Positions 1 to 20,073 of a stretch of 20,073 nt of DNA are shown here, one piece after another. The stretch is from IMG/VR virus record IMGVR_UViG_2910649936_000002, positions 130,713-150,785 of that record; one strand, given 5' to 3'. The notes beneath the pieces are model-generated. The model saw only the letters and a list, made by a program, of their open reading frames with translations, made no database searches and had not been told where the DNA came from. How positions within the stretch are numbered: position 1 is the stretch's first letter; each line of letters begins with the position of its first letter. The position numbers and the translations under genes were made by a program. The stretch comes from a virus (Duplodnaviria > Heunggongvirae > Uroviricota > Caudoviricetes).

Positions 1-1
1 T

Positions 2-1203
2 GATTCTTACTGGCAAAATTTAGTCAAGAATGGTGCTATAGATATCACAACTATAACTGATGAGTCATTGAAAGAAAGTATTGACGAATATCGGGATTGG
101 TATGAAAAAGCCCTTGACGTGCAAGACACGATTGCAGACATGCAACAAGAATTACTTGATCTTGCCGTTGAGAAACTAGAAAATATAGAACAATATTTCG
201 AAAATCGTACCGATTATAATGATAACTTCGGATATCTTACCCCTCTTACTACTCTACAAGAAGCTGTAGATAAACTAACAAAAGAACTGGACAAGCAAGT
301 TTCTGACGGTGTAATTAAAGAGTTTTCTAACGAGTGGTATGAAAGCATGGAGCGCATTAATTCAGCGCAAGAAAAACTTTTTGAAGCCACTCTTAAAAAG
401 TATCAAGACATTATAGATAATCTTACTCGCATTAGTGATACTCTGGATAATTCCATTGCATTAAAAGAAGCTCGTGATGAACCGATTCTTGAATCTGATT
501 ATCAAAAGCAAATGGATATTAGTAATAAATCCATACAAGAATTATACGATAAACGTCAGGTATTATTAAAACAACAGGCAATTTATGATGTAGGTTCTGT
601 AAAATACGACGAAATCGCGGACGAGATTGCTGATATTGATGACGATATTTATGGACTTCTTACTGACATTGAAGAACTTAAAGATAAAATCTGGGAAGTC
701 AGATGGCAGCCTTTCTTTGATGGTCAGGAAGCATTGTCAGATCTAATTGATGAGACTGATGAATTTAGAAATCTTTTGGATTCTGATGCGTTTGTAAGTG
801 AAACTGGTGGATTGACGGATTCAGGTTTGGCTAATATTGCTTTAATAAGCCAATCTATGAATGCGGCGAAACAATCTATTGCAAATTACAGAAAAGCATT
901 AGAGAATCTACAAAAAGATTATGATAACGGTAATATCTCCTTAGAAGAATATAAGGAGAACAACAAAGAGTTTATCAATAATATTGCGGAAAATGTTGGT
1001 GTAGTTGAATCCTACAGGGACGAAATCGTTTCTCTTTGGGAAGAGATGGTTAAGGCAGAAAATGATGTCATCCAAGATTCAATTGATAAGCATCGTGAAC
1101 TTTTACAAGCGAAAAAAGATAATGACGATTACAGTAGAACTGTTAAAAATCAAGTTAAGGATATCAATGCGCTTCAGGCACAGATATCAGCGTTAGAATC
1201 GGT
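2..1203 (+). CDS. Tail tape measure protein, exon 1 (begins upstream of the window; interrupted by a group I intron)
   Basis: Frame 2 is open from base 2 (DSYWQNLVKNGAIDITTITDESLKESIDEYRDWYEKAL...), so TTG at 68 is not the true start. Acidic, helical/coiled-coil composition, upstream of Dit and Tal. The exon ends at ...GAA TCG GT (U1203), the predicted 5' splice site. Confidence 0.85.
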
Positions 1204-2750
1204 AAATATATTGCCGAATGTGTTTTAATTGCTGGGAACTCCTAAAGTTCTATAAACTACAACATAAGCATGAAATAAGGCTAAGTGTGAATGTGTGAAA
1301 ATTATAGAAATGGATATGCTAGATGCAATCTTCTAGGTCATAGACGTAAAATGGACAATCAGCAGCGAAGCCTCGAATAGAGGAACGTTCAACGATCAAT
1401 GGGTGATGAGTGTAACCCATGTAAGACCGCAAGCGATTGGCGGTTTGAAACAAACACACTGTTTATTAAGCAATTAAATATTATTCATAGAATCACGTTG
1501 AAACATACGTGATTTTTTCTTGCGTAACCTTATAAATCAAAAATTTAAAAAGAGAATAAAAAGAATGGAGGTGGAAAATGTTAGTAGAAAAACAAAAGAT
1601 TGAAGTTAGGTGGAATGGGAGCAATCGAAAATGGTATGAAGAAAAAGGGTATAAATTTACCAAAATAAGAGATGGTTTTATCGTCAAACCAGAAGATTTG
1701 CCTGATTACTCTCATCATAAAGTTGAAGTTATTTGTGATTTTTGTAATCGTCAATATATTTTAGAATACAGAGACTACTTAAAAAATATTAAAAGAAATA
1801 ACAAAAAATTTCATTGTTTTATTTGTGGAAACAGAAAACATATTAAAAACATTAATCATTCTACCTCAAAAAATAAGCTTTCCGTTGATGAAGTAATTAA
1901 AAGAATAGAGAGTAAAAATAAAAATAAATTGTTAAATCCAGAAGATTATAAAAATCAAAACACATCAAATTTGAAAGTATTGTGTGGTAGTTGTGGCAGT
2001 GAGTTTCTGACAAGTCTTAGTTCTATAAAAAATGGTGATGGAGCCTGTTTGAAATGTGCAAATAAAAAAACAAGTGAAAAGCAAAAACTTTCAAGCGAAG
2101 AGGTCAAACGAAGAATTGATGCTGTAAATAATAATAAATTGTTAAATCCAAAAGATTATAGAGATAATCATACACCAAACCTAAAAATAAAATGTGGGGA
2201 TTGTGGTGAAATTTACGTGACTACACTCGCAAATTATGAATATAATCAAAAGATACGATGCGATAAATGTTCTCAGAGAATAAGTGTTCCAGAAAGAAAA
2301 GTTATGGAATTATTAAATTTCTATAGTATCAATTATAAATATAACTATAGATTTTCTGATTGTAAAGGAAAAAACAGAGCACTTCCTTTTGATTTTTGGA
2401 TTGAAGATTTAAACACTATTATTGAAACAGATGGAAGACATCATTATCATTCCGTATGGGGCGAAGAACATTTTCAAAGAACAAAATTATACGATGGAAT
2501 AAAAGATAAATATTGTAAAAATAAGAACATACAACTTATTAGAATTCCTTATTGGGAATTTGATAATATAGAAGATATCTTAATAAAAAAATTAAATTTA
2601 AAACCTCTTAATCAAAACAAAAAAATAAAATACATACCCAAAAAGAAAATTGCTTAATTTTACAGAAGATATGATCTGAACTCATAGGAAACTATGAGGA
2701 GAGTGCTACTACTCTCCCACTTATGTAGCGAATAAGTGGAAACATAATTG
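1204..2750 (+). ncRNA. Group I self-splicing intron (IA-like) with an ORF in the P8 loop
   Basis: P1: exon UCGGU(1199-1203) pairs with GCCGA(1213-1217), with U.G at the splice site. P element AATTGCTGGGAA at 1227-1238, Q element AATCAGCAGC at 1357-1366, P7 GATCA(1394-1398)/TGATC(2672-2676) within S element AAGATATGATCT. P9 hairpin CTCATAG-GAAA-CTATGAG at 2681-2698, terminal G at 2750. Removal gives in-frame ...ALES-V-NNESAKAELKRL... Confidence 0.93.
1578..2657 (+). CDS. Intron-encoded putative homing endonuclease: repeated CxxC Zn-ribbon modules plus a C-terminal Vsr/DUF559-like (EDxHD-type) nuclease domain
   Basis: RBS GGAGGTG upstream. Six CxxC pairs, a duplicated module (KLLNPxDY...NLKxxCGxCG), and C-terminal PFDFWIEDLNTIIETDGRHHY...D..K...C..KNIQLIRIPYW. 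Very Lys-rich; lies between the P8 strands of the intron. Confidence 0.85.
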   Translation: MLVEKQKIEVRWNGSNRKWYEEKGYKFTKIRDGFIVKPEDLPDYSHHKVEVICDFCNRQYILEYRDYLKNIKRNNKKFHCFICGNRKHIKNINHSTSKNKLSVDEVIKRIESKNKNKLLNPEDYKNQNTSNLKVLCGSCGSEFLTSLSSIKNGDGACLKCANKKTSEKQKLSSEEVKRRIDAVNNNKLLNPKDYRDNHTPNLKIKCGDCGEIYVTTLANYEYNQKIRCDKCSQRISVPERKVMELLNFYSINYKYNYRFSDCKGKNRALPFDFWIEDLNTIIETDGRHHYHSVWGEEHFQRTKLYDGIKDKYCKNKNIQLIRIPYWEFDNIEDILIKKLNLKPLNQNKKIKYIPKKKIA

Positions 2751-4167
2751 AAACAACGAAAGTGCCAAAGCAGAACTTAAGAGACTCAGGAGTCAATTAG
2801 CTGATGCTGAAAGTGAACTTGAGCAAACGCAGAAAGATCGTGAATATGAGATAAGACAAAGTGGATATGATTCACTCAGTAGCGACCTTAACGAAGCACT
2901 TGATGATACTTTAAATAATGTCAAGTATAATGCTTCTGAGCAAGAGCAAGTTATTTCTGAAATGTTGAATCATATTGTTAATAATTACGCTGATGCTTAC
3001 GATAAAATAAATGAAATCATTCATAACACTGGCTTCACGCCATCAAAAGATTTTCAAGAAAATATCAATAACATAGGTTCACAATCTGGTGCTGAAAGTC
3101 AAGTTAATGATAGTAATACTATTGCTCCTGAATATAAGCCAGATGATTTCGTTACAGATACACCAACCGATCAGATTCAGTCTGATTCAAGTCAAGCGAA
3201 TAATGATAGTATAGAATCTGAAATTGAAAAAGAGCCTAATATAGATAATCGTCCCGTTGCATTAATTGAATTAAAACCTAAATCTGTATCTGTACAGGAA
3301 GGTAAAAGTACAACTATAACTGCTAATATCCGTCCTACGGATGCAGCAAATAAAAAAGTGCAATGGACATCATCAAATACTAGTATCGCAACAGTTAGTA
3401 ATGGAACTGTCAAAGGTATAAAGCCTGGTAGTACAACAATTACATGTATGGCAATGGATGGTTCGGGAATATCTGCTACATGTGGCGTGACCGTTACAAA
3501 AAAGCCTGATCCACCTAAGCCAAAACCGCCATCTTCTGGTGGGGATGGAATTCCGCGAGTAGGTGACGTTGTAACCTTTACAGGTACGTATTACTATGAT
3601 TCTTGGGGACAATCCCCAGCCGGGAATTTATATTCCGGCGTTAAAGGTGGCGTTGTTATTGATAGCTACTCTGGCACAGAATACGGAGGTTCTTCAAGTT
3701 TTCACGGAGGTTTGGGTATTCATATTAAAAGTGCCGATGGCAGATATGGTGATTTGGGATGGGTATCGCTTAGTCAAATTAGCGGATATGCAAAAGGTAC
3801 TAGAGGTGTTACTTCTGCATTAGAAATTGCTAAAGTTAACGAACTTGGCACAGAGCTAATCATGAGACGTGGTGGAGATGATTATACTGTATTGCAATAT
3901 GGTGATGCCGTTTTACCTAAAAACTTGAGTGATAACATGTTTACTTTAGCTGGACATGCAAATGAGATCATAAGTGGACTTGGAAATAATACTACTAATA
4001 GAGAACTTTCTATTACTAACCATTATGATAGTTTATTGACTGTGAATGGGAATGTGGATAAAAATGCATTACCTGAATTAAAGAAGTTACTTGAAGAATC
4101 TTATCGTTATACCTCTCAAAAATTGTACAAAGACGCTGGATTCATGGGAATGAAGAGAAAAATATAA
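2751..4167 (+). CDS. Tail tape measure protein, exon 2 (C-terminus with an Ig-like Big_2 domain and an SH3-like region)
   Basis: Frame is open from 2752 (NNESAKAELKRLRSQLADAESELEQTQKDREYE...) into the 2962 ORF. Big_2 pattern at ~3253-3498 (IRPTDAANKKVQWTSSNTSIATVSNGTVKGIKPGSTTIT). The ending GYAKGT...VNELGTELI...GDAVLP is typical of tape measure C-termini. Confidence 0.85.
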
Positions 4168-4187
4168 TATATTAATGTGCAATTCTC

Positions 4188-4196
4188 TGTTAAAAT
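4188..4196 (+). promoter_or_regulatory. Possible extended -10 promoter (TGnTAAAAT) for the moron
   Basis: TGTTAAAAT about 30 nt upstream of ATG 4228. The region is very AT-rich, so a chance match is possible. Confidence 0.35.
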
Positions 4197-4227
4197 AATT
4201 ATAAATATATTAATGGAGGATTGCACC

Positions 4228-4701
4228 ATGTCAATTGTAATTAAAAACCAAATTCAAATTCCATCAGTTTCTGTTATGCCCGGCTTCGGTTCAAAAATTA
4301 ATTTGTCTTCTAATACTACCGTAACAGCGCGTGAATGTAAATTATTTGAAATTGCATTACATATGGTCTGCAAACTATATCAGCATGAAAAGCGTAACTT
4401 ATCTGAATTTCCTAAAATGAACATTCTATTTACTTATGATTTTACTTTCGAATTTCAAAATAATAGTGCTACAAATTTAGGATTATATATGAATCTCATT
4501 ATATATTCAATGCAAAATATAAGAAATAATATTATTACGGAATTAAATTATTTGGCTATATATATTGAAGAATTATGTCACTGCGTTTGGCATATTGATG
4601 ATGAGTTAATAGTAAAAAACAAAGTAATTGAAGTATTTAAATTGTCTGGATTAAATGTTACAGAGGAATTATTTTATTTAAAAGGAGGTAAGGTCGAATA
4701 A
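4228..4701 (+). CDS. Hypothetical moron protein (157 aa) with an EELCH zincin-like motif
   Basis: GGAGG RBS precedes ATG 4228, which is preferred over GTG 4177. Very AT-rich. Contains YIEELCHCVWHIDDE. Lies between the tape measure and Dit genes. Confidence 0.7.
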   Translation: MSIVIKNQIQIPSVSVMPGFGSKINLSSNTTVTARECKLFEIALHMVCKLYQHEKRNLSEFPKMNILFTYDFTFEFQNNSATNLGLYMNLIIYSMQNIRNNIITELNYLAIYIEELCHCVWHIDDELIVKNKVIEVFKLSGLNVTEELFYLKGGKVE

Positions 4702-4874
4702 TGTCGTCAAATGAAGCTTCCAACAAATCTCGTGATTCATATTATGACACAATTATTAATGACTTGATTAACGATCTTCATCAGGAAGAAGCTATAAATT
4801 TATCTTGTTCTGACTGGAAGGTAAATGTTACTAACATTACGCCTTATACATTAGATAAAAGTAAGACTGTATAA
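4701..4874 (+). CDS. Small hypothetical protein (57 aa; MSSNEASNKSRDSYYDTIINDLINDLHQEE...SKTV), not in the ORF track
   Basis: TAATG stop/start overlap with the upstream gene, AAGGAGGT RBS at 4682-4689, and a terminator-like hairpin downstream. Confidence 0.65.
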   Translation: MSSNEASNKSRDSYYDTIINDLINDLHQEEAINLSCSDWKVNVTNITPYTLDKSKTV

Positions 4875-4894
4875 TTGTAATATAAGTATTTATT

Positions 4895-4929
4895 GAGGTG
4901 TCATTATGGCACCTCTAATTTTATTTTTT
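4895..4929 (+). terminator. Intrinsic terminator-like hairpin after the moron
   Basis: GAGGTGTCA-TTA-TGGCACCTC stem (one G.U pair) followed by TAATTTTATTTTTT. Confidence 0.65.
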
Positions 4930-4950
4930 AAGTGAGGTGATAAATAAAAA

Positions 4951-6033
4951 ATGATATTAGTGTGTAAAGATTTCAACTATGACAATAAATCTCTTATAAA
5001 TCAAAAATATATGTCTGTAAATTTTGAAGATGATACTAGTCTACCATCTTCTATTTCTCGTACTATGGAAACAAGCGATATGAATAAATATCGCCCTGAA
5101 GAAAATGGTTTTGGTATTACATATTCAGAAGTATTAGAATTTGAGGTGCACATTGTAAAGAATTTTGATGAATTCACATCACAATCCGAAATGGAGTTTT
5201 CTAATACCGAATACGAAAAGCTAGTTTCTTGGTTGACGTCGCCACAAACCAATCAATGGATGGAAGTCACAAAAGAAAGTGGAGAGAAAACCAAAGTCAA
5301 AGGTTACTTCTCTTCTGTTGAGCCATACGATAATTGGGGAATTTGTTATGGAGCAAAATGCACTTTTACATGCAACTCTCCGTTCTCTTATACTAGTAAG
5401 GAAATAGAACAGACTATTTCCGGTGTTACAAATTTCCTTGTCAACAACGAAAGTAGCGAATTATATGATTACGTATATCCTACACTCTTAATTGAGCCTA
5501 CCAAAAATGAAGAAATCTATATCCATAATTTATCAGATTCAATAATTCTTGAAAATAGTACAATCACACTTTCAGAGGATACCAGTTCAAACATCACCGC
5601 ACTTCAACAAAAAATTTCTTCTTATGCAGCTTTAAATAATCTAACCGTTGAGTATGTCATTGATGATACAACACAAGACTTAAAACTGATTTGTGATAAT
5701 ACTGGATTGCTATTTTATATGACGGACTCATACGGTATTAAAAATAAATATGTTGCTTATTATTTGAAAGCGGATGGACAATATTTTATATGTCAAAGTG
5801 GATTTTTCTACTGCAAATTATCTCAGGCGTTGAAAGTTAAAATTAATTGTAAAAATCTTGGAATGTATGATTCATTAGGGCGCCCTGTTCTTTTTGACAC
5901 TATGGGTATTCAGGATGAAGATGAAATATATTGGCTTCGTTTGATACATGGAAATAATAGTTTCAGGGTTATGGGAAATTGTAAAATAACTATCTCCTAT
6001 CTTGAAGCACATAAAGGAGGACTAATTTCATGA
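4951..6033 (+). CDS. Distal tail protein (Dit)-like
   Basis: Lies between the tape measure and Tal genes. GAGGTG RBS. Dit-like motifs: N-terminal DFNYDNKSL, LVSWLTSP, FTCNSPFSY, and C-terminal WLRLIHGNNSFRVMGNCKITISY. Confidence 0.75.
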   Translation: MILVCKDFNYDNKSLINQKYMSVNFEDDTSLPSSISRTMETSDMNKYRPEENGFGITYSEVLEFEVHIVKNFDEFTSQSEMEFSNTEYEKLVSWLTSPQTNQWMEVTKESGEKTKVKGYFSSVEPYDNWGICYGAKCTFTCNSPFSYTSKEIEQTISGVTNFLVNNESSELYDYVYPTLLIEPTKNEEIYIHNLSDSIILENSTITLSEDTSSNITALQQKISSYAALNNLTVEYVIDDTTQDLKLICDNTGLLFYMTDSYGIKNKYVAYYLKADGQYFICQSGFFYCKLSQALKVKINCKNLGMYDSLGRPVLFDTMGIQDEDEIYWLRLIHGNNSFRVMGNCKITISYLEAHKGGLIS

Positions 6034-8774
6034 AAATTAATCGTGATTTTTATAATCGAAATGAGCCGTCTCGGATTTATCTGTCTACTCCAAACAAGCA
6101 ATTATTATGCGCTTTAAATAGTGTAGATATAGATAGTGTAGATTTTCAAGGGAATTGCAATGACATATCTACTATAAGCTTCAATATAAACCAGTATATT
6201 GAGGATGATTCAGGAAGGCAAATCGAAGCAAATGGATACCAACTTATATCTAAATATACGAAATTATATGTAACAAATATTGGCTGGTTTATATTAGGAG
6301 CACCAGAAACTCATCATAATGGAACGTATGAATATAAAACAATCAATGCTTCTTCTGCTCAAGTTGAATACAGTCAGGTTCCTCTTGATGGTTGGAAGGT
6401 AAATCGTGGTACTACAGATTCACTTGAAATGCTCGTCGAAGGTAATGTAGAAATTATTAACGATGTAGAGTTCGCAAAAGAAAATATCAAATTTCATTAT
6501 CCCGAAAAACCCGAATTGAGTTTAGTAGATATAATAGTTTCAAAGGTTCCCGGTTGGCAAGTCGGCTATGTAGATAACATCCCTAAAACTTATGAAAGTA
6601 TTGAAAATGGAGAAATTGTTACAAAAGATGTACTACTCGCAGATGAAGTGGGTACGTTTGATATTAACTCTAGTAACTGTTTCTCTTTTTTAATGCAAGA
6701 TTTTGAAAAATATTTTAATTGTGTTGTGGATTTCGATTATTTAAATTTTGTAGTTAATTTTTACAGAGTAGAAAATTTTGGAAAAGATACAAGCGTTACG
6801 ATTGGATTTAGAAATATTGAAAATTCTAACGACGTTGTAATTGACGAAGATAATATTTTTACTAAGTTTCGTGTTTCAGGTGGAGATAATCTTGGCATTG
6901 AACAATTTAATGGCGGAAGTAATTATCTTACAATTATTGAAGACTATTGGTTAAATAACAAATATCTAAGTGACTCTACTATTCAAAAATATAAGGCTTG
7001 GACTGCATTTTGTAATGTTGCAAGATATCAATATGGGGAATATTCTAAAACATGGAATACGTTGCAAGAAGAAATCTCTGAATTATATAATCGTATTCCA
7101 GTCAGTGATTGTGATCCTAGTAATTGGTCTAGTTTAAGTGATTCTGCTTTACTAAATTTAAAATCGGATTACGAAGCTCAAAAACTAGGATATGAAAAAA
7201 TATATGTAGATGATGAAGGAAACTTCGATATAGAAGCATTAGACGCTTCACCAGATGCAAATACCTATCATCAAATTGTAGATACTATTCTTCCTAATAT
7301 TGACATAGAAATTAATAACAGAGGTTTGGAGTCCTCACTAGATATTGAAGATTATATAGATAATTATTATACAGACTGGGATTATTATGGTATTAATGAG
7401 CTTACTATAAGATTACAATCCTATCAAGATATTGTAAATCTATTGAAAAAAGATCACTATGATTTAACTTGGGAAGAATATCAAGAAAAATCAAAGGAAG
7501 ACATTGAAAAATACCCAGTGCAAACTTCAGACGGATTTGAGGACAAGCACAATGAATATATAAAAAATGCAGAACAGTTAGATGATAGCAATATCGATTC
7601 ATGCGCATACGCTTTGAAACAAAGGCAAACCGAAGCAGATATAAAACAAGAACAGCAAGACGAAGTTAATTCAAACCGTTCTTCTCTAGCACAAAAAATG
7701 GATATGAAAACATGGCAGGGACAAGAAACTTTACAAAGTGAAGCTTCAACTGGTTTCACCCAAAAAGAGTTGGATGAGATATCACATATAATTAATCAAA
7801 GTACATATGTAAATGAAAATATATTTGTCTCTTCTACCGAAGGACTTACAGATACAATATTGATGCAGCAAAAATTATGTGAAACTGCTCTTGATGATTT
7901 ATCTGCATATTCTATACCCCAAGCTACTTATACGACTACAATGAATAATATACTTTCTGCCTTTGGAAATGAAATGCATGCACATGATTTATATTATGGT
8001 AATTTTATTAGACTTGGACTTACAGATACATATTATGTAAAATTACGAGTTATGAGTATATCCTTCAATCCATGCTTATACAATAACGACTTTACTATCC
8101 AGTTTTCCAATATGATTAAGTCTGGAAAAGCTCGTAATGATTTTGTATCACTTCTAGATATGGCTGGAAATCTAAGTAACTCATCTGTAGACACTAGTTA
8201 CTCCGGCAATCCACAAATTACTGATGACAACATCTATCAACTTTTACAAAAGTTATTGCAATCCTCTGCCTTTAACAATAAAGTAGACCATATCGTAAAC
8301 AATAATCCAGGAGGAACCGGAAACAGCTATCTTAAACCAGGCGATATTTATCAGAATAATGGTTTTTTTCAGTATATTCAGTCTGAATTAATTGCTGCCG
8401 GAGAAATTGTTGCGAATAGTGGAGATTTTAAAGATTTACAAGCATTAGTTGCTGCCATTGATAATTTGTTGGCTGGCAATGTAAGTGCAGAACTAGCCCA
8501 TATTATCAATCTTACTGCTAAAAATGTAAATATCGATGAAGCTGTAATTCGTGATTTAATTGCTGCTCAAATAACTGTATCTATGCTTCAGGCAGGTGAT
8601 ATATCTGCAAATAAATTTCATATCATTTCCGATGATGGAGGGCTGTCTATTGTTGGAAATACAATGCAGTTTAAAGATAAAAACGATACTGTACGCATAC
8701 AAATTGGAAGAGATTCTAACAACGACTTTACTTTTGTATTATATGATGAAACAGGCAAGGGAATACTTATTGAT
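6030..8774 (+). CDS. Tal/tail spike (baseplate hub) protein, exon 1
   Basis: ATGA overlap with Dit and an AAAGGAGG RBS. N-terminal hub-like region, then GNFIRLG...VKLRVMSISFN and repetitive beta-rich segments. The apparent TAA (8775-8777) is the first three bases of the IStron. Confidence 0.8.
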
Positions 8775-9240
8775 TAAATGTGAGCCGCACACTTGTGACT
8801 TTAGTCATGAGTTAGGCTGACAAATAGTCAGTGTATAGGGAAACCTGTACATAGAGACGTAAAACCGTCCAATATACTACCTGAATTGCTGGAAATGCGT
8901 AAAGCTAAACTAACTACAACATAAGGATGAAACATACCTAAGTGTGAATGTTGCGAAAGCAGAAAAAATAGTTTAGATGGAATATGGTTAAATCCTAAGT
9001 TCTATACATTTACAAATCGCAAATCAGCAGCGAAGCTCCAAATAGGAGAACGTTCAACGACCATTCCTCTTGAGGGAAGTACATGCAAGCGCATGGAAGT
9101 GGGTAGACCCTAACGTGTGATGACGAGGGATAAGATATGGTCTGTGCTTATGTGAAAACATAAGAAGTTCATAAGAGAACTGTATAGGAAGTAGCGTTCC
9201 TATATGAACGACAACCTCGAAAACGATTAAAGAACCTATT

Positions 9241-10440
9241 GTTCTTATCTATTTATTTAAAAATTTAATATTTCTCGCTTTCAAACGGAGAATAAATAAA
9301 GTAGAAGGCGAGGTGATATTGTGGAAAAAGCATTTAAATATCGAATTTACCCAAACAAAAAACAGCAAGAGTTAATTCAAAAAACTTTTGGGTGTGTAAG
9401 ATATGTTTATAATTATTTCTTAGCTTTAAGGATAAAAGAATATAAAGAAAACAAAAATTTTTTATCTTATAATGATACAAGTAAGTTACTTACTCAATTA
9501 AAGAAAGAACTAATCTGGCTGAAAGAACCAGATAAAGATTCTTTGCAGAAATCGTTAAAGGATCTGGATATGGCATACCGAAAATTTTTTAAAGAACATG
9601 CTGGTTTTCCAAAATTCAAGTCTAAGAAAAATAATCATAAATCTTATCGGACAAGTCGTACAGCCAACAATATTACTTTTGTAGAAAAGCATATTAAGTT
9701 GCCAAAACTTGGATATGTAAAAACAAAAGATAAACAAATTCCACAAGGAAGAATTTTAAATGCTACCATCTCACAGGAACCAAATGGACATTATTATTGC
9801 TCATTATGTTGCACAGATGTTGAAATGCCACAATATCAAAAAACTCGTTCTAATGTTGGAGTAGATTTAGGTATTGTAGATTTTGCCATATTATCTGATG
9901 GAAATAAAATTGAGAACCAAAGATTTTATGAAAAATCAGAAAAGAAGCTTGCTAAGTTACAAAGATCAATGTCAAGAAAAACAATTGGCGGTAAGAATTG
10001 GAACAAAGCGAGAATTAGAATTGCAAATTTACAGAAACATATTTCTAATCAACGTACTGATTTTTTACACAAACTTACAACAAAGATTGTTAAAGACTAT
10101 GACGTTATCTGCATTGAAGATTTAGAAGTCAAGTCTATGAAAGAAACTGATTATACAATAAGGAACAAACGAGTTAGTGATGTTTCTTGGTATGAGTTTC
10201 GAAGACAATTAGCTTATAAATGCCAATGGTACGGAAAGCAACTTGTCATTGTAGATAAATATTATCCCTCATCACAGATTTGTAGTGCGTGCGGAAAACG
10301 AGATGGTAAGAAATCAGAAGATATTAGAGTGTGGGTATGCCCTCATTGCGGCGCAGAATTAGACAGGGACTTAAATGCCGCAACCAATATTTTAAATGAA
10401 GGATTACGAATATTAAATAGTTAAATAAATAGATAAGAAC
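9241..10440. repeat. Perfect 20-bp inverted repeat flanking tnpB (9241-9260 / 10421-10440)
   Basis: GTTCTTATCTATTTATTTAA and TTAAATAAATAGATAAGAAC. Pairing extends imperfectly to 9263-9272/10409-10418 and 9235-9239/10442-10446. Confidence 0.9.
9321..10424 (+). CDS. tnpB: TnpB RNA-guided endonuclease (IS200/IS605 OrfB)
   Basis: N-terminal KAFKYRIYPNKKQ...FGCVRYVYN (HTH_OrfB_IS605). RuvC residues in GVDLG, IEDL and DRDLNAATNI are all intact. Zn finger SSQICSACG...CPHCG. GTG start with GAGGTG RBS. Confidence 0.96.
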   Translation: MEKAFKYRIYPNKKQQELIQKTFGCVRYVYNYFLALRIKEYKENKNFLSYNDTSKLLTQLKKELIWLKEPDKDSLQKSLKDLDMAYRKFFKEHAGFPKFKSKKNNHKSYRTSRTANNITFVEKHIKLPKLGYVKTKDKQIPQGRILNATISQEPNGHYYCSLCCTDVEMPQYQKTRSNVGVDLGIVDFAILSDGNKIENQRFYEKSEKKLAKLQRSMSRKTIGGKNWNKARIRIANLQKHISNQRTDFLHKLTTKIVKDYDVICIEDLEVKSMKETDYTIRNKRVSDVSWYEFRRQLAYKCQWYGKQLVIVDKYYPSSQICSACGKRDGKKSEDIRVWVCPHCGAELDRDLNAATNILNEGLRILNS

Positions 10441-10548
10441 CGTAGGAACTACGGGGATAGCCTAGGTAAACTTGTCTCGTTAGAGATATTGACTAGGAAC
10501 CCTATGACTTTAGTCGTGGGAGGTTCAGTCAACAGGTGTTAAAGATTC
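10425..10548 (+). ncRNA. Predicted TnpB omega-RNA/reRNA (scaffold in the right end; guide from flanking exon 2). Boundaries approximate.
   Basis: Hairpin CCGTAG-GAA-CTACGG just after tnpB, right-end hairpin at 10501-10520, element end at 10528. The guide would begin TCAACAGGTGTTAAAG. Based on established TnpB biology. Confidence 0.7.
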
Positions 10549-13060
10549 AGCTATTAGCGATGGACTAATAAAAAATGACATGATTGCTAATGGTACGATA
10601 CAAAAAGATAAACTTGGTTTTAAAGTTGTTGAAACAGATGAAAACGGAAAGGTTTCTATTACAGAAATATTAGATCCAAGCGGAGGTTCTCTCGGTGTTT
10701 CATACACCGAAATGCAAAATAAAGTAAAGGATCTTGGTGAACAAGTAACGGAAATTACTCCATATACAATTGTAATGGAAAATGAATATCAAAATATTCC
10801 CTGTGTTCAAGGTACTGCAAAAGACAGTTTTTTAATTGAAATTCCATTTACTGGATATGCTGGAAGTCTTCAAACCGCTACAACCGTAAATGTAGGTGTA
10901 TTACCTTCTGGTATTACATTAGGTTCTAACACCCCTGCAACTGATACTAGTTCTGGAAAAGTCGTTTTAAATGTAGCAGATGGAGCAGATTTTGGTGGTA
11001 TAGATATACTAACAGGATATATCATTTTAACATTTACTATTAATAGTCATGTAATTACCAAACGTTTTACATGGACAAAAACAAATGATGGTTCTTCTTC
11101 TGATGCTTCCTTTTATACCTTAGATTTATCAACTCAAATTGTTTTAAAATCCGATTCATCTCTCACTCCCCCATTCATTACTTTGAATTCATATTTAAAA
11201 CAGGGTACTTCTAAAACTCCATATTCTGGTAGGTTTGTTATTAAAGAATCCACAGATGGTTCCACGTACAATACAAAATATCTTTCTTCCTCTGATGAAG
11301 CTTCAAAGGAATATACTATATCTTCCATTGATGTAAAATCTATTGAGTGTATTTTATTCGAATCTGGTGGAATTACAAATGAATTAGATGTGAAAACTAT
11401 AGCTGTAATCACCGACTCTAGTTATTTAGAGTCCGAAATCACGCAAATTACAGACACAGTTACCGAATTAAGTTCAACTGTTGATATGCATACAAAGGAA
11501 ATATCGCAAAAAGCATCACAGACTGATGTAACAACCGCTATTAACAATTATGATAATACTACAGTAGAGACTATACGTGAGCAAGTAGCGGAACATACTA
11601 CAAAAATTGGTGAAATCACCTCTGAAGTCTCTGATGTAAAAACTACGGTAAACACTAAAGCTGACGGCTCTACAGTTACAGAATTACAAAAACAAGTAAG
11701 CACTTTGGAACAAGATGCCGAAGGTTTTAAATTAGAAGTTTCTAATACATATGCAACAAAAGATGAGCTTAATGAGTCTTCTGAGACACTTCAATCTACT
11801 ATCGAGCAAACCGCAGCAGGAATTAATCAAACAGTTTCCGATTTATCTGGTAATGTAAGCAGTATTGGTCAAACAGTAGGTGAAATCAGTCAAGAAGTTG
11901 AAGATGCAAAAGGAAATATTACAGATTTGCAGCAAACCTCAGAAGAAATTAGCATGATAGTTGGAAACAAACAAGATTTAATTCCGGCAAATATTCGTTA
12001 TATCAGAGATTGGCTAAATGGAAATACCGTAGATACTGTTAATAGGTGGACAGAAATACAAGTAATAGTAAATGATACAAATTTAGCTTCTGGCGAAACC
12101 AATATTGTTTTACAGAAAAATGTTACTGTCACATCAGATATTACAATAGATAACCTTGAAAATTATATTGATGCAAGTACAGAAACGTATGTCGAAAGCG
12201 AAGAAACTGGCTGGCACTATCTACAAATCGATTTAGGCGAGAACAACACTTTTGATGCTGGTTATATTACTGTTTGGCATAGATTTGATGATTCAAGAAA
12301 ATATAATCATAAATTAGAAATATCAGCAGATGGTGAAACATGGTTTGTTTTATTTGACAGTGAAAAATATGATAAATATACAGAGACAAATGAAGGTCGT
12401 ATGTATATGATTAGCGATGGTTTAGTTAATAAAAATCTCGCTTTTATTAAATTAGATATGCAATCTGTAGTATTGAAAGTGCAGGAAAACGAAGAAAATT
12501 TTGCTTCTATTGAAACAGAAATTGACAGCGTTATTACTCGTGTAGAAAGTACAGAAGATACCGTACAGGAAATTCAAAATGAAGATATACCTGGATTACG
12601 CAATGATGTAAAACAACAGGTAGCGGAAATAGCTGCTACTTCTGATTCTATAAAAAATACTGTCATAGAACTTGAAGGTGAAGTTCAAAGGCAAGCTGAA
12701 GAAATATTAACTACTAATGAATGGAAAGTATCTCTCGCTAACATAGGCGCGTATGATGGGAAATATGCTACTGAAACAGTTAATATGACGCTTACTAGCG
12801 ATGGACTTACAATTGTTAGATCCGCAAGTAAAGGATATAGAACACAGCTTACAGGTGATACAATCGCTATAGAATATGATGATGGACGCGGTAATTATGA
12901 ATCTGTTATGGGTATACAAAAAGATCAAATGTATTTAACACGACTAAAAGTAAAAAATGGAATTGACCATTATACATTAAAAGAGCTTCCTATTTCATAT
13001 ACTTCTGGTAATAAAACAATTGGGTGTCTTGCATTTATTTCAAGTACAGGAAATTCATAA
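10529..13060 (+). CDS. Tal/tail spike protein, exon 2 (coiled-coil stalk, F5/8-type C/discoidin-like domain); spliced product 1758 aa
   Basis: Frame is open from 10529 (STGVKDSAISDG...). Heptad-like Thr/Ser/Gln-rich repeats, and IRYIRDWLNGN...WTEIQV...YLQIDLG...ITVWH at ~11993-12410. Confidence 0.8.
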   Translation, partial: STGVKDSAISDGLIKNDMIANGTIQKDKLGFKVVETDENGKVSITEILDPSGGSLGVSYTEMQNKVKDLGEQVTEITPYTIVMENEYQNIPCVQGTAKDSFLIEIPFTGYAGSLQTATTVNVGVLPSGITLGSNTPATDTSSGKVVLNVADGADFGGIDILTGYIILTFTINSHVITKRFTWTKTNDGSSSDASFYTLDLSTQIVLKSDSSLTPPFITLNSYLKQGTSKTPYSGRFVIKESTDGSTYNTKYLSSSDEASKEYTISSIDVKSIECILFESGGITNELDVKTIAVITDSSYLESEITQITDTVTELSSTVDMHTKEISQKASQTDVTTAINNYDNTTVETIREQVAEHTTKIGEITSEVSDVKTTVNTKADGSTVTELQKQVSTLEQDAEGFKLEVSNTYATKDELNESSETLQSTIEQTAAGINQTVSDLSGNVSSIGQTVGEISQEVEDAKGNITDLQQTSEEISMIVGNKQDLIPANIRYIRDWLNGNTVDTVNRWTEIQVIVNDTNLASGETNIVLQKNVTVTSDITIDNLENYIDASTETYVESEETGWHYLQIDLGENNTFDAGYITVWHRFDDSRKYNHKLEISADGETWFVLFDSEKYDKYTETNEGRMYMISDGLVNKNLAFIKLDMQSVVLKVQENEENFASIETEIDSVITRVESTEDTVQEIQNEDIPGLRNDVKQQVAEIAATSDSIKNTVIELEGEVQRQAEEILTTNEWKVSLANIGAYDGKYATETVNMTLTSDGLTIVRSASKGYRTQLTGDTIAIEYDDGRGNYESVMGIQKDQMYLTRLKVKNGIDHYTLKELPISYTSGNKTIGCLAFISSTGNS

Positions 13061-13067
13061 ATTATCA

Positions 13068-13112
13068 AAGGCTATAGTATCAATTTGGTACTATGGCCTT
13101 ATTTATTCTTTT
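13068..13112 (+). terminator. Terminator-like or processing hairpin between tail genes
   Basis: AAGGCTATAGTATCA-ATT-TGGTACTATGGCCTT, a 15-bp stem with two G.U pairs, followed by ATTTATTCTTTT. Confidence 0.6.
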
Positions 13113-13128
13113 AAAGGCAGGTGATTAA

Positions 13129-15009
13129 ATGGCTACATGGGAAAGCCGTGTAACATGTTCAGAAACGTATGTATCTGGCGGAGCTGAAAATTATTCTAAT
13201 GTTACTATTACTTTTCAAATACGACGCATGGATTATAGTATGAATGGTTATAACTATGAGGGGACAGCCAATTGGAGTATAGCTTGCAATGGTTCACATT
13301 CTGGAAATCAATATTTTAATTTTAATTGGGGCGGAACTCCTGCTGGAACTTGGTGGACTGTTGGTTCTTATAGCTTTAAAATTCCTCATAACAGTGACGG
13401 AAGTAAAACCATATCGTACAGTGCATATTTTTATACTGGAATTACACCAGAATCATTTTCAGCAAGTGGAAGTAAAACACTTACTAAAATTCCCAGATAT
13501 GCTAAAATTACAACTTTTAAAGTTACTTCTACTACACAAACAGGTGCTACTGTTACCTGGAATACTGACGCTACTTGTAATGCTCTTTATTATTCACTTA
13601 ACAATGGCAGTTGGAAATCTATAAGTGTAGCAAAAACATTTTCATTAAGTGGATTAGCCCCAGGAACATCTTATACACTAAAAATACGTGTAAAACGATC
13701 TGATAGCGGGCTTACTACAGATAGCAGTAATACTACTTTTTCTACATTGCCAATAGCCACAATTTCTACTTATCCCATTACATTTAATATTGGAAGTCCA
13801 TTGGTTTTAACATTCCAAAACTATAATAATAATGCTTCTTTTTTAAGATTGTATCAAAAAAATACAAGTGATTCCTGGGTAAAAATCACAGAAGTGACAG
13901 GTATTCAGCAATCTTCTTATACATGGAACTTATCATCTTTTGCGACAACCATGTATAATAATACTCCTAATTCAAATACAAGCGATATTAAAATTATATG
14001 TGGAGTTGTGTTAAATGAAAAAGAATATACGAATGAATACTTGGGAACAGCCAATGTTGTTAATAGTAACCCATCGTTTACCACGTTTGTATTTGGGAAT
14101 ACAGAAGAAATGTCTTCAGAAATGTTAGGAAGTACACTTTCAATGATTACTTATGTAGGGAATTTACGGGTTAGCATCTCTACTGCGAATAAAGCCATTG
14201 CAAAAAATGGTGCTAGTATTAGTTATTATAATATTTCAGTTTCTAATTCTAACGGTGATATAACCATTCTAAAAAAGGTAAATGAAACCACTTCAAATTT
14301 AGCTGCTGATTTCGGGAATTTCCAAACAGCCGGCTCATATTCTATTAAAGTTGAAGCTGTTGATTCAAGAGGGAATATTAGCAATTTAGTTACTAAGAAT
14401 TTTGTTGTTTACAAATACCATACTCCCACTATAACTGTGACACTTACACGAGTTAATAACTTTGAAAAAGAAACAGGTGTTACAATATTAGCTTATCTAT
14501 CTCGTGTATATACAACAGCAAATAAAAATGCACTTTCTTCTTTAAAATATCGTTTTAGAGAACAAGGTGGAGGGTGGTCATCTTATTTTACACTCTCGCC
14601 GAGTATTGCTACATCTAATGATGATTTTAAAATCACATATACTCATGATCTTTTTCGTAATTTGGAAATACAAAAAGCTTATGAGTTTGAATTTGTTATT
14701 ACCGATAAAATTCAAGCCGTGACTTCAATGCAAACCGTAGGACAAGGTGTACCTTTAATGACTATCGCTGACTCTGGTACTGTACTTGTTAATGAAATTC
14801 CAACAATGGAAAATTTAGAAAATGATTGTAGTTTTCTTGTAGGTTCTGATATATTGGCACGTGATTCTTTGGGGACTCAACGAAAAATTTTGGAAGAAAT
14901 AACTAATAAAATTACTTTTAGTGAAACTATTGAGGCAGAACCACAAAACACAATGAACGATACGATTTGGTGCCCTATACTCGCAACTATTACGTTAAGT
15001 TCAGAATAA
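13129..15009 (+). CDS. Siphovirus minor tail protein, DUF859-like, with a fibronectin type III domain
   Basis: IPHNSDGSKTI...LTKIPR motif, FN3 signature LSGLAPGTSYTLKIRV, and later VEAVDSRG and YEFEFVITDKI. Ser/Thr-rich and beta-rich. AGGTG RBS. Confidence 0.7.
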   Translation: MATWESRVTCSETYVSGGAENYSNVTITFQIRRMDYSMNGYNYEGTANWSIACNGSHSGNQYFNFNWGGTPAGTWWTVGSYSFKIPHNSDGSKTISYSAYFYTGITPESFSASGSKTLTKIPRYAKITTFKVTSTTQTGATVTWNTDATCNALYYSLNNGSWKSISVAKTFSLSGLAPGTSYTLKIRVKRSDSGLTTDSSNTTFSTLPIATISTYPITFNIGSPLVLTFQNYNNNASFLRLYQKNTSDSWVKITEVTGIQQSSYTWNLSSFATTMYNNTPNSNTSDIKIICGVVLNEKEYTNEYLGTANVVNSNPSFTTFVFGNTEEMSSEMLGSTLSMITYVGNLRVSISTANKAIAKNGASISYYNISVSNSNGDITILKKVNETTSNLAADFGNFQTAGSYSIKVEAVDSRGNISNLVTKNFVVYKYHTPTITVTLTRVNNFEKETGVTILAYLSRVYTTANKNALSSLKYRFREQGGGWSSYFTLSPSIATSNDDFKITYTHDLFRNLEIQKAYEFEFVITDKIQAVTSMQTVGQGVPLMTIADSGTVLVNEIPTMENLENDCSFLVGSDILARDSLGTQRKILEEITNKITFSETIEAEPQNTMNDTIWCPILATITLSSE

Positions 15010-15030
15010 ATTTAATTTGGAGATGATACG

Positions 15031-15933
15031 TTGGCAAAATTAATAAAATATAAAGATAAAACTCTTGAATATTACAGTTATTATAAAACAGAAACTTCTT
15101 GTATTTTTAGTTTTTTTAACATAGACTACAATTCTGTTTTAGATTTTTTTGGTAATAACATTATTAATAATATAACACTTACTGATGATGCATTAAACAA
15201 GACTACTACTATTCCACTTGATATGAAATTTTCTTCTATCCAATCAGAAACCAGTTCTATAATTTTAAAAACCCATTCTGTTATTAAGGAAAGTTATTAT
15301 ACTGAAGAAGCGTTGGTAGATCCTGAAACTGGCAAACCAGTATTAGATGAATCGGGACACCAAATTATAGAAACTATATTTCATCCTGCTGAAATAAAAA
15401 CATCAGAGTCTAAACAATCTGGTACTTTAATTACAGTCCAGTTAGAAACACCATCTTTAAGTGATAGACTTACTACGCTTACAGAAGACGTAAAAAAACA
15501 ATCAGTAGCATATCAAGTATCAGCATTGTTTGCGCAAACACTTGATGATACTACTGCTCTATCCATAAAAGACATTTATGAACAATGGAACGATTTAGTT
15601 AAAAAAAATTTTGTAGCTAAAGATAAAGATTATAAATTCTTATATAATAGTGATTTATACAAAACAGCCAAAGAGAACGTAGAATTTCAATCACAATGGA
15701 TTCCCGGACAAAATACTGAAAGTCTATTTACTTATATAGATGAAGATCATATCGGGACACTTGAAGATCCGATACCTGCAAAAGTCAACATGGAATATTT
15801 TAAAGATAAATATTACATAGAAAATAATAATTTATATTTATGTGTTTCTGAATTGGCTAAAAACGGAATTGTCCTTCAGTATACCCCTAGTCAATTAGTG
15901 GGGAGCTATTTTGAATTGATAGAACTCCGCTAA
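15031..15933 (+). CDS. Hypothetical tail-associated protein with a possible CBM5/12-like C-terminal region
   Basis: TTG start after GGAG. C-terminal SQWIPG..TESLFT.IDE.H.GT.EDPIP...MEYFKDKYY..YLC resembles segments I recall from Clostridia phage tail regions (not searched). Confidence 0.55.
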   Translation: MAKLIKYKDKTLEYYSYYKTETSCIFSFFNIDYNSVLDFFGNNIINNITLTDDALNKTTTIPLDMKFSSIQSETSSIILKTHSVIKESYYTEEALVDPETGKPVLDESGHQIIETIFHPAEIKTSESKQSGTLITVQLETPSLSDRLTTLTEDVKKQSVAYQVSALFAQTLDDTTALSIKDIYEQWNDLVKKNFVAKDKDYKFLYNSDLYKTAKENVEFQSQWIPGQNTESLFTYIDEDHIGTLEDPIPAKVNMEYFKDKYYIENNNLYLCVSELAKNGIVLQYTPSQLVGSYFELIELR

Positions 15934-15959
15934 CATAAATTTAATGAATGGAGGTTTAT

Positions 15960-16472
15960 ATGGCGCAAACAAACACTGGAATTATCGTTCCTTTATTTCG
16001 AAAAGTAAAAGAAGGATTTCAAAAAGTATTTATAACGGCAAGTAATATAATGATGGCAGACAATAAAACTACATTGCAAGAAAAAATTAATGATATTGAT
16101 GATGATATTACTACATTAAATAGCAATTTTATAGTTGAAGAGAATAAAAATTCCAATGGGAATTATCGGAAATGGTCTAATGGTATATTGGAAATGTGGG
16201 GGAAGAAAGCACTTAATAATGTTAATATCAATAATCGCCCCAATACTTCAACAACGGTTTATAATTCGATACAATATAGAATCACATTTCCGTTTGCTTC
16301 ATTATCAGAATGTATTATAACCTGTACGAATTATTCAAATACAGGTGCATGGGTATCACTATCTACGGGTGGGGATAGGAAATCCAGTTTCATGTTTTGG
16401 CTTTACTGTTCCCCTACAAGTAGTGGTGGTTCGCATTATGTGTGCTGGCGCGCAATGGGGACATGGAAATAA
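15960..16472 (+). CDS. Small tail fibre/adhesin gene, the shufflon expression locus (52-aa constant part plus cassette A)
   Basis: GGAGG RBS precedes ATG 15960. Short coiled coil TLQEKINDIDDDITTLNSN, then a gp53-like C-terminal domain (YRKWSNGILEMWG...FP..F...WRAMGTWK). A recombination site lies within the gene at 16116-16129. Confidence 0.8.
   Translation: MAQTNTGIIVPLFRKVKEGFQKVFITASNIMMADNKTTLQEKINDIDDDITTLNSNFIVEENKNSNGNYRKWSNGILEMWGKKALNNVNINNRPNTSTTVYNSIQYRITFPFASLSECIITCTNYSNTGAWVSLSTGGDRKSSFMFWLYCSPTSSGGSHYVCWRAMGTWK
16116..16129 (+). repeat. Shufflon site 1, TTAAATAGCAATTT
   Basis: Exact 14-mer, in frame (LNSN) within the expressed gene. Confidence 0.92.
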
Positions 16473-16556
16473 TTATACAACTCTATGAATATCATACTTA
16501 ATTAACAGCATGTTCTTTAGTGCAATACTAATATTTTTTTCGTAATGAATATTTAA

Positions 16557-16892
16557 CTACATCCATCGCCCTATAACGTAATAATTTGCTCTAATACTAT
16601 AATTCCCAGAGGTTTTATCTACACGTGTTATGGTAGAAGTAGTCGTTCTTTTCGTATTTCCTCCACTGTCAGCTTCCATAATATTAGTCGCAACAGTTCC
16701 ATTATTGGATAATGTGAGTTGTATATAAAAATTAGTGTCTTTAAAAGATATAGGAAAAGTTATAGTTGCCAACTGCGATGTTTTCACTGTTGCAGCAAAA
16801 GTGATATTTCCCCAACATTCTTGTATTCCACTATGCCAGCGTCTATAATATGTCCCATTTTGAACGATATAATCAATTAAATTGCTATTTAA
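16557..16892 (-). CDS. Silent shufflon cassette B (no start codon; 111 aa)
   Basis: Reads from site 2: LNSNLIDYIVQNGTYYRRWHSGIQECWGNITFAATVKTSQLATITFPISF...YYVIGRWM*. Paralogous to cassette A. Confidence 0.88.
   Translation of the reverse strand, partial: LNSNLIDYIVQNGTYYRRWHSGIQECWGNITFAATVKTSQLATITFPISFKDTNFYIQLTLSNNGTVATNIMEADSGGNTKRTTTSTITRVDKTSGNYSIRANYYVIGRWM
16879..16892 (-). repeat. Shufflon site 2 (inverted)
   Basis: AAATTGCTATTTAA, the exact reverse complement of site 1. Confidence 0.92.
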
Positions 16893-16998
16893 TTCAGTAT
16901 TAAATATTCAGAATTATCAAGCACTTATATTTTTATGTATGCTAAAAACACCTGACAATGCCAGATGTCAAATTCAAAATTTGATACTATTTATTGGA

Positions 16999-17988
16999 CT
17001 ATGAACTTAAATATTGATAATGATGATATTTAATACCTTCTTCATTAACGGTACAGTACATCATCGTAGTTTCAGGTTTGGAATGCCCTGCAAATTTCAT
17101 TACTTCTTGCAATGGCATTCCCCTATTTAGGGCATTTGTAAGTGAGGTTCTTCTAAATCTATGTGGGTGTGCATTACTTACATTTGCTTTAAGACCTATT
17201 TCCTTAACAATATATTCAATACCAGATTTACTTAATCGGTTATGCGGATATTTTTTCCCTACGAAAAGAGCTTCATTTTTATCTATCCTACTTTTTAAGT
17301 ATTCTTTTAAATACAAATTACTTTTTTCATTTATGTATACGATTCGTTCTTTTCCACCTTTACCATATACAATTAAATCCTTATTTCCAAATCGAATATC
17401 GGTGATATTTAATGCAACTAATTCAGACACCCTTATGGCAGTAGAATATAAAAATTCTATTAATGCCATATCTCTTATATTTTTACACTTTCTGAGCATT
17501 ATTTCTCGCTCTTCGCTTGTAAATGGCTTTTTTATTTTTTGTTCAACTTTAATGGTTTCTACTAACGCCATTGGATTTATTGATATTTTTCCTCTATCAC
17601 GTAGCCATATAAAAAATGTATTAAATATTGCTCTTACATTTTTCAAAGTTTGGTTGCATGCCTTTCTAATTGCTTTATACATTGTTAGATATTCTGATAT
17701 GTCTGTACTCAAAATATGTTTAACATTTTTATTTATATATGATAATAAACGATGTAATTCATAATCATATCTATTGACAGTTTTTACTGCCAATCCTGAT
17801 AATCGTTTTGATATGATAAAGTCGGATAATTCTTTTGTCCATGTATTATCATTTACACGTAATGTCGTATTTTCAACAATTTCACACCCAACAAAAACTT
17901 GATTCATTGTTGCTTTCAATTCACGTAACTGATTTTCATTTAACACAAATTGCATTTTCCTAATAATTTCTAAAATTTTTTCTTCCAT
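16999..17988 (-). CDS. Tyrosine recombinase (XerC/D-like), putative shufflon invertase
   Basis: Catalytic motifs STAIRVSEL (R), GKGGKER (K), HPHRFRR (HxxR), GHS (H) and TTMMY (Y). N-terminal SAM-like region. GGGAG RBS. Located between sites 2 and 3. Confidence 0.93.
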   Translation of the reverse strand: MEEKILEIIRKMQFVLNENQLRELKATMNQVFVGCEIVENTTLRVNDNTWTKELSDFIISKRLSGLAVKTVNRYDYELHRLLSYINKNVKHILSTDISEYLTMYKAIRKACNQTLKNVRAIFNTFFIWLRDRGKISINPMALVETIKVEQKIKKPFTSEEREIMLRKCKNIRDMALIEFLYSTAIRVSELVALNITDIRFGNKDLIVYGKGGKERIVYINEKSNLYLKEYLKSRIDKNEALFVGKKYPHNRLSKSGIEYIVKEIGLKANVSNAHPHRFRRTSLTNALNRGMPLQEVMKFAGHSKPETTMMYCTVNEEGIKYHHYQYLSS

Positions 17989-18026
17989 TTTCGTTCTCCC
18001 TTTTATTTTTATCTATATATTCTGCG

Positions 18027-18040
18027 TTAAATAGCAATTT
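18027..18040 (+). repeat. Shufflon site 3
   Basis: Exact TTAAATAGCAATTT. Confidence 0.92.
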
Positions 18041-18368
18041 AGTATTAGAATGGAAAAAAACTAATAATGGTTGGTATCGCAAGTGGAGCAATGGCTATAT
18101 GGAAGCATGGGGAACCAGTACAGCAGGAAGTAACGGAGCTGCTGTAGGACTTTCATATCCTGTGAATTTTGATATAACAGAAATGGATGTGAGAGTTCAA
18201 GCAACTGCTTTGTACCATACTGGAAGTGGATATACGGCAAGTTATTCTACAAGTGTGCAACCATATAATGCGGGTAAAAATATGCATATTTATATACGTG
18301 ACGCGAATGGTGAAGTTCCACCGTCAGGCGTAGCAATTAGTTGGTATGCTGTAGGACGATGGAAATAA
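18027..18368 (+). CDS. Silent shufflon cassette C (113 aa)
   Basis: Reads from site 3: LNSNLVLEWKKTNNGWYRKWSNGYMEAWG...ISWYAVGRWK*. Paralogous to cassettes A and B. Confidence 0.88.
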   Translation, partial: LNSNLVLEWKKTNNGWYRKWSNGYMEAWGTSTAGSNGAAVGLSYPVNFDITEMDVRVQATALYHTGSGYTASYSTSVQPYNAGKNMHIYIRDANGEVPPSGVAISWYAVGRWK

Positions 18369-18372
18369 CATG

Positions 18373-18765
18373 TTACTTTAGTTCACAAAAAAATTCCCAT
18401 GTCAAAATAACAGAACGCGGTGGTGATGTTAAATAATATGATAATGATGTCACTATCGCTCTTGAATCTGAAACTTTTAAACCATTATAATTATTGATGG
18501 TAAAAATTCCAGAACAATCACCAGATGAAAAATTTACAAATAATGGCGTTTTTACGTTCATTCCTGTTTGTTTCGGAGTTAATGCTAAATTAGAAATATT
18601 TCCATAATACATGTTACCAATTGTTGAAGATGGATTAAGAGTATCACTCCACGTTCCTATTGTATACATATAACGAATATTATTTATAACAATTATAAAA
18701 CAAGTATATGTATAAGGAGAACTACTGTATTTCTTTAGTGATTCGAATCTTAAATTGCTATTTAA
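18373..18765 (-). CDS. Silent shufflon cassette D (130 aa, divergent type)
   Basis: Reads from site 4: LNSNLRFESLKKYSSSPYTYTCFIIVINNIRYMYTIGTW...LTWEFFCELK*. Open and in frame. Confidence 0.82.
   Translation of the reverse strand, partial: LNSNLRFESLKKYSSSPYTYTCFIIVINNIRYMYTIGTWSDTLNPSSTIGNMYYGNISNLALTPKQTGMNVKTPLFVNFSSGDCSGIFTINNYNGLKVSDSRAIVTSLSYYLTSPPRSVILTWEFFCELK
18752..18765 (-). repeat. Shufflon site 4 (inverted)
   Basis: Exact AAATTGCTATTTAA. Confidence 0.92.
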
Positions 18766-18984
18766 CCCAGTAACTTTTATGAGATAAAATTAGTATAAAT
18801 TCAATTTTGCAACTTACCAATCCCATACATTAAACAATAGTATTCATTTATTCAGTAGATGTTTTCTTCTACTTTTTATTTTTAATTTTCAAATTCGAAA
18901 GGAGAAATTATTATGAGTTTATGCAATGGTATACCATAAGTCACATAGTAATATTATTCAAATTAACATTAAGTTAAATGTATC

Positions 18985-19012
18985 AAATAAGAGCTTAAAG
19001 CTCTTATTTTTT
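18985..19012 (+). terminator. Terminator-like hairpin upstream of the endolysin (possibly bidirectional)
   Basis: AAATAAGAGCT-TAA-AGCTCTTATTT followed by further T residues. Confidence 0.6.
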
Positions 19013-19044
19013 ATGCGCAAAATTGCGCGGAAAGGAGAAAATAT

Positions 19045-20073
19045 ATGAAAATAGGATTAAGAGGCGGGCACAGCCCGAACTGTAAAGGTGCGGTCGGGAT
19101 TCTTGATGAACAGGCAGAAGTAAGGAAGATTTATAATGCATTAGTACCAAAGTTGCAGGCACAAGGGCATACAGTAGTAGATTGTAATTCTAATGCGTAT
19201 GATGTAAACAGTGAGCTTTCAGAAGGCACAAACAAGGCTAACTCAAACGGTTGTGATGTATATATTACTATTCATATGAACGCATCCGGCGGAGCTGGAA
19301 ATGGTACAGAATGTTGGTTGTATGACGGAAGCAATGGGACAATGAATAGCATTGCAGATAATATCTGCAATAATTTTGCAAAGAAAGGATTTCAAAACCG
19401 AGGGAGAAAATATAATACAGGATACCATGACTTAAATGCTTCCGCCATGCCGGCGATGATTGTTGAAACGCTATTTTGCGATAACAGCCATGACGCTAAC
19501 TTATATAACAGTTTGGGGTCATCTGGCATTGCTGAATTGATTGCAAAGGGGATAGCAGGACAGACAGTATCTGGAGGAGGTTCGTATACGCCGCCTGTAT
19601 CTGGAAGCGGAGGAAGTTCTTCTAATAGTTCTGGAGATGCAGAAGTTGTATTTACCTATGCTGTAAAATTGACAGATGGAACAATTTTGCCATTTGTGAG
19701 CAACCTGTCTGATTATGCAGGGCTTCCAGAACGGACAATCGCTGGAATTGCAATTAAAGTAAACAAGGGTTCTGTGAAATATCGGGTACATGTTAAAGGC
19801 GGCGGATGGTATCCATATGTAACTGGATGTAATTGGAACGATATTAACAATGGATGGGCTGGTGACAATGGTATTGTGATTGATGCAGTAGAAGTATATT
19901 ATAATACTCCGGCTGATATTATAAATACATATGGCTACCAGAAAGCGCAGTACCGCGTAGCTCCAATAGGTGGCGGTTATTATCCGTGGCAGTTCGATAA
20001 TGAAGTTGGCAATGGACAGGATGGCTATGCTGGCGTGTTTGGAATTGCGTTTGATAAATTCCAATTATTTTAA
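19045..20073 (+). CDS. Endolysin, N-acetylmuramoyl-L-alanine amidase (Amidase_3) with a C-terminal cell-wall-binding region
   Basis: Zn ligands and catalytic residues in GGH, DEQ, IHMNA and VETLFCD. Gly/Ser linker. C-terminal YRVHVKGGGWYPYV / YRVAPIGGGYYPW repeats (ChW-like). AAAGGAG RBS. Confidence 0.92.
   Translation: MKIGLRGGHSPNCKGAVGILDEQAEVRKIYNALVPKLQAQGHTVVDCNSNAYDVNSELSEGTNKANSNGCDVYITIHMNASGGAGNGTECWLYDGSNGTMNSIADNICNNFAKKGFQNRGRKYNTGYHDLNASAMPAMIVETLFCDNSHDANLYNSLGSSGIAELIAKGIAGQTVSGGGSYTPPVSGSGGSSSNSSGDAEVVFTYAVKLTDGTILPFVSNLSDYAGLPERTIAGIAIKVNKGSVKYRVHVKGGGWYPYVTGCNWNDINNGWAGDNGIVIDAVEVYYNTPADIINTYGYQKAQYRVAPIGGGYYPWQFDNEVGNGQDGYAGVFGIAFDKFQLF

Follow-up and report, generated by a model that had tools for sequence, protein, structure and literature searches.

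The window analysed here, a stretch of 20,073 nucleotides, carries two predicted self-splicing introns that split neighbouring tail genes of a large phage, and all the features described below lie on its plus strand. The first host gene occupies the tape-measure position. Its upstream exon (1..1203, partial) ends in the U of the 5′ splice site, its downstream exon (2751..4167) contains a Big_2 domain, and the reading frame is restored once 1204-2750 is removed. As Pfam returned Big_2 only and no tape-measure match, the name of this gene rests on size and position. The homolog at locus L363 is uninterrupted, encodes 2364 aa and lies directly 5′ of Dit- and Tal-like genes. A search of viral_contigs with the start of the downstream exon retrieved no relative, while the upstream exon did retrieve relatives. 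Between the two host genes, positions 4177..4915 hold small unrelated ORFs and a terminator-like hairpin (4895-4915), which are not present between the corresponding genes in L363. A distal-tail (Dit)-like gene follows (4951..6033; PF20195, E=9e-14; weak phrog_33 match), and then the second host gene, coding for a minor tail (Tal-like) protein. The upstream exon of the latter (6030..8774; phrog_6211, E=1.5e-20) carries the target motif TTGAT at its 3′ end (8770-8774), and its downstream exon, assigned by frame and PHROG match, spans 10529..13060.

Intron 1 (1204..2750) has the features of an IA2-type group I intron, including P7.1/P7.2 and P9 to P9.2. It is bounded by U1203 and by the terminal G2750, and its excision leaves an open frame collinear with empty alleles. 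In particular, a P1 helix with a U-G pair at the 5′ splice site is predicted by folding at 1197..1217, where a hairpin match was also found (1199-1217). The P5-extension hairpin lies at 1255..1294 and the core elements Q, P6 and R at 1357..1397, with a core-profile score of 46 bits. The S element, P9, P9.1, P9.2 and the terminal G were placed by folding within 2666..2750. Among 20 homologous loci, the site is empty in eight, the same codon is split in 11, and one locus ends early. At the empty allele L361, 34 of 40 flanking bases match the intron 1 site, and the ribozymes of two introns at the same site (L360 and L366) are 83% identical to that of intron 1. No left-end hairpin and no tnpB match were found in intron 1, which occupies a fixed site common to several phages and is thus not an IStron.

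The loop of P8 in intron 1 contains an ORF of 359 aa (1578..2657) with zinc-finger repeats and a predicted Vsr/EDxHD-like nuclease domain; the protein matches PF14311 (E=4e-9) and PHROG endonuclease families. A profile built from ten relatives of this protein gave as its top PDB match 3r3p, at a weak E value of 0.0047. This structure is that of the EDxHD homing endonuclease I-Bth0305I (Taylor et al. 2011, PMC3239194), described there as intron-encoded and bearing a Vsr-like nuclease domain at its C-terminus, as is predicted for the P8 protein. Within this weak similarity (E=0.0047), E170, D196 and D222 of I-Bth0305I are aligned with E239, D272 and D306, whereas the catalytic His aligns one residue off, and the N-terminus of the P8 protein consists of zinc-finger repeats instead of NUMOD2. 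The P8 ORF is accordingly a likely homing endonuclease, predicted to be of the Vsr/EDxHD-like kind. A regular-expression search found the intron core motif near relatives of this protein at only four of 59 loci, so most of them may be free-standing or lie in other contexts.

Intron 2 (8775..10528) is a group A (IS605-type) IStron with tnpB only. Its removal, between U8774 and G10528, restores a Tal-like frame of 1758 aa. Sequence and folding place a subterminal hairpin at the left end (8791..8812), the twin of a right-end hairpin at 10501-10520. The ribozyme core follows at 8884..9211, with Q at 9022, R at about 9052, the P9.2 loop at 9191 and GAACGA at 9206-9211. Its P5 parts comprise a hairpin (8912-8951), a GAAA arm (8951-8962) and a receptor-like arm (8983-8999). 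Downstream, tnpB (9321..10424; 367 aa; PF07282, PF01385 and PF12323) retains the RuvC residues D182, E266 and D350 and is surrounded by an inverted repeat of 38 nt, 89% complementary (9235..9272 and 10409-10446); the ORF list of the window contains no tnpA. On position and folding, and by analogy with the systems described in bioRxiv 2023.11.20.567912, the segment 10425..10548 is predicted to act as an omega-RNA, with the scaffold reaching 10528 and the guide taken from the downstream exon.

The assignment of intron 2 to group A relies on the TTGAT target without target duplication, the TCAG end, the palindromes near both ends, the IS part 3′ of P9.2 and GAACGA, the inverted repeat around the ORF, and a tnpB with its RuvC triad, tnpA being optional. 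The account of group A IStrons (CdISt1 and others) by Tourasse et al. (2014, PMC4227781) reports the same target, TCAG end, subterminal hairpins, placement of the IS part and inverted repeat, together with an in-frame TAA at the start, and lists for CdISt1 a state with ORF B only, as in intron 2. The phage-borne IStrons in Table 1 of that paper all belong to group B, whereas intron 2 interrupts a phage tail gene and is of group A. Intron 2 matches, at 81% over 342 nt, an element from Clostridioides phage ES-S-0173-01. The insertion site is empty in all 14 covered homologs, as expected of recent transposition, and TTGAT is present in 11 of those 14.

Both introns possess, as judged from motifs and local folds, a P, Q, R and S core, the P7 pairing, the P7.1/P7.2 hairpins and an extended P9, and P7 differs between them by a compensatory change. 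The U-G pair at the 5′ splice site forms in the fold of intron 1; the 5′ end of intron 2, folded in isolation, gave no P1 with the exon. Rfam returned two matches at E<=1 with no group I family among them, a miss of the library and not a failure of a defining feature. Both are therefore assigned to the group I introns of IA2 type and are predicted to self-splice.

The original prediction held that the two introns share peripheral sequence besides the core, quoting four motifs. All four are found in both introns, at 1255/8912 (14 nt), 1281/8938 (14 nt), 1357/9022 (15 nt) and 1383/9048 (13 nt), and they are the only exact matches of at least 11 nt between the ribozyme parts, the longest being 15 nt; three further exact matches of 11-13 nt between the introns fall in A-rich ORFs. 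The last two motifs correspond to what we take to be the Q and R core elements (P4/P6 and J6/7-P7), so that two of the four motifs are catalytic core. The first two form the opposite strands of a single P5-extension hairpin. The final hairpin also proved correct as described: GTAGCG, at 2725 and 9191, forms a hairpin loop in both introns, intron 1 ends 11 nt beyond its hairpin at G2750, and intron 2 runs on through tnpB and the IS right end to G10528. The span 1227..9215 given for the pair, on the other hand, misses the intron ends, the elements being 1204-2750 and 8775-10528. Local similarity between the introns reaches 79% over 68 nt and 82% over 50 nt, with 64% over the ribozyme segment, and is, on these alignments, to be read as homology and not chance.

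The shared periphery is not private to this pair. Across 33 introns, 23 of the 31 base pairs predicted for the P4-P5 region show compensatory changes, and the shared hairpin covaries. This precise form of the hairpin is uncommon, with 30 stretches in viral_contigs vs about 5000 estimated for the core pattern, and it occurs in IStrons of both groups, in introns with P8 or P9 endonucleases and in ORF-less introns. The P9.2 loop, as TAGCG or TAACG, is present in 61 of 112 introns chosen by their core alone.

Kinship was examined in a survey that kept 257 intron cores, reduced by clustering to 219, of which 95 were chosen by hand for a maximum-likelihood (ML) tree. When 3′ parts were assigned by profile, another 61 candidate cores were dropped, 37 without S, 19 without P, four without R and one at an edge. 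CdISt1 was represented by the TTGAT elements L002, L010 and L353, the last from Clostridioides phage ES-S-0173-01. The T4 td and nrdB introns, intended as outgroup, reached no more than 14.5 bits against the core profile and were left out of the tree. Because the motifs common to the pair served to select much of the sample, close relatives are over-counted in it; the 112 introns chosen by core alone serve for comparison.

Of these 112, only four resemble intron 1 more closely than intron 2 does, and 13 resemble intron 2 more closely than intron 1 does. In other words, the pair is closer than most, within the top 4-12%. In the motif-enriched set, intron 2 ranks 27th as seen from intron 1, after two other IStrons, and intron 1 ranks 87th of 218 as seen from intron 2. 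The ML tree places intron 1 in a clade of four P8-ORF introns (support 98/99) and intron 2 in a clade of 20 led by TTGAT IStrons (100/99). A sister relationship is rejected (p-AU 0.0052), while the union of the two clades is not (p=0.074), the backbone of the tree being without resolution. Structural features also differ: 23 of 24 IStrons carry both the GAAA arm and the receptor-like arm, between which a tertiary contact is predicted, and intron 1 and its closest relatives carry neither. Across 45 introns, 11 have both arms, 31 neither and three a single one (Fisher p=9e-8, uncorrected for kinship). Intron 1 also lacks the IStron-type P9.1 signature. Taken together, the sequences indicate that the two introns are distant cousins in one widespread, broad IA2-type family, and not sisters. 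The proposal of a single lineage with different enzymes thus stands as to the broad family and the enzymes, which are where they were said to be, and is not supported as to a special lineage split in this pair.

It could be argued that one lineage split recently, gaining the P8 endonuclease on one branch and the IS/TnpB module on the other, with intron 1 close to the IStron ancestor. The 64% identity, the position within the top 4-12% of core-selected introns, the uncommon hairpin variant held in common and the unrejected union of clades (p=0.074) would all agree with such a split. Set against them are the rejected sisterhood, the absence from intron 1 of the IStron P5 submodule and P9.1 signature, the long-P5 introns, of which 85 out of 93 (counted in the motif-enriched set) resemble intron 2 more closely than intron 1 does, and the non-IS introns L040, L252, L302 and L303, which sit inside the IStron clade. 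For this pair the split is, on sequence comparison, largely refuted, and we consider it improbable.

The uncommon P5 hairpin variant carried by both introns and the unrejected clade union (p=0.074) speak against independent arrival, and the three closest relatives of intron 1 differ from it at 7, 7 and 9 of 40 hairpin positions, compared with 5 for intron 2. Copying of the hairpin from the IStron into intron 1, by gene conversion within this genome, would account for four positions (two base pairs) at which intron 1 agrees with intron 2, unlike L360 and L366. All five differences between the two copies, however, fall between those four positions, and the pair concerned toggles between A-U and G-C across the family (18 vs 14 of 33). 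Moreover, 26 of 217 other introns (motif-enriched) are nearer to the intron 1 tract than intron 2 is, and L004 and L224, of the wider clade of intron 1, differ at only 2 and 3 positions, so the shared state can be ancestral. With the differences interleaved and closer tracts in other introns, recent gene conversion was rejected, and copying of the hairpin within this genome is considered very unlikely.

The shared sequence had also been suggested to act in cis, through mis-splicing to a 1203/10529 junction or through recombination, and might in that way regulate or rearrange the tail operon. Both introns do lie on the same strand of the same gene cluster, and the four bases after P7 of intron 1 are complementary to the four before the terminal G of the IStron, although this pairing would not fall in the register usual for P9.0. 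In group I introns the splice sites are set by how P1, P9.0 and P10 fold locally, which counts against this idea. The skip product would be out of frame, with stop codons 11 codons past the junction, and would hit three genes: the tape-measure protein would lose its C-terminus, and Dit would be deleted along with most of the N-terminal exon of Tal. A terminator-like hairpin, on weak consensus evidence, stands between the host genes, and the longest exact match is 15 nt. A function of this kind is hardly credible.

The reading in which we place high confidence is that two members of one family, which share 64% identity without being sisters, most probably reached their sites independently, intron 1 probably by endonuclease homing and intron 2 probably by transposition. 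Each ribozyme would fold locally and splice on its own. During co-infection, the P8 protein would cut empty tape-measure alleles and bring intron 1 into its fixed site. Intron 2 would have inserted at TTGAT as a ready-made IStron, by TnpA given in trans or since lost, and TnpB, using a guide drawn from the downstream exon, would maintain it there. What the two introns share in sequence would stem from common ancestry and from structural constraints acting on core, P5 hairpin and P9.2 loop.

Kinship of this sort has precedents. All IStron ribozymes are reported to be of IA2 type and to descend from one ancestor, and relatives that lack the IS are named from Fusobacterium and Turicibacter (Tourasse et al. 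2014, PMC4227781); in that account these relatives are not described as endonuclease carriers. IStron-related introns have been found with TnpA, with TnpB or with homing endonucleases that belong to many families, and modules are recurrently gained and lost between closely related introns (Zedaveinyte et al., bioRxiv 10.1101/2023.11.20.567912, Fig. 1D for the former). The general relationship between IStrons and endonuclease introns is thus already published in these two sources, the second of which states the general inference of the original prediction. In Bacillus cereus group prophages, the TMP-IVS1/2/3, terminase and tail-tube introns (Tourasse and Kolsto 2008, PMC2504315) are likewise of IA1 or IA2 type, lie in tape-measure and tail genes, and are described as homologs at different sites, with different P1 helices, invaded by unrelated endonucleases. 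They differ from intron 1 in site, phage group and endonuclease family, and no IStron is described as adjoining them. The main text of PMC13521648 contains neither 'receptor' nor 'P5a'; supplements or figures of published papers may show the P5 submodule or half-IStrons.

A wider conjecture, which we put forward as doubtful, is that large Firmicute phages are a workshop in which ribozymes of this family trade mobility modules, and that the traffic runs both ways. Introns at fixed sites may gain a TnpB/omega-RNA tail behind P9.2, and with it RNA-guided homing, before they gain a left end, as in a 'half-IStron' in a terminase gene (L091), while IStron ribozymes may lose the IS portion and return to the state of a fixed-site or endonuclease intron (L040, L252, L302 and L303). 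Such exchanges would take place in mixed tail clusters such as the present one, in which the two kinds are neighbours. Forcing the 15 IS-ended introns into one clade is not rejected (p=0.16), so it is not established that IStrons have gone back to being plain introns.

The pair adds one group A IStron and one tape-measure homing intron to the known members of the family, and one phage tail cluster tolerates both. It had been offered as a hint at how IStrons arose, which the comparisons do not support: each intron has far closer relatives elsewhere (83%), intron 1 has no IStron P5 submodule, and L302, an endonuclease-bearing intron, is much closer to IStrons than intron 1 is. As the kinship is published and these two introns are not particularly near to one another, the pair does not pinpoint where IStrons came from, a question for which the related loci L091 and L302 are better leads. 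The survey is more useful in this respect than the pair itself, since it yields the candidate half-IStron L091 and the non-IS introns inside the IStron clade, which offer direct tests of the sequence of steps that brought ribozyme, TnpB and transposon ends together.

ORF, domain and family matches place the window among the tail and lysis genes of a large phage, whose nearest relatives in a homology search are large IMG/VR contigs. Its gene content comprises a long tape-measure-position gene, Dit-like and Tal-like genes, more tail genes, an integrase and an endolysin. Two insertions break the tail genes, at 1204-2750 (intron 1) and 8775-10528 (intron 2). Excision of the former leaves an open frame across the tape-measure-position gene, and excision of the latter a Tal-like protein of 1758 aa. 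Since homologous loci are uninterrupted at these sites, the intron boundaries are fixed by comparison and not by motif alone. Specifically, the insertion of intron 1 is lacking in 8 of 20 homologous loci and 11 are broken at the same codon, with one locus stopping about 1 kb past it, while the site of intron 2 is empty in all 14 loci that cover it and carries TTGAT in 11.

Two other features of the region were observed. An AT-rich insert at 4177-4915, not present in locus L363, separates the tape-measure and Dit genes and contains a short ORF and one of 157-174 aa (phrog_33355, EELCH motif), with a terminator-like hairpin 3′ of them; it is possibly a moron. In addition, inverted repeats of about 25-30 nt (16084-16139, 16876-16902, 18019-18051 and 18741-18773) surround small tail-fibre-like ORFs that lie on both strands and flank the integrase gene (16999-17988), an arrangement that looks like an invertible tail-fibre cassette.

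In our judgement, the two introns very probably reflect separate invasions by distantly related members of a single ribozyme family, by fixed-site protein-guided homing and by IStron transposition, respectively, a scheme of which we infer every catalytic step. Intron 1 would have homed into a fixed tape-measure site under the guidance of its protein; intron 2 would have transposed, as a ready-assembled IStron, into a TTGAT that chanced to lie in frame; and local splicing is predicted to remove each one.

In the fold of intron 1, the predicted P1 contains a U-G pair; the P, Q, R, S core is present, P7 is followed by two hairpins, P8 holds an ORF (1578-2657), and P9 to P9.2 stop 11 nt short of G2750. 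A domain search detects treble-clef zinc fingers in the P8 protein, and a profile from 10 related C-terminal domains has as top match PDB 3r3p (E=0.0047), which is the nuclease domain of I-Bth0305I, an EDxHD homing endonuclease (PMC3239194). Three acidic residues align with I-Bth0305I and the histidine falls one position off, so that membership of the EDxHD family is considered likely and no firmer. Homing would be expected to give just such a site, fixed in position, polymorphic and within a conserved gene.

Intron 2 shows every sequence feature of group A IStrons listed by Tourasse et al. 2014 (PMC4227781), namely the TTGAT target, the TCAG end, twin subterminal hairpins, an IS part placed after P9.2 and GAACGA, and an inverted repeat enclosing the ORF. 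Its tnpB (9321-10424) has an intact RuvC triad; tnpA was not found in the intron, a state that the same paper lists for CdISt1. The best named match is Clostridioides phage ES-S-0173-01 (81% over 342 nt). The predicted guide matches the empty alleles compared at only 13-16 of 20 bases, and its targets would therefore be closer relatives. On the right end of the IStron, 10434-10577 also gives a weak Rfam match (32.7 bits, well under the gathering score) to Ref70 (Enterococcus sRNA 70), an sRNA family that may be an IS605 omega-RNA.

The original prediction described shared peripheral sequence in the two introns, and this is largely right: the four motifs (starting at 1255/8912, 1281/8938, 1357/9022 and 1383/9048) match exactly over 13-15 nt. 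One half of them forms the two strands of a P5-extension hairpin, but the other half are what we take to be the core elements Q and R. The P5-extension region is conserved as structure, because 23 of 31 predicted pairs show compensatory change across 33 introns. The exact hairpin variant recurs in 30 viral and 12 genome stretches, among them IStrons of the TTGAT and group B types, introns with an endonuclease in P8 or P9, and introns that have no ORF; the P9.2 loop is present in 61 of 112 introns picked by core alone.

The ribozyme segments are 64% identical, against medians of 44-46% for short-P5 introns, so the pair is indeed nearer than unrelated IA introns; T4 introns barely score on the core profile. 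In a set of 218 others enriched for the shared motifs, intron 2 ranks 27th nearest to intron 1 and intron 1 87th nearest to intron 2, and each has relatives at 83%. When the comparison is confined to the 112 introns sampled solely by the core pattern, 4 lie nearer to intron 1 and 13 nearer to intron 2 than the two do to each other. In a maximum-likelihood tree of 95 chosen rows, with an unresolved backbone and a bootstrap not fully settled, intron 1 groups with three P8-ORF introns (support 98/99) and intron 2 falls in a 20-row clade headed by TTGAT IStrons (100/99). A sister relationship of the pair is rejected (p-AU 0.0052); the union of the two clades is not (p 0.074), and a deeper link may join them. 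One structural character also separates the introns. A GAAA-loop arm and a second arm of the P5 extension, which resembles the 11-nt tetraloop receptor, co-occur: of 45 introns, 11 have both, 31 neither and 3 only one. The two arms are found together in 23 of the 24 IStrons, and intron 1, L360, L366 and L158 lack both. This co-occurrence, in the family and at 8951-8999, suggests an internal tertiary contact.

The hairpin of intron 1 differs from that of intron 2 at 5 of 40 positions, and from those of its own three closest relatives at 7, 7 and 9. Gene conversion between the introns was considered for this likeness and rejected, as the putative tract itself contains the five differences, and L004 and L224, members of the wider clade of intron 1, are closer yet (2 and 3 differences); an ancestral state can account for the likeness instead. 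Judging from the DNA alone, the mis-splicing and recombination envisaged earlier appear unlikely: a 1203|10529 junction would be out of frame and drop three genes, and the longest exact match is only 15 nt. The two host genes have small ORFs and a terminator-like hairpin between them.

The proposal that one lineage recruited different mobility enzymes, hinting at how IStrons arose, holds only in a general, already published sense. Tourasse et al. 2014 (PMC4227781) describe IStron ribozymes as all IA2 and of common ancestry, with several IS fusions and named IS-less relatives, and a 2026 review (PMC13565253) again gives IStrons two origins. Zedaveinyte et al. (bioRxiv 2023.11.20.567912) marked TnpB and homing endonucleases on a tree of introns related to IStrons and describe gain and loss that recur among closely related members. 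Tourasse and Kolsto 2008 (PMC2504315) report tape-measure and tail genes interrupted by IA2 introns, as well as homologous introns that carry unrelated endonucleases.

Other loci display further cargo. At the site of intron 1, P8 encodes a related, longer zinc-finger endonuclease in L366 (10964-12496), an NYN-domain protein (PF01936, E=1e-14) within an 83% identical ribozyme in L360 (10967-11788), and a PBECR4 nuclease (PF18813, E=1.5e-20) within a divergent ribozyme in L367 (11262-11909), the last combination recurring in five other loci inspected. The P9.1-P9.2 of the L367 ribozyme (10604-12067) resembles group A IStrons more than that of intron 1 does, and the sequence suggests a mosaic. 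The TTGAT IStron clade includes introns without IS ends (L040, two in L252, L302 and L303), and in L302 a DUF7487 ORF lies directly behind P9.2, the slot used by IStrons. The tree test does not reject a single clade of all IS-ended rows (p 0.16), and reversion of IStrons to fixed-site introns is possible, not established. An intron in a terminase-like gene (L091:2364-4070) has an ordinary 5′ end and P1 and no visible IS left end. Its tnpB, with RuvC motifs, follows P9.2, its 3′ end is CGG as in group B IStrons, and it is a candidate 'half-IStron' or RNA-guided homing intron. Its TnpB has nearest relatives at no more than 50% over most of its length, and a survey of 45 TnpB relatives revealed no second copy of the element. 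A further intron with tnpB and a CGG end (L380:560-2410) seems to lie between genes or at the start of one, and L274 carries on its minus strand (about 2340-2900 of the oriented locus) a miniature group A IStron that has no ORF but retains an intact ribozyme and both ends. Related loci such as L091 and the non-IS introns, that of L302 among them, are better leads on the origin of IStrons than the pair in the window.

Follow-up and report, generated by a model that had tools for sequence, protein, structure and literature searches.

The RNA stem formed by the long inverted repeat around tnpB likely helps to decide, as far as can be read from the sequence, between the splicing and the guide-RNA fate of an IStron transcript. 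The repeat lies in a phage DNA stretch of 20,073 nt, analysed as a whole and called the window below, and belongs to an IStron assigned to the IS200/IS605 type ("group A") that interrupts a phage tail gene. A stem looping out the ORF is a published IStron feature, so the repeat described in an earlier note is not new in kind; taken alone, the IR stem (H3) is a textbook IStron trait and its observation ordinary. New here, from cofolding and comparative alignment, are two helices beside its 5' arm, H1 and H2, which pair with the intron's 3' end. Following P9.2 and the GAACGA motif is a ~60-nt strand (9213-9272) whose successive parts are complementary to the tail preceding the 3' splice site, to the guide hairpin SL-c in its loop and 3' strand, and to the tnpB 3' end together with AAGAACC and the 5' strand of the guide hairpin SL-a. 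The same bases are thus needed by the splicing fold and by the guide fold.

Identity and boundaries of the element

Group A IStrons insert after TTGAT and have the 3' terminus 'TCAG' (review PMC13565253); the published end criteria, in the text available, include the absence of terminal inverted repeats. The window element shows TTGAT, the TCAG terminus and subterminal palindromes at 8796-8809 and 10505-10518 (Table 1). The stop codon of the host ORF, TAA at 8775-8777 (ORF list), follows directly after TTGAT. On the right, a GTTCA(G/A) motif closes all 28 aligned ends (GAGGTTCAG in most), beyond which the flanks diverge, and the terminal G of the intron, at the 3' splice site and right boundary of the transposon, is predicted to be G10528. 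When exon 1 (to 8774) is joined in silico to exon 2 (from 10529), the frame continues without a stop, and the joined reading gives an ungapped 99-aa alignment, spanning the junction, to a protein of a Terrisporobacter phage. Among full-length public phage records, Clostridioides phage ES-S-0173-01 is the closest, at 70% nucleotide identity.

The left-end palindrome probably also lies within intron P1, by analogy with the P1 location of the 5' palindrome given for IStrons in the accessible text of Tourasse 2014 (PMC4227781). At the Rfam gathering threshold, no intron was returned across the whole window, nor in L001 and L002, which are IStrons by blastn; this mode thus missed known IStrons, and its blanks are therefore no evidence of absence here. 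GAACGA is invariant in 25/25 relatives, and motif and place agree with the description available from Tourasse 2014. Group A elements have an IA2-like group I core on the 5' side, and the window element matches the general group I model there (RF00028, Table 1). As expected for group A, TnpB is encoded inside the intron, downstream of P9.2 and GAACGA. It contains the Pfam domains HTH_OrfB_IS605, OrfB_IS605 and Cas12f1-like_TNB and matches the ISDra2 TnpB chain 8bf8_A with an E value of 4.9e-95. A Y1 (HUH) TnpA was not found among the plus-strand ORFs of at least 60 aa in 8775-10528, none of which lies outside tnpB; a second plus-strand ORF (9883-10125, 80 aa) is nested inside it. Lacking tnpA in this interval, the copy would be non-autonomous, and tnpA-less copies are common in the family (Tourasse 2014, PMC4227781, text available). 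The TTGAT TAM, the TCAG 3' terminus and tnpA-less copies liken the element to CdISt1/CdiIStrons of Clostridioides difficile and to ISDra2, as does the location of the guide RNA, in the tnpB 3' region and reaching the right end.

Table 1. Features of the IStron and of the RNA structures predicted within it (window positions)
Feature	Position	Strand	Basis or detail
TTGAT target/TAM, final bases of exon 1	8770-8774	+	5' exon ends in T
Whole IStron (group I intron, tnpB, guide-RNA region)	8775-10528	+	terminates ...GGTTCAG
Left-end subterminal palindrome (TGACTTTAGTCATG)	8796-8809	+	direct repeat D9 with right-end palindrome 10505-10518
Group I ribozyme core (positions 1-253 of the Rfam model)	8827-9164	+	RF00028, 66.4 bits, gathering 50, E 4.3e-16
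P9.2-like hairpin (9183-9190/9197-9204), then GAACGA (9206-9211)	9183-9211	+	sequence
H1 5' strand AACCUC	9213-9218	+	pairs with 10520-10525; cofold
H2 5' strand ACGAUUAAAG	9223-9232	+	pairs with 10508-10517; cofold
H3 (IR stem) 5' arm	9235-9272	+	repeat search, conservation, co-variation
Hairpin burying the tnpB Shine-Dalgarno (GAGGUG, 9310-9315), reaching the GTG start	9266-9321	+	RNAfold
tnpB	9321-10424	+	367 aa, GTG start, TAA stop
H3 3' arm	10409-10446	+	covers tnpB stop, AAGAACC flank and SL-a 5' strand
SL-a, first conserved guide hairpin (CCGUAG-GAA-CUACGG)	10440-10454	+	RNAalifold: 6 pairs, near-invariant
SL-b, long guide hairpin	10461-10497	+	strong compensatory variation
SL-c, last guide hairpin = right-end transposase palindrome	10501-10520	+	RNAalifold: 8 pairs, compensatory changes
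Tail GAGGUU (H1 partner, 10520-10525) plus CAG	10520-10528	+	right-end alignment, cofold, exon joining

The inverted repeat and its companion helices

The arms of the repeat are 38 nt long, complementary at 34/38 positions (89%) and 1136 nt apart. The details given by the earlier note hold on the sequence: a perfect 20-bp core (9241-9260 with 10421-10440), a downstream arm that includes the tnpB stop codon (TAA, 10422-10424), an extension, GTAGG 10442-10446, that pairs with 9235-9239 (one G.U) after a mismatch at 9240/10441, and double use of 10440-10445 as the 5' strand of the hairpin CCGTAG-GAA-CTACGG. Across 200 shuffles of 8000-11500 that preserve dinucleotides, the mean length of the longest perfect inverted repeat was 12.6 nt, and a single shuffle reached 20. 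A chance origin was rejected because of the extensions and the conservation of the repeat in 25/25 relatives.

The comparison of IStron homologs proposed in that note bears out its view of a long-range stem looping out tnpB: H3 is an RNA-level, conserved helix, found 26-36 nt past GAACGA in all 25 non-identical relatives, with compensatory changes. The automatic (MAFFT) alignment misplaces the 5' arm of L045, L061 and L064 and has uneven gaps in the AT-rich arms; column-based pair counts therefore understate H3 pairing, and an anchored ungapped comparison was used instead. Over the variable part of 20 distinct arm pairs, cognate arms pair with a mean of -19.0 kcal/mol, versus -12.8 kcal/mol for non-cognate ones, an advantage matched by 0/5000 permutations; the cognate arm is the best partner in 8/20. 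G.U pairs outnumber A.C on the plus strand (34 vs 21, with 10 of the 21 A.C at one position). Opposite CCGUAG, at the stem's base, positions 1-6 are paired in 16-20 of the 20 distinct arms, C-to-U changes leaving wobbles, and position 7 is an A.C mismatch in 10/20; the 5' arm pairs poorly with CCGUAGG in five of 25 relatives (L041, L052, L063, L065, L072). In L045, L061 and L064 the 5' arm precedes an extra cargo of ~400 nt, a gene for a 64-aa Cro/C1-type HTH protein together with a promoter-like site; what the stem encloses is thus the entire cargo, with tnpB as one part of it.

The 24 nt immediately 5' of this arm also pair with the final ~20 nt of the intron. All cells of the six H1 pairs are paired across 25 sequences; three pairs vary, on the 5' side only and always to a wobble. 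H2 is 97% paired over seven well-aligned pairs in the same number of sequences, and two of its positions show compensatory changes (CG to UA in five sequences, GC to AU in three). No variation occurs on the 3' side of H1 or of the SL-a overlap, and the support there consists of one-sided, wobble-preserving changes only. H1 and H2 together form 16-22 bp at -15.9 to -21.4 kcal/mol in 25/25 sequences, reached by at most 1/200 shuffles. The whole structure is 82.8% paired, against 37-47% with partners slid by 1-3 columns. Since the relatives share ancestry, the shuffle statistics overstate independence; read from the alignment, the CG to UA change in H2 occurs in at least three lineages (L047/L048/L070, L064 and L078).

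The earlier note had the inverted repeat itself bringing the ribozyme core to the 3' splice site. The repeat, however, ends 82 nt short of that site; in the folding model it is H1 and H2 that provide the bridge and the stronger clash with the guide fold. Tourasse, Stabell and Kolsto (2014, NAR, PMC4227781), in the text available, report for all IStrons that P9.2 and the GAACGA motif are followed by an "IR stem" around the ORFs, with which the window agrees in position and motif. They give group A stems 6-10 bp with equal GC and AU and assign AU-rich stems of 15-34 bp to group B, whereas the window combines a 34/38 AU-rich stem with H1 (6 bp, 3 GC and 3 AU) and H2 (10 bp). The short, balanced stem describes group A without defining it; the reported repeat does not have this trait, H1 would fit it, and H1 may be the helix drawn for group A in that work.

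The group B IStron of Clostridium phage c-st (L080) has a 35-nt, 97% complementary AU-rich repeat that follows GAATAT and encloses an OrfB gene. Its 3' arm (4898-4932) comes to within 4 nt of the terminal ...ACGG and a single stem thus suffices, whereas in the window the pairing is split into H3, H2 and H1, with the hairpin SL-b left between H3 and H2/H1. In the T4 sunY (nrdD) intron, Michel et al. reportedly found in 1992 that a long-range pairing activates the remote 3' splice junction. This is an IA2 phage intron in which an ORF puts ~1 kb between core and 3' splice site, and a peripheral element must pair with the bases that immediately precede the 3' junction; it has no transposon or guide RNA, and so no competing second function.

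Overlap with the guide-RNA scaffold

For 28 right ends, among them those of intron-less elements, RNAalifold gives three hairpins between the tnpB 3' end and the right boundary; 13/26 pairs show compensatory changes. Conserved structured RNA reaching that boundary, beyond which the guide runs on into the flank, is what is expected of a TnpB guide RNA (omega RNA/reRNA), and the predicted scaffold fits it. Candidate pseudoknot strands (GAACC 10437-10441 or the SL-a loop GAAC, with GGUUC 10522-10526) are invariant and thus offer no covariation by which to judge the pairing. The H2 partner (10508-10517) is the loop plus 3' strand of SL-c, and ~13 nt (10434-10446) of the 38-nt 3' arm of H3 fall in the conserved scaffold. 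SL-b alone is compatible with both folds and remains a hairpin in the splice-fold models.

The proposal that the helix disfavours omega-RNA folding is borne out in two-strand folding, as SL-a bases are shared and SL-a is lost: its probability falls from at least 0.92 (23/25 sequences) to at most 0.01 (25/25) on adding the upstream strand. For the window, this model, which has two free strands and leaves out the 1.1-kb loop, kinetics, ribosomes and TnpB, gives -76.4 kcal/mol with all three helices, -64.0 without H1/H2, -44.8 without the inverted repeat and -35.3 for the guide fold only.

The nine intron-less relatives checked all keep SL-a, SL-b and SL-c; the AT-rich sequence of the 3' arm is also kept in seven, L060 and L076 being the exceptions. 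The motifs of the H1/H2 5' strands are absent upstream of tnpB in 9/9, and these strands are, by this comparison, intron-specific. Upstream duplexes with the tnpB 3' end reach mostly -22 to -36 kcal/mol in intron-less elements, against -47 to -71 kcal/mol in most IStrons; the exceptions, L059 (-49.3) and L060 (-44.3), have no inverted repeat with the arm.

Splicing or guide production

That IStron splicing conflicts with guide production, as the earlier note took to be known, agrees with the antagonism reported in the available text of the Zedaveinyte preprint (bioRxiv 10.1101/2023.11.20.567912) and of Mortman and Sternberg (2026, PMC13521648). According to these texts, one transcript of IS607 IStrons serves as intron or guide RNA; the guide 3' hairpin and pseudoknot overlap 3' splice-site bases, and a weaker guide fold raises splicing. 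Whether such an RNA splices or cleaves depends on how stable the last guide hairpin is at its base (PMC13521648, text available), which fits an alternative partner such as H1/H2. These systems are the IS607-type Cbo/Cse elements, mostly as ORF-less mini-constructs, whereas the window element is of the IS605 type. In CboIStron (IS607) ORF-less mini-constructs, trimming the guide region from its 5' side improves splicing and ~18-20 nt of the right end suffice, as far as the accessible text goes; the long distal stem may therefore be dispensable for catalysis itself.

The IR stem plus H1/H2 would, rather probably, clamp the intron 3' end to the ribozyme, and the guide-RNA fold is predicted to be excluded because the clamp uses the same bases. 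On read-through tail-gene transcripts, the waiting 5' arm would capture the 3' arm during synthesis; H3 would tether the H2/H1 strands beside SL-c and the tail, SL-c would be opened, ...CAG presented to the core, and the transcript spliced. Where the 5' strand is missing or TnpB binds first, the transcript would become TnpB mRNA plus guide RNA; alternatively, ribosomes reaching the tnpB stop codon, inside the 3' arm, may melt H3 and lead into the same route.

The switch proposed in the earlier note is partly supported, in its sharing of bases between helix and guide RNA, but not in its promoter element in this window. Transcripts starting downstream of ~9260 were to fold the guide and read-through ones to splice, which is very unlikely here: a sigma-70-like site was not found on the plus strand between 5' arm and tnpB start (9273-9320) of the window, and the six sites that the scan gave in 2.1 kb (8.7 expected by chance) are all elsewhere. 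Among the relatives, 11/25, in four lineages, do have a strong promoter-like site in this spacer: L001 matches the consensus at 12/12 positions, L045, L061 and L064 at 11/12, L004, L068 and L069 at 10/12, and L047, L048, L049 and L070 carry TTGACA-17 nt-TATAAG, read from the sequence (the consensus scan gives L048-L050 a weak 9/12 match only). The window and 13 relatives have neither a match of at least 10/12 nor a TTGACA-17-TATAAG site. In the window and 11 other promoter-less relatives that were folded, a hairpin burying the Shine-Dalgarno sequence fills the spacer instead; 5/6 bases of this sequence are paired in the window and 5-6/6 in 11 of the 12 (RNAfold). The bases at the inner end of the 5' arm serve a second time as its outer 5' strand, and its stem sequences vary among relatives yet remain complementary. 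RNAalifold gave no consensus for this spacer; the automatic alignment was poor, and single-sequence folds were used. In the window, this hairpin would hold most transcripts on the splicing path.

Were the stem a structural helix only, it would close the ORF-bearing intron loop like peripheral stems around homing-endonuclease genes, the guide overlap would have no regulatory effect, and the guide would come from spliced-out or processed RNA, or from kinetic trapping plus TnpB binding. This is unlikely, although Tourasse 2014 (PMC4227781, text available) counts the IR stem as intron secondary structure, the scaffold takes up just ~13 of the 38 arm nt, and five relatives lack the pairing into CCGUAGG: H1/H2 take the SL-c 3' strand and the tail in 25/25 relatives, the intron fold, once formed, precludes the guide fold, and published experiments, in the text available, indicate that such competition matters in IS607 IStrons. 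A processing or expression signal is very improbable. The 20+10-bp duplex would then be an RNase III substrate or mRNA end-clamp, whose cleavage frees tnpB mRNA from the ribozyme and makes a guide 5' end near 10421-10440. A long, near-perfect double-stranded RNA helix is present in all relatives, and from 10434 there is a weak Rfam match to the Enterococcus small RNA Ref70 (32.7 bits vs gathering 115, a lead only); however, the intron-less relatives checked lack the long helix, and cleavage would separate the 3' splice site from the core when an essential-looking tail gene must splice.

A feature acting at the DNA level, with the arms either forming the terminal inverted repeats of a tnpB cassette nested in the element or offering a slippage/recombination substrate that deletes the ORF, is least to be expected and scarcely plausible. 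ORF-less IStron derivatives were observed, and repeat-mediated excision was discussed for group B (Tourasse 2014, PMC4227781, accessible text). Yet the true transposon ends are TTGAT/...GGTTCAG with subterminal palindromes, G.U pairs exceed A.C on the plus strand, and two scans of viral contigs for ORF-less mini-IStrons (GAACGAYAA, 60-90 or 90-120 nt, then AACCGTAGGAA) gave 1 and 3 matches, all unrelated and none an IStron. Nested transposon ends were rejected, as no intron-less relative has the 5' arm next to tnpB.

A broader and doubtful extension of the clamp, put forward tentatively, is that the ~60-nt strand after P9.2 acts as an "anti-guide" that assigns the transcripts of IS605-type IStrons, via an internal promoter or tnpB translation. 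The strand would remodel every guide-RNA element except one hairpin, and its being present and free, or not, would set splicing against guide production. An internal promoter downstream of the strand would serve in 11/25 relatives, three with their own Cro-like regulator; in promoter-less copies the Shine-Dalgarno-burying hairpin would restrict tnpB translation, and a ribosome at the stop codon would melt the stem and free the scaffold for the just-made TnpB.

Nowhere is it clearer than in IStrons that a single RNA has to act as ribozyme, mRNA and nuclease guide. The published work on IS607-type elements sets out the conflict and how the stability of the last guide hairpin tips the balance, and the searched text of the Zedaveinyte et al. 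preprint and PMC13521648 leaves a competing upstream intron strand unnamed; in the IS605-type relatives compared here, by contrast, the competitor is defined, co-varying and made up of three helices. As the 3' arm varies in a part (10409-10433) that the conserved guide scaffold does not include, it lends itself to clean compensatory tests, and some relatives naturally carry an internal promoter while others do not. Splicing versus guide production can thus be tested directly in IS605-type elements, which stand close to ISDra2 TnpB, the reference enzyme for genome editing.

The element, its setting and its relatives

The window covers the tail-to-lysis region of a phage or prophage, with tail proteins, an integrase and an endolysin recognized by a PHROGs search. 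The features of its IStron (8775-10528) match those of published group A (IS200/IS605) IStrons as given in the available text of Tourasse et al. (2014, PMC4227781) and PMC13565253; no tnpA occurs among the ORFs of the element, and its TnpB is close to ISDra2 TnpB (E 4.9e-95 to 8bf8). Right ends of relatives read ...GAGGTTCAG, a few with near variants, and the flanks diverge beyond, so that the 3' end is put at G10528. The two exons (exon 1 to 8774, exon 2 from 10529) share a frame, and their fusion gives an ungapped alignment across the junction to a Terrisporobacter phage protein (residues 127-225, junction at 200/201).

The group I intron is missed by an Rfam gathering scan with default filters and scores 66 bits in a permissive sub-window scan; the introns of two related loci, L001 and L002, are likewise missed at gathering. 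Elsewhere, an HNH/homing-endonuclease ORF (1578-2657; phrog_559, E 3.1e-52) lies between structural genes (2-1228 and 2962-4167) and could belong to a second intron or be a free-standing homing endonuclease; the Rfam scan at gathering, the mode that missed the IStron's own intron, found no intron at this site.

Features of the window
Feature	Position	Strand	Basis or remark
TTGAT	8770-8774	+	sequence
Tail-gene ORF stop TAA	8775-8777	+	directly 3' of TTGAT
Left subterminal palindrome	8796-8809		repeat search
Group I ribozyme core	8827-9164	+	Rfam, 66.4 bits
GAACGA motif, preceded by hairpin	9206-9211	+	3' of ribozyme core
H1, AACCUC/GAGGUU	9213-9218 / 10520-10525	+	co-fold; ends 3 bases 5' of splice site
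H2, ACGAUUAAAG/CUUUAGUCGU	9223-9232 / 10508-10517	+	co-fold
H3 (inverted repeat)	9235-9272 / 10409-10446		repeat search
SD-burying hairpin	9266-9321		single folds
tnpB	9321-10424	+	Pfam
SL-a (guide hairpin)	10440-10454	+	RNAalifold, near-invariant
SL-b (guide hairpin)	about 10461-10497	+	RNAalifold
SL-c (guide hairpin)	10501-10520	+	RNAalifold
Right subterminal palindrome	10505-10518		repeat search
Integrase	16999-17988	-	PHROGs
Endolysin	from 19045		PHROGs

TnpB-based scans yielded 38 genome and 39 viral loci, and blastn with the intron part of the window gave 28 loci with long intron matches, 2 of them truncated. The MAFFT alignment A1 (n=25) holds 23 of these 28 (identical rows removed), the window and Clostridioides phage ES-S-0173-01 (L078). 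Twelve more loci have the same right end and lack the intron; one is 5'-truncated and three others (L042-L044) have no left end.

A long-range stem and two further helices

The inverted repeat around tnpB lies where the earlier note had placed it, with 38-nt arms that are 89% complementary and 1136 nt apart, and a perfect 20-bp core (9241-9260/10421-10440). The tnpB stop codon (10422-10424) falls within the downstream arm, whose extension (10442-10446) includes bases also used by the hairpin CCGTAG-GAA-CTACGG in its 5' strand (10440-10445). A perfect 20-mer arises in 1/200 dinucleotide shuffles of 8000-11500 (mean longest repeat 12.6), and a chance origin is excluded because the stem is kept across relatives. 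Anchored on the invariant AACCGTAGG, the comparison finds it in 25/25 sequences, beginning 26-36 nt past GAACGA. Over its variable part, an arm binds its cognate partner more strongly than a non-cognate one (-19.0 vs -12.8 kcal/mol, 20 distinct arm pairs), a gap matched by 0/5000 permutations, with the cognate arm the best partner in 8/20; the compared sequences are related, so that these statistics and those for H1 and H2 below overstate independence. Compensatory changes include U-A in place of C-G at position 10 (L047 group), ATCTAT/ATAGAT in the window vs ATATAT, and the series U-A/U.G/C-G at position 21. Cells at positions 1-27 comprise 452 Watson-Crick, 34 G.U, 21 A.C (10 of them at one position) and 33 other combinations. 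This comparative evidence marks the inverted repeat as an RNA stem that is conserved and co-varies.

In three loci (L045, L061, L064) an additional 400 nt, with a 64-aa Cro/C1-type HTH gene and a promoter-like site, follows the 5' arm, so the stem surrounds the entire cargo. The HTH gene, which is oriented divergently from tnpB (in L045 1147-1341 on the minus strand; Pfam HTH_26, E 1.5e-17), may encode a regulator of tnpB expression. Among nine intron-less relatives checked, 7 keep the 3' arm sequence and all 9 lack the 5' arm, save for an 8-nt complement in L046, L055 and L062. These IS605 elements carry TCTTATAT or TTTTATAT, complementary to ATATAAGA of the 3' arm, about 25 nt 5' of the tnpB start and just upstream of the ribosome-binding site, which may represent a seed or remnant of the long stem.

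The earlier note was thus right about the repeat, and missed that the 24 nt upstream of its 5' arm pair with the intron end. Co-folding of the strand after P9.2 with the 3' region predicts two helices, H1 and H2; the right-end hairpin supplies the 3' partner of H2 with its loop and 3' strand. In A1, pairing holds in 100% of H1 cells (three varying pairs, each changing to a wobble) and in 97% of H2 cells, the latter with CG to UA in five sequences and GC to AU in three. The full structure is 82.8% paired, vs 37-47% with partners shifted by 1-3 columns. Per sequence, H1 and H2 form 16-22 bp at -15.9 to -21.4 kcal/mol in 25/25, equalled by at most 1/200 shuffles; their 5' strands occur in 0/9 intron-less relatives checked. 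L049 and L050 combine an L048-type 5' linker with a main-type right end, which gives them a single H2 mismatch, and appear to be recombinants between IStron lineages with two right-end types.

Proposed competition with the guide RNA

RNAalifold, applied to 28 right ends that include intron-less elements, yields three guide hairpins, with compensatory change in 13/26 pairs, and predicts no conserved structure upstream of SL-a. Since, in addition, the AT-rich spacer is wholly missing in L060, L067 and L076, the conserved scaffold starts near AAGAACC (about 10434). The overlap of the repeat with this scaffold is limited to ~13 nt of the 3' arm; the 3' partners of H2 and H1 take in the 3' strand of SL-c and the tail.

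The region 10434-10577 gives a weak match (32.7 bits, against a gathering score of 115) to the Enterococcus sRNA family Ref70 of Rfam, from AAGAAC through SL-a and the beginning of SL-b, and Ref70 may in its turn represent a guide RNA of TnpB or an IS605 right end. Each of three GAAC(C) copies, at 10437-10441, 10446-10449 and 10497-10501, is a potential partner of the tail GGUUC (10522-10526), as a candidate for a guide-RNA pseudoknot or the SL-c base; the third varies only from C to U, keeping wobble pairs (L047, L060, L067, L076).

In a two-strand model, which takes no account of kinetics, ribosomes, TnpB or the 1.1-kb loop, the window folds at -76.4 kcal/mol with all three helices allowed, -64.0 with the H1/H2 5' strands blocked, -44.8 with the 5' arm of the repeat blocked, and -35.3 with both blocked (the guide fold). 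Modelled SL-a probability is at least 0.92 in 23/25 sequences for the 3' region alone and at most 0.01 in 25/25 with the 5' strand added. The function proposed here we infer throughout from sequence, comparison and folding models. Transcribed first, the 5' strand would catch the emerging 3' arm (H3) ahead of SL-a closure and keep the H2 and H1 strands beside SL-c and the tail; SL-c would open and ...CAG be offered to the ribozyme core. Were the 5' strand missing or displaced, the guide RNA would form. Such capture agrees with published IS607 IStron results, at least in the text available, where a weaker guide fold gives more splicing (Zedaveinyte et al., bioRxiv 10.1101/2023.11.20.567912) and the base stability of the last guide hairpin sets the outcome (Mortman and Sternberg 2026, PMC13521648).

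Possible promoter choice or translation coupling, and known IStrons

The earlier note had the switch depend on transcripts starting downstream of the 5' arm; a promoter scan finds no promoter-like site between that arm and tnpB in the window. Near-consensus sigma-70-like promoters do occur there in 11/25 relatives (locus positions ~1400-1490): strong sites in L001 (12/12 consensus matches), L045/61/64 (11/12) and L004/68/69 (10/12), and TTGACA-17 nt-TATAAG in L047/48/49/70. These promoters stand in place of a predicted SD-burying hairpin of the window's type. Single folds of the window and 11 promoter-less relatives (L050 and L078 left out) bury 5-6/6 Shine-Dalgarno bases in 11/12, and in the window the hairpin extends to the tnpB GTG start, its outer 5' strand overlapping the inner end of the 5' arm (9263-9272). 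Its stems vary yet remain complementary (CUCGCUUUC/GAAGGCGAG in the window, CCUUUCACUU/AAGUGAAAGG in L051), and its loop has a conserved GGAGAAU motif. A ribosome halted at the stop codon would occupy the 3' arm; together with the buried Shine-Dalgarno, this makes translation coupling a candidate, and a live alternative to promoter choice.

The repeat is the 'IR stem' described for all IStrons in the available text of Tourasse et al. (2014, PMC4227781), where group A stems are short and balanced and group B stems long and AU-rich, whereas the window has a group A element with a long AU-rich stem. In phage c-st, the stem of the group B IStron measures 35 nt at 97% complementarity, with 4 nt between its 3' arm and the 3' end. 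The searched text of the Zedaveinyte preprint and PMC13521648 names no upstream competitor strand. Both the stem and the conflict between splicing and guide production have been published; sequence and folding models add here a long AU-rich stem in a group A variant, a predicted tripartite competitor strand, and a putative dimorphism of promoter vs SD hairpin.

Follow-up and report, generated by a model that had tools for sequence, protein, structure and literature searches.

A predicted tail-fibre tip shufflon in a Firmicute-type prophage, with relatives that occur as inversion isomers

The DNA analysed here, called the window throughout, is a single stretch of 20,073 nt from a phage whose host type is a low-G+C Firmicute. 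Flanked by siphovirus tail genes and an endolysin gene, the locus contains a small tail-fibre gene, three further open cassettes, four copies of a 14-nt sequence and the gene for a tyrosine recombinase. The features are listed below by position in the window.

13129-15009, plus strand: DUF859 siphovirus tail protein, by Pfam and PHROG matches
15031-15933, plus strand: protein of 300 aa encoded immediately before the fibre gene; phrog_27545, of unknown function
15960-16115, plus strand: constant N-terminal part of the small tail-fibre gene, 52 aa, with ATG at 15960 behind GGAGG and ending at site 1
16116-16129, plus strand: site 1, the crossover site within the expressed gene; T-7, C-5 and T-4 match the family consensus
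16116-16472, plus strand: cassette A, 118 aa and stop, fused to the constant part and predicted to be the version expressed now
16557-16892, minus strand: cassette B, 111 aa and stop, silent, without a start codon
16879-16892, minus strand: site 2, an exact match to the 14-mer
16999-17988, minus strand: Xer-like tyrosine recombinase, a predicted invertase of 329 aa, between sites 2 and 3
18027-18040, plus strand: site 3, which precedes the start codon of the recombinase by 38 nt
18027-18368, plus strand: cassette C, 113 aa and stop, silent, without a start codon
18373-18765, minus strand: cassette D, 130 aa and stop, silent, without a start codon; its fold family differs
18752-18765, minus strand: site 4, which bounds the invertible region on its outer side
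19045-20073, plus strand: endolysin (Amidase_3), by Pfam and PHROG matches, continuing past the window end

A homologue of the 300-aa protein upstream of the fibre gene is similarly placed in the related locus L109, and C-terminal homologues adjoin the shufflon in 10 other loci; as a single query, the protein gave no confirmed relative in IMG/VR. In another related locus, L008, the variable tip is carried by the DUF859 protein itself. Genes for an IS605-type TnpB and an HNH protein also lie in the structural module. No Rfam match was found in the window. A promoter scan was uninformative, with 23 promoter-like sites compared to 23.3 expected from shuffles, and the number of terminators called was 0. 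With a scan level with the shuffles and no terminator to go by, the fusion and the recombinase are only presumed to be expressed.

The original prediction had read LNSN at the head of start-less cassettes, of which A alone was fused to a 52-aa N-terminus, and the frames read from all four sites bore this out. The codons TTA AAT AGC AAT (LNSN) head each open frame, of 118, 111, 113 and 130 codons for A to D. Upstream of the site, 56 codons are open in A, with ATG 15960 among them, compared to 5 in B, 20 in C and 8 in D. The cassettes are 19-34% identical to one another as proteins, and at 28-39% G+C the silent cassettes B to D have frames of 111-130 codons free of stops. The constant part is similar to those of L109 and L013, each 44 aa long. 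It had also been called unusually short, in which it is not unique: the constant parts of relatives span 44-59 aa (L109, L013, L012/L134 and L027). Site 1 lies inside a fibre of 170 aa (constant part and A), and a fibre of this length is unusually small.

Exact copies of TTAAATAGCAATTT had been claimed at 16116 and 18027 on the plus strand and at 16879 and 18752 on the minus strand. All were found, and their number was beyond that in shuffles and simulations. When up to 2 mismatches were allowed, the window contained 6 matches, of which those beyond the four exact copies are the two minus sites read, with an offset, on the opposite strand; they arise because TTAAATAGCAATTT is partly palindromic. 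A count of 6 was reached in 0 of 100 shuffles. TTAAATAGCAATTT is also the sole 14-mer with 4 copies in the window, and in 200 second-order Markov simulations the most frequent 14-mer stopped at 2 copies in 198 runs and at 3 in the other 2, so that 4 was never reached. A chance origin of the four sites is excluded. Site 2 reads AATTAAA-TAGCAA-TTTAATT, with perfect 7-bp inverted arms on either side of a 6-bp asymmetric spacer, and strand exchange probably takes place in the TAGCAA spacer of the TTAAA-TAGCAA-TTTAA core. Sites 1 and 3 form one direct-repeat pair and sites 2 and 4 the other. The agreement of all four sites extends outside the 14-mer to T-7, C-5 and T-4, which are the flank positions conserved over 283 sites of relatives, the sites of silent cassettes included. 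Upstream of the silent cassettes, this conserved flank is non-coding.

The protein encoded between sites 2 and 3 matched PF00589 (3.8e-36) and PF13495 (2.7e-6) and aligned to XerC-like 4a8e, XerA 5hxy and XerD 1a0p. It has the Xer-type build of two domains, one core-binding and one catalytic. The Xer alignment begins at residue 51-65, leaving about 50 N-terminal residues without a family match, and neither the Pfam search nor the Xer alignments gave a match to an arm-binding domain family. Residues R186, K210, H276, R279, H302 and Y311 fall on the motifs of XerD in the alignment and were invariant in 31 relatives; their R-K-H-R-H/W-Y catalytic roles are presumed from those of the XerD residues. 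Judged from its sequence, the recombinase is intact with the full catalytic set, and together with PF00589 these residues uphold its earlier description as a tyrosine recombinase. It was the sole recombinase found by Pfam in 15000-20073, and the other ORFs of the 16 scanned showed no match to a resolvase family.

To the tip, a structural model of ORF A (pLDDT 83.9) assigned a neck helix and a beta-sandwich. In the constant part, the model has a beta-hairpin spanning residues 10-25, then a helix (39-55) that ends at the LNSN junction, and the beta-sandwich of cassette A has a pLDDT >90 over most of its length. The best PDB matches were the R1 and R2 pyocin fibre tips and AP22 gp53, and BFVD gave 70 matches at E<=1e-3. 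Cassette A is accordingly modelled with a fibre-tip fold. Against the curated cut-off of 24.9 bits for PF21882 (Gp53-like_C), cassette B scored above at 34.9 bits (2.2e-8), A and C scored below at 22.9 bits (1.3e-4) and 20.0 bits (1e-3), and D had no match. The tail fiber family phrog_2712 was matched by A (4e-12), B (3.5e-12) and C (1.6e-7), and the cassette profile matched an F2-pyocin side fiber (1.1e-6). A local jackhmmer search with cassette C gave 70 match rows among the ORFs of related loci. Cassette D had neither a Pfam nor a PHROG match, a word-based search with it found nothing, and an Atlas look-up returned viral clusters only, at low recognition, and serves as a lead only. Among 1.84 billion representatives, D had eight relatives at E<=1e-3; two longer fibre-like proteins, P0128 and P0130, end at the C-terminus in a D-like part that follows an LNEN junction.

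At E<=1e-40, 1937 proteins match the family of the recombinase. In IMG/VR the family is estimated to be present in about 890 stretches, mostly Lachnospiraceae-type prophages, and 585 of 600 candidate stretches encode a relative. Among species genomes, a relative was present in 97 of 176 candidates, again mostly Lachnospiraceae. The cluster of the window recombinase has one member. When used as a single query, the window recombinase gave no confirmed relative in IMG/VR or the JGI metagenomes, and blastn found no DNA near-identical to window positions 15000-19100 in phage records. The order plus site, minus site, recombinase, plus site, minus site, with all four sites, was present in 30 of 48 close-clade loci examined. 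The constant region and the recombinase are on opposite strands in the window, as they are in 2 of these 30 relatives. Two cultured phages, TPELB_ph1 and phiCp-D, encode recombinases of 32-36% identity beside tail genes; they were rejected as shufflons after no convincing repeated site was found at seeds 11 or 8. Because these phages have no clear site, distant membership of the recombinase family is in itself no proof of an invertase role. Among the 120 recombinase clusters listed, the longest contig measures 1125-1266 bp in 26 and is longer in all the others. This length is close to that of the segment from site 2 to site 3 (1162 bp in the window) and hints at assembly breaks at the sites, and it was not counted as evidence.

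Related loci were found as inversion isomers. Segments in both orientations were present in 107 of 484 aligned locus pairs, and strict criteria left 25 pairs of relatives with at least 95% identity that differ by inversions, each pair consisting of separate assemblies and not reads of one clone. The alignments of these strict pairs have 121 internal ends, 75 of which fall no more than 30 nt from a site in both loci, and the share of locus length within 30 nt of a site is 2.8%. The other 46 of the 121 ends lie away from any called site, in part because the site caller takes only cores within 2 mismatches of that in the window. Some inversions among the 25 pairs alter the expressed tip. In L096 and L102, which have a 99.8% identical flank, one 169-codon upstream frame is fused to a 131-aa cassette in one locus and to a 138-aa cassette in the other. 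L138 and L141 have a 3.5-kb flank that is 100% identical, and the order of the four cassettes in one is the reverse of that in the other. Among relatives that share the layout and the site core there are inversion isomers with their breaks at the sites, and the recombinases of loci occurring as isomers are 57-67% identical to that of the window.

The anatomy of the locus fits the fibre-tip shufflon that had been proposed, in that a constant part, four alternating start-less cassettes and a tyrosine recombinase lie between tail genes and the endolysin gene. We put the probability at about 0.85 that this is a prophage tail-fibre tip shufflon in which the constant part and A are expressed, B to D are silent and the recombinase, as predicted, inverts DNA between the sites. 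Each segment inverted by the recombinase would be bounded by two copies of the 14-bp site in opposite orientations. Inversion between sites 1 and 2 would fuse the constant part to B, inversion between sites 1 and 4 would fuse it to D, and cassette C would reach it in two steps; this logic, set out in the original prediction, is correct for sites in the orientations plus, minus, plus, minus. Each event would change the receptor-binding tip and would be likely to change which hosts the virion adsorbs to. The cassettes probably bind different receptors.

It is unlikely that the locus is a fossil with an inherited architecture, in which the window copy no longer switches and only the A tip is made. 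Such decay would agree with the failure to find an isomer of the window phage in phage records, IMG/VR or the JGI metagenomes, and with a constant region that lies opposite the recombinase strand, a state of only 2 of the 30 four-site relatives; the IS605-type TnpB and HNH genes could also mean some prophage decay. However, the four 14-mers are still exact and have retained T-7, C-5 and T-4, no catalytic residue of the recombinase is missing and its frame is unbroken, and the silent cassettes are open for 111-130 codons at 28-39% G+C. From these features, the window copy probably still switches.

The repeats could also be a mere LNSN coding motif of paralogous fibre genes, with the recombinase acting as a prophage integrase or an unrelated mobile-element enzyme. 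Homologues in cultured phages are annotated "integrase", and the recombinase matches the integrase families phrog_1 and phrog_216. Nevertheless, this explanation is very improbable when 14 nt are exact in DNA that encodes cassette proteins of only 19-34% identity, the conserved flank before the silent cassettes is non-coding and B, C and D have no start codon. It also has to account for a Xer alignment that starts at residue 51-65, with no arm-binding domain family matched, and for rearrangements between near-identical relatives that end at the sites. We see hardly any chance that the sites serve mainly for integron-like capture or exchange of cassettes between phages, with inversion being secondary. 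The core TTAAATAGCAA heads cassettes across many different phages, and between cassette A and a silent cassette of L004 identity is 83% in protein and 78% in DNA, with recombinases that are only 57% identical in protein and 63% in DNA. Stronger purifying selection on the tip could yield the same contrast, however, and near-identical relatives differ by inversions and cassette-pair swaps, with no circular cassette and no cassette insertion or deletion seen.

Within the shufflon reading, the orientation of the recombinase may govern switching, because its gene rides inside its own invertible segment. We regard this as a doubtful idea. In the sense orientation relative to the late tail operon, the state of 28 of the 30 four-site relatives, read-through would produce the recombinase in lytic growth, and each burst would be diversified. 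In the antisense state, as in the window, the array would be quiet or "locked". Any promoter of the recombinase's own must overlap site 3, because the start codon is only 38 nt away.

Several known systems resemble this locus. In the R64 shufflon, the Rci tyrosine recombinase acts at sfx sites, and multiple inversions swap the C-terminus of the adhesin pilV at the tip of the conjugative pilus. The site of the window family has only one strongly conserved arm, a feature reminiscent of sfx, whereas the target in the window is a virion protein in the tail operon and not pilV. Gin, Cin and Min switch the C-terminus of phage tail fibres and hence host range, but these enzymes and Pin are serine recombinases, in contrast to the PF00589 tyrosine recombinase of the window. 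PMC6109161 and PMC9881135 mention the R64 shufflon and these invertases by name. The nearest relatives outside fibre genes are type I restriction-modification hsdS inversion loci with a Xer-like recombinase of 34-37% identity over the full length (L002, which is MT835621, and the Bifidobacterium/Collinsella loci L058, L061, L062 and L068-L074). In these loci too, a cassette pair bounded by a site at each end lies on both sides of the recombinase or close to it; however, their target is a restriction-enzyme specificity subunit and not a virion protein, and the site cores differ.

R64, Gin, Cin and Min had been offered as the analogues of the window locus. The Rin shufflon is closer, as far as the accessible text of Mavrich et al. 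2018 describes it in prophages of Bifidobacterium breve and longum (PMC6109161). A Rin-type shufflon is also described in Eggerthella lenta prophages in the available part of PMC8778435. According to the same accessible text (PMC6109161), Rin is likewise phage-encoded, with a tyrosine recombinase that has no arm-binding domain, multiple inversions, a constant N-terminal part of the receptor-binding protein, several start-less C-terminal cassettes and a short asymmetric site. The site is the 14-bp TTAAATAGCAATTT in the window compared to the 11-bp TTCCCTAACCC in Rin, and the constant part is 52 aa compared to 168. The recombinase gene of the window has a cassette pair on either side and is itself part of the invertible DNA, that of Rin is at the outer flank, and the tips are Gp53-like_C/pyocin-fibre-like in the window and TP901-1-like in Rin (PMC6109161). 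Of 236 Bifidobacteriaceae genomes, 1 contained the Rin 11-mer as an inverted pair, and the 11-mer was absent from 10 genomes of one Bifidobacterium genus group. A 290-aa PF00589 protein beside that pair gave 25.8 bits over 34 residues in BLASTP against the window recombinase. On this sequence comparison, the window recombinase does not appear to be an orthologue of the candidate Rin-like recombinase, the locus of which is itself only presumed to be Rin. By the description in the available text of a 2026 preprint (PMC13596623), BV01-like phages of Phocaeicola vulgatus, a Bacteroidota host, have a tail-fibre shufflon with a 10-bp motif, TGGGAGAACT, and three cassettes, the configurations of which were seen in reads. 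Tail-fibre genes are a known enriched target of programmed inversions in the accessible part of PMC9881135.

The system is real, and the principle of tip switching has already been described in other phages. In the parts of these papers available, it is in print for phages of Actinobacteria (2018, PMC6109161; 2022, PMC8778435) and Bacteroidota (2026 preprint, PMC13596623). Literature searches, with supplements outside their scope, found no paper describing the Lachnospiraceae-type family. The window locus adds a Firmicute-type example with a very large recombinase family and a conserved site, and its 170-aa fibre would be a convenient model for binding and structural work. Such loci are relevant to host-range prediction, to phage-host matching in gut metagenomes and to assembly errors. 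Through programmed swaps of the receptor-binding tip, one prophage genome would give rise to virions with likely different host specificities.

The original prediction had read positions 15960-18765 as a four-cassette tyrosine-recombinase shufflon that diversifies a small tail fibre or adhesin, and this interpretation was supported by the site and cassette anatomy, the recombinase, matches to fibre tips and inversion isomers among relatives. The four exact copies of TTAAATAGCAATTT that it listed were found again at 16116 (+), 16879 (-), 18027 (+) and 18752 (-), where they head cassettes A, B, C and D as sites 1 to 4. This was the sole 14-mer with four copies in the window; the commonest 14-mer reached two copies in 198 and three copies in 2 of 200 second-order Markov simulations. 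As predicted, every site opened a reading frame with LNSN (TTA AAT AGC AAT), and the open frames downstream of the site comprised 118 (A), 111 (B), 113 (C) and 130 (D) codons. On the other side, upstream, 56 codons were open at A and just 5, 20 and 8 at B, C and D, and the expressed fibre gene starts with an ATG at 15960 that is preceded by GGAGG. Because A alone has an upstream frame and an ATG, the array is one expressed 170-aa gene (52 constant residues and the 118 of A) with three further cassettes that lack a start; the four cassettes form two convergent pairs, and the claim that only cassette A is fused to a 52-aa constant part stood. Sites 1 and 3 are direct repeats of each other, as are sites 2 and 4. 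The two 7-bp arms of site 2, AATTAAA and TTTAATT, are perfectly inverted, as in a canonical tyrosine-recombinase core. The following genes surround or interrupt the array.

4951-6033: Dit-like protein, a siphovirus-type tail gene upstream of the array
Upstream of the array: minor tail protein, 915 aa
Upstream of the array: tail protein, 826 aa
13129-15009: DUF859 tail protein, upstream of the array
15031-15933: 300-aa protein of unknown function, upstream of the array
16999-17988, minus strand: tyrosine recombinase, 329 aa, between the cassette pairs (PF00589, 3.8e-36; PF13495, 2.7e-6)
Downstream of the array: Amidase_3 endolysin

The protein cluster of the window recombinase was located on a 1.96-Mb contig, and the window virus is therefore a prophage. 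Two further genes lie among the structural genes: an HNH/homing-endonuclease-like gene at 1578-2657 (+; phrog_559, 3.1e-52, treble-clef zinc finger) and an IS605-family TnpB/OrfB gene at 9321-10424 (+; PF07282, PF01385, PF12323; phrog_506, 2.5e-134), the latter with a large tail gene on either side (6030-8777 and 10580-13060). No holin gene was evident from site 4 to the start of the endolysin gene (18890-19044); this stretch has a hairpin (AAGAGCT-TAA-AGCTCTT) with a T-run behind it, at about 18985-19015, and an RBS-like GAAAGGAGAAA(T/A)TAT duplicated at 18897 and 19030, of which the copy at 18897 heads a mere 8-codon ORF. A promoter scan of the window gave no informative signal, and no RNA family was found in the whole window with Rfam at the gathering threshold.

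Alignment of the recombinase to XerC-like, XerA and XerD structures ran from residue ~51-65 to its end. R186, K210, H276, R279, H302 and Y311 fell at the XerD catalytic motifs and were invariant across 31 relatives. A total of 1937 proteins matched the recombinase at E<=1e-40, and the best 120 of these, its own entry aside, were 57-67% identical and nearly all exactly 329 aa long. For 26 of these 120 recombinase clusters the longest contig was 1125-1266 bp, and for none was it shorter; contigs of this length match the segment from site 2 to site 3, and assembly breaks at the sites would fit. With the 31-sequence alignment, 97 of 176 candidates were confirmed in species-representative genomes, mostly of Lachnospiraceae. 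In IMG/VR, 585 of 600 candidates were confirmed, and the total is estimated at ~890 stretches. The nearest relatives in phage records were at best 37% identical, and one of these records, MT835621 ('Bacteriophage sp.'), proved to be a Type I restriction hsdS inversion locus. Other hsdS inversion loci with 34-37% identical recombinases came from Bifidobacterium, Collinsella and Eggerthellaceae (L058, L061, L062, L068-L074), and all of these, MT835621 (L002) included, have two site pairs in alternating order as in the window. Clear sites were not found in two cultured phages that have distant recombinase homologues next to tail genes.

Among 48 close-clade loci of sufficient length, at least 30 had all four expected sites in the order +, -, recombinase, +, -, a lower bound since the site caller accepts only cores with up to 2 mismatches from the window 11-mer. 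The constant region was on the recombinase strand and upstream of the recombinase in 28 of 30 four-site loci (L005-L159), and the opposite orientation was seen in the other two and in the window; these loci are not independent. Constant parts spanned 44-658 codons; short ones also occurred in L109 and L013 (44 aa), L012/L134 (57) and L027 (59 open codons). The window's 300-aa upstream protein has a homologue in L109 too, and in L008 the variable tip is borne by a DUF859 tail protein itself. Six loci with 40-46% identical recombinases (L022, L023, L030, L034, L036 and L037) keep the four-site layout with quite different cores and tip families: L034, for instance, has a Gp10_C baseplate domain, and the constant part of L030 contains a CBM_5_12 module. 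Across 283 called sites, the unselected flanks followed a conserved pattern, T(-7) n C T G A A 5' of the core and n T T 3' of it, and the window's four sites retain T-7, C-5 and T-4. The upstream flank is conserved even though it is non-coding at silent cassettes, an argument that the DNA as such is under constraint.

When all loci were compared with one another by megablast, 484 pairs aligned, and 107 of these had segments in both orientations. Under strict criteria (both orientations, pieces of >=95% identity and >=250 nt, and >=2500 nt aligned), 25 pairs remained as isomers, each pair being separate assemblies rather than reads from one clone. In these pairs, 75 of 121 internal alignment ends had a called site no more than 30 nt away in both loci, while just 2.8% of locus length lies that close to a site; strict pairs with no ends at sites have cores outside the site caller's recognition. 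L096 and L102 share a 3.65-kb flank (99.8% identical) and differ by an in-place inversion of the first cassette pair; as a result, the same 169-codon upstream frame continues into a tip of 131 aa in one locus and of 138 aa in the other. The second cassette pair is inverted between L093 and L095, the order of all four cassettes is reversed between L138 and L141 (3.5-kb flank, 100% identical), and the recombinase is flipped relative to the flank between L146 and L147 (99.9% identical). In the IMG/VR locus L138 (6203-6280, compared with L141), the outer flank of site 4 repeats the final 22 constant-region codons in inverted orientation, perhaps because two isomers were joined into a chimera during assembly. 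In L093/L095, a polymorphism at position 4 of the core remained with the left flank and one at position 11 moved with the cassette, and in L096/L102 the difference moving with the cassette starts at position 14. These polymorphisms in relatives would map strand exchange to TAGCAA, and the core can be written as TTAAA|TAGCAA|TTTAA.

Cassettes A, B and C all matched phrog_2712 (tail fiber); B matched Pfam Gp53-like_C above the cut-off, and A and C below it. The cassette profile also matched an F2-pyocin side fiber (1.1e-6). The AlphaFold model of ORF A (35 aligned sequences, mean pLDDT 83.9) showed a hairpin (10-25), a helix (39-55) whose end coincides with the LNSN junction, and a beta-sandwich (58-168). 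Its best matches among solved structures were R1/R2 pyocin fibre tips (6cl5, 6cxb, 6ct8) and AP22 gp53 (4mtm), with E-values of 4e-4 to 8e-3. Predicted viral structures gave 70 matches at E<=1e-3, and many of these carry the name tail fibre or receptor-binding protein. In the model, the crossover site lies where neck and head of the fibre meet. Cassette D had no Pfam or PHROG match and no relatives in a word-based search; an exhaustive search gave 8 relatives at E<=1e-3. In two of these relatives, the longer fibre-like proteins P0128 (227 aa) and P0130 (307 aa, collagen-repeat), the D-like part forms the C-terminal end and follows immediately on an LNEN junction. Given the family matches of A, B and C, the fold of A and the D-like C-termini of longer proteins, all four cassettes are credible fibre tips. 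Cassette A and a silent cassette of L004 are 83% identical, compared with 57% for the two recombinases, a hint that tips may move between phages.

The closest published analogue is Rin of Bifidobacterium prophages, which the 2018 report presents as the first invertase system of the tyrosine family to be encoded by a phage; its site has 11 bp, its constant part 168 aa and its tips 95-100 aa, and inversions were visible in reads (PMC6109161). Later work describes a Rin shufflon in Eggerthella prophages (PMC8778435), a tail-fibre shufflon that is active in BV01-like Phocaeicola phages (2026 preprint; PMC13596623) and, in a systematic survey of programmed inversions, tail-fibre proteins as enriched targets and tyrosine recombinases as enriched neighbours (PMC9881135). 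Of 236 Bifidobacteriaceae genomes, one had the Rin 11-mer as an inverted pair, and the recombinase beside that pair shared a motif of only 34 residues with the window enzyme. The Rin recombinase flanks the invertible DNA, whereas that of the window is embedded within it. As far as these comparisons go, the window system would be Rin-like in its working but not a member of Rin by descent. A literature search, supplements aside, brought up no publication that deals with the Lachnospiraceae-type family.

No near-identical relative of the window phage was found in phage records, IMG/VR or JGI metagenomes, and the case for switching in this phage rests on homology, an intact enzyme, exact sites and open silent frames. 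The window locus is a real system, and its shufflon is very likely functional. The points of modest interest are how large the family is, its conserved and well-mapped core site, the hinted movement of tips between phages, the self-carried recombinase with its strongly biased orientation among relatives, and the very small fibre of the window.
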